A stretch of DNA of 64,000 nt, from positions 3,100,001 through 3,164,000 of the forward strand of contig OZ024747.1 of the NCBI GenBank assembly GCA_964016885.1, written 5' to 3'. A model generated the notes under the pieces. It was given only the letters and a program-made list of their open reading frames with translations. It was not told where the DNA came from and made no database searches. Source of the DNA: Eledone cirrhosa (taxonomy: Eukaryota). Made by a program: the position numbers and the translations under genes. This document shows positions 1 to 64,000 of the stretch, in pieces. Each line of letters starts with the position of its first letter. Positions within the stretch are counted from its first letter, which is position 1.

Positions 1-149
1 TATATATGTGTGTGTGTGTGTGTGTGTGTGCATACTGTATCATCCAAAATAAATCCAATAGAAGTAAAATTATAGTTTCAACTTTTAATCTGCTCCTAAC
101 ACATTTATATGTATTTTGTTACACTCTTTATACACATGTATATCATACA

Positions 150-253
150 CTATTCACTTCCCTGACATTTGTACATTACCCTATGCACTATACACGCACC
201 TTTGATGAGTTGTAGTGCACCTGAGCACTGTACACAATAATTTCATTATTATT
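150..253 (+). mobile_element. 3' tail fragment of a CR1-type LINE
   Basis: Matches 36140-36253 (TTTGATGAGTTGTAGTGCACCTGAGCACTGTACACAA...CATTATTATT). Confidence 0.75.
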
Positions 254-1053
254 AGAACTCTAACTGAAATGGTCAGACTAATTTGCATGTTATCCATATA
301 TTGTCTATATCCATATTTATGTTGAAAATGATTAGAACTTAGAAACTCTAAGATAATTTCCTGTATCTTCCTGTGATATGTTAACATATGTACATAGAAT
401 ACTTAAAACACTTTACATACAGAGTTATTTCATGTTATTAGTGGATCTATTATTATTATTTAGTTTTTGCTCTTGAAATACAGAATAAACAGCCCAACCC
501 CCAAAATACTTATAACAATATGATAGAACTAAATTATCTTGTATTAAAGTAACCAGCATTTTTTCTTATGTGTATATATATGTATATGTATATGTGTGTG
601 TATGTGTGTGTGTGTATGTATATATATAAATATATGTTTGTATATATTTGTATATATATAAGTATGTATGCACATATATATGTGAGTGTGTGTGTGTACA
701 TATGTATGTATGTGGAATGTGGTAAATAATTTCAAACCATACCCTACATGATGTGTCTTAGTAAGTAAATTTATTCAAAGTCTGGATTAAGCATCAATAT
801 CAACTCCAACTGTCAATTTGCAGCATCTTTTCGGATCATCAAGTAATAACAATGACATTAATCTACCTTGATCCTCTGAATGTTGAAATCATTATTTCAA
901 CATTCATAGAATCAAAGTGGATTCACATCATTGATCTGAAAACATGATGAAATTCAGAATTGTAATTGAAATTGATGTTTAATCCAGCATTTGAATAAAT
1001 TTATATATACGTGAATATGTAGGTGTGTGTTCTGTTCTGTGTGGGTATCCAAG

Positions 1054-1110
<57 letters not shown>

Positions 1111-1439
1111 ATATATATATATAGATATAGATATAGACCCCGTTAAGGGTTAAAGCAGCGATTCTTTACTTAAACTTTAATCTGTTATTTTAATAAATAT
1201 TTGCTCTAGGTTTCTTATATATTTGATATATATTTATCCTTATCGAGCCCTGTTTGGATTTTAGTCTTCACATTTATTATTATTACTATATTTATATATA
1301 TATATGTAGTTTGGCCCCAATGGTTGAGCTCTTGTCATTTCAACAGCAAATTCCATTGCTGAACAATGGTCTTATTTGTTTAAACTAGTAAAATGCTGAT
1401 ATTTCTCTTTCTCTCTCCCTCTCTCTCTCTCTTTCTCTT

Positions 1440-1507
<68 letters not shown>

Positions 1508-1771
1508 ATATATATTAGTGTGTATGTGTATATGAATGTGTGTGTATAGTGAGGTTGTACTGACAAGCACTTGAGTATAATTGAAAGTGGTAGTTCATAA
1601 ATTTGGAGGCCATCATTTCCATATATTCCCAACTATTCCTGCAAATATATATTTAAATTTCACCATTCACTTCATAATAACAGAAGATTGAAAAATGCTT
1701 GCAATGTGTCGCAAAATAATCTTAATAATCTTAATACATATATATATACATACATTATATCCATGTATCTA

Positions 1772-1846
<75 letters not shown>

Positions 1847-2198
1847 TATATATACATATGTGTGTGTGATGGTGTATATATCTGAATGTGCACATATACA
1901 TTGCTGACACACTGTCATTCTATCTCTCCCTATATATGCATGTGCGCTTGTGTGTCTTACATATATATGTAGTAGCTTCATACATATATATACACATATC
2001 CATCATATCCTCTTGTTACAAGTAAAGTAATATATATTTCATTTAATACCTATTCACATATAACACATTTCTTGCAATCCTTCAGCAGTCTGTATATCTA
2101 AGATAGAGAAAATTTAATATTGCTTCTTTTATGTAAATATTTATAGATGTTATATTTGCAAGATTAGACACAAGGAAAATTATGCCAGTTTTAATATC

Positions 2199-2266
<68 letters not shown>

Positions 2267-4028
2267 ATGTATATATACACATATGAAGGAAGCTTTTATT
2301 TCTGGCAGTATTTGTGTATTGAATGATAAATTAGTTTAAAGAAAGATGAAAACTGACAATTTGTGATGTTGTATTGGTTTTATGTCTGAGAATTTTATTC
2401 ACTAAAGATTAAGAGAAAATATTGATGTCTTTTCTTTAGAAATTTCAACTAATTTTTCCTGTAATCAATAGGTCAGTTATTGAACAAAGCCACACATTTC
2501 ATTGATCACGAGGAATATGTTTGGCTTCAAAATGAGAGGAAAAATTGAGAAAATATTTAATTAGTCTAAAAAAGAAATATAACTCAATTTATTTTTAAGA
2601 TTTGTTTTACACTGTTGTATTATAAATTCTTTTTGTTACTCCCATCAAAATTCAATTAAAGTTTCAACAGAGGAATACGTTTTTTGTGGTTTGGTTTATC
2701 TCAGATATAATTAAATTAGACTTTCTTTTTCTTCATTTATTTAGTGTTTGTGACTGTTTATACATTTTAGTTATTTTCTTTAGTTTGTTTTTATTTTTTT
2801 TTATTTTCTCTGAAGAAGTATATGTGGAATACAAGAACCAGAGTCTAGTATTGTTCTTCATAACAGTAAAAGCTTTTTCAATAACACTTTTCTTTCTATT
2901 TTTGAATTATTATTTTCCTCATGAAATGCTAGAATTATAATTATCAAGAACTAAAAATGGAACATGGAAACCTTTTGTTCTGGAACATTTATTTGTAAAA
3001 AAAAAAAAGAAAAATGAAACAAAGAAAGAAAATAGATCTTTTCTTTGTAAATAATAGAACAACAACAGAGAAAGAGTAAAAGAAAGAAAGAAAGAAAGAA
3101 GAAATGAAAGAGAATGTGGAAGATGTGCCAAATATTGACACAATGGAATAAAACCAATTTGGTGACAATTTTAATTTGTCATAATGATATACCCAAGAGC
3201 AAAACAATCTAGAACAATAATAGAATAAACTTGATGAACCAATAATGATATAAATAAAATTTGTTTTGTCTGATTCCTCTCTTAACAATTATTTTTTAAA
3301 ACAGTCTTTTGTGGATTGCTGTTTGTCATAATATAAGACTAAAAGAATTTATGAAATATTTTTGAACAAAGGAAATAAATTTCCACTAATTTTTGAAGTC
3401 ATATCACACCTATTTCCTGCAACATTGTACTAAAGATAAAGATCGGTTATAAATATGATTCAGTACTTATAATGATGATGATGATCATCATGATTATGAT
3501 CGTCATCATCATCATCATCCAATGCTATGCCTCATCTATCTTTCCTCAGCCACAATTATTTCTATTTCTGCACATAGGAACTGATGAGGAAAGAGTGTTA
3601 TATTCGATTCTTCAATTGGCACAATGCTATGATCATAGATATTTCTAAGAACACTGGATTATGATTGCTTCTTTCCATGAATAGAACAATAAAATTGGCA
3701 TTAATCTACACATAAAACACTGAAACAAGATTAGAAATGAAATAAAATGCTTAATCACTGCTAATTAATATATTTACATTTAATACATTATTAATACATT
3801 TTTAATTACAATTATATATATATAGAGTCTTTTTGATGTTTCATCAGAGTCTATTTTGGTGAAACTTCAAAGACACTTAATTGTTACTTTACACATGTAT
3901 TGAGTTCTTTATTTAGGCAATGTTTGCTGATTTTATTCATATATAAGTACTCACTTTCTAACTACATATATATATGTGTGTGTGTGTGTTTGTGTGATAG
4001 AGAGAGATACTGTCTCTCTTCTTTTTTC

Positions 4029-4059
<31 letters not shown>

Positions 4060-4266
4060 TGCAAGTCATTTTTGTAAAACAAAAAAAAAAAAAAACTAAC
4101 AACACATGATGAAATTGGAATCCTTCTTTACAACAAATTTATAAATATTTTCTTTATTTTTTCTTAATTTTCATTTCAGATACACTATCCAATTATTTTC
4201 AGGAAAAAAAAAAGGTTTTGACTTCAAGATATTTTCCACAGATGGAACACCCACAATAAAATAAAC

Positions 4267-6663
4267 ATGAAATTTGAATTATGCATACTTCTCTTTTCTT
4301 TAGCTACATCTCTATGTGTAAATCTTACTTATTATGTTAAAGATGGACAAGCTGCAAATTCATTTGTTGCTAACATTGCTGCTGATGCACAGTTGTGGGA
4401 CAATATGATAAATAAATATAAAAATTTCATTTGGTTTAGCCAATTGCCAGTGGAAAAAACTGACAGTTCCCAGTTGTTTAATATTACGAAGACAGGGAAA
4501 CTTTATACTGCTAAAACACTGGATGCTGAAAGTCTATGTAAATATAATGCAGAATGTTTTAGAATGGTGGATGTTGCAATTCACAAACAAGAATATTTTC
4601 TTAAAGTTTTAGAAATAAAAATTGTTATTCAAGATGTTAATGAACATCATCCTGAATTTCTAAATAAAAATATACATCTAGAATTTTCTGAAGGTGATCG
4701 AGAAGGAATGATGAAAGCCTTACCAAATGCCATAGACAAAGATATAGGATTACAATATTCACAGATAACATATTTACTAAAGGACAATAATAGTAACCAT
4801 TTCACATTATCAGTATCCAAAAATATGGATGGTACTTCTAAACTTGGTATTGTTTTACAAAAGAAACTTGACAGAGAAATAAAAGATTCTTATCAACTTC
4901 AAGTTTTTGCAAAAGATGGAGGGCATCCACCCAGAGAAGGTATACTCAATCTCCAAATATCAGTTCGAGATGAAAATGATAATTCCCCAGTCTTTTCTCA
5001 AAATATTTACAATGTATCAATCAAAAGCGGCTATCAAAGATCAAGACCTATAGTTACTCTAACTGCAACTGATAAGGATTTTGGTGAAAATGGTAAAGTA
5101 ACATATCAATTCAGTTCCAAAACATCAGAGAGTGCTAGAGCCTATTTTAAATTAAATGAATCAACAGGAGAAATCTGGCAACTGCAAAAGTTCCCATCAG
5201 GTTCAAAAAAGACATACAAGTTGTTTGTTAAAACAAAGGACAAAGGTAATCCATCATTGAGCTCAGTTGCTATGGTTTTAATCAATATAAATAGCCAAGA
5301 GAACAATCCACCTGATATAGATGTAAGCTTTATTTCAAAATCAGAAGGAAATTCACCAACTATTTCAGAGGGAGTAAAAGTTGATAGCTTTATTGCTTAT
5401 GTAAAGGTTACTGATAACGATGTTGGAGAGAATGGTGAAATTAGCTGTTACCTTCATCATGATCAGCTACAGCTTAAGAGTCTTGGCAGAAAGAAGTATA
5501 AGCTGATAATTAAGAAACGGATTGACAGAGAAACAAAGAACAATATTGATTTCACAATAATTTGTCAAGATAGAGGAATACCACCTTTAAAAACAGTCAA
5601 ACGGTTCTCTATTCAAGTAGACGATGTTAATGATATTCAACCAAAGTTTATTAAAGAAGTATTCAAATTTTTTACGTATGAAAATGAAGAAACAAATTTT
5701 CCTGTTGGTTTCATTAATGCTACAGATGGTGACTTGGATTCAGGTGGTAAACTTATGTACTATTTGGAAAACAGCAAAGCGACACATGCATTCAAAATAT
5801 CTCATTTAGGTTTTATTTCAACTACACAATCTTTAGACCGTGAGCAACAAGAAATATATAAATTCAAGGTTTTTGTGAAAGACAATGGAATACCACCACT
5901 AAATAATGAAGCAAGTGTTGTCATTGAAGTAATGGATAAAAATGACAATGCACCATACTTTACATTTCCTAGCGTTAACCCTTTCAATCTAGATGTCCAT
6001 TACCATCCTCAGAGTAAGAGTGACATTACAACATTAAGAGCTTCTGACAGAGATAGCCATGTAAATTCATTTCTCAGCTATGAAATACTTGGAGGCAATG
6101 ATAAACAATTATTTAAAGTTAACCCTTACACAGGAGTGTTGTCTTTCTCTCGTACAGTTTACCAAAATGATGCTGGATCATATAATCTAAAATTAGCTGT
6201 CAAAGACAATGGTACACCAGTTTTATCAGCCACAACTACATTGTCTTTGACACTAACTGTTAGTAATACAACAGCCAGGATGTACACATCTGAAGACACA
6301 GAATCAGACAACAGAATACATATTAATTTGATGATTATTATAGTAGTAGCAGCAGTGATAGTTTCTGTTGCTATTGTAGTTTCTGTGATTGTTTGTGTTG
6401 TCCACAAACGGAATGTAAAAGAAAACCATTATGGTGCTGCCCAAGACTATGTTGGTGAAAGACGACCATCAGGATATGTTTGTGAACAAGGATCACCAAA
6501 ATATGATGTTCCTGTAGGAATTCTATCAGATCAAAAACAAGTTAGAAATTCTCAAACAAGCTTATTAAGAAGAGACCCTCATTCAATATATAAGCCTGGA
6601 CAGAGCTGGAAGGGGTCATCATCTGGAGTACACTTCCAAAATATAACACCAGAGACATATCAA
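4267..6663 (+). CDS. Pcdh: Protocadherin A, large coding exon 1 (signal peptide, EC1-EC6, TM, proximal cytoplasmic tail)
   Basis: The 809-aa ORF has a signal peptide and six cadherin repeats (LDAE/LDRE/IDRE; DVNEHHPEF, DENDNSPVF, DVNDIQPKF, DKNDNAPYF). It also has the protocadherin EC1 Cys-X5-Cys (CKYNAEC) and a TM helix LMIIIVVAAVIVSVAIVVSVIVCVV. A phase-0 donor CAA|GTAAGC follows 6663, at the same position as in the paralog. Confidence 0.97.
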
Positions 6664-8415
6664 GTAAGCACATTTAAATTTATTTCCTGTTCATAATTTA
6701 TACACTTCAGGATATTTCCCATAGAGATCATGAAATATTTGAAGACCTTTATTTGCTTAGGACATTAAATATTCATGATTTCCCTTCTGGATTAATAATT
6801 TTAAGAGAGAAAAAAAGCATTAATAAACCATTAGGGAATTATTTGCTGGAAATTATGGTGTGGCTAATATATCATTCAGCTGATCAGTATATTCAGTGAA
6901 GAATCAGCTCCAAATGTGACAGATGGGAAACAAATAGCTACAGCAGATTTATAAAAGAAGTGTAGAATATAACAGAAATTAACGTTTCCCCAGAGAATAA
7001 TTTGATAATAATAACTGTGCATATAAAAAGATAATATAATGATATGTTCATAATATAAGCTGAATGGGAAAATGTGCCCTACTTTTTGCTATGTATATAT
7101 ATATATATGCATTTCAATATGACTATGCTTTATCACAGATAGTTCATTAATAGATTCATTTTGAATTTATTTCAAAAGAATATTATGATAACATTATATT
7201 TTATTTGAAAGCAAAATATATTTGATGTAATAGCTTTTATAATAGTGTAGTAGCATTACAGAATGCTATTGGAGTTAGCAAATAATTTACTGGATAGCAA
7301 GCTAGACAACAACCTAAAACACAAGTGACATAGATAATTAAATATAATTAATTTTCATTAAATACACAAAAGCTTTTTGATGAACAAATTTGGTTAATAT
7401 TAAATAGTAGATAGAGCACTCCCAAAATGTGAAGCCTTATGCCTATGTTAGAAATCAATATTAAACACTAATAGTAGAATGTTCTTCAGCAAATGATGGG
7501 AGTTACAGATAATGAAGAATAATGTTTTACACAAACTATGTTGATGAGAGAAAAATCAGATGCTGATGCTGCACACTCAAATGCACAATTCTATTATATC
7601 CATCAATTAGAAGCAAAGGGAAACGGTATCTTCAAATGTTCTGTGCTTAGAGTAATTTCAGTGTATACCTAATTTAATAAAATAGTTTTTAGAAATATAA
7701 AAGATTTGGTGGAAATTGTATTTAGACCCTAAATTAAGTCTTGCCCATAGCATTACTTTGTGTGCATAGACAGTGAACATTGCTGAACTAAATCTAGATA
7801 AATTTGATACCATTTCAAGTTGAGTGGGTGATATTAGAAAACTCATTTGTTACTGAAACACTAACTTCACATCTGCACATTAAGGATATATCAGAACCAT
7901 TCACTTTTCACTAGCTTTTAAAATCAGATAGAAAAACTGTCAATATAATAAGATATGATTGTGATTTGGAATTTTTCTTTTTTTTAAAAGTTAAAATCTA
8001 AGTTAAAAATGATTGCTATAGCATTATTGTAGATTCTAAAATGAATAAAGATTATTATAAAGACTTCTTTTTTATGAGGATTATATGAACTACTTACACA
8101 ATTTAATTTGATTTTAAACAAAGGCAGTGTCAACAGTATGTAGGTTGAAAATATGTAATGTACTTTAAAATAGAAAACTGTGGGCAGGATAGAGAGAAAA
8201 CTGAACAAATGCAAAAGAAAATGTTTTTATGTGATCCATTTTGACGCTGGTTGTAAGAAGGTTGAAATAAAACTGGATTAAAAACTGAAATACAACTGAT
8301 CATTGGTCATTGCAAGATAAAGATATTTAAATAATTAAATGTTGTATTTGCTATTGAGAGAGAAAAGATTGTATCCATAATAGATTTCATAAATCTCAAA
8401 GACTATCATAAAAAT

Positions 8416-8610
8416 CATCATCATCGTCATCATCATTTTACGTCCGCTTTTCCCTGCTTGCAAGGGTGGGATGGGTTCTATTCAGCATAGCATCTCTCCA
8501 CTTGTCATGGTCCTTCGTCATCTCCTCCATGTGCTTCAGTGATCTGAGGTCTGCTCTCACCACCTCCGCCCATGTTTTGTGTGGTCTTCCTCCACTGTGT
8601 CTTCCTTCTA
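8416..8610 (-). mobile_element. RTE LINE 3' end fragment
   Basis: Reverse complement of the 32990-33177 tail (CCCACCCTTGCAAGCAGGGAAAAG-GGACGT..(ATG)n). Confidence 0.75.
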
Positions 8611-8994
8611 TAAGTTATATGAGCAGCTGTTTACAGCTAGTTTGAACAGAAAGAGGTAAAAGAATTCTGACTGGATATGGCTGATTTAAATGCTGAAGGG
8701 TTAATATTTCAAGAAACGTAGAAGTGTAATTCCAATTCTTAGAATTAAGACAAGTTATTACTTAACAGATTTTAACTTAGAGTGAACCAGATAAAAGAAA
8801 GAAAAACTAATATTTTTCATGTTTTCACAACATTTAAATAGATTTTAATATTTAGTTTATAGTCTTTATGCCATTTGTCTGAAGCTATATATGTTTTTGT
8901 ATTTTCAATTTTGTTGAGGATGGCTGGTTAGCTATCAGAAATGGTTGAGCTTTGGAATATCAGGTAATATCTTTTCATTGCCTGAGTTTAGCTT

Positions 8995-9216
8995 TTAAGC
9001 ATTTACATTACTCTATATTTGCTATTGTATTTTCACAATAAACACTTTATTTCACGTAATTATCTCACATAATATCGAAGCTACAAGAATTTGATATTAT
9101 TTATTTTGAGAACAATACCTTAACATCACTATGAGTAGCCAGTTATAGCTGGTTTGACCAGAAAAAGGTGAGAGAATTCTGGCCAGATACGGCCGGTTTA
9201 AATGCTAAAGGGTTAA
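8995..9216. mobile_element. TTAA-flanked piggyBac-like MITE
   Basis: Ends TTTAAATGCTAAAGGGTTAA. Same family as 14619-14850 and 56950-57755, with a partial copy at 8620-8704. Confidence 0.65.
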
Positions 9217-9320
9217 ATCCAGCCATTTTCACCTTTACTTTTACTTCTTGGAATGTATCAATAAAATATATTAGGATCAACTAAACCATCTAAATAAATT
9301 CTATTATTAATTTTGAGTTT

Positions 9321-9512
9321 GTGGATTGGCGGTGGATTGGCAGTATTGGTAGAGGGTCGGACGCCATGCTTTGACGTATAGAGTTACGGCCCTTGCCATT
9401 CTGAGTTCAAATCCCGCCAAGGTTAATTTGCCTTTTATCCTTACGTGGTCAATAAAATAAAGTACCAGTAATGCACTGGTTAATTGCTGGCCTTGTGCCT
9501 AACGTAGAAACA
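9321..9512 (+). mobile_element. tRNA-derived SINE, family 1
   Basis: A box TGGCAGTATTGG, B box GAGTTCAAATCC and body GCCTTTTATCCTTACG..ATAAAATAAAGTACCAG. An 18-bp TSD ATTATTAATTTTGAGTTT lies at 9303-9320 and 9513-9530. Confidence 0.9.
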
Positions 9513-9568
9513 ATTATTAATTTTGAGTTTATTTCTTGTCAAATGAAATTTTGTTATATTTGATACAG

Positions 9569-9746
9569 GGAAACTTGATGCAAGGTAACCCTCAAGAGTT
9601 TTCAGTGACACGTTTTATTGGTAAAGATCAACAACATATGCTTATGTCCCCTGACCGTTTCAGTGAGATGTCAACAATGTCTTCTGTAACTGACAGTGGA
9701 CATGGTTGTAGTGATGCAAGCACTGCACATTATGAAACATTACCTG
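9569..9746 (+). CDS. Pcdh: Protocadherin A coding exon 2 (cytoplasmic, CM1-like motif SEMSTMSSVTDSGHG)
   Basis: Acceptor TGATACAG|GGA and donor CCTG|GTAAGT. It is in frame with exon 1 (phase 0 in, phase 1 out), and a near-identical exon is present in the paralog at 58125-58293. Confidence 0.9.
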
Positions 9747-11470
9747 GTAAGTTATTTTTTATATACTTTCTTGAATTTTGGATTATGTATATGAAGGATT
9801 AATTTGCTAAGTTGGATTACAATACAAGTATAAAATCAAACAAGAGAAAGCGTAGGGTATATGTTTGAGAAATATCTGCAGATATATTAATGTCTTTGGT
9901 TGCTGCGTTACAAACATTTCTGAGTCCACAGAATAGTTATTTTGGAGCTAGTTTAAGAAACATCTATTCAAGTTACTCATCAGCTTCAACATTTTTTGCT
10001 TGCCAAAAGTGTAAATTTTCAAGAACACTGATTTGTTTATCTCTAACTTTATTTTCCATGAAAGTGACATTAATTTGGAGGTGGTTTTGATACATGTGTG
10101 GCACATGGACTTGAAATTGAGAAACAAAGACATGTATTTATGTATAATTATGGGTGTGTGTGTATTTTGCCATTAGTAACAGCAATGAACAAAATGTTAT
10201 TTGTTAGTTATACGCATAGTACAAATAAAGTTTCTGCAAAGGTATCCTCAAACCCAAGACCTTGAGTGAACTCCACTAAAAGTACCCACAACCAAGTGGT
10301 AGTCTTGAACTGGGCAACAGTTTAAGTCTAATATTCAAGTAGACCACAATGGAATTTGAACTCAGAACGCAAAGAGCTGGAACAAATACTGCATGACATC
10401 TTGTTCAACACTCTGACAATTCCACTAACTGACCATTCTGGTGGATACTTCATTTTATCAGCTTCTAAAGGAGGAATAGTTAAGTTGATATTACTGGGAT
10501 TTGAACTCAAAGTACAGACTGCCAGAATACAGAGAGCCAGGTTGACAATGTTTGACATAGATAAAATTTGAGTTTCTTTATATTTAGGGACACCAACCCT
10601 ATCTCTTAGGTGCAACGGAATGGAAAATGAGATATTGTGGTATTTATGCATTTCCCAAGGACATTAACAGTGTATTGAAATTGATTTTTTACATTTCTTA
10701 ATGCGTTTAAATTAAGAAGTAAAAGTTGGCATTCACAATTAGATTTCTTCATCTAAGAGAAGTAAATCTATTAAAAGATATTAAATTGAAAGTTTCCCCT
10801 TAAATGACTTGATTAACTCTAGCATTAAATGAGAGATTAATTCGTATGTTACAAAGGAATGCAATTGAATGAGCACACAGTGTGATTTCACGCCTCAGTA
10901 ATTGTTCCTTGCAACACCTATGAGAACTCTCATTTCAATTTCCGAATGATAAAGCAATAAAAGAAAAGAATACACAGGAAAAGAAAACAGACTCTAGTGA
11001 GGTTTCACTAGATAGCAATAGAATGTGAACAATAGTTACTAGGGGTAGCAGGATGGAAATGATGAGAAGCTGCTTGCTACATTGTCACATCTAATCTATG
11101 TGTTGTACAGTTATTCTCAATGAAATTTTAATTGGCGTTTCTAAACTGGCACTTGTCTAATCAAGAATATTTCTCTATGTAACGTTTGTATCTGTATTGC
11201 TTATATACTCATGTTCAGGAAATAATGCATTTCATTCGTTTTCTTTTTCTCTTTCTTTCTTTTTTTTTTTTCGCTTTTCCCATGGAATGATGCAAATAGT
11301 TTGTTTTCTTCTTTTCCTCTGAAAATAACTCATTTTATACACATTAATTATCAGAAAAGTTTCAATATATTCCTCACGCACAATACTTTCTTTATGTTGC
11401 TTTTCTATTCATCATAAATTATTCTAATGTTTGCTTACTGCCTCTCTTATCCTCTTCTGTCTCTGTACAG

Positions 11471-11508
11471 ATGTGATTTGTGATCAATCTTCACTTAATC
11501 ATCAATGA
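11471..11508 (+). other. Candidate alternative short terminal exon of PcdhA (D-VICDQSSLNHQ*)
   Basis: Strong pyrimidine tract and CTCTGTACAG acceptor in intron 2. A phase-1 join reads 12 codons to TGA, and ATTAAA follows at 11557-11562. Confidence 0.45.
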
Positions 11509-11680
11509 ATTAATTGTTTAATAATTATTTAGTTGTTTATTAGAAATCTATTCTGGATTAAAATCAACAGTAAAATCCATAGGAAGTTGTACTGGAAAAA
11601 AATTAATTCAACCCATGCAGGCATGGAAACTTGGATGTAAAATGTTGATAATTGGTGAATATATATATATATAATGTATG

Positions 11681-11727
<47 letters not shown>

Positions 11728-11764
11728 ATGATGATGATGATGATGATGATATATATATATATAT

Positions 11765-11975
11765 ATTAAAAATATAAGCTATCGCCGTATTTTGACTAAA
11801 GAAATTACTTAGCCTGATAGTGGGGTTAAGAACCCTCGGAGAAATGGAAAAAGATGAGTATTGACGTACATGTACACCAATACTCCTATTTTTCCATTTC
11901 TCCAAGGATAATAACTCCACTATCAGGCTAAGTAATTTCTTTAGTTAAAATACGGTGAAAGCTTATATTTCTAAT
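11765..11975. mobile_element. Foldback/MITE-like long palindrome (about 100-bp arms)
   Basis: The arms are reverse complements around the central palindrome GTACATGTAC (11866-11875). A half copy lies at 34661-34775. Confidence 0.85.
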
Positions 11976-12099
11976 TTCAAACTCGCTCGCTGTTTCGAAA
12001 ATATTCTTACTATATATATATATAGAAGGGATATATTAGGTTATATATATATATAGAAGGGATATATTAGGTTAGTTTTAGAAGTGTGTTATATATATG

Positions 12100-12633
12100 T
12101 ATGAGATGAAAGAATGGTATTTAACTAATGTAATGGTACGCGATGGGGCCCACCCACAGCCCCGGCGGACAGAATGGAGAAGGTGTTTCCCCGGGGGACG
12201 GCAAGGGAGACGCGCTGGAAAAGCCACTCCAACTCGCGGGGCTCACATCCTACGGCTGGCCAGCTCAGCGCCTATGGTGGTAGCCCTGAGGCCGAGGACA
12301 CCAGAAGTTTCCACTGCCAGGGGAACGACCGCAAACCTGTCGGAGAGCGACCGGTATTTGAGGAATTTGGCCCCCTCAGCCCGACGTGCAGCAGAACCTG
12401 GGTCAGTCGCAGACTGCACCAGGTTGCGGCTGCAGAAAGTGTCGGTGCAAGTGGCATCCCAGACGAGGGGTTTGCCACCGCGGAACGGGAAGATGGTCAT
12501 GCCATCTGGCCTTTTGCCGTCCCCTCAATCTAGCCCCACCGGCTCGAGCTGGAAAGGGAAGCCTGTAGCGTCCAAGCCATGCTTAATGACCTCATTGAGG
12601 CCAGTATGGCATGGAATGCGGCCGGCACTGTGC
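12100..12633 (-). mobile_element. CRE-clade non-LTR retrotransposon 3' fragment (restriction-like endonuclease domain)
   Basis: The minus strand reads SAGRIPCHTGLNEVIKHGL...[36 protein letters not shown]...AEGAKFLKY...PLAVETSG, the RHN/RPDG/WD-T/E-K-KY pattern of REL domains. It is GC-rich and flanked by (TA)n. Confidence 0.8.
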
Positions 12634-12767
12634 ATATATATATATATATATATGTAAAGTTATATTTAAAATTGTTGGGTTACAACTAGTAAATATTTAT
12701 AACTGATATAAAATTTATAACTGATATAAAATATCGAATATATTTATCTATAAAACTGTTTATATTG

Positions 12768-12833
12768 TATTTTGTCTGATGAAGGCATAGCATATTGTTA
12801 ATATGATATCCCCGAAATATATATAATGAAATA
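12768..12833 (+). ncRNA. Minimal type-I hammerhead ribozyme motif (Penelope-like terminus)
   Basis: Stem I TATTTTGT/ATGAAATA, core CTGATGA (12776-12782), stem II hairpin (CATATT/AATATG), GAAA (12814-12817), palindromic stem III ATATATAT and cleavage triplet AUA ending at 12825. Confidence 0.55.
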
Positions 12834-12871
12834 GATATGGTTTTATAAATATAGTTTTCCATTTATTTAAT

Positions 12872-12946
<75 letters not shown>

Positions 12947-13175
12947 AATACTATATCCAGTAGTAGTAAATCTGCATCTGAGAAACAACAAATATCTGTC
13001 TATCTATTCTTCTATCTATATATATCTCTTCATCTCTATCTTCACTAACTCTTTCTCATCCTCTCTGGAATTGTTCATAACTATTTAACTGAATATGATT
13101 ATTTTAAATACCAGATTTATTTTCTCCTATGAAATCTGTCGAATAGTTAATGTTTTTATGTCTTTTTTGTTTCAG

Positions 13176-13399
13176 GTCTTAAAACTTACCTTCAAGAACA
13201 AATGTATGCAAGAAGCAACAAGTCTTTGCCATACTCTATCAGTAGAGCTAAGGATTCTAAAACGACAAACATTATAAACTTAAAGTCAACACAAGTAGAC
13301 AATAAAACTAATCTTAACCAGCCTCTGCCTTGGAATTTACCAACAAGGAACAGTTTTACAGCATATAACAAACCTCTACCAAAAGTTCCATTTTCATAA
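13176..13399 (+). CDS. Pcdh: Protocadherin A terminal coding exon 3
   Basis: Polypyrimidine tract plus TTTCAG|GT acceptor. The phase-1 join gives GLKTYLQEQMYARS...NIINLKSTQVDN...WNLPTRNSFTAYNK...PFS*, homologous to exon 3 of the paralog. Confidence 0.88.
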
Positions 13400-13655
13400 A
13401 TATGAACAGTTCAATCTTTGGAGACTTATTTTATGAATTCTTTTAATATTTCAATAATGAAGAATCTACATACAGTCTACTTTATTGGAATCTAATTTTG
13501 AAATTATAAAGCTTTATAAATGTATAAAGAGTTTGGTGGTGATATCTGAATAACGACACCTGGGATTTATTATAAGATAATACCAAAACATTGAATATAA
13601 GAAAACATTAATCTGAAATCCCAAGCCACAAATATACAATAATCAAAGGAATTTC

Positions 13656-13661
13656 AATAAA
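13656..13661 (+). promoter_or_regulatory. Candidate polyadenylation signal of PcdhA
   Basis: AATAAA about 260 nt after the stop codon. The motif is common in AT-rich DNA. Confidence 0.25.
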
Positions 13662-13825
13662 TCAAAATACAAGAGACTTTGATAAAAACCAACACTTTTA
13701 TACTGACCCTGATAACAAGTAATGGATTATTCATGTGACCGACCAACATAAAACAAAGAATACAGCATTGTAAATATATTTCTCAGCAATGTATGTAGAT
13801 AAATGTGTGTGTGTGTATGTATGTA

Positions 13826-13924
<99 letters not shown>

Positions 13925-14618
13925 ATACATACATATATACGCATACATACATATATATATATATACATACTTAGAAATATATATACACACCGGCACATGC
14001 ACACACACTCTCTCTCTCTCACACACACACACACATATATATATGTATGAGATTTTGAAAAGTAATTTATTAACTCTTTCTTGACTGTATTTATAATGAA
14101 ATACACTCCATTTCAATTAAGTAATGATGAATTTTGAGGGATTTACTAAAATAATGAATTATTTCATTACTAGGCTAGTAACTTAACTTATGGTTTTTTA
14201 TATAAAATTATGTTCAAAGATTTTATTTTAAATAGGAACCCTTTGAAATAAGTGGTTTTGTGTCATAGAAACTGAGCCACTTTTGGGTGGGCTGGTATCT
14301 AAATGGCTAAAAGAATGTTGAGACAATGAATATATAATTCCTCTGTTAAATAAACAATAAAGCTGGATATACCTGGAAATTTCTGTAGTCAACCAACTCT
14401 AAGACATTGAGATGAGAAAAAATATTGAATACAAAGGTATGTGTTAGCATATTTTGTCCTTTCTCAGACATACACATATAACACACACACAAACACATAC
14501 ACATGTACACATACACAAACACACTCACATGCACATACACATAAAGATACACATACATTCAAACACATATATGAGTGTATACAGTATATATAATGTCGAT
14601 CTGTATGTTATTCTTAGT

Positions 14619-14850
14619 TAACCCTTTAACATTTACATTACTCTATATTTGCTATAATATTTTCATGGTAAAATCACATAATGATTTCACATAATATCGA
14701 ATTTATGGGATTTTGATATAATTTATTTTGAGAACAATACCTTAACATCAGTATGAGTGGCTGGTTACAGCCAGTTTGAACAGAAAGAGGTGAGAGAATT
14801 TTGGCCGGATATGGCCGGATATGGCTGGTTTAAATGCTAAAGGCTTACAT
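14619..14850. mobile_element. TTAA-flanked piggyBac-like MITE
   Basis: Termini TTAACCCTTTAACATTTAC...TTTAAATGCTAAAGGCTTA; the body is shared with 8995-9216. Confidence 0.7.
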
Positions 14851-15598
14851 TTCAGTAAAGACTTTCTGATTCAAGTACCTTTATTTTTCTAACCAACGAT
14901 TCTTTGGGGTTTCTTCCTAATGTTATTTCTAAAATATCTATAGAGATATGTGTATCAATAATCAATAATATCTGATATCTGTAATAATAGTACACTAGTG
15001 ATAATGTTAAGCCACTATTTTTGTTTCGTCTCATGTCAAGTTTAATCCATCAGACCTATAATCAATGTATTCCAACCATGACCATCCACTCTTATTTTAG
15101 GTATGGGCATGTAGTACAACATAATCTAATATCTCTCAGCCATAGCTAAAATGTGATTTAACAGGAATTTATTTTGTTGCTGGCTGTAGCAAGATGCATC
15201 TCCACATATAAGCTCCTGCATTAGTTCATCATAAAGTTAAATTACTGGAAAATGTACTATTACTCATTGAGTTATATGGCAAATCTAGTGACAATATTCT
15301 ACCTTCCATAACATACATAGCTTAAAATAAATGTCATTTTTATTTCATAATTGGATACTTACTCAATGGTCGGGAGAACATATTGCTGTACAGATATTCA
15401 GGTTACAGCTGGAAGAATCATTTCAGCCAGTCAAAAACGTACATAAATTCATTTATTTCATCAAGTGTTCAACAAATCATTTGACACTACTATATAATAT
15501 ATATTAATAAGTATGCTAGAAGCTTAAGTATATGATACAGATATATCTATATGAATACAGAGTGTGTAACTGGTACTGTAACATTCATCATTCATTCA

Positions 15599-15925
15599 TC
15601 ATTTCATTTTACGTCCGCTTTTTCCCTGCTTGCAAGGGTGGGACGAGAACTGATTCTGGCTTGATTTCTACAGTTGGATGCCCTTCCTAACACCAACCTC
15701 ATTTACAGTGAGTGCTGGGTGCTTTTTTGCCGTGGCACCTCCACGACCACTTTGCAGTGGAATGATAGGGACCCCAGTCCCTATCATCTCATTTCTACAG
15801 CTGAGTTAACTGGAGCAATGTGAAATAAAGTGTCTTGCTCAAGGAAACAACACATCACCCGGTCTGAGAATTGAACTCACAACCTTTTGATTGCAAGGCC
15901 ATTGCTCTAACCACTAAGCCATGTG
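15599..15925 (-). mobile_element. tRNA-derived SINE, family 2 (CORE-like body, RTE-derived tail)
   Basis: Reverse complement of 40322-40700, with a 3' end matching the RTE LINE tail at 33120-33177. Confidence 0.85.
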
Positions 15926-16057
15926 CCTCCAATGTGTATATAAATATTTCAATTTACAGGGAAATTCGTATTTTCTGGCATGTTTACATATCTACATATT
16001 AAAAAAAAACGTGTATATTTATATACACATAGTTGTAGTCTTGGTTACACACTCTAT

Positions 16058-16455
16058 ATCATCATCATCATCATCGTTTTTACATCTGTTTTCCACGCTT
16101 GCATAGGTTGGACAGGTCCTTCTCAGCACAGCATCTCTCCACTCACTGCCTTCCTTTGTCATCTTTTCTGTGAGTCTCAGTGATTTAAGGTCAGCTCTTA
16201 CAGCCTCTGCCCAAGTCTTCTTGGTCTACCTCTACTTTGGTTCCCTTCCACAGGCATTGCATGGCATTTCTTCACCCATCAATCATCATTCATAGGCATC
16301 ACATGTCCATACCAATGCAGTCTCCTCTCTTGCACACTACCTCACATTCATCTTAAACCCAGTTTTTCCCTCAGTTCATTCAAGCTCTGCCATTCTCTCA
16401 CATTTACATTTCACATCCAACAGAGCTTAGCTGCTTCATTTCTCTCCAGTCTACA
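16058..16455 (-). mobile_element. RTE LINE 3' fragment
   Basis: Homologous to 32895-33177 (WYGHVM...EG..SRGRP) with an (ATG)n tail. Confidence 0.75.
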
Positions 16456-16686
16456 CATATATATATACACAGATATAACTTTATGACTACTATATAAATG
16501 AAAAGTGATTATAACAAATATCTATAAATATATGTAATTGCTTCAGTTTCAACACTCAAATCAAGTCACTTGCCAAACAATTTTCAAATACAATTGAAAA
16601 TTTTGATAGAAAATAGAATCAAAATAAAATCTTAATTGTTAAATCTTTCATAAAAATGTGTTGATGGTTATTTACCCATCCTACTA

Positions 16687-16688
16687 GA

Positions 16689-16719
<31 letters not shown>

Positions 16720-17040
16720 CTTCTTCTTCTTCTTCTTCTTCTTCTCCCTGAGGCAGAGCCCTCAAACACTCCTTCCAGCAGGCATCTATCCCTGAGTTTC
16801 CTGCCAGTTGGGCCCGTAAAATCTCTCCATCGATTCTTTCCTGAGATATTCTAACCACATGCTCGTAGTAATCTCTCAATTCAGAGAAGTAGTAGCTTGA
16901 CCAGAAGCGACTCTCTGATCTCTGAGCTACAGACCCTATTGAGTCACATTACTCCAAAGACCCTTCATAGAAACTCCATTTCAACTGCTTGTATTCATGA
17001 TTGCATTCCTTTGGTTATTAGCCAAGATTCATGACCATTT
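16687..17040 (-). mobile_element. Degenerate RTE-like LINE 3' fragment with (GAA)n tail
   Basis: The minus strand reads GHESWLITKGMQS*IQAVEMEFL*RVFG..LNRVCSSEIRE, with (TTC)n at 16687-16746. Confidence 0.6.
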
Positions 17041-19388
17041 GTCTTTTCATTGAATGTAATTGAAACTTCTAGCTTCATAATCCCCAAAACTATGTCAAAC
17101 CCCATTCCTTGTAGTCTACCAAGATATGAAATATACATTTGGTAACATATCTCATTATTTAATTATTTAGAGGGTTACATAATTCTTGAGTATGTTCAAT
17201 TCGTGTCAAATAGGAATATAGACCGATCTCAAGATCTAAAGATCAGTGATGAGTTTGTGTTCAGATGAGTTCAATCATTCAGACTAATGCCTCATTAATG
17301 TTTTTCAATATTTATATGTTCACAATATCCATCTCCAAAGATGGTATTAATAGTCTCATAAATACTTTCCTGGAAAAACATAATTTGATACAGAAAGAAA
17401 ATTAAGCATTTTAAATTGTAGGGAAGAAGAGCATGCTGAATATGATCTTTTGAATATGTAAAGAGAATTTGTGTAAACTAAAGCAGATGTATAAATTTTC
17501 AGAGGTATTGGTTAATGTATAAATGCAAGATGAACATATATGTAAGACGATAAAAGAAAATGAAAGATATGTATAACAGGATGTATCATATGATAGTAAT
17601 ATTAGAACAGATATCGACCAAGAAAGCATGGCATTTCATTGGCTTAACTAAAATAGCCATTAGAAATAATATAAAAAAGGTTAGATATAAAGTGGTAAGA
17701 GACTAACATGAAAATATACTTATAATGGCGGAGAATAAAGATTTGTTTAAATAGAAAGATAAAAAATTACAAGTATATTTACCTGTGGACCTTAAGAATT
17801 AAGTCATAGAAATTGAACGTGTTATTTAATTACTTGGAGGTTATTTTCTCATTTGGTAGATCTGTAAAAAGGGGCAGTGCCCATGGTTTTCAAATATCCT
17901 TTAAAATTGAAGAAACAGTTAGTATTGATGTTCATTTTAAATTTAGCAAGAGAAATTCCAGATATTGGGATACAGCTCTAGCTTCCCTGCGGAAGTGTGT
18001 TGTCCATGAGAGATTCTCAGTGGTTGCGAGGACCAGCATGTGGAATTATTGCAAGGGCTCAAGTAGCATGATATTCATGCTAAATCCTTTTGATACAGAA
18101 CTGTACAGGGAGTACAAGACTACACCATTCTCTAGATGGAATGCCAGTCCATTTAAATAATAACTCCCAGCTCCACTGGTACTTATTTTCAGCTAAATTA
18201 ATTGAAGTATAGTGGAATGAAGTGCTTTGCTCAAAGACACAATGTGTCACTGAGTCTGGGAGTTGAACCATGATAGCCAAACCACTAAACCACAAACTTT
18301 TACATTTCATCCTTTATAATAAATATGAAATATGAAAATATAATGTTTATATTTATTGGAGAATAAAATTATTCAATAATTAAAGTTTTGCAGTATGAAA
18401 CTATTCAATTAAAAAAAAACTTTCATATTCTATATATCAATTCTTAAGGTCTGCTTATTTTCCGATATTAAAATTTTCCCCTTCTCTCACCTTTTACATT
18501 TATGGTTTATTTATTATACAGTTTTGAAAATATATCTATGAATTCAAATATAAAGATTCATCTGAGATGAGTTTTGTTAATAAAATCTAAATTTTCAAAA
18601 TCAACATCCTCATGTTCAGAATGCATGCATATAACATATAACATGTATACCACTACCATATTTTAATCATTATGAATCCTATCCCTGGAAATATACTTGT
18701 TCAAAATTAACCTGAAACCTTGTAAATGTTCAAGAGTAAGCCACTTGATAGATAATCAAAATATAGCATTGATGCAAACACAGCAATATTTAGATATTTA
18801 GAAGAAAAGGTGTAGCGTTAAAATCTGGTTATTAAGATGTTAGTCTAAAATAGCAAAAATTACTTCTGAATTATTGATTAAATAAAAGTATATTCTTCAA
18901 TTTTTTCTACTTTTTTAAATTCTTGTTTTCTATTTGTTAGTAATAAGTGTAATTTGATTTCATTTCTCAAAAGATTCCAACAATATAACACAAATGTGTA
19001 TCCCAAACCAGTTACTGTATTCTCAGAGTTTCATTTTCATTTCTACAATCCTGGCATCTCTTCACTAAATATTTATTTGAATAATTCCGACTTTTTAAAT
19101 TTGATATGAATGAACAAAATATTAAATATCAAATTCAAGAAAAAATATGTTTACTTGTTTTTATACAAACATTAAAATCAATAATTCATTGAAAGACGTA
19201 GAATTCAAGGTCAGCTAATCAATTGGGTTTTATAATACTGGCTGACGTATCCACAATACTCTTGATATTATTACCAATAAACTTAGATTTCACTTATATG
19301 TAAAGAGGTACTATGATGTTTTTACCCAACATGGGTACTTGTGTGTCCCTGGAGATCACAAAGTTACTACTATTATTATTAGTACCAA

Positions 19389-19580
19389 AGGGCGGTGGAT
19401 TGGCAGTATCGGTAGAGGGTCGGACGCCATGCTTTCCAGCATAGTTACGTCCCTTTACGGTCTGAGTTCAAATCCTGCCGAGGTTCACTTTGCCTTTCAT
19501 CCTTACGGGGTCGATAAAATAAAGTACCAGTAATGTACTGGGTAATTGCTGGCCTTGTGCCAAAAGTAGAAACAATTATT
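19389..19580 (+). mobile_element. tRNA-derived SINE, family 1
   Basis: Full-length copy near-identical to those at 53612 and 34780; a partial second head follows at about 19595-19690. Confidence 0.9.
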
Positions 19581-19689
19581 AGTAGAGTGATAACATTAGT
19601 ATCAGTAGAGCAAAACTCAACATGCTTTGTGGCATATAGTTATGGCCCTTTACATTCTGAGTTCAAACCCCAATGATGTTAGCTTTCCC

Positions 19690-20170
19690 TGTTAGATACA
19701 ACCTGTTGTTATCTCCCTTTCTGTTGAGCTCTCAGAACATGATTAACATTTTCCTTGTCTTTCAATCCACTTCCATGACACTATTCCTGCACCTCACAAC
19801 AGCTATCACTCTGCAGTTTCAAACTAAAATGATGTTTCCTACATTTAGTTTTGACTTCAAAATGACTTTCACCTTTCTATATTATTTCTTTTTGGTTCTG
19901 TATTTCATCTCCTGATTTTTAATCTTCTCTGCTTCAAGAATTCCCAGATATTTGTATTCATTTTTTTGGTCTACTTGTTACATTTCCATGTTATTTGGCA
20001 ATAATATCCCTCTACTCATAACAAATTTTCCTTTATTTATAATCACTCTGCAACATTTTGGACTCCAAATTTCATACAAATTTCTTCCTTGAAAACCTTA
20101 AAAAACTTCCCTAATGCATCAAGTAGTTTTTCATGTTTTCCATATAATTTAAGGTCATCCTTAAAGAGGG
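19690..20170 (-). mobile_element. Degenerate R4/Dong-like LINE reverse-transcriptase fragment
   Basis: Minus-strand motifs LFKDDLKLYG, MKFGVQKC and YKYLGILE. Confidence 0.6.
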
Positions 20171-20696
20171 TTTATTATCGATAGTTTGAACAGGAAATAT
20201 GATAATTACTGGATTTTCTACAGTCTGTGAGTCTCACCAAGGACCTTAGAGAGACAATACTTTTCTATGTATATGTACTGCCCAATTGAGCAGTCTTTTG
20301 TAGGAGAGCAATTCATGTATCAGAATCTATTTGCTCAAGATACCCTTCCAGTTTGAGTGGTGTTGAACACAAAGCTTCTTTGACAATTGGAATTACCTTG
20401 TTGTTCTGCAGTTTGTTCATATACGTGCAATTTTGATCTTCAAGTCAGTATATTTCATTATTTCTTTCAATGTTATGTGTTGTTCTCCTGTTATGGTGAC
20501 ATCAGTAATCTAGTATTTACACCAATATCTGTTGTGGTAAAGTCTGCAGTCTGTTTGAATAGAGATGTCACAAAGTATCTTAGGTTTGTCTCTGTCATCA
20601 AGGACACTTTCTGGGACATCATGGCTTCTACAGGACTAGAAATATTTCATTCGAAGGAAATCATCACATATATACAATCCTTATATATATATATAT

Positions 20697-21174
20697 ACTA
20701 GCTGAATTACCCGCACCTTGCTGCATTTCACACATAATAAAGTAGAGGCATTAACTAATAATTTTTGTTATCATAATTCTAGTGATGTTTGGCCAAATTT
20801 TACTATAAAAGAGAAGTGCTTTTTTTGTTGATTTACGTTTAATTAATAGAAAACCCCTGTGATAATAGAGGTTCCAATACTCAAGTTATGGGCTTTCAAT
20901 ATTAGGGTGTCTTAATATTATTGAAATTTGCTGAATATGCATCATATCTTGTCATTTACCTATGGTTTAAATTTCATATAAATCGAAGGGAAACACTTTC
21001 AGCAGGGGTTTGTGCTCCCAGGGAACCCTTTGATTAAAATGAAATATACTTATCCAAGTACCCTGGGCAATGTAGTTTCAGAATATATATGGTTATGGGG
21101 GTCTATCTCCAAAACCATAGGAGGAGTTTGTGAACAAACAAACAAACAAACAGACAGGAACTACAACTTTATAA
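20697..21174 (+). mobile_element. Non-autonomous Helitron-like element
   Basis: Begins ACTAGCTGAATTACCCG directly after (TA)n and ends (ACAA)nACAGACA...CTTTATA. This layout is typical of invertebrate non-autonomous Helitron/Helentron derivatives. Confidence 0.5.
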
Positions 21175-21656
21175 AACAATCAAATCTTAGTTTAATACAT
21201 TTAAATGCTGACATTGTTTCTTCCAGACGAAAGGCTGGAATCATCAGAACATACACAATATTTAAACAGGTAATTAAAATCCTAGTCTTCAGAACATTTA
21301 TATAGATATATAACTATTGACAGTGTCAGTGACATCATATAGAAAAGCAGGAGTTACAGAAGGATGTTATGCTACAGATATCACAGTATAAGGAGCAATG
21401 GTGAAGAGTGAAATATTGAGAATATTATATATAAAGATATTCTTTAAAGTTATACATGTATCTTTTGCACATATCTATATACAAATACAATGAGAAAAGG
21501 GGAACAGGGAGAAATATGAAAGCAAGGATAGTAAGGAGAGTATATATATATACATATCATATATATATATGCATATATATATATATGTATATATATATAT
21601 TACTTAATAGTGAGTACTCATTTCTCTCAGCTGTCAACCATATATGGATATATGTA

Positions 21657-22007
21657 TATTAGGGTAATTAGGGCTATAGGTAATTTTCCGAAAGTTAAAA
21701 TTTTGTTGCTCCTACAGCAAAACATAGGTGTTTGCCCTATACTTGTGCTCTGTCCCCAACTTTGCAAGTTGCCTTCCCCATTATATTTGTTGTCACTTAT
21801 ACTTCTAATACGAAGAATAAGTCTCAAAAGAGATAAAAAATGTTATCTGAAAAAATGACTTTCCAGGCGAAAACTTCAAACTTCACAGTCAATGAGGGTT
21901 GCCGTGCAGTTGTCTGCTTGAGTTAAATCATTGCATAGATTGGTTGTTTGTTAATTGGAATAAGATAGGGTGTTGGGAGCTAAAGTTGAAAAATAAGGGG
22001 CACCCTA

Positions 22008-22010
<3 letters not shown>
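21657..22010. mobile_element. Short-TIR element inserted in (TA)n
   Basis: Termini TATTAGGGT...ACCCTAATA with AT microsatellite on both sides. Confidence 0.4.
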
Positions 22011-22600
<590 letters not shown>

Positions 22601-22924
22601 AGGCAATTCTGAAGAAAAAACAAAGAAAAAAAGAGTGCTCTATGTTCATTCTATATATATATATATATATATATAGTATGGTTATTGTTCTCAGTTGTAT
22701 TGTTCTGAAATGTATAGAATTCTACTGTTGTCTGTTTTGTTGCCATTATAACAAATATAAAGAATTATTGTTTCTTATTTGTATTTTTCTATGCCACACT
22801 GGATTTTCTATATGCATCTTCTGTGTTGGAAAAGCAGCCATGCAGGAGTTTTTCCCCCTCTTCATATTTCTCAGTCTTTGTCGTTCTCACTGTTTCTGCT
22901 GATGATGGTCGTGTTAGAACGTCT

Positions 22925-23310
22925 GTGTATATGTGTGTATGTGTCTGTGTATATGTCTCTGTATATATATGTGTGTGTGTGTATGTCTGTGTATATGTGT
23001 GTGTGTATATGTGTGTGTGTGTATGTGTGTATGTGTCTGTGTGTATGTGTCTGTGTACATGTGTGTGTATATGTCTGTGTATGTGTGTGTGTATGTGTCT
23101 GTATATATGAGTGTATATATATGTCTGTGTGTATATGTCTGTGTATATGTGTGTGTGTATGTGTCTGTATATATGTGTGTATGTATGTGTCTGTGTGTAT
23201 ATGTCTATATATGTCTGTATATGTCTGTGTATGTGTGTGAAGATGGTATGTATGTGTCTGTGTGTATATGTCTATATATGTCTATATATGTCTGTGTATG
23301 TGTGTGGAGA
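22925..23310. repeat. (GT)/(GTAT)/(GTCT) compound microsatellite
   Basis: Seen directly in the sequence. Confidence 0.9.
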
Positions 23311-23855
23311 TGGTATGAATCTACTACACAATAATTATTGATTATATAGAAATATTAGTTCCTCGTCTTGATCTCTTCCTTATTTCCCATCTTACAGAGA
23401 TGATTATCATTTAATAATATAAATACTTCCTAAAAGTACAATATCTTTTTTTACAATTCTTAAGTTAAGGAATGTTTGCTAGTTCTCTACTTTCTTTCTT
23501 TTGTATTTACATATCCTTCATCATTCTTCATTGCTTTCCAATTAAGTAGGATCTTCAGCAGTATCCATGCCTCACAACTTTGCTTTCTCTGTCTTTAGAT
23601 TTTGAAAAGATTTTAGTTTCTTTTAAAGATACATTTCTCTAAATTATATGATTTTCAATTATTCTACTTAACATTTTCCCTTTGTTGTTATATCTGGTAA
23701 CTTACCCTGTACCACAGTCATATTTCCCATAACCTTTCCATCCTTGTTCTTAATGTTATTCTTAGCTGTTTGGATTTAGTAATAAATAGTAGATTCCAAA
23801 TAGGGGCAGCGTATATGATTCTGAAGGAGTTGCTCTGTGGTTCTGTTATTAGTAT

Positions 23856-24046
23856 AATTGTTTCTACTTTAGGCACAAGGCCAGCAATTACCCAGTACGT
23901 TACTGGTACTTTATTTTATCGACCCCGTAAGGATGAAAGGCAAAGTTAACCTTGGCGGGATTTGAACTCAGAATGGCAAGGGTCGTAACTCTATGCGTCA
24001 AAGCATGGTGTCCGACTCTTTACCGATACTGCCAATCCATCGGCCC
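23856..24046 (-). mobile_element. tRNA-derived SINE, family 1
   Basis: Reverse-complement copy; an older copy follows at about 24060-24280. Confidence 0.88.
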
Positions 24047-24464
24047 TTATTAGAATAATAATAATTCTTGAGCCAAAATATTGTCTTAAGGTCAGTAAAT
24101 TGGAGGAAGGAGAAAGTTGATTGCCCCCACATTCCATCAGTATTTGACTAGTATTTCATTGACTCTGGTAGGATGAAAGGAAAACTGGAATTTGAACTCA
24201 AAACGTAGAATGTCGTAACTAGATACCACAAATCAGTTTATTTACAAAGATGTTCTGTGATACTGCTAATCTCACTGCCCTTGTTAGAGTGATAAAAATG
24301 ACTTCTGAGTTAAGCAGAAGGCCAACAATTTGGGATGATGATGATGATGATGCATCTAAAATCAAAGAGAGACTTGTCTATTGCTGTGACTTATCCCTGA
24401 CTATATAAGCTATATACATGTTTCTGTATATGTATTTTATGTATCCCAAGTCTAACCTGTCTCA

Positions 24465-24748
24465 GCTTTGCCTTTCATCCTTCTGAGGCCAATAAAATAA
24501 AGTACCTGTCACATACTGGGGTTAATATGATCGACCCCCCCCCCCCCTACACACACACAAATCGTTGGCCTTGTGTCTAAATTAGAATCCATTATTATGC
24601 TTTCCAGCATAGTTACGTCCCTTTACGATCTGAGTTCAAATCCCGCCAAGGTTGACTTTGCCTTTCATCCTTACGGGGTCGATAAAATAAAGTACCAGTA
24701 ATGCACTGGGTAATTGCTGGCCTTGTGCCTAAAGTAGAAACAATTATT
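24465..24748 (+). mobile_element. Two tandem 5'-truncated family-1 SINE copies
   Basis: The GCCTTTCATCCTT...AAGTACC...GGCCTTGTG body occurs twice. Confidence 0.8.
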
Positions 24749-25284
24749 TCTAGTAACTTAAATCTTATGTTTCTACTCTTCCCTAAATTATGTCATGTGC
24801 TTACTTGTTGTTGCTTAGATTTAAGTCAGGATTGTAACCAAAGACATTCCATCTGTGACCATCTCATCTTTTTTGTATATTGAGGACTAAATTGTCCAGC
24901 ATATGAGGGAGATTTGACTACTATTTTTAGCAGGATGTGTGGTAAGGTATAATATGAGGGAAATTGGACCACTATTTTTAGCAGGATGTATAACTGCATC
25001 AACTAATTACATGATAGTAGTTGACAATGTTGCAGCACCAATGCCAGTGAGTATAACTAATAGTCAATAGTATGTTCATCTATCTAACCTTAATTATTTC
25101 GTTTGACATTTATATTCTATTTATTTTCTAAAGATTGTATTCAGTAGATGGTGGTTTGTAAGGGGATCTATTTTAATTATAATAGCAACGTTATCTTGTT
25201 GTGGTGGTGGATATCAATAAATCATGAAACAAATACCACTCATTAATTCTGATGGGACAGAAATCAGACTTGATGTTTGTATGG

Positions 25285-25545
25285 GGGGTGGAGAGGGAGA
25301 GAGAAGGAGATAGATAGATAGAGAGGGGGAGGGGAGAGAGAAAGCGATAGGTAGATAGAGAGAGACGGGGGGGGGAGATAGATTGATAGATAGAGAGAGA
25401 GAGGGGGATGAGAAGGAGATATGTTGATAGATAGAGAGAGGCGAGGGAGAAGGAGATAGATAGATAGAGAAAGAGAAGAGAGGGAGGGAGAAGGAGATAG
25501 ATAGATAGAGGGGGGAACAGGGGGAAAGAGAGAGAGAGAGAGAGA
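25285..25545. repeat. Purine-rich (GA)/(GATA) tract
   Basis: Seen directly in the sequence. Confidence 0.9.
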
Positions 25546-26117
25546 CTGTGTATTTTATTAGAAAACATGATTATACTCCAGTCTTAGGGGTTTTTTTGTT
25601 GTTGTTAAAATGTTTTTATATTTCTTATTTGTTGTTTAGTTTTGAACAATAGATTTCTTGAGTCCATTAATGTTTCAAGACTTTTCCCACTTGCGAGAAT
25701 TAGTCATGCTTTTAATAGCATATATTTTAAAGAGTAGCTAGTCCCCCAACACACACGGAACATTCTGTGACAAAATATACAAACTATCATAAGAGAAAAT
25801 TCAGGAAAAGAAAATATGATTGAAAACCAAATAAACATAAAATAGAAAATAGAAAACAAAAAAGGAACAAATGGAAATTTTACATCTAAAGAAAGATAAT
25901 AAAACCTAAACAATCAGCAAATAAGAAAGATTTATTAAATAATATTGCCATAGCTACAAACATCCCTTTCAGCTAAATAAGAAAGTAGAATATAAAAACA
26001 AAGCTTAGCAAATTCTACAATGTGAAATTCTAATAACAAGCCAGAAGATAAATTTGTTAATCCTTCATCTGACATATTTGACCAAGATCACATTTTATTC
26101 CTTGCCATTTCCAGAGT

Positions 26118-26300
26118 GACGGTAGATTGGCAGAATTGGTAGAACATTGGACAACATGCTTTATGGTATATAGTTATGGTTAGCTTTGCCTTTCATCCTA
26201 CAGGATTGATAATATAAAGTACCAGTAATGCCCTGGGGTCAATTTAGTCGACTTTCTCCTCCCCTCAAATTGTTGGCCTTGTGCCTAAATTAGAAACCAT
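26118..26300 (+). mobile_element. Older family-1 SINE
   Basis: A box, body and GGCCTTGTGCCTAAATTAGAAACC tail, with an internal deletion. Confidence 0.75.
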
Positions 26301-27180
26301 TTCTTACCATTTCTTGTTACTACAATGAGGTTTTGAGTTTGGTTCCCAGGCTGGGCAATGCATTATATCTTTTTCTTGCCATTGTTACTGCAATAAGGTT
26401 GTGAGTTCGATTCCTGGGCCCAGTGTTGCATTCCCATCTATTCTCGGGTCTTGTATAATCTTCCCCCCGTGCTCCACCCCTGAAAGTACCCAGTTTCATT
26501 CACAAGACGTCAATCCAAAGCCCTATGGTATATAATACTTACCCAAGATACCACACAGTAGGATTGAAGTGAGGACCTAATGATTGTAAAGCAGACTTCT
26601 TTAACCATTCCTGGATATAGGGTCGGATTTAATGTAGAGCAAAGGAGACAACTGCCCCGAGTCCTTTGCAGTGGTGGACCCCACCAGCAATTGCTGTAGC
26701 AATTTATTTCTGCCCTCAGCTGGACTTTAGTTTAGGATGGTTAGAATTTTTTGAATTTAATACTTGTATATATAACTTTTCAATTCTCATTACTTGCGCC
26801 AAACTAACTTTGATATGTAAAATTAGGAGAGGTTTGCTGTGTATTGTAGTTTTGTGTGTGAAAGGCCCCACCAAACCTGAAGTGCCCCAGGCCCTGGATG
26901 TATCATGTACAACTCACACAGATTCCATGAAAAAGATCTTGAAAATATTCTCCAAGAGAAACATAATTTAATTTCTTTCAACAACACCAAGCCACAATTA
27001 TTTTACATATTAAAAACGAGCTTATTTGCAGTATACTGTATCCTCTATACTTCTCCATGTATGTGTTTGTGTGTATACATATGTATACATGTGTATATAT
27101 TTGTTTGTGAGCATGTGTCTCTGTGTGTGTATGCATGTGTGTATATTTGTGTGTTTGTATGTGTGTATACCTGCTGCTTG

Positions 27181-27219
<39 letters not shown>

Positions 27220-27789
27220 CTTGTGTGTGTATGTATGTGTCTATGCATGTGTGTTATTGACAATACAGCAATACAGTAGTTGAGTTATTTTTTCAAGAAT
27301 CTTTCCTATTTCCGTTGGTGATAATGAGACAGTCAGAAAAACATTTGTATGATTCTTACCTACAATACAAACTGCAATAATGACCTTTACTAAAGTCATT
27401 TCATCCTGAAGATAAAACTGGTATTGAAAAGACCTGGATGAAATAATTTCAGTAAAAGTTGTTATTGCAGCTTGTATTGTTACTAAGAGAATATATATGA
27501 CTAAAAAAGAAATGTAACAAAATTTCTTCATAAAAAAATGGTAAAACAGTAAAAACTGAAGCATATTGTATTATCAATAATAATTTTTTTTATTAAAGAA
27601 CGGCTGTTTACCATGTATACAAAACAATATTATATACATATATGTGTGAATGTGTGTGTGTATATATACATATATATGTGAATGTGTGTGTATAAGTATG
27701 TAAGTATATATAAATATACATGTATGTATATGTATGTATGTTCTATTTTTAGAAAAAATGAGTGGATATGTGTTTATGTGTTTATTGAA

Positions 27790-27937
27790 AATTAACTTAA
27801 AGTTAGAAGATTCAACATATTTTTTTTACTATGAAAAATAGTGACTTTTTTTTCCATCCAGGGGTGTTTATATCCAATTTTTAAAACTATTTTTCATAGT
27901 AAAAAAATATGTTGAAGCTTCTAACTTTAAGTTAATT
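27790..27937. mobile_element. Foldback element with about 52-bp inverted arms
   Basis: AATTAACTTAAAGTTAGAAG..CTATGAAAAATAGT / ACTATTTTTCATAG..CTTCTAACTTTAAGTTAATT. Confidence 0.8.
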
Positions 27938-28459
27938 CTCTCTCTATATATATAGGCTGGGAATATTTGTTACTTACACATGTTCTGATTTTGGTATGGT
28001 TTCAACAACTGGATGCCTTTTATATCAGCAACCAGATTTCTGGCTTCATTTTATTGTGGCACCAGCAATAGGGAGGTTATTGAACCCTTGGCAAGGTTTC
28101 CAAGGCTATACACCCTTCCTAACACCAACACAGAGTACTGGGTATATTTTATGGTGCCAGCATTAGAGCGTTCATCATATAAGTCAACTATCCTCTCATC
28201 TCTTTTTTTTATATTTGAATTAAAGCATCCTGTCATAATTTTATGTTAGAACTTTCTGTTGTTCTAAATTCAAAATTAACGAAAATGCTCCAAATTCTTG
28301 ATTATTTTTGAAATTAATTGAAACATATTAACTACATTTCATGAGAAATGTGGCCATGAAATGGTTAATAAAACACTATTGGATTTCTTTTGAAAAGTTA
28401 CCTTTCATGTGAGTAACGAAATTTTTTCCAAAACATTTATACCAGTCCGATGTTTAATA

Positions 28460-28892
28460 CACAGTGTAACAGACAGTGTAACAGATAGTGTAACAGACAG
28501 TGTAACAGACAGTGTAACAGATAGTGTAACAGATAGTGTAACAGATAGTGTAACATATAGTGTAACAGATAGTGTAACAGACAATGTAACGGATAGTGTA
28601 ACAGATAGTGTAACGGATAGTGTAACAGATAGTGTAACAGACAGTGTAACAGATAGTGTAACAGATAGTGTAACAGATAGTGTAATAGACAGTGTAACAG
28701 ATAGTGTAACATATAGTGTAACATATAGTGTAACAGACAGTGTAACAGATAGTGTAACATATAGTGTAACAGATAGTGTTACAGATAGTGTTACAGATAG
28801 TGTAACAGATAGTGTTACAGATAGTGTAACAGATAGTGTAACAGATAGTGTAACAGATAGTGTAACATATAGTGTAACAGATAGTGTAACAG
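28460..28892. repeat. 12-bp minisatellite (ACAGATAGTGTA), about 36 copies
   Basis: Seen directly; it produces the spurious SVTD-repeat ORFs. Confidence 0.97.
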
Positions 28893-30843
28893 AGAGAGGG
28901 TGGGGTATATGTGTGATAGGAAGTGGAGTAAGAGACATTGATACAGCACTGTAAATGTAGCAGAAATACAATTGAGAGCTCCATGCAAAAGAGAGCAATT
29001 GCTACATACTAAAGATATAGAGAGAGGAGAGAGAGAGAGAGGAAAGATGTGATAAGTAGGAAAAGATGTATTATGGAAAGAAAACCATTATAGAAGAAGA
29101 TGGAACCTAAGCTCTCCACACACTTTTACAAATATGTAATACATTGCATGGTCTAGAAATATATTTGAAAAAAGATAAAAAAATTAACCAAGAATTTAAT
29201 CCTCCTCCTCCTCCTCTTCCCCTCCTCCTCCTCATCATCATCATCTAGTGCCCATTTTCCCATGCTGGACTGGGTTGGATGGGTTACCACAGACCAACTT
29301 ACATCTCATTCACATACATTCTAGTTTTGGTATGGCTTCTACAGTTGGATTCCCTTCCTATCACCAGCCAATTCACAGAGTGTAGTCGGTATATTTTATC
29401 ATGGCACCAGCACTTGACAGTTTGCAGGTCCTTGATACAAGTCCTCTCAACTCTTTATTTGCCATAGTTTCAATGGCTGGATATCTTTCATAACACAAGC
29501 CATTTTATAAAGCGTACTTGATACATTTTGTGTATGTTGCCAGTAGAACTAAATACGTTGTTGTATCCTTAACACATTACATGTCTTCTCAACTCTTTGT
29601 TCTGCACGTTTTCTATAATTATGAGGAGGTGCTGAAATGTTCCTGGCTTTGGATAAAAGAAAATTTCATTCAACATATTCCCCTCTCAGATTCACACAGT
29701 TATTGCAGCAGTCCTTCAGTTTTTCTAAGCCCTGTAAAAAGAACTTGGAAGGTTGCTCCTCCAACCAGGCATCTGTAGTAGCAATCAAGCCAGGAACTTT
29801 TCAGCACCCTCTTGTAGATGCCTTTCCTAATGACATCCACTGTATACAGTGTACTGGGTGCATTTTGACATGGCACCAACACTAGGTAGGTCGTCGTGAC
29901 TTGACTGAAGAGCTTTCTCTACCCTGTAGAGGAATGGAGAAGGATTCTGTTTACTCCTAAGACAGTTGTGTTTAGTTGACAAAAATAAGAGGATGCTTAA
30001 GAAGGATGACAGTTATGGTGTTATGCATGTATAACAGGTGTGATGTGAGACAGAAGAGGAGTGAGAGGGATCTGAGACAGGGTGGAAGGGTAGAATAATG
30101 ATGAGAACAGTTGCTAAAGAATGGTTATGGAAGACATGTTTATGGATGGGTCACACTTGCTGTTGGATTGTAATGAGCTTTGAGAATTGAATTCTCGTTA
30201 CAATTGGGAGCCAAAGAAACATTAAGATATACACCTTCACACACACACACTCTCTCTCTCTCATTTTATTGTTTCCTGTGTTGCAAACCTGGTCAAATTT
30301 CTATACTGTACTAATACCATAAGTCCTCACTTCCTACCCCTGCAAGCTTCTACGTTGTTGTTAGACATATCAACAAATTTTCCTTATGTTTCTTCCTGCC
30401 ATTAAAAAAAAAAGGATATATTTGAAGACATTGGCCTAGATAAACTGGAAAGCCTTCTACTTCAGAGCTGATGTAAACAACAACACTGGTGTATTCCAAG
30501 TAAAGAGTAATTGCCAATAATTCCCTGTGGAGGTCGCTTTATTTATCTATTTATTTAATCAATTTAAATGTCCATATATAGCTAGTAAACAATGACAGAC
30601 TAGAGTAAGTCTCTAGTACTTTATTACAATTAAGAAACAAAAAATAGGATAGATAGAGATAAGTAAATATGAAAATTAAAATATTGTTTTATTATAAATA
30701 AATAAGATATAAAAAAAAAATAAATAGGGAAGGCCAACAGGAGACAAAATAAGCAGAAAAATATGATAAAGAAAAATAGAAAGCATAAGTATATTCAAAA
30801 GATAATGTTAACTGTACTGGCATTCCAGCTCACAGATTTTACC

Positions 30844-31140
30844 TTATGAATAATACTCCTTTATGAATAATACTCATTTATGAATAATACTCCTTTATGA
30901 ATAATACTCCCTTATGAATAATACTCCTTTATGAATAATATTCCCTCATGAATAATATTCCTTTATGAATAATACTCTCTTATGAATAATATTCCTTTAC
31001 AAATAATACTGCCTTATGAATAATACTCCTTTATGAATAATATTGCCTTATAAATAATACTCCTTTATGAATAATATTCCTTTATGAATAATACTCTCTT
31101 ATGAATAATACTACCTCATGAATTATGAATAATACTCACT
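30844..31140. repeat. 17-bp minisatellite (TTATGAATAATACTCCT), about 17 copies
   Basis: Seen directly in the sequence. Confidence 0.95.
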
Positions 31141-31830
31141 TATAAGAAAAACTGTCAAAATCTAGTTACAAGGTAAAGAAACTTGGTAAATTTGGTTTGA
31201 AACTGAACCTAGGATTGTGTTGAACTCAATATTGAAGCATAATAATTCACTTTTAAATTTACCTTACTCTCTACTGTGGTATTGTCTCACTCTCATTTGT
31301 TATCCCTGTCTCCCATTGTCTCTATCCCTTGGATGTACCAGCTCACTCTTCAGCCCCACTAGCTCCCAAAGCCCAGCCCCATCTGTAGCCTCATCCAACC
31401 ACATCACTCATCACATCTTGCGTGCCATGCACAATATGGAGGATAAAAGAACGAAGTGTTGCAACAATAATAATTTCTTTCAACTTTCTTCTGACAAACA
31501 AATCTGACACAGACTTTACCTGACTTCTAGCATCATTGGCCTCAGCACTCCTCATTTCCTCTGTAAAGTCAAACAAATGGCAGCCTACGTGAGAAGGGAG
31601 CCCCATCAGATGGGGTGGCTCTTGCAGCGGCTGTTTTATGGCCATTCTCCAGAGTAACACATTTGCCATTTTGTTTGGAGGGCTTTTAACGTCCATTTTT
31701 TTCCATGCTTCCATGAGTTAGACGGAACGTCCATGCTGAGAGGCAAGTCTGGCCAGAGTTGGCCATACCATACCTTCCTCCTCCGACGAGGACTGTAAAT
31801 TTGGCTGGATATTTTACAGCACCTCTCAAA

Positions 31831-31920
31831 CAGGTGTGAGTGACTGTCCCTTCATCTCTCCAGGTGTGAATAACTGTCCCTTCACCTCTCCAGGTGTAAG
31901 TGACTGTCCCTTCACCTCTC
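31831..31920. repeat. 30-bp tandem repeat, 3 copies
   Basis: CAGGTGTGAGTGACTGTCCCTTCACCTCTC units. Confidence 0.85.
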
Positions 31921-32439
31921 CCTTTCTTTCATCACTTGATCCTTCTTTTTTTTCTCCTTTTCATGTTCTTGTTTCTTCCTTTTCTGTCCCCTTTAGTCAT
32001 GTGTGTCATTAGATACAGCTCAATTGTTCTATATATAATGTCAATGGCCTTTCATGACATTGTCAACTTTTGCATATTGAATGAATAAATGAGGGGAATA
32101 CATTTATTGTTGATATAACAATTAGTCAAATATAGAGAAAAAGAAAGTAGTATTGCAAAGGACTGTAAATGCCATAAATGAGAGAAAAAGGAAGGAAAGA
32201 GTGAGATTTATAAGGCAAAGGAAGAAAGAAAGGGAAAGGGGAGAGAGTGACAGACTCTACACCTAGGTCAGACCAGTGTTTTGGCTGTGGTTTGCAGACA
32301 AAATTGCAGAAGCATTTCTGCAGATAAAGGCCTGTGAAACCTGCTACAACAGCCATCTCACCTTTCAGAGATCCTTCCTCACATTGGTTGCTACTGTTCT
32401 GGTGTTACAGAGGAGGTCACTTGTATGGGGTCCAAGGAC

Positions 32440-32690
32440 ACCTGAGATCTTGACAGTGTCTGATGCAAAGAGGAAGTAGCAGGGTGAGCCTAGACACAGC
32501 CAGATTTCTGTCACACCTGAAGCCAGCAGGCCTTGACTGTGGAGACAATAAGTGCTCTGACAGAATTACCTTTTTCCCATTCGAAATAGGTAAATCCCTC
32601 AACTGTGAAATGACATGCTGTGACACATTCTCTAACTCCAGGTAAGTCACTTTGGTCACAAACCCTGGTACCACAGCCTTTGAATAATGG
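32440..32690 (+). mobile_element. Old degenerate CRE-type REL-domain fragment
   Basis: LKPAGLDCGDNKCSDRITFFPFEIGKSLNCEMTCCDTFS aligns with [38 protein letters not shown] at 12.4-12.55 kb. Confidence 0.65.
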
Positions 32691-32892
32691 GCTGGACTAT
32701 AGTAGGTGTTTTAGTTACAGACACAATGTAGTTCTGGTGACAGCTGATTGACCTCTCCATTCAGCCATCCATATTTTTTATATATATGGATGTGTGTTGT
32801 GTGTAAGCATAGAATAGATAGATCAGTTGATATATATATAAATATATATATATAATTTTGGTACCCTTCAAATATATATAATAGAATAAATT

Positions 32893-33177
32893 GTAGTGTA
32901 CGAGAGAGGAGACTGAGGTGGTATGGACATGTGATGCGCATGGAGGATGATTGATGGGTGAAGAAGTGCCAGGAAATGCCAGTTGAAGGAAGGCGTAGTA
33001 GAGGAAAACCACGGAAAACATGGGTGGAGGTGGTGACAACAGACCTCAGATCACTGAAGTTCACGGTGGAGATGACGAAGGACCGTGACAAGTGGAGAGA
33101 TGCTGTGCTGAATAAGACCCGTCCCACCCTTGCAAGCAGGGAAAAGTGGACGTTAAAATGATGATGATGATGATGAT
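32893..33177 (+). mobile_element. RTE LINE 3' end
   Basis: LRWYGHVMRMEDD..VKKCQEMPVEGRRSRGKPRKTWVEVV..DRDKWR, followed by a 3' UTR and (ATG)n tail. Confidence 0.85.
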
Positions 33178-33327
33178 ATAGTCTAAAATACTCAATACGC
33201 AGTAGAGTATAGTCATATATATTTTATTATTAAAATGATTTCACCAGGAATAGAACTCCTTTATTCATAAGAAATCATCAGAATTTTCCTGATAATTTCT
33301 TACAAATGAAGCAGTTCTAGTATTGTA

Positions 33328-33377
<50 letters not shown>

Positions 33378-34054
33378 GAGGAGATAGATAGAGAGGTGTA
33401 TGGGTAAGTGAGTAGGAAGAATGGAATGTAGACAAGCAAGCAGGAAGGCAGATAGGTAAAATGATTAAGTATGAACAAGCAAATGAGAATAAAGATAACA
33501 AAATGTGTAAAGAGACAGGTGGGAATTAACTCCCATATTCTGTTGCCTGAGTGCCATTACATTTAAGTAACCTTCCATTGACAAATTTAATTTGTAAACT
33601 TGAAAGTGTGTAAGTGATCAATCAAATGCAATATGTCAAAACTATATATTGTAAGCATTTATAGATTAAGAAAACATCGGCATTACACAAGAGTTAAACT
33701 AAACTACCACTTCCACAAGACACTGAATGCTAGGTATTGTCAAACATCAGCAATAGTTATATGATATCAGTACTATCAAAAGTATGTTGGTATGGATCTT
33801 TTAACTCCTGGTGGAGTTGGAAAGGCGCCTTCATGATACATTGTATATCTTGGGCATTTTAAACCTGACAAAACTCATCCCTCTCTTCAGGTCTTAACAC
33901 ACCCAGTTTCTTCCAGAAAAGGAGAGAAGGAGAGAGAACGATATATATAGGAAGAAACAATCCATGTGTCAGACTGATGTCACCTTAAAAGGGTAAAAGT
34001 CATAGTTGACCTTGGTGGGATTTAAATTCAGTTTTAAGAGAACCTAAACAAATA

Positions 34055-34500
34055 ATGGTTTCTGATTTAGGCACAAGGCCAACAATTTTGAAGGAGAGGA
34101 AAGTTGATTAAATTGACACCAGTGCATTACTGGTACTTTATTTTATTGACACCATTAGGATGAAAAGTAAAACTAACCTCAGTGGTATTTGAAATCAGAA
34201 CATAAAGGGTCATAGCTCTATGCCACGAAGCATGATATCTGATGCTCTATCAATACTGCTAATCCACCACCATTTAATAATATCTTCTGATTTATGTACA
34301 AGGCCAACAATTTAGGGTGAAGGGAAAAGTCAATTAAACCAACCCCAGTGCATTACTGGTACTTTATTCTATCAACCCCGAAAGGATGGAAAGTGAAGCT
34401 ATAAAGTTAGCAGGATTTTAACACAGAATGTAAAGGTACATAACTCTATGCTGCAAAGCATGTTGTCTGATACTCTACAGTTACTGCTATTTCTTCACCC
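34055..34500 (-). mobile_element. Tandem older family-1 SINE copies
   Basis: Two consecutive reverse-complement copies. Confidence 0.75.
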
Positions 34501-34779
34501 ATGAGCCAAAACAATTAATGCAAAGCATTCTATCTGACCTTCTAACAACTCTGCCAATTCATCACCTACTATCAGAAGAAATATATATTAATGATGATTA
34601 CTGACATCAGCACAAGTCTACATATTGTCAATGTTAGAACGTCAGATAGAATGCTTTGTGGTACATGTACGTCAATGCTCATCTTTTTCCATTTATCTGA
34701 GGGTTCTAAACCCCATTATCAGGCTCAAATTCCTTTAGTCAAAAATACGGTGAAAGCTATATATTTTCTAATATATAAT

Positions 34780-34957
34780 AATTGTTTCTACTTTAGGCAC
34801 AAGGCCAGCAATTACCCAGTGCGTTACTGGTACTTTATTTTATCGACCCCGTAAGGATGAAAGGCAAAGTCAACCTCGGCGGGATTTGAACTCAGATCGT
34901 AAAGGGACGTAACTATGCTGGAAAGCATGGCGTCCGACCCTCTACCGATACTGCCAA
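34780..34957 (-). mobile_element. tRNA-derived SINE, family 1 (young)
   Basis: Near-identical to 53612-53796, with TSD TTTCTAATATATAATAAT on both sides. Confidence 0.9.
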
Positions 34958-35113
34958 AAGCTGACTTTCTAATATATAATAATGTTATTCTTTAGCCAAT
35001 AATTCTCCCTTAACATTGTGTGAAAACAACAAATTATGGAGGAGTACACAGGCTATTAAATTCACCTTAATTTCTAAATGGTAGCTATATTATCAATCAG
35101 AGATGAAGGAAAA

Positions 35114-35286
35114 TAATTGTTTCTACTTTTGGCACAAGGCCAGCAATTATCCCAGTGTATTACTGGTACTTTATTTTATCGACCCCATAAGGATGAAAGG
35201 CAAAGTTAACCTCAGCGGGATTTGAACTCAGATCATAAAGGGCCGTAACTCTTTGCTGTAAAGCATGGCATCCGACCCTCTACCGA
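35114..35286 (-). mobile_element. tRNA-derived SINE, family 1
   Basis: Reverse-complement copy with TSD GAAGGAAAA(A)TAAT. Confidence 0.88.
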
Positions 35287-35309
35287 AGGAAAATAATGTT
35301 GACTATTTT

Positions 35310-36253
35310 CTAACATTTTCCCCATTCTGGCATCCATTGCTAATGGAAACCTTTCTGACATTGATACACAGCTCTCACTTGAAGTGATAATAGTATATTT
35401 CAGAAAGTTATATTCATGTACCACCATGCATTTTTGGAGGAAAAATCCAGCGTCCCACATACTCCCTCCACAACACTGATATCAAGAAGTTCTCTTGTGA
35501 ACGTGACCTGGGCATTACTCTCAGCAGCGATTTGTGTTGGACAAAGCATGTCTCTAAGATTGTCAAGAAGGCCGAGGGTGTCTTGGCATCACTCAGCAAG
35601 ACCTTTGTTAGCCGCTCTCCAGCCATCTATTTAAAGCTGTATACAGCTATGATACGACCACACTTGGAATTCGCATCATCAGTCTGGAACCCCTATCTTG
35701 CTCAGAACATTGACCTCCTGGAAACTGTTCAGAGACGTGCAACCAAGCACATACCCTCCATCAGACACCTACCATACTCTGATTGCCTTGCTTCCCTGGG
35801 CATGGATTCATTGAAGCTCTGACGTCTGGCAATGGACTTGGTAAACACCCACAAAGTTATTAACCATATCGCCAACAACAACCCTGAGTACCTTTTTGAT
35901 CTCCATGTGTCTAACACACGTGAACATGCCTACAATGTCAGAAAACAGCACAGCTCCCATGACTTTCGTAAACATTTTTTCACGCTTAGAGTTGCTGAAG
36001 CATGGAACAAACTACCTGCATCAGTTGTTAGCTGCCGAGACACTGCATCCTTTAAAACCCTCATGCTTCCCGAAATTCGCCAAAACTACACCTCATGTAG
36101 CCCTTCCATACACATGCACACATGTGTATATCATGACTCATGCACTGTTCATTTTCCTGACGTTTGTACATTACCCTATGTACTATACATACACTTTTTG
36201 ATGAGTTGTAGTGCACCTGAGCACTGTACACAATATTTTCATTATTATTATTA
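35310..36253 (+). mobile_element. CR1-type LINE, 5'-truncated (RT C-terminus and 3' UTR)
   Basis: ERDLGI..LCWTKHV..LYTAMIRPHLEFASSVWNPY..LETVQRRATK..RKHFFTLRVAEAWNKLP, with one in-frame stop at 35820 and an (ATT)n tail. Confidence 0.92.
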
Positions 36254-38779
36254 TATAAAGCCTGGAAGGACATGTCAACAGGGAAACTTCTATACAAGCC
36301 TGTGGGGGAACACAGCCAGGTTTCTTCACCTGCTAGAAAAGCAGCCAGCTATTCCTTACATCACATACTACCATCTTAAATAAAAATGACACATTGGATA
36401 ACTTGATTTTAGGTAGAGAATTCCTGAAAACAAGTTAAGATATTTACAGTTGGAACACCTAACTGGTTACCTCAGTCACTACTGATGTGGGTGCTAAACA
36501 GCAACAGCTCTATTTGTATAATAAAGAAATATTTCAACATTAAATGCTGCAACATATTTAGTGAAATAAGCAACTAACAATAACAATGATTTCACTAACA
36601 CTTATGCCATCTTCAAAATTGTCTGGCATAGAGGTTTGGGACTGAGCTTGTTTCCTCAAGTAGTTTTAGTAGATTCAACTTAAATGATACACATTTCAAG
36701 TGAAGGTTTGACATCTATTTCCCAAATACTCCATGTAAAATTTTGATTCTAGCAGAATGTGATCTTAATCTATCTTTTCCTGAAATTTGTAATAACTCAG
36801 AAAAGGTTAAAATCATTAACTATAAATAAATTTGTGCACGTGTTCATGCATGCGCACAAACATACACACATTAATAGACCCAACTTACCAACACAACACA
36901 CAAACATTTATCCTAGCTAAGCTGGGAAGAAATATCATTAAAATTGTGTGTTTACTTGTGAAGCATAGTGGGAATTTCAACATTACATTTTGACATATTT
37001 GAAAGATGTTTTAAACCACTGTTGAATTGTTTATTTCTGAGTATTAATAGCTGTTTTTGCTTGTACAATATGTTAAAATCTGAAAATATTTTTAGTACCT
37101 CTTTTATTGACTAGATATTGTCTCCATACAATATCAAAATGCTATCAATAATAGTAGCTAACCATTAGCTGATTAGAGTAATATTCAGTTAATACTGGTT
37201 AGAAGTTAATGTCCATGGCAGTAACTTGGCTTAGCAATAGATAACAGCAGCAAGGTTACTTAGACTATTTATGTTGCAATACAAACATAGTCACCATAGT
37301 AACGAAACCATCCTGATTGGAGAGATGCACTCTTGATGAGGCCATAAATACCTCAGACTTATATATGTATTTAAAAAATCATTGAAGACTAAGTCAATCG
37401 ACATAAAAACTTTCAATACCAACAATATCACATCTCTAACCTTTTGACATTACAAGTTGAATACTAGATTTGAATAACAACTTTTGATATTTTTATAACA
37501 ATCAAATATAATCGATAAGTCTTTCTTTACTAATGTAAGGTCAAGGTTCAAATATTCAGCAATATTTATTTTTATCAGATGCATTCATTACAAAGCCTTT
37601 CACAATACTAATGAAATTAATTAGGTTATTTAATCAATATGTTTGTCCAGTAGTAAAATCAAATATATAATAGCTAATTTTCTATAAATAGACTACAAGT
37701 ACAAAAGCTAAAATTGTACTCATTAAGTCAACAATAAAAGAAGTTTGCCAAAGTTTTTTTTTTTTTTCTAATTATTAACAATTATGTGAAGATGTTAAAT
37801 CTTCCCAGTAAAACATCCCTTTTAAATAATAAAGGATCTTGTAAGCTAAGAAGGCCAAAATTATTCATATGCTCACGTGTCTGCAAAATTATGTAATTTT
37901 TAGCTTTAGATAGGAAAAATCACCTTGAAAGATTACCAACTTCCAAGCAAGGTTATGACTCTCAAAATATCAATAGAATTACTTCTAACACTATTATTAT
38001 AAGAAATAAAATTTCATTGTAAAAGATTAAAATAAATTGCCCAGAAATTGCTTGTGATATTTTGAACTTGCATTTTATTCTTAAGTATACTTCCAAAATA
38101 TAGGTTCTTGATTGGCACTAATCCAATTGAACAATATTCCTTTATTTATGAAATCAATAAGGACACTAATTATTCCACATACTAATTCTAAAAATGTTTC
38201 AGTAAGCACATTTCTAATACACTGTCAACTGACACTTAATAACATATAACATTTTTCAATCACTACATCATTGAATGTCTTGTGAATACTAAAATAAAAC
38301 AATAATTAGATTAAAATTTCAAGAATCTTTAACAATATTCATAAGAAGAATACTGTCAATAAAACTGATAGTAGAGTGGTCTTATCTATAAATGAGAAAA
38401 TCAATAATCCCCTCTGCCCATGTTATTGATTCTTTATTCTGAGACATAGATCTGTATTTCTCGGACTCTCATACTGACTACTCGAAATTTTAACTGAGAT
38501 ATTTCATAATCAATATCTATGTATGAATCTATGCTAAGATAAGCAAAAGAGAAAAGTCTAAAATAACTGAATTTTCAGCTTCTTTAAATAAACAGAATTT
38601 TTCTTTTTCCATTCTAAGATAACTTTGGCAATTTTTTTTAGAAATATTGATTTTTTTTAGCATTCATTTATTTGTTTTCAATAAACAGTTAAAGTAAATT
38701 CCACCACTATCTAGTATGAATTAAAGAGTAAGTTTAATATGTATACATATATGTATTATGGAGTATTTGTGGGATTATA

Positions 38780-39068
38780 TGTGACTCATCACTTCATTAA
38801 ATCTACTTCTTTACAGCAGGAATCAGAGGCAGAGTTTCCGTTTCCCTTCCATGGGAACCATAAACAGCCTGTCATTGGCTGCCGCAGACGTTACATACAC
38901 ATTATAGTTGATAGAATTACAGACCTCACTCTCATACCTACACAACTTCATATAGAAAGACACTCAGTTCTGCTTGCACACAACAGCAGCAGTAAAGATA
39001 TAACTCTACAGCAGGATACACATTTCAATTAATGACACATTGAATACTATTTACCTTCTCTGGTAAGT
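38780..39068 (+). promoter_or_regulatory. Candidate promoter and non-coding first exon of PcdhB
   Basis: A repeat-free island containing TGACTCA (38782-38788), ATTGG (38874), an Inr-like TCAGTT (38964-38969) and a consensus donor TG|GTAAGT at 39063. The coding exon begins at an acceptor (48605), so an upstream exon is expected. Confidence 0.45.
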
Positions 39069-39319
39069 GCTTAATTCATTTTAATTTATAATTTTACTAT
39101 CAAAACCCATTATGTGAATATAGACAATTTATTAACATTTTCTAAATATTTTTCCCAGTTATGCAATATACAGAGAAAACATTACTATTAGTTATTTATC
39201 TATTTTTAGAAATTTACTTAGAATTAATTGTACCTAAATCATATAATATATTTCAGAAATGATGCAGTATTACATACTGTTTGGCAAATCACTTTTACAT
39301 TTTGAAAGTGTTCAGACAT

Positions 39320-40249
39320 ACTTGCACAAACTTACACACATAAACACACACAAGCATACAGTGAAACATACATACATACACACAAAACAAACTTAAACAA
39401 AGAAGTGTATATTTATAAATATATATAAATAAAGATATATTTACACACTTATATGTATACAAACACACACACACAAACACACACACACACACACACATAC
39501 ACACTCACACATATATATTTATGTGTGTGTGAGTGTTTGTGTGTATGTGTGTATATATCTATATATATATATTTATATATATACCAAAGCACATATATAT
39601 ATATATATTTATCTATTTATAAAAGTGGTATTTTTATTTATATGTATACATGCATATATATATGTACACACACACAAATATACCTGTGTATTATATATAT
39701 ATACATATAATCTTATATATATATAATCTTATTGATACATATGTATATATAATACTCTATACATACAATCATACACACAAAAATACATACATACATATAT
39801 ACAAAAATACATATGCATGCACAAAGATACCCCTCCACACTCACACACACCCACACACACTCACACACACACACACACACACTCACACTCACACACACAC
39901 ACTCACACACACTCACACACACACACACATATATATATATGTATGAGAAAATGTATATCTTTAAATGTTTAATCTGTAATAATACTGTTCCTATCTACCA
40001 CTCTAAAAAATAGGGAGACATAACATATTTGGTATTGTACTTACACAACTTATATATATAAACTCACACACTCACACACACACACATGTACATACATATA
40101 TATATATATATATATATAAGCAACAGATACATATGTACAAACACTCATATAATATATATGTATATATAAATATATACATACACACACAAACTCACACAGA
40201 TGCATGTATATATATATATATATAATTTTAAACAGGATACACACCACAG

Positions 40250-40309
<60 letters not shown>

Positions 40310-40320
40310 TATATACATAT
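39320..40320. repeat. Compound (CA)/(TA) low-complexity tract
   Basis: Seen directly in the sequence. Confidence 0.85.
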
Positions 40321-40321
40321 A

Positions 40322-40700
40322 ATGGCTTCGTGGTTAGAGCATTTGGCTTTCAGTCGAAAGGTTGTGAGTTCAATTCTCAGACCTGGTGATGTGTTGTTTC
40401 CTTGAGCAAGACACTTTATTTCACATTGCTCCAGTTTACTCAGCTGTAGAAATGAGATGATAGGACTGGAGTCCCTATCATTCCACTACAAAGTGGTCGT
40501 GGAGGTGCCACGGAAAAAAAGCACCCAGCACTCACTGTAAATGAGGTTGGTGTTAGGAAGGGCATCCAGCTGTAGAAATCAAGCCAGAATCAGTTCCCAT
40601 ATAAGCAAGACAAGGTCAGCTGACCGAACACTACCCACAACAGGACAAACTGTCTAACCCATGCTAGCGTGGAAGAACGGACGTAAAACGGTGATGATGA
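40322..40700 (+). mobile_element. tRNA-derived SINE, family 2 (full length)
   Basis: A box TGGCTTCGTGG, B box GAGTTCAATTC and CORE-like CCTTGAGCAAGACACTT. It continues GGTTGGTGTTAGGAAGGGCATCCAGC to an RTE-like tail GGACGTAAAACG(ATG)n. Confidence 0.85.
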
Positions 40701-40709
40701 TATATATAC

Positions 40710-40786
<77 letters not shown>

Positions 40787-40787
40787 A

Positions 40788-40831
<44 letters not shown>

Positions 40832-41784
40832 TGAAAACTTTTAGATTTTATTTCTTCTTTTATTTTATAACTTTAAAAAAAGTTAAAGATTGTTTAAAGA
40901 CCCTTAAGGGTATTTTCAAACCCCCAAAACCCTTCTTTTTATATATATATATATATATAATGTGTGTGTGTGTGTTTGTATGTATATATATGTGTATATA
41001 TATATATATATGATGATGATGTACTTATGTGTGTGTGTATATATATAATATGCATTACTAAGCAGTACCCCAGAATTGTTGCAATTTAATGACAGAAATC
41101 ATTAACTGAAAGAAAAACACTTGAAAAAAAGGTAAAAAATTAAATAAAACTTCCTTCGGGTTAAAGGTAGAATAGAAATGGCTTTAAGGAAAGTAAAAAG
41201 AAGGAGAAGAAGACAGAAATGAGGCAAGGAAAGAATGGATGTGGATGGTGTGACAGACTATACACCCCAGTCTGAACAGTATGTTTCAGGTGCGTCTTGT
41301 GAACAAAATAGTGATGACATTTCCACAGAATGGCCAGTGACACTCACTGCAACAGCTACCCTATCTTATGGGGCTTCCTTCCTCAGGTGGGCTGCTGCCT
41401 TCCCTATTTTGCAGAGGAAAAAATACCAATGTGAGGACCAAGGGCAACTAAGTTGTTGACTCTGACTGGCATAAAAAGGAAGGGATATGTCAAGTGCTGG
41501 TATTTGGAAATCAAATTAAAATATTAGACAGACCCTTATTGTGTAAAAGATGGTACAATTCCTGAAAGAGACTGACCATTTTTAATTTAGTTGAGCATCA
41601 TCAATCAGTTCGGATGATTCTGATATGAAGTACATACAAACACACATATATATATTGCATTAGGAAGGGCATCAGTTCTGTATGAGCAAGACATGGTCAC
41701 CTTACCTGGCATTTCTTACAACAGGACCACCCGTCTAACCCATGCTAGCGTGGAAAAATGAACATTAAATAGTGATGATGATGA

Positions 41785-41819
<35 letters not shown>

Positions 41820-41898
41820 TTCATTGATATATATATACACATATTCATTCATATATATATATATGTGCATATATATATATATATATATATTCATTCAT

Positions 41899-41970
<72 letters not shown>

Positions 41971-42656
41971 TCATATATATATATGTGCATATATATATAT
42001 ACACATATGGTGGTAAAAAAACTCTTAGTGACCTGGACAGCAGAATGTCTTCAGAGAATATATCCCTCTCAAGCAAGTGTTTTAGCCTTTCTATGAATTA
42101 AAATGTCTCTCTGACCACTTCTGCTGCTGATGTCAGCCATTGAAATTACATATCATGTGGTGTTAAATTCAAGTAAGAAATCAAATTGCAACAGTGCAAG
42201 TTCAAATTATGGTTGTGACCACAATGTTATGTTCTTTTTTATAAGTATGTCACTATAATTGTATGCATATATATATATATGTTTGTGTGTGTATATATAT
42301 ATATATGTGTTTGTGTGTGTATATATATATATATATGTTTGTGTGTGTATATATATATATATGTTTGTGTGTGTATATATATATATTTAATGCGTTGAAA
42401 TATCCATGACCCCCAGCAGACAAGTGATGAAGGAAAATTTTCTCCCGTTCTTGATTTCCTCTTATTTATAAGTACACTCTATCCATCAACTACACGGCCC
42501 CTGCTTATTCTTATATATATATAATGTAATGTAATAAATATATATATATATATAAGGATTAAAATACTGGAGCGTGTTGGAGTTAAACACCCTCTTCGTA
42601 TTATAGAAATGACAGTAAAAGGTATAGCTCAATGTAATTAAACAGAGCCGAAGAAT

Positions 42657-42687
<31 letters not shown>

Positions 42688-43190
42688 ACTTATATGTACA
42701 TATATCTATATCCATCTATCTATCTCTCTCTCTCTCTCGCACCCTATATATATATGTATTTGCATATGTGTGTGTGTATATATATGTATATATATATATA
42801 TGTGTGTGTATGATAACATATTGCAACTGTTCCTGGTTGTGAGGGCATTGGTAATTAATGGAGAATATTATGATTCTGTCACTGATGAACAGTGTAATTC
42901 TAAATAGAATAACTATGACTTGTTTACTAATATCAGAATATTCAAACATTAACACACACGAATACCATATGTGAAACCAATTATGACCATCAATTAAACC
43001 TATTTCAACCATTCAGTAATTTTAAATCAGACATCCACCATTTTTTACCACTCTCATGGTCGTTTATGAGCGGTGTTAAGCATTTGACCAATATGTCCCT
43101 ATTATGAGCATTATATTTCTGAATATGAAGCTGCGTTGGCCTCGAAATGTCAACAGACACATTGATCTATGAGCATTATTGTTCCAAACA

Positions 43191-43378
43191 GGGCGGTGGA
43201 TTGGCAGTATTGGTAGAGGGTCGGACGCCATATTTGACGTATAGAGTTACGACCCTTGCCATTCTGAGTTCAAATTCCGCCGAGGTTAACTTTGCCTTTC
43301 ATCCTTACGGGGTCGATAAAATAAAGTACCAGTAATGCACTGGGTAATTGCTGGCCTTGTGCCAAACGTAGAAACAAT
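43191..43378 (+). mobile_element. tRNA-derived SINE, family 1
   Basis: Full-length copy with a 16-bp TSD ATTATTGTTCCAAACA. Confidence 0.92.
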
Positions 43379-43559
43379 TATTGTTCCAAACAAAGCATAG
43401 AGTACTAATAAGAAAATACTAAAAATCTTTAATAGAAATTATCAAACTGGAGAATTGTCATAATAATTTCAATATAACATATACAACTATATATGTACAT
43501 TTGCCCCCTGAGAGATTGGACATTAAATGATGACATATATATATATATATATATATTTA

Positions 43560-43785
43560 TAAATACACAGTCCACGCTGTAATGTGGTCGTATAGGTAAC
43601 ATGGTAAAAAGGTCCCAGTCCACACTGTAAATGTGGTTGGTGTTAGGAAGGGCATCCAGCCGTAGAAAACCTGCCAGATAGTCCTATACAAGCGAGACAC
43701 AGTCACCTGACCAATCTTGCCTCAAATGGGACAATTCCCGTCTAACCCATGCTAGCATGAAAGATAGATGTTAAACGATGATGAT
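43560..43785 (+). mobile_element. Family-2 SINE 3' half
   Basis: GGTTGGTGTTAGGAAGGGCATCCAGC...CCCATGCTAGCATG...(ATG)n. Similar fragments lie at about 41655-41787 (+) and 45585-45850 (-). Confidence 0.75.
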
Positions 43786-43896
43786 ATATATATATATATA
43801 TATACATATTTATAGATGGGTGTATGAATGTGTAGTATAAATAAAGTGGTTTCATATAACAACCATGCTAGAGATGGATCATTATTATCACAGTAT

Positions 43897-44063
43897 AGGT
43901 AGAGGGTCGGACGCCATGCTTTCCAGCATAGTTAAGTCCCTTTATGATCTGAGTTCAAATCCCGCCGAGGTTGACTTTGCCTTTCATCCTAACGGGGTCG
44001 ATAAAATAAAGTACCAGTAATGCACTGGGTAATTGCTGGCCTTGTGCCTAAAGTAGAAACAAT
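43897..44063 (+). mobile_element. tRNA-derived SINE, family 1
   Basis: 12-bp TSD ATTATTATCACA. Confidence 0.9.
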
Positions 44064-44587
44064 TATTATCACATTCCGTTACTAGTTCTTTATGCCTAGT
44101 TTACAACTATGACATTCTTAAATCCACGTCTATTAACATTTAGAAACCTTTATGACTCCCTCTCCAGAATCAGAATAGTCATACTAGTGTTGTATTGGTC
44201 ATGTTTAGTCTAAAGTATGTCTCCAGTCTGCAGTCTCATCAGGGCTCTCTTTATCCCAGTTTATGTGGTGTGAAGCAACTGAGAGTACAAGACTTCTCAG
44301 TGGACAGGACACCAGTCCATTCCAGGGTTAAACCCTCAGGTATTACTGCTACTCATTTTCAGCTGAGTATACTTAGCAACATAAAATGAAGTGTTTTACT
44401 CAAGAACACAACACATATCCCCAGAATCAAACTTACAACATTATGATCATAAGTCCAACACCCTTACCACTAGGCCATGTAGCCCTACATAATATTTAGT
44501 AGTATGATAGGAATGGTAAGAGATCATGCAGTTATTATAGCTGTTTTAACTTCACATATGCTGTATCTGTGAATTAATTAATGGTTT

Positions 44588-44786
44588 ACAATGGTCAGAT
44601 GAAAAGTTCATAGGCTGACAAGATACTTTCATGGAATAGTCAAATAAGGTTTATTTTTCAACATACTCCCTAGAAAGGAACAATACAATTATTTATAAGA
44701 AGAGTTGAAATTAATGCATGCAAGATTTCAGAGCCCTAGCATCATTCTTTCAGAGTTAGCTTATGAACTTTTTAACTGACCTTCAT
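44588..44786. mobile_element. Tc1/mariner-derived MITE
   Basis: TIRs GGTCAGATGAAAAGTTCATAGGCTGAC / GTTAGCTTATGAACTTTTTAACTGACC. Confidence 0.6.
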
Positions 44787-44954
44787 TTATTCTGATATTA
44801 CCAGAGGCTCCATAGTGGTCTACATTGTTTTGTGTTGAGTCTTATAAAGAATTGTAGAATTATGAACTAATGAAGTCCTATCTAATACTTTCACATGTAT
44901 TGTATGGAAATGTATTGCAATGACTCTTTGTTGTAAATAAATGGTTGATGATGT

Positions 44955-45473
44955 GACAAATGTAACAATGTAGTGCTTATGAGACCAATGTGACAGGGTA
45001 GTGCTTATATGACCAATGTGACAGGGTAGTGCTTATATGACCAATGTGACAGGGTAGTGCTTATATGACCAATGAGACAGTGTAGTGTTTATGTGACCAA
45101 TGTAACAGGGTAGTGTTTATGTGACCGATGTAACAGGGTAGTGTTTATGTGACCAATGTAACAGGGTAGTGTTTATTTGACCAATGTAACAGGGTAGTGT
45201 TTATTTGACCAATGTAACAGGGTAGTGTTTATGTGACCAATGTAACAGGGTAGTGTTTATTTGACCAATGTGACAGGGTAGTGTTTATGTGACCAATGTA
45301 ACAATGTAGTGTTTATGTGACCAATGTGACAGTGTAGTGTTTATGTGACCAATGTGACAGTGTAGTGTTTATGTGACCAATGTAACAATGTAGTGTTTAT
45401 GTGACCAATGTGACAGTGTAGTGTTTATGTGACCAATGTAACAATGTAGTGTTTATGTGACCAATGTAACAAT
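44955..45473. repeat. 28-bp minisatellite (GACCAATGTRACAGGGTAGTGTTTATGT), about 18 copies
   Basis: Seen directly; variant units occur in contiguous blocks. Confidence 0.95.
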
Positions 45474-47367
45474 TTGGGTTTTGAAGTTCAGAACTTTCAT
45501 GTTTGTATTGAAATTTATATATCACATTGGGCATTTGCAATATGTTCTGTAATTTACACACACATATATATATTATCATCATCTTCATCATAGTTTTATA
45601 TCCATTTTTTCATGCTAGCATGGATTAGATGAATTGTCCTGTTGTGGGTTAGATGAGTTGTCCAAGACATGGTCAGGTGACCATGTCTTGCACATAAAGA
45701 ACTGATTTTGATTTGGTTTCTACAGCTGGATTCCCATCCTAATGCCAACCTCATTTACAGTGTGGACTGGGTTCTTTTTGTCATGTCACTAACACAACCA
45801 CTCTACAGTGAGTACTGGGTGCTTTTTGTCATGTCACCATCATGACCACAGTCCTAATCAATTACAACCAGCTTCCAATCTGGGATCAATTTCCTCATCA
45901 AATGCAGTGGAGGCCAGAATCAGAATATATTCATCTTAAGGCTCTGAACTGGTCAGTTATGAAACATGGGTTGTCATGTCCTCAGAATCACTAAATAGTC
46001 CTCTAAATTTAATGTAAACTCTGCTTTTCCATGTCAAAAGTGACTGATTGAAAATAGAAGGGTAGTAATAGCTGATTGACAGAGTAGAAGATATGAGTGT
46101 GTCTACCATGGGGAGTGTGATACAATATTTGAGGAGGAAGAGATACAGTGATAGTTATAAGTTTGTTGTTAGTCGGCATTGTGAAAGTTAGATAGAAAAC
46201 AGCATGAGCAATGTGATGTGTCATGGCTGGAAGGAGTAAGTGATGGATTGTGAGAGAAATTGATGATTGTAATTGAGAGAGGTGTATAACAGCTAAGAGT
46301 CACACATGGTGAGAAAGAATGATGGTTATTGGTTGAGGGTATTAAATCTAAACTGATCCGATGCCATCTTTTGTTACACAGGCATCAGGATAGGAGAAAA
46401 GAATAGTGATAATGATAACGGTTGACCACGGAAGAATTGAATCTAGACAGATCACATGACCCCACCTATTTCTCAGATTGTATGATACAGAGAATAGTGG
46501 GAGACAGGTGAGCAGTTAATTTCATCCTATATCTTCTTGGGCTCATTCTTCCACTCATTCTACTCAATTCAAGTACTCAACACATATATAACAAACAACC
46601 TCTATATTCATCACATGCCTATACCAGTGTTGTTTTCTCTTTTGCACACTATATCTGATTCCCTTTATTTTCACCTTTTCTCTATGCACACACACATACA
46701 CACACACACACAGACACACACATGCACATATACATGCATACATAAATACATATATTATTTATTATTTAAATAAATATTGGAAACTTAAACTGTAATTTAA
46801 ATATAAATCTTTATAAATATTTCTTAATATCAATCTCCAAACCTGTTTTGAGTCCTTTATATGTAAGTGGCTTCTAGTTTATATGTAACCCCTTAAATAT
46901 CTATCTATCTATTTCTCTCTTTCTCTCACTCTCTCAGTATATATATACTCATATCATTTACATACATATATACACATGCAAATACATAAATAAATACATA
47001 TTATATATATAAGTATAAGTATATTCATATTAACATATATACACATACTAATACACAAATAAATATATATCTACATATATACACACACAATAGCTTATCC
47101 ACATGTGTTTGAATGCACACAGAAACACATACATATAAATACAATAAAACACACATACATAGTTTCACACAAATAGATATATAGATATCAACTTAATAGA
47201 TCAATTGAAATATAACTGAATGTGTGTCTACATTTCAAAATTCCACAAATATAATGGCTGCTACAATTTTATTTATTTAATATTTAGTAAAATGTAATTT
47301 TACTAAATACACCTAAAATACTAAAGATTAATGGTAATGTTAATTCTCTGAAGGAAATATTTTCTCC

Positions 47368-47428
<61 letters not shown>

Positions 47429-47434
47429 TATACA

Positions 47435-47500
<66 letters not shown>

Positions 47501-47556
47501 GATATATTACCTCTCCCTCTGTATGTATATATATAGAGAGATAGAGAGATATACAT

Positions 47557-47625
<69 letters not shown>

Positions 47626-48279
47626 TACACCAGACTATTAAATATGTTGCTTTCTATGTAATATGAGCATTGTTTGTCAGCCTGTCTTTATATCTGAAAC
47701 AAATTTCATGATATATTGCTCTTATATTAATTTTTCTCATTAGAATAATACTTGCAGTTTTGAGAAAATGGCTTCGGTTTTCAAAACTAGTTTAAATGTG
47801 TTCATTTAATTGCATGCAATCTGACAGCAAAGCTTGCTTAAGAGATAAATTTTATCTTATATCAGAAACTGTTGTTGTAGTAGCTGATGTGCATTTTATT
47901 TTATTTTATTTTATTTCTTTAATTTCTTATGTGAAGCCAGCAAGATTTGCTAAGAATCTACTCTCCTAGTTGGCTAGTTTATCTCACCTTTTCTCTGCTG
48001 CTCATTCTATTTCTCACTCTATTTTCACTACTAGCCTGAGGAAATGATAGCTCTTAACTAGATTTTGCCACTACTGCAGATAAGGAAATATTAAATTGCT
48101 TTAATCAATGATAATGGATTTAGCTTTTCAGAATAGTAGCTTTTAACATTTCTATTTTTACGACTAATTGCTTACACTCAAGCATATTCTTACATCTTGC
48201 ACATTTAGGAAATTTATTTAATAATCGATTGGATAAAAGATATAGAAAGATATATTAAGATGTATGCAGTGTATGTGTG

Positions 48280-48314
<35 letters not shown>

Positions 48315-48651
48315 CATTATTGCATGCATTCATTATATTAAACTACACATGAGATATTGTTATTTCGACTGCTATTTCTCAGAGGAATTGCTAATTTATT
48401 TTGTTGTTCAGACAAAGTAGTTTTTACATTTCTAACCAGAGGCCATTCAACATTATTTAACATTTTCATTTTAGAAACATATTTATGATACAAAATTAAA
48501 ACTGTTTGAAAACTCTAAATGATGATAAAGATAATTTATTTTCTTCCTATAATCAATATTAAACACAATGATTTTGTTCTAAATAATATAAACATTTTAT
48601 TTCAGATGTATTCATGCTTCTTCCTCAAGATATAAATTTATAGATAAGAAC

Positions 48652-51036
48652 ATGTTAACTACAGTGTATGTGCTATTACTTATTCTGGAAACATCCCTAT
48701 GCGTAGATCTTGTCTACCGCATAAATGAAGAGAGTAACCCAGGAACATTTGTTGGTGATATTGCAGCAGACACAAAATTATTAAGCAACATATCTCCAAA
48801 GGATGACAACAATATTTGGTTCAGTCAGCTTCACCAAGGGAATACAAACAACTCACAGTTGTTCAATGTTGCCAAAACAGGAAAATTATATACAGCTCAG
48901 AGACTAGATGCAGAAACTCTTTGTAAATACAATGTAGAGTGTTTCAAAATGGTAGATGTTGCAGTTCAGCAGGAGGAATCATTTATACGGATACTGGAGG
49001 TTAAAATAATTATTGAAGATAAAAATGATAATAAACCAGAATTTCAAAGCAGACAAATCAACCTGACTTTCGATGAAACTGATGGCAAGGGAACAAAGAA
49101 ATCTATACCTAACGCCATTGACAAAGATATAGGAATACAAAATTCTCAGCTAACATATTTACTAAAGAACAATAATAATGATCTTTTCACATTATCAGTA
49201 TCCAAAAATATGGATGGTACTTCTAAACTTGGTATTGTTTTACAAAAGAAACTTGACAGAGAAATAAAAGATTCTTATCAACTTCAAGTTATTGCAAAAG
49301 ATGGAGGGCATCCACCCAGAGAAGGTATACTCAATCTCCAAATATCAGTTCGAGATGAAAATGATAATTCCCCAGTCTTTTCTCAAAATATTTACAATGT
49401 ATCAATCAAAAACGGTTATCAAAGATCAAGACCTATAGTTACTTTAACTGTAACTGATAAGGATTTTGGTAAAAATGGTAAAGTAACATATCAATTCAGT
49501 TCCAAAACATCAGAGAGTGCTAGAGCCTATTTTAAATTAAATGAATCAACAGGAGAAATCTGGCAACTGCAAAAGTTCCCATCTGGGTCAAAAAAGATCT
49601 ACAAACTGTTTGTTAAAGCAAAAGATGGTGGTAATCCATCTCTGAGCTCAGTTGCTTTGGTTTTAGTTAACATAAATAATCAAGAAAACAATCCACCTGA
49701 TATAGATATGAATTTCATATCAAAATCAGAAGACAATCTGCCCAGCATTTCCGAAGGAGTAAAAGTTGGCAGCTTTATTGCATATGTAAAAGTCACGGAT
49801 GATAATGAAGTTTCTTGTTATATTAATCAGGACCACTTTCAACTTCAGGCTCTTGGACGGAAAAAGTATAAAGTTCTTATTAAAAAAACAGTTGACAGAG
49901 AGGTAGAAAATCACATAGATTTTACCATTACTTGTGAAGACAAAGGATCCCCTCCATTGAAAACTGAGAAAAGATTTTCAGTGCAAGTATCAGATATCAA
50001 TGATGTACAACCAAAATTTACTAAAGAATCTTTTGAATTTTTAACTTATGAAAATGAAAATAGAAATTTTCCTGTCGGTTTCATCAATGCGACTGATCCT
50101 GATCTTGGACCAGGTGGTCAATTATCTTATTTTCTTTTAAGCAGAGATGGAAGTGTCCTTCCCTTTAAAATCTCTCATTTAGGTTTCATATCAACTACTC
50201 AGTCTTTAGATCGTGAGCAACATGAAATTTACAAATTTAAAGTTTTAGTTAAAGATAATGGTAACCCACCTCTTAACAATACAGCAAATGTTGTTGTAGA
50301 AGTTATGGATAAAAATGATAATACACCTTATTTTACATTTCCTAGTGTTAACCCTTTCAATCTAGATGTCCATTACCATCCTCAGAGTAAGAGTGACATT
50401 ACAACATTAAGAGCTTCTGACAGAGATAGCCATGTAAATTCCTTCCTCAGGTATGAAATACTTGGTGGCAATGATAAACAGCTATTTAAAGTCAACCCTT
50501 ACACAGGAGTGTTGTCTTTCTCTCGTACTGTTTACCAAAATGATGCTGGATCATATAATCTAAAATTAGCTGTCAAAGACAATGGTACACCAGTTTTATC
50601 AGCCACAACTACATTGTCTTTGACACTAACTGTTAGTAATACAACAGCCAGAATGTACACAGCTGAGGACACAGAATCAGACAACAGAATACATATTAAT
50701 TTGATGATTATTATAGTAGTAGCAGCAGTGATAGTTTCTGTTGCTATTGTAGTTTCTGTGATTGTTTGTGTCGTTCATAAAAGAAATCAAAAAGAAAACC
50801 ATTATGGTGCTGCCCAAGACTATGTTGGTGAAAGACGACCATCAGGATACGTTTGTGAACAAGACTCTCCAAAGTATGATGTTCCTGTCACAATTTTATC
50901 AGATCCAAAGCAAATAAGAAATTCTAAAACAACTCTTTTAAGAAGAGATCCTCAGTCCATGTACAAACCTGGACAGAGTTGGAAAGGGTCTTCATTAGGA
51001 GTACAACTTCACAGTATTACACCTGAAGCATATCAA
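48652..51036 (+). CDS. Pcdh: Protocadherin B, large coding exon 1 (signal peptide, EC1-EC6, TM, proximal cytoplasmic tail)
   Basis: The 807-aa ORF is collinear with PcdhA, with CKYNVEC in EC1 and an identical TM helix. Donor CAA|GTAAGT follows 51036, and an upstream acceptor TTTCAG lies at 48605. Confidence 0.97.
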
Positions 51037-53611
51037 GTAAGTTTCTTAAATCCTGTTACAGTACTCAAATGTTGATTGTTTATAAAATACTATTGACCAT
51101 TCTCATTAATATACTCATTTATTTGTTTGTTACAAAGATTTGCTCAATCGTAATAATTAGAATTATAAATAAATTAGGTATATAAAATAAGTGTAATATT
51201 TTTACACTCTATTTCTTTGTTTTCTATTCTCATTATTTTGGTTGTTATCTTTTAATTTAACATTCGTAAAATATCTGATAAAAATAGAGAGAAGAAAATA
51301 TCAATTAAAATGTTTTATCAACTTACTCATTAACCCACCCCCAAAAAGAATTCAATCAAAATTTTCATTTAAATGAACTGATTTAAGTCTAAAAATATAA
51401 GGCAGTGTTGCCATGAAAGCATTCTACTTGTATTAGTTAACTCATTGTTTAAATCCTGTTAAACTATTTTTCAGTATGTTCTTTATTGTCCACTCTTACA
51501 TTAACCCTCAACATGTCATTTTAATAGAAATATTCATTTACCACTATTTTAAAAGAATATATTTATACACCACACATTCTTAAACCATATTATACCATCA
51601 GTGCAAACATATTTGCATATGCACCATTTTTCCAGACATCATTTATCTAATATATTTAACTTCATATCATTTTTTAATATATATATATACATACATATAC
51701 GTACATATTCTTTGTCAATTCTTTCATAATACTCATTCAGCTGACAAGATTTTAGATGTGTCTAAACATTTTCTTCACCATCAAAATATCTACATCCTTA
51801 TTATTATGATATTCATATGCAATTGGAGGATGAATATATTTATTTTTATCATGATGACTGTACACCAGTGCTATATTTATCAATCTTTTATAAAATATAG
51901 CTTCAAATTTAACACCAACATTCCTGAATTAGTAATTCTAATATCAAATCATCTGTTTCCATCTCTAAAAGAAACTCTCTTTCATTTATTTCTGTTTCTC
52001 ATTCCTAAATTCAACTCATCAGTATCCATCTATCTCTCATAATCTGGAGACGATTGTATGCAACTTGATTTTAAAAATTCCAGTGAAGATATTTCTTCTC
52101 ACAATATTTTCCTTCACTTTATTTTTATTTTGGCAAAAGAATTAGTTATAAGGTTGTGACAATTTTTCACCAATATTAAGAAGGGTTCATTTCAGAAAAA
52201 CACAATCAAAATCAAACATCTCAAAACCCAAGGGCAACTTGAGAACCAATGCTTAGACTTATTTAGACTTAGAAGTTCCCATATCTTGAGATGCATGTGG
52301 TAGCCAAAGTGTTCTGATGACCATGGTCAGTTGCATCTATCAATACATTGGTCCAACTTTTGTTGACAGGTTTCAGGTCTCTGTAGATTGTCTGCTGCCA
52401 GTTCATCTTGGGACATCTTGTTCACCTCATTCCATGGGAGTATCAAGTGCTTAGCTCTTCTACAATTTGATGAAGAAGAGGAGGAGCAAATCCCTCTAAA
52501 TAGGTCACTAATATAAGATAGGTGACATTCATAGATGATTTAGTGACTATTTCAAACAGCTAAGTGATCAAACTCATAACCCATGAGGATATAGGTCAAT
52601 ACTTAGGTCATTTAGTTATCTTGCAGTTACAGAATTTATTTAACTAAATTTATGGATTCTTAAAGCTAATAATTTTAATAGCTATTCATATTGGATAGGC
52701 AGGCTTAATCCATGATTCAACTGGAGTAGAAGGGTCACTAAACTCCCATCAAGTACCTAAAAATAATTCTATTACAAAAATGAGAAATAAGTAACCCAAA
52801 ACCCAAAGGTTATGAAGAAATACGAAGTACTTTATCAGCAATAGGAGAAAAATGTCTGTTTTATTGGCTGATTGGTTGAATGTGTAGAGTAAGAACTTTG
52901 CGACAAGAGAGAAGATGAGGTTTTAGATAGTAAATCTCAGAAGGACATATAGCCTCTGATTTTGAAGATCATGTGTCAGAGAATATATGTTCTCTTTATT
53001 TGGATGTTATTGGTTCTTCAAACAAATAATAATATATATTGATGACAATGAGATAAATAGGATATTATGCATAACATTTTTTTATTACTTGCCTAAAAAT
53101 GAGACAAAGAATCTTCATAAGTAAATATGCAAATTTAGAATGTCTTTCTTTTACACAATTTGATGGTGCATTAGCATAAATGAACACTTCTTACTTCATC
53201 CAAAACATAAATAAGGGAGGTTTTCTGAAACTAAAACTCTTAGTAAATGTTTTCAATAGAATTCTTCTATATATTGCCTGAGCTATATAGCCTAAATAGA
53301 GTTGTATGGGTCTGAGAATTATATCAATGAGAGATTTGGGCTTTTTGATTGGTTGGCAACAGAATGATAAAAATATTCATGTTATTCTTTAATGAATTTT
53401 TGGTACTGAGATTGATTTTGCTATATAGAAATTAAGTTAAACTCTGTATAACAGTAATTTGGTCATTTAAACATTGACTGAAAGTTAAAATATTTTGAGA
53501 TGTTTTGAAGTAAATTTTTAAATGACTGTAAATAAAAATAAGAAAGTGGTAAGAGAAATCATTGGAAAATGTTGCTGAAGCAGAAGGCCATTATCTAAGT
53601 TGTTACTGTAT

Positions 53612-53796
53612 ATGGTGGATTGGCAGTATCGGTAGAGGGTCGGACGCCATGCTTTCCAGCATAGTTACGTCCCTTTATGATCTGAGTTCAAATCCCGCCG
53701 AGGTTGACTTTGCCTTTCATCCTTACAGGGTCGATAAAATAAAGTACCAGTAATGCACTGGGTAATTGCTGGCCTTGTGCCTAAAGTAGAAACAAT
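53612..53796 (+). mobile_element. tRNA-derived SINE, family 1 (young)
   Basis: 21-bp TSD ATTATCTAAGTTGTTACTGTA (53590-53610 and 53795-53815). Confidence 0.92.
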
Positions 53797-53914
53797 TATC
53801 TAAGTTGTTACTGTAAATAATAAATATATATATATACCAGGTTCAAACACAAAGGAACCAAACTCTCACTGCCTCTCTCACTCCCGCTTTCCCCATCTCT
53901 CACTATTTTGAGCA

Positions 53915-54008
53915 AATGGGGACCCAAGCACAGGCCACCCCACGACCCCAGTAGACAGAATAGACAAGGCATTTCCCCAGAGAATGGTGAGATTGATGCT
54001 GGAAAATT
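53915..54008 (-). mobile_element. Short CRE-type 3' end remnant
   Basis: CCCCAGTAGACAGAATAGACAAGGCATTTCCCC..GCTGGAAAA resembles 12160-12222. Confidence 0.5.
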
Positions 54009-55019
54009 ACAAAGAGAGTCTGTATTAAGTGAATAGTTAATAGATTACCAGGAAGAAATATATGTGAAATAAATCTGAATTTTCACAAACTGCTATGGAA
54101 TACTATTAATATACAACAAAATACTGCCTTCATATGAAGTTGTGTATCTCATTAAGTTCCACATAAAAGCAAAATATTTTCGAGATGTATCAACCTACTC
54201 AACAACTCAAACATTGCTTTAAATAACTACAGACTACGAATGTATCATTGAAAAATTAATGTGAAAGCAATTCAATTGGATTTTCCACAAACATTATGTA
54301 AATGAGCTCTTTTCCTGTATTACACTAACAACAAATTACACCAGCCATGTTGCCATCTTCAATAACACTACTTATAACTTTCATTAATTCCCTATGCACA
54401 AAGAGTTACTAAATATAGCACACGCTTATTGGCTTTCTCCCAGTTTTATAGATCTCAATCCATCAAAATGAGAATTAAAATGTTGCTTTTGATACTATTT
54501 AATATGAAGAGTATATACTTTACTTCCAAAAAATAATATGAGGAAAAATATTCTCATTTACTTCAATAGGAACATTTTATTTATAAAATCTATCAGATTA
54601 TTTTAACCAGAAAATTAACATCAAAATATATTTTTGCAACATTATATATTTGTAAGTCACAGAGTCTAGCAAAGTAGAAATGTTGCCAGAAACTGTATTT
54701 ATTCTTGCTATACTTATCTTCAACATCATATATTACTTAAAATCATTTAATTCAATATTGATCTGAGAGCTTTTACATTTATTACCAGAATCTCAAAAAT
54801 GTTATTAAAATATAAATAAGACTTAGGTAAGAATAGGAAAAAATAATAAATAATATTTGAAGGGTTTTAAGCAATTACAGAAATAGAACATTCTTTGCCT
54901 TTATAGAAATAAATGCATAACGAACCTTTTAATAAAGAGATTATGTAATACTGTTCTAGATACAATGAGATGGAATTGTCTTTAAAGCTCCAGGAATTCA
55001 ACAATTACATAACTGTTAC

Positions 55020-55227
55020 AATGGTTTCTGATTTAGGCACAAGGCCAGCAATTTTGGGTAGAGTAAACTTGATTAAATCAATCCCAGTGGGTTACTGGTA
55101 CTTTATTTTATCGATCTCATAAGAATGAAAGGCAAAGCTAACCTCAGCGGAATTTGAACTCAGAACGTAAAGGGCCATAACTCTGTGCCATGAAGCATGG
55201 TGTCCAATGCTCTACCAATACTGCCAA
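55020..55227 (-). mobile_element. tRNA-derived SINE, family 1
   Basis: Reverse-complement copy of the longer subfamily. Confidence 0.85.
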
Positions 55228-55825
55228 TATTATAATGAAGAACAATACACAGACTTTGCTTTTTCTCCTCTAAGTTCATCATTATCATCATCCTCATAAA
55301 TTTGACATCCTCTTTCTATGGCTTAGACTGGATGGGTTGTCAGGATGTGATTCAGTTTTTATTTGAAGTAACTTCCCTGTTAGATGAGCTAGAAGACTAT
55401 GTCTCATTTGTATGTTCCATTTTTGGTATATTTTCTTCCGTTCTATTACCTTCCTAACACCAAACACTTTACAGAGTGGACTGAGTGTACTTAAGCAAGG
55501 TACCAACACAAGAGAAGCTGTTGTTTCGTTGGCAAGATTACATTGTCTCAGTTTGTTTGTCAACCACTTTATAGAGTGTAATGGATGCATTTATTAAACC
55601 ACTATCAGTAGTGACGTCACCTTGTACCTCATCAGACTAAATAGTCATCACAACTCTATTGTGCATACATTTGTTTAAGGTAATATGATCTATGGGATGA
55701 ATATAAAAGTATTATAGAATAACCAGAGTGAATGGACAAAGGGAGTGAGAGTATGTTGGGAGAAACAGAATGATTGGAATGGTAGAAAGAGGAGTAATGG
55801 AAAAGATACAGTGCTGGAGGAGTAA

Positions 55826-56013
55826 TTAATTGTTTCTACTTTTGGCACAAGGCCAGCAATTACCCAGTGCATTACTGGTACTTTATTTTATCGACCCCGT
55901 AAGGATGAAAGGCAAAGTTAACGTCGGCGGGATTTGAACTCAGAATGGCAAGGGCCGTAACTCTATGCGTCAAAGCATGGCATCCGACCTTCTACCGATA
56001 CTGCCAATCCACC
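55826..56013 (-). mobile_element. tRNA-derived SINE, family 1 (young)
   Basis: Reverse-complement full-length copy. Confidence 0.9.
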
Positions 56014-56134
56014 AATGGAAGATAGCTATTAATGACTGGGAGAGAATGATGGCAGTTAAATGTGTGCTTGCTATAGATAGAGAGTGGGGGGGGGGTAGAT
56101 GATGTCTAGTAATTGAGATAGGGGGTGGTAAGAA

Positions 56135-56570
56135 ATCATCATCTTCATCGTTTAACGTCCATTTTTCCATGCTAGCATGGGTTAGACAGGTTGTCCCGTT
56201 TGGGGCAAGTTGGGTCAAGTGACCATGTCTTGCTCATACAGAACTGATTTGGGCTTTGTTTCTACATCTGGATGTCCTTCCTATGTCAACCACATTTACA
56301 GTGTGTGCTGGGTGCCTTTTGTTGTGACACCTACACAACCACTTTACAGTATGTGCTGGGTACCTTTTGTTGTGACACCTACACAACCACTTTACAGTGT
56401 GGACTGGGTGCCTTTTGTTGTGACACCTACACAACCACTTTACAGTGTGGACTGGGTGCCTTTTGTTGTGACACCTACACAACCACTTTACAGTGTGTGC
56501 TTGGTGCTTTTTGTTGTGACACCTACACAACCACTTTACAGTGTGGACTGGGTACTTTTTGTTGTGACAC
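56135..56570 (-). mobile_element. Family-2 SINE fragment with internal 48-bp tandem array (about 6 copies)
   Basis: SINE tail at 56135-56290, then units TTTACAGTGTGGACTGGGTGCCTTTTGTTGTGACACCTACACAACCAC. Confidence 0.85.
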
Positions 56571-56949
56571 AAGGGTCAATGTACAGAGACACAGAAAATA
56601 GGAGAAAGGGGAGTAGAGAGAGATGAGAGGCTACCCTTGTTTCCACAACCAGAAGAGATATTGATCGGTTAGGCCAAGTTGTACTTTATATTTTGTTAAA
56701 AATTAAGTCTTTGAATTTAAAAGTTCATAGCAATTAATAAGAAATTTAATAAAAATGTTTTCTTTAATATTGGGACCACGAGACAGACTGACCCTTAAAC
56801 AGGGAGTGGTTACTACAGATCACACACAGGGTAAACATTAACAATTAGCTGCAACATTTAATGTTTGGAGAATGACTTTAAATAGTATTCCCCTTACATC
56901 TGTTGAAGATCCCTAGGTGCCAGAAGTTGAAATGGGGAGAAATATTGAG

Positions 56950-57755
56950 TTAACCCTTTAGCATTTAAACTGGCCATATCCGGCCAGAACTCTCTCACCT
57001 CTTTCTGTTCAAACCAGCTGTAACTGGCTGCTCACACTGATGTTAAGGTATTCTTCTCAAAATAAATAATATAAAAATCTTGTAGATTCGATAATATATG
57101 AGATAATTATGTGAGGTAAAGCCTTTACTGTGAAAATACAATAGTATATATAGAGTAATGTAAATGTTATATGAGATAATTATGTGAGGTAAAGCCTTTA
57201 CTGTGAAAATACAATAGTATATATAGAGTAATGTAAATGTTATGTGAGATATTATGTGAGGTAAAGCCTTTACTGTGAAAATACAATAGTATATATAGAG
57301 TAATGTGAATGTTATGTGAGGTATTATGTGAGGTAAAGCCTTTACTGTGAAAATACAATAGTATATATAGAATAATGTAAATGTTATGTGAGATATTATG
57401 TAAGGTAAAGCCTTTACTGTGAAAATACAATAGTATATATAGAGTAATGTAAATGTTATGTGAGGTATTATGTGAGGTAAAGCCTTTACTGTGACAATAC
57501 AATAGTATATATAGAGTAATGTAAATGTTATGTGAGATATTATGTGAGGTAAAGCCTTTACTGTGAAAATATAATAGTATATATAGAGTAATGTAAATGT
57601 TATATGAGGTTTTATGTGAGGTAAAGCCTTTACTACGAAAATACAATAGTATATATAGAGTAATGTGAATGTTATGTGAGGTATTATGTGAGGTAAAGCC
57701 TTTAACCCGAAAATACAATAGTATATATAGAGTAATGTAAATGCTAAAGGGTTAA
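56950..57755. mobile_element. TTAA piggyBac-like MITE with an internal 72-bp unit expanded about 9 times
   Basis: Termini TTAACCCTTTAGCATTTA...TAAATGCTAAAGGGTTAA; 72-bp period across about 57097-57743. Confidence 0.85.
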
Positions 57756-58124
57756 AAGAATAAAATCCGAGTTCACATCAAATGCTATTAGACTTGTCCA
57801 AATTAAAAGTTAACAAATATTAATTTGCTTCTGTTAGAATGATTATTAGAAACAAAATACATGTACATTTAGTATAAATAACTATGCACAAGATTTACAT
57901 GAACAAAATATTGCTAGGAAGACTTTCCTACTAAATTTTATTACACACAATTTTAGAAATTTAAACAAATTACATAACTATATTATGAAAACTGTGTTTT
58001 TGCTGTATAAACTATTAATATTTACAAGATCTCCAATATTTTAGCATATGAGCAAATAGTATTTTTTTTTTTTTTTTTTTTTTGGTTTTGTTGTTTTTGT
58101 CTTTTTTTTTGTTTGGTTTGCTAG

Positions 58125-58293
58125 GTACAGGGTAACTTTCAAGATTTTGCAGTGACTTGTGCTGTTGGCAAAAATCAACAACATATGGTTATGTCCCCTG
58201 ACCGTTTCAGTGAGATATCAACAATGTCTTCTGTAACTGACAGTGGACATGGTTGCAGTGATGCAAGCACTGCACATTATGAAACATTACCTG
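58125..58293 (+). CDS. Pcdh: Protocadherin B coding exon 2 (cytoplasmic, CM1-like motif)
   Basis: A long U-rich tract precedes CTAG|GTACAG|GGT (two in-frame AGs). The exon encodes VQGNFQDFAVTCAVGKNQQHMVMSPDRFSEISTMSSVTDSGHGCSDASTAHYETLP and ends at donor CCTG|GTAAGT. Confidence 0.9.
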
Positions 58294-58764
58294 GTAAGTA
58301 AATAAGGAAAATTCACTGCTTTAAAATGTTATTATTCTAAATAATTTTATAAAACTAAAAACTTTTTCTTTTACCCTCATCTGTACTCTTATGTACAAAT
58401 GATAGTTCTTCAGTTTTTAGACATTCTTTTACCAACACAATATGTCTAAAAACATCTGATTTTATATATTTAATTTTAAAAAAATACTTTAATGTATATC
58501 AATAAGAAATATATTCAGTTAAAATTGTTTGAATTGTTTCCTAATTAGATATAGTAAATGTATATAATTAAAAAATAACAATTAGTTTAGAGTAATAATA
58601 TATGAATATAATTCACTTGTTTTATGATTACATTTTTTTAAATGAGTAACATTTAGTACTGATGGAAAATATTATGGACTGTTAACCCTATCCTTTGAAT
58701 TTTTGGTAAAACACTAACTTTCGATCTTTTTAGTCTCTGTTCATTATTAGTTACCATGGGTTAA

Positions 58765-59215
58765 GGGTGTGGATTGTCAGAATCAGTAGAGAGTTGGACA
58801 ACTTGCTTTGAAACATATACTTATGTCCCTTTTCGTTCTGCGTTCAAATCCTGCCAAGTTTAGCTTTGCCATTCATCCTTACAGGGTCGATAAAGTACCG
58901 GTAATTTACTGGGATCGATTTTATTGACTTTCCCCGCCCCCAACATTGCTGGCCATGTGCCTAAATCAGAGATCATTATTAAATACCATGTTAGGGCAAT
59001 GGATTGGCAGAATTGGTAGAGCGTTGGACAGCATGATTTGTGGCATAGAGTTACGGCTGTTTATGTTCTGAGTTCAAATCCATCCAAGGTTAGCTTTGCC
59101 TTTCATCCTTACGGGGTTGATAAAACAAAGTACCAGTAATGCACTGGGGTCAATTTAATCGACTTCCTCTTCCACCAATTGTTTGGCCTTGTGTTTAAAT
59201 CAGAAAACATTATTA
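58765..59215 (+). mobile_element. Head-to-tail dimer of family-1 SINEs
   Basis: Two full copies separated and flanked by ATTATT...TACCATG. Confidence 0.85.
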
Positions 59216-59237
59216 TGTACCATGTTTTTATTCACAG

Positions 59238-59254
59238 GTTTGGGCAGTGATTGA
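59238..59254 (+). other. Candidate alternative short terminal exon of PcdhB (G-LGSD*)
   Basis: TTTTTATTCACAG acceptor in intron 2; a phase-1 join gives GLGSD*. Confidence 0.3.
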
Positions 59255-59688
59255 ACATATCAACATTAACTACCTGACAAATTTTAACATTCTTAACTTT
59301 CTTATTTGTCACCCGCTTAATTCATCACTTAGTTTAACTACACTCTAGTTCAAGAGCTCTAGTTTGAGAATAACATTCTCTCTTCTTCCCACCAGTCTCA
59401 GTGTTCTTGAAGTGAGGTATGGACACTGCTCTTCTCTTTTTAACTAAACACTAAAAGGAAAAGAGAAATATGTGACCAAAAAGATGTTCATACTTATTAG
59501 GTGTTCTTCTGTTCAATCTCACTGCAAGCACGTTTAGATAAACATTTAAAAAAATCTATTTGATGATGAAAAGAGATCCAACCTGTCAAAATACAGTGTT
59601 TCACAAAATAAAATTAAACAAGGTTAACAATCCCCAATATATTTCTATGAAGCTAATTGTATCTTTTTCTTACATTGTTCTTATGCAG

Positions 59689-59963
59689 GCCTCAAATCTT
59701 GTCTTCAAGAAAATACCCCTAACACAGGCAGGAAGTCCTTACCACAGACAATGAGTAAACCAAAAGGTACCAATCCTAGGTCTTCCTATCAACTTAAAAC
59801 TAATCTTTTTACTCAAGGCAATAACATAATAAACCTAAAATCTACACAAGCAGATAACACCAACCCTAACTTTCCACAATCTCAGTCCTGGGATCTACCA
59901 ACAAAAAACAGTTTCACTTCTTATAACAAAACATTGAACAAAGCCAAAGAACTATATTCATGA
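59689..59963 (+). CDS. Pcdh: Protocadherin B terminal coding exon 3
   Basis: Acceptor TTATGCAG|GC. The phase-1 join gives GLKSCLQEN...NIINLKSTQADN...WDLPTKNSFTSYNK...ELYS*, homologous to 13176-13399. Confidence 0.88.
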
Positions 59964-61624
59964 AACTTCTTAGAAATTAGTTGTTATCTTTATGCTACAC
60001 AAAATTACTGATTTATCATAGTAAGTTTCTATATTTACAAAATTCTGAATTTTTATTAAAATATTTTTATTAAAAATTCCTAAAAGCAAAATCTAAATTC
60101 TATGTTACTTTATTTATTTTATTTGTTTATTTATTTATTTATTAAGTTCCAAAATGTGTAATGTATAAAATACCTACTTAAACAAAATGTTCAAGGTGAA
60201 AAATACCTACTTAATCAGTGAATGAGCATTTATGAATTGTTGGTTGATTTAAATTTTAGATAAATCTCTTTAAAATTTAGAATATTTTGTTTTCTGTTGA
60301 GCATTTGTATAAAATATTAACTAAATTCCTTCAAACATGAATTTAACACAAGTTAGCAAAATCCTGCAATATAGTCAATTAACCTGTCAGAAATAGCTGC
60401 AAATGTTCTTCAAATCACACTGAATTATCTTAAAATTGGGAAGGACTCGTTGTATTCTAGATTCTTTATGTCTGAAGTTGGGGAGGATGGTCAAGGCTGG
60501 AACACCTTTGATCTTAGATCTACTCAATCAGGGTTTACCTGAAACTAAACAACAATAACTGTAACACTCTCAACATCAATTTTTAAAATATTGTTTCACT
60601 TCCAAAGTGTCAGATACACATTAATATCACACAACCTGAAACTCATTACTCAATTTAAAACTCATTAGCCTCAAAATTAAAATTACCATCTTGATAGTTA
60701 GTTTTTTTAAAATCCAAAAGTATTTATGCATTTCAAATTAGAACAAGAGTTAGCAAATATGTACTCTGATAACTTTTCTGGATTTAAAAGAATATATTAT
60801 TAAATTTATTAAAAATTTAGAAGCGTCAACATATCTTTTACTATGAAACATGGTCTAATATGTTGGGTATGAAATTGTCTGAACGCTTTTATGTTAGACA
60901 AGTTTTCATAGTAAAACAAAAATACATTGAAGTTTCTAACTTTTCAATAAATACGTATCGACCCAATGTTTCAAAAAATAAATCATTTTATTTAATGTTT
61001 AAAAAGTAAAATGAATATATAGAAAAAATTAAATAAAAAACATCAAGCATAATTAAAACAACAAAAGAGGAAAAATATTTTTGATAAACATCAATATTAA
61101 AAATTAAATTAGATATATCTTGATAAATATATCTCTATATATTGTGGTTGTTCAAAGAATATAGTTGTATAGATATATATATATAGAGAGAGAGAATTTA
61201 GATGTGTATATATGTAAATGTGATATCACAGTATAAGAAGTGAGAGAGATGAAACATTTATGTGAAACAAATGAAGTCTAAGAACATCTCATTCTCCATC
61301 ATACAAAGTTGCAAAATATCAAATCTGGATCATTTTCTCCTTGAGATTATATATAAAATAATTCACTGTAGATATATACAGACAGTCCTTTGAATATCTT
61401 GTTTGCAAATTTAAGGAATATGCCCATATCAGGTAAATTTTCTTCTTCATTCTTCTTGCAATCATATTCAAATTTTTAAAATTACATAACTTATATTTTT
61501 GAAATTTCTCAAAAAAAAAATAAATATCATTAACTACAACTCCTTACATCGACTGGAATTCAATGTTGCCTATTTTCTATGAAAGCAAAATAAGATTGAT
61601 TTCAGAAGTTCGTATATTGAAGTT

Positions 61625-61702
61625 ATCACCATTGTCATCATTATCATTTCTAACATCAACACCACCACCAGCAACAACAACAACAACACAGTCACTGCCA
61701 CC

Positions 61703-61734
<32 letters not shown>

Positions 61735-61837
61735 CAACAACACAGTCACTGCCACCACCACCACCACCACCAGCAACAACAACACAGTCACTGCCACCAC
61801 CAGCAGCAACAACAACAACAACAACACAGTCACTACC

Positions 61838-61905
<68 letters not shown>

Positions 61906-62125
61906 CGGCAGCAACAACAACACAGTCACTGCCACCACCACCATCAACAACAACAACAGCAACAGCAACAGCAACAACAACAGCAACACAGTCACTGCCA
62001 CCACCACCACCAACAACAACAGCAACAATAACACTAACACCACCACCACCACTAACAACAACAACAATATTGTCATCACCATCATCATCATCTCCAGCCC
62101 CACAATCGACATTATCATCATCATT
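61625..62125. repeat. (CAA)/(CCA)/(TCA) trinucleotide array punctuated by CACAGTCACTG
   Basis: Seen directly; it produces low-complexity T/P and V/G ORFs. Confidence 0.92.
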
Positions 62126-62189
62126 GTTTTCATTCCCGTCTCTACTGGTATGGGTGAAACAGATTTGTAAAATACACACATCAACATTT

Positions 62190-62342
62190 GCCTCTGAGTT
62201 CAAATCCTGCTGAGGTTAACTTTGCCTTTCTTCCTTACGGGGTCAATAGAATAAAGTACCAGTAATACACTGGATTCGATTTAACTGGTTTTCCCGTTCC
62301 CCAAAATTGCTGGCCTTGTGCCAAAATCAGAAACCATTATTG
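62190..62342 (+). mobile_element. 5'-truncated family-1 SINE
   Basis: B box, body and tail present; another old copy lies at 63012-63230. Confidence 0.8.
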
Positions 62343-62460
62343 TTTGCCAAATAATTATTCCTTTTAAAACTATAAGTAAATATCATTTAAGAAAGGTTTT
62401 TTACTGCTTTTTCTTGAAGTATATTTTTTGCCTTATGACCTTTAGATATATGTACATGTG

Positions 62461-62491
<31 letters not shown>

Positions 62492-62721
62492 ATGTGTGTC
62501 TGCTTATGTGGATATATTTATATATATATATATATATACATATATATACACACACACACATACAGACATATATATATATATATATATAGGTTCATAAATG
62601 TTCTTTAATTGTTGTATGTCAAAATGGTTGACAAAGGTTTCAGATAAACCTAACATATTCAGCCAGTTTGGTTCCAGCTAACCAAATCAATTCATATACA
62701 TAATCATCATCATTATTATCG

Positions 62722-62758
<37 letters not shown>

Positions 62759-63525
62759 CATTATCTGTTTTCAATGCTGACATGAGCTGGACAGGCCATT
62801 ACAGCCCTTGTCAGTCTTTATTTGGAGCTACTGCTCTCGTAGATCAGTTGAGGGACTACATCATATGTTTGTTTTTTGAGGTGGGGGAAGAAAGCATCTG
62901 CTGCAAACGCCATATCAACAGTTTAAAATATCCAGCAGTGACATATGTTCCATAAACAATAAATAACCCTGTTGCAGTTTGATGAATGTTTGCATCTTAT
63001 GCCATATTTATGGCAGTGGATTGGAAGATTTGGTAGAGCATTGGACAAAATACTTTCTGATATTTAATTATGACTCTTTTTCATTCTGAGTTCAAATCCT
63101 GCTGAGGTCAACTTTGCTTTTCATTTATTTTTAGATTGATAAAATAAAGTACCAGTCAGGTACTGAGGTTGATTTATTCCATTTTTCCCCCTCCAGAAAA
63201 TTGCTGGTCATGTACCTAAATTAGTTATCATTTTGTCATACTTGAAATAAGTTATAGGTTGGCATCTGGAAGGATATTCAACTGTAGGAAACATGCTTTA
63301 AAAAGTCTTGTCTAACTCTTGGAAGCATGGACTCCCCCCCCCCCCCCTCAGATATAAACACAATGATGATGAGGATGAAGCTGTTGCTGGGTAAATATAT
63401 TTTACACCCTATGTACTTTAAGGGTTAAATAATTACTTGCATGTTTTATTTAGTGTTAGGCCAGATTATATCTGTTTTTATCACACCACCAGCAATCTTT
63501 AAAGTAACATTATGGGATTCACTTT

Positions 63526-64000
63526 GTTGGTTTATATATATCTAAATCCCAGCTCAATATCGAGGTGGTGTTGGTTTATATATCTCTAAATCCCTGCTCA
63601 ATATCGAGGTGGTGTTGGTTTATATATCTCTAAATCCCTGCTCAATATCGAGGTGGTGTTGGTTTATATATCTCTAAATCCCTGCTCAATATCGAGGTGG
63701 TGTTGGTTTATATATCTCTAAATCCCTGCTCAATATCGAGGTGGTGTTGGTTTATATATCTCTAAATCCCTGCTCAATATCGAGGTGGTGTTGGTTTATA
63801 TATCTCTAAATCCCTGCTCAATATCGAGGTGGTGTTGGTTTATATATCTCTAAATCCCTGCTCAATATCGAGGTGGTGTTGGTTTATATATCTCTAAATC
63901 CCTGCTCAATATCGAGGTGGTGTTGGTTTATATATCTCTAAATCCCTGCTCAATATCGAGGTGGTGTTGGTTTATATATCTCTAAATCCCTGCTCAATAT
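63526..64000. repeat. Homogeneous 44-bp minisatellite (at least 10.8 copies, runs off the window)
   Basis: Unit TTGGTTTATATATCTCTAAATCCCTGCTCAATATCGAGGTGGTG; the copies are essentially identical. Confidence 0.97.

Follow-up and report, generated by a model that had tools for sequence, protein, structure and literature searches.

A near-identical EC2-EC3 tract in four tandem octopod protocadherin genes, most likely maintained by gene conversion

Regional gene conversion is already known from the clustered protocadherins of vertebrates, and the papers on fugu and on Xenopus, mouse and zebrafish that treat it reportedly cite Noonan et al. 2004. In these arrays the cadherin repeats EC4-EC6 are homogenised, and the two papers describe EC2 and EC3 as converted 'seldom' or apparently not at all (PMC1852091 for fugu; PMC4978886 for Xenopus, mouse and zebrafish). 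Converted regions in fugu have raised GC3, a common correlate of conversion and no requirement for it (PMC1852091). Whole-gene trees, together with similarity, have led to suggestions of gene conversion in the protocadherin arrays of coleoid cephalopods (Albertin et al. 2022, PMC9068888; Styfhals et al. 2019, PMC6339937). The genes described there are full-gene tandem duplicates with their own downstream exons, like those reported here; unlike our analysis, the available text of both papers holds no mapping of within-gene tracts or domains. Our literature search listed no paper with within-gene tract mapping in cephalopod protocadherins (papers other than those named here were covered by their listing), and it found no binding study of these proteins.

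Clustered and delta protocadherins of vertebrates form an antiparallel EC1-EC4 trans dimer (PMC7082078, PMC5106212, PMC5001838, bioRxiv 10.1101/493106). The EC2:EC3 contact tends to hold more of the specificity (PMC5001838, 10.1101/493106), which has also been described as spread across the whole EC1-4 interface (PMC5106212). The octopod proteins share the fold, with Pcdh18, gammaC4 and gammaB2 as best Foldseek matches to the protein modelled here, and none of the 41 listed PDB matches was a cephalopod structure by its molecule name.

Two genes in the window and their near-identical tracts

The window, a stretch of 64,000 nucleotides from Eledone cirrhosa, contains two protocadherin genes on the same strand, A and B, each encoding six cadherin repeats and a transmembrane segment (TM) and each having two downstream coding exons (Table 1). 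Both show what is described for coleoid protocadherins, namely six repeats, a TM and a tail, with the ectodomain in one large exon, and each has its own 3' exons with no shared constant exons, which fits whole-gene tandem duplication. The main exon of gene A has Pfam Cadherin_2 and Cadherin matches and ends in a splice donor (CAA/GTAAG). Its protein matches an Octopus vulgaris protocadherin at 87% and an Argonauta hians protein at 84%, octopod protocadherins being its nearest relatives. Genome-wide, a motif of the EC5-EC6 junction occurs 189 times, against 0 for the reversed control, and this count is a lower bound on the size of the family. The window also holds scattered copies, 88-98% alike and in either orientation, of a repeat of about 180-200 bp that is probably a SINE-like element, as well as minisatellite arrays in introns and intergenic DNA; the long open frames inside these arrays are presumably not genes.

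Table 1. Coordinates of features in the window. Residue numbers are counted on the gene A stop-to-stop ORF, which starts at 4222.
Feature	Position	Strand	Basis
Main coding exon of gene A, from the signal peptide through EC1-EC6 and the TM into the cytoplasmic tail	4267..6663	+	ORF
Gene A next coding exon (cytoplasmic)	9569..9746	+	tblastn of ortholog tail, 93%; AG/GT ends and phase
Gene A last coding exon, with stop	13176..13399	+	tblastn, 97%; ends read
Gene B main coding exon, architecture as gene A	48652..51036	+	ORF, Pfam
Gene B next coding exon	58125..58293	+	tblastn of ortholog tail; ends read
Gene B last coding exon, with stop	59689..59963	+	tblastn of ortholog tail; ends read
Homogenised tract, gene A (ORF residues 194-325)	4800..5198	+	nucleotide comparison, AlphaFold strand limits
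Homogenised tract, gene B	49185..49583	+	nucleotide comparison
EC2 strands A-C of gene A, ortholog-specific and spared	4648..4799	+	
EC3 strands F-G of gene A, with partial or older homogenisation	5199..5310	+	
Second tract, gene A EC6-stalk-TM	5974..6398	+	
Second tract, gene B	50347..50771	+	
SINE-like repeat copies	9328-9519, 19375-19581, 23854-24062, 34775-34957, 43175-43382, 43891-44069, 53613-53799, 55827-56013		
Minisatellite arrays	28452-28896, 44951-45473, 57095-57746, 63525-64000		

The initial annotation of this DNA had claimed that 4801-5198 and 49186-49583 differ at 6 of about 398 nucleotides, four of the changes non-synonymous and two silent, and this was reproduced exactly. The differences lie at 4906, 5027, 5031, 5059, 5066 and 5086, the four replacements are F/I, S/N, A/V and E/K, and the edges are sharp, the nearest mismatches falling at 4799 before the tract and 5199 after it. 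The annotation had also put EC1 protein identity at about 55%, for which we measured 53-54%, and had noted many silent changes in EC4-EC5. For A against B, the uncorrected synonymous difference (pS) amounts to 0.84 in EC1, to 0.035 in the tract (3 of 86.5 sites, in a segment that takes in boundary codon 326), to 0.82 in EC4 and to 0.63 in EC5, in round terms about 0.03 in the tract versus 0.6-0.8 in EC1, EC4 and EC5. Counted by codon, silent differences number 3 in 127 within the tract and 112 in 268 elsewhere in EC1-EC5 (Fisher p 2.8e-19), and the segment score was equalled in 0 of 10,000 permutations. Between the flanks of A and B, 2 kb upstream and 2.3 kb downstream, blastn (E<=1e-3, dust on) gave no match. 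Unlike the converted regions of fugu, the tract shows no rise in GC3, which is 0.17-0.19 versus 0.22 in the same region of 84 other genes and so lends conversion no support.

In the AlphaFold model (mean pLDDT 83), the first tract codon, residue 194, is also the start of EC2 strand D, and EC3 strand F starts at 330, just past the tract end. The gene A tract thus consists of EC2 strands D-G, the EC2-EC3 calcium linker and EC3 strands A-E, and its earlier description as an EC2-EC3 tract stands for these strands, while EC2 strands A-C lie outside it. Those spared strands are 41-57% identical between paralogs (A/B, A/D, B/D; gene D is introduced below) and 78-90% identical between orthologs. EC3 strands F-G show paralog identities of 82-84% in the window's species and 89-100% in Argonauta.

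A second near-identical tract, spanning EC6 to the TM, was missed in the earlier account. It differs between A and B at 11 of 425 nucleotides, with a pS of 0.11-0.16, and was found at >=90% in 11 of 40 listed places, all of them on the contig of the window (C7). Over 1.5 Mb of this contig, EC6, stalk and TM are homogenised among gene A and 10 other genes, paralogs that are otherwise saturated. In vertebrates, EC6 holds the cis interface (PMC5106212).

Collapse, mis-polishing or a chimeric join in the assembly could make copies look alike, and the same-species contigs that contain the junctions extend no more than 29-30 nt past them into the tract, which falls short of our 31-letter bridging rule; such ends are probably the behaviour of a k=31 graph at a shared repeat. 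Nevertheless, we consider an assembly artefact highly improbable. Short-read contigs match all four A and B junction sequences with 0 differences, the junctions are bridged by 45-129 letters in contigs of other organisms, the tract exists in four copies (see below) with private differences in each, and the same pattern appears in separately annotated Octopus and Argonauta proteins. The collapse that the initial annotation had named as a danger to its claim is thus disfavoured by the junction contigs, the private differences and the other octopods. We would like to note that the read evidence consists of short-read contigs, that the same-species run (X1) is possibly the source of the assembly itself, and that private variants of single genes were not seen in the same-species contigs, which drop variants. 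Tract contigs of three other organisms differ from the window at 5-6 of 173, 15 of 204 and 24-25 of 201 letters (3-12%), like their flanks, at depths of 52, 66 and 17.8 versus about 12-22, 24-34 and 4-10 in the flanks (2-4 times); because contigs drop variants and depth gives no copy number, we take these contigs as supporting evidence only.

Four tandem genes and their orthologs

A genome search with the tract, in which 40 of 100 candidates were scored, retrieved four genes at 94-100%, and the other 36 of the 40 listed matches at 68-76%. The four genes, in the order D, A, B, C, lie on the same strand within about 230 kb of C7, with D at 3.040 Mb and C at 3.271 Mb. The earlier account of two protocadherins sharing the tract therefore holds for A and B, although the group consists of four tandem genes and not of a pair. 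B and C are recent duplicates, and EC1 identity among A, B/C and D is 52-59%. Informative sites back the grouping of D with A and of B with C almost throughout EC1, EC4 and EC5, and switch inside the tract.

For each of A, B/C and D, orthologs are present in both Octopus and Argonauta, which dates the duplications to before those splits. In trees of 16 proteins, both EC1 with EC2 strands A-C and EC4 with EC5 group by ortholog, whereas the tract places the four Argonauta paralogs in one clade (bootstrap 93). Approximately unbiased (AU) tests reject a grouping by species for EC1 (p 1e-7), EC2 strands A-C (4e-8), EC4 (1e-6) and EC5 (0.002), and reject a grouping by ortholog for the tract (p 0.0024); for EC3 strands F-G, neither grouping was rejected. 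Trees and tests were made at the protein level, the AU tests with 15 proteins (P0011 was omitted as a duplicate of P0006), and the Octopus rows are a looser test than the Argonauta ones because they are 90% cluster representatives from three species. The per-domain trees are thus discordant, which the initial annotation had named as support for its idea, with EC1, EC4 and EC5 grouping by ortholog and the tract by species, and together with the pS contrast and the permutation test they support its claim of segmental gene conversion with sharp boundaries.

Twelve residues are fixed across the four paralogs in the window's species and again in Argonauta, yet differ between the two species. All 12 fall in 244-359, within the 150 residues of EC2 F-G and EC3, versus 0 in the 545 others (EC1, EC2 A-E, EC4, EC5 and EC6-TM). 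This pattern indicates that the deep-time unit is EC2 F-G plus the whole of EC3, EC2 D-E being common to A, B and C. The left boundary of the tract is similar in the window's species and in Argonauta, at strand D for A, B and C and at strand E-F for D.

The low silent difference among the paralogs might also be expected if an overlapping regulatory or RNA element constrained the nucleotides, with no conversion at all. The tract is not conserved between orthologs, however, which was the check proposed earlier on this point. Between species, its DNA has changed at the pace of its flanks, its protein has changed faster than they have (EC3 strands A-E are 62-74% identical to the Argonauta orthologs, versus 83-88% for EC1), and other paralogs are near saturation over the same stretch, with a mean pS of 0.67. 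This divergence between species, at least on a par with that of EC1, excludes sequence constraint, and we give this explanation a negligible probability.

We therefore conclude, with high though not full confidence, that four old tandem octopod genes share EC2(D-G)-EC3, most likely overwritten by recurrent interlocus conversion, while EC1, EC2 strands A-C, EC4 and EC5 evolve separately. Like vertebrate clustered protocadherins, these are tandem paralogs with sharply bounded, near-identical segments of low dS that are homogenised lineage by lineage, and the EC6-TM tract of the window follows the vertebrate pattern, as do arrays on another contig (C2) described below. In contrast, the four-gene group homogenises EC3 and EC2 F-G, with EC4-EC5 near saturation. 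We regard this homogenisation of EC3 and EC2 F-G as real, well supported and local to the four genes. One practical consequence is that whole-gene trees, and also the EC2-EC3 trees that are the usual choice for vertebrates, mislead for these genes.

The tract on the protein and the putative dimer interface

In vertebrate dimers, the A-B-E-D face of EC2 meets the C-F-G face of EC3, and the C-F-G face of EC1 meets the A-B-E-D face of EC4 (PMC7082078). The vertebrate specificity pairs 111:294, 125:253 and 128:257 (PMC5106212) map, by alignment to gammaB4, to about 154:343, 168:299 and 171 with the C-D loop, where the gammaB4 chain numbers may sit a few residues off the numbering of that paper. 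The EC2 member of each mapped pair lies outside the tract, and the EC3 member lies inside it or in the partly homogenised strands F-G. The initial annotation had inferred that the EC2/EC3 half-interface is copied between genes, of which the tract covers only a part; EC2 strands A-C, with the counterparts of vertebrate positions 111, 125 and 128, are ortholog-specific. The opposite idea, that the tract avoids the interface as a whole, was rejected: EC2 D-E and EC3 C with the C-D loop lie inside the tract, and EC3 F-G is homogenised in Argonauta.

A mean-field coupling analysis of 207 of 208 sequences (effective number 148) placed 16 of the top 20 inter-domain couplings on the faces of the vertebrate interface and 1 on opposite faces, against a background of 8% (endpoint shuffle, p 0.0002); the faces are those of PMC7082078 and the labels our own assignment. 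A tree-aware count, for which the pairs were chosen from the same data, weakened this signal: 124:384, 167:357, 180:300 and 204:344 were above expectation, 201:337, 163:339, 139:428 and 154:343 were not above background, and 131:425 rests on about one joint change. This last pair, in EC1 and EC4, is a charge swap in the family, with K-E in 107 sequences and E-K or E-R in 95. Overall, the covariation moderately supports, short of proof, a putative vertebrate-type antiparallel dimer in the octopod family, the top couplings falling on the same faces. A different, EC2:EC2 register, prompted by three genes that vary only in EC2 (see below), was unsupported, the top couplings being EC1:EC4 and EC2:EC3, although intra-domain couplings leave room for it.

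Among covarying positions, 20 of 23 in EC2:EC3 have the same residue in genes A and B, versus 10 of 18 in EC1:EC4, in keeping with the earlier idea of a shared EC2:EC3 and a diverged EC1:EC4 interface. In EC3 strands F-G, the four genes still differ at a few surface positions in the window's species. Vertebrate EC2:EC3 contacts tend to carry more of the specificity, whereas in the four-gene group EC2:EC3 is the more shared interface.

We also observed that the EC3-EC4 junction (EC3 E-F loop and linker; 5185-5310 in gene A) is without canonical calcium motifs across the family. A DRE-like motif in the EC3 E-F loop and DxND in the EC3-EC4 linker, which is of QENNP type, both occur in 0 of 208 sequences, versus 207 of 208 for the EC2-EC3 linker; unlike clustered and delta protocadherins, all 208 sequences thus have an EC3-EC4 linker without DRE and DxNDN motifs. 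As judged from these motifs, this suggests a calcium-poor and possibly flexible joint. The literature search returned nothing specific on a calcium-poor EC3-EC4 junction.

The rest of the family and the origin of the tract

We fetched 90 loci out of at least 189 and compared the 88 with long ORFs, having dropped L027, which has a short ORF, and L063. The zero EC1 values of L027 are an artefact of sequence missing there. In these 88 genes, 421 tracts were detected, and tracts between diverged genes were found in EC1, EC2-EC3, EC3-EC4, EC5-EC6 and EC6-TM. By a plain count, 0 of the 421 tracts cover the bins at residues 150-180. In 4 of 5 close groups, EC2 strands A-B rank first among 15 segments in replacement diversity (pN). 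In three C2 subfamilies, of which 10, 22 and 19 genes were sampled, the part from EC4 to the TM has a pS of 0.00-0.13, compared with 0.17-0.63 for EC2-EC3, so these three large arrays, as sampled, show the vertebrate pattern, with EC4-EC6 homogenised and EC2-EC3 diverse. In the four-gene group, dS is not lowest in the C-terminal repeats as vertebrate-type conversion would have it. Accordingly, the claim of a pattern opposite to that of vertebrates, in which EC2/EC3 are described as escaping conversion (PMC4978886, PMC1852091), is supported for these four genes, and fails as a rule for the whole cluster, three large C2 arrays being vertebrate-like.

The initial annotation went on to propose that the EC2/EC3 half-interface is a cassette moved between genes throughout the cluster, so that new combinations of EC1/EC4 with EC2/EC3 yield new homophilic codes. 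In its favor, the family as a whole contains mosaic genes, the EC1 identity among A, B/C and D (52-59%) is hardly above that to other family members, and coupled EC1:EC4 positions differ more than EC2:EC3 ones. Against it, there is one cassette type in all four genes, EC2 A-C is never within the tract, and the three large arrays sampled keep EC2-EC3 diversity while homogenising EC4-EC6. Furthermore, AU tests do not reject the four genes as a monophyletic group, with p-AU values of 0.57 for EC1 and 0.55 for the non-tract domains, and invasion of unrelated genes by a cassette is unsupported. Because all four genes carry the same tract, conversion removes differences, and its predicted effect is less difference within the group instead of new codes. 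We consider the proposal unlikely, and its phrase of a cassette-like way to build identity codes is not supported.

For the recurrent conversion that we favor, short and overlapping events would recur where homology is still high and stop at diverged flanks. It is established population-genetic reasoning that such boundaries persist, since conversion needs high identity; as conversion stops where flanks have diverged, the boundaries of the tract would be self-maintaining. Selection on the EC2 A-B surface probably helps to hold the left boundary. The gap in tract cover at EC2 A-B may also belong to a 5' to 3' gradient, given that EC1 too is rarely covered by tracts.

Whether selection has kept this conversion going is a separate matter. 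By the same mechanism, the tract could be a neutral leftover, a homology island yet to escape concerted evolution, with its position at a binding surface incidental; the sole difference is that selection is denied. Other pairs and groups carry tracts at residues 40-144, 226-496, 317-558, 342-533, 350-436, 466-615 and 526-723, and the differences between the A and B tracts are 4 replacements versus only 2 silent changes, both of which fit a neutral origin. Two observations speak against it: the left boundary lies at much the same place in Argonauta as in the window's species, and EC2 A-B is spared in all five close groups. We put its probability slightly below even. More tentatively, and in our view rather less probably than otherwise, selection may have kept conversion on since before the Octopus-Argonauta split and so maintained a common EC3 face, making the four proteins a cross-binding class or leaving identity to EC1:EC4, the reverse of vertebrates. 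If such a selected EC3 face is real, an independently expanded octopod family would be using the vertebrate antiparallel dimer.

If the vertebrate antiparallel dimer applies, recurrent conversion is predicted to give the four proteins a common EC3 docking face and an EC2:EC3 contact with little discriminating power among them. With the EC3 face common to all four, the EC2:EC3 contacts of an A:B heterodimer would be like those of the homodimers, provided that each EC2 binds that face; discrimination would then be expected from EC1:EC4 or from the few F-G differences, or else the proteins would cross-bind. As this stretch is the most variable part of the vertebrate counterparts, these four proteins would either need another means of discrimination or lack one. 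Having EC3 in common, and EC1, EC2 A-C and EC4 divergent but conserved among orthologs, the group is a natural experiment, one that bears on a possible neuronal identity code of cephalopod protocadherins and on the surfaces that would carry it.

Several other loci of the family deserve mention. Possible pseudogenes or assembly errors are L027 and L063, with short ORFs of 629 and 254 aa, and L047, which seems to have an internal deletion across EC3. L005 and L006 (C2, 335.75 and 335.89 Mb) share a long tract at residues 226-496; most of EC3-EC4 is free of differences between the two, while EC1, EC5 and EC6 are diverged. L015, L036 and L037 (C7, 2.83-2.98 Mb) are essentially identical in EC1, EC3 and EC4 (pS near 0) and differ only in EC2, with a pS of 0.26-0.77, and are thus isoforms that vary in one domain.
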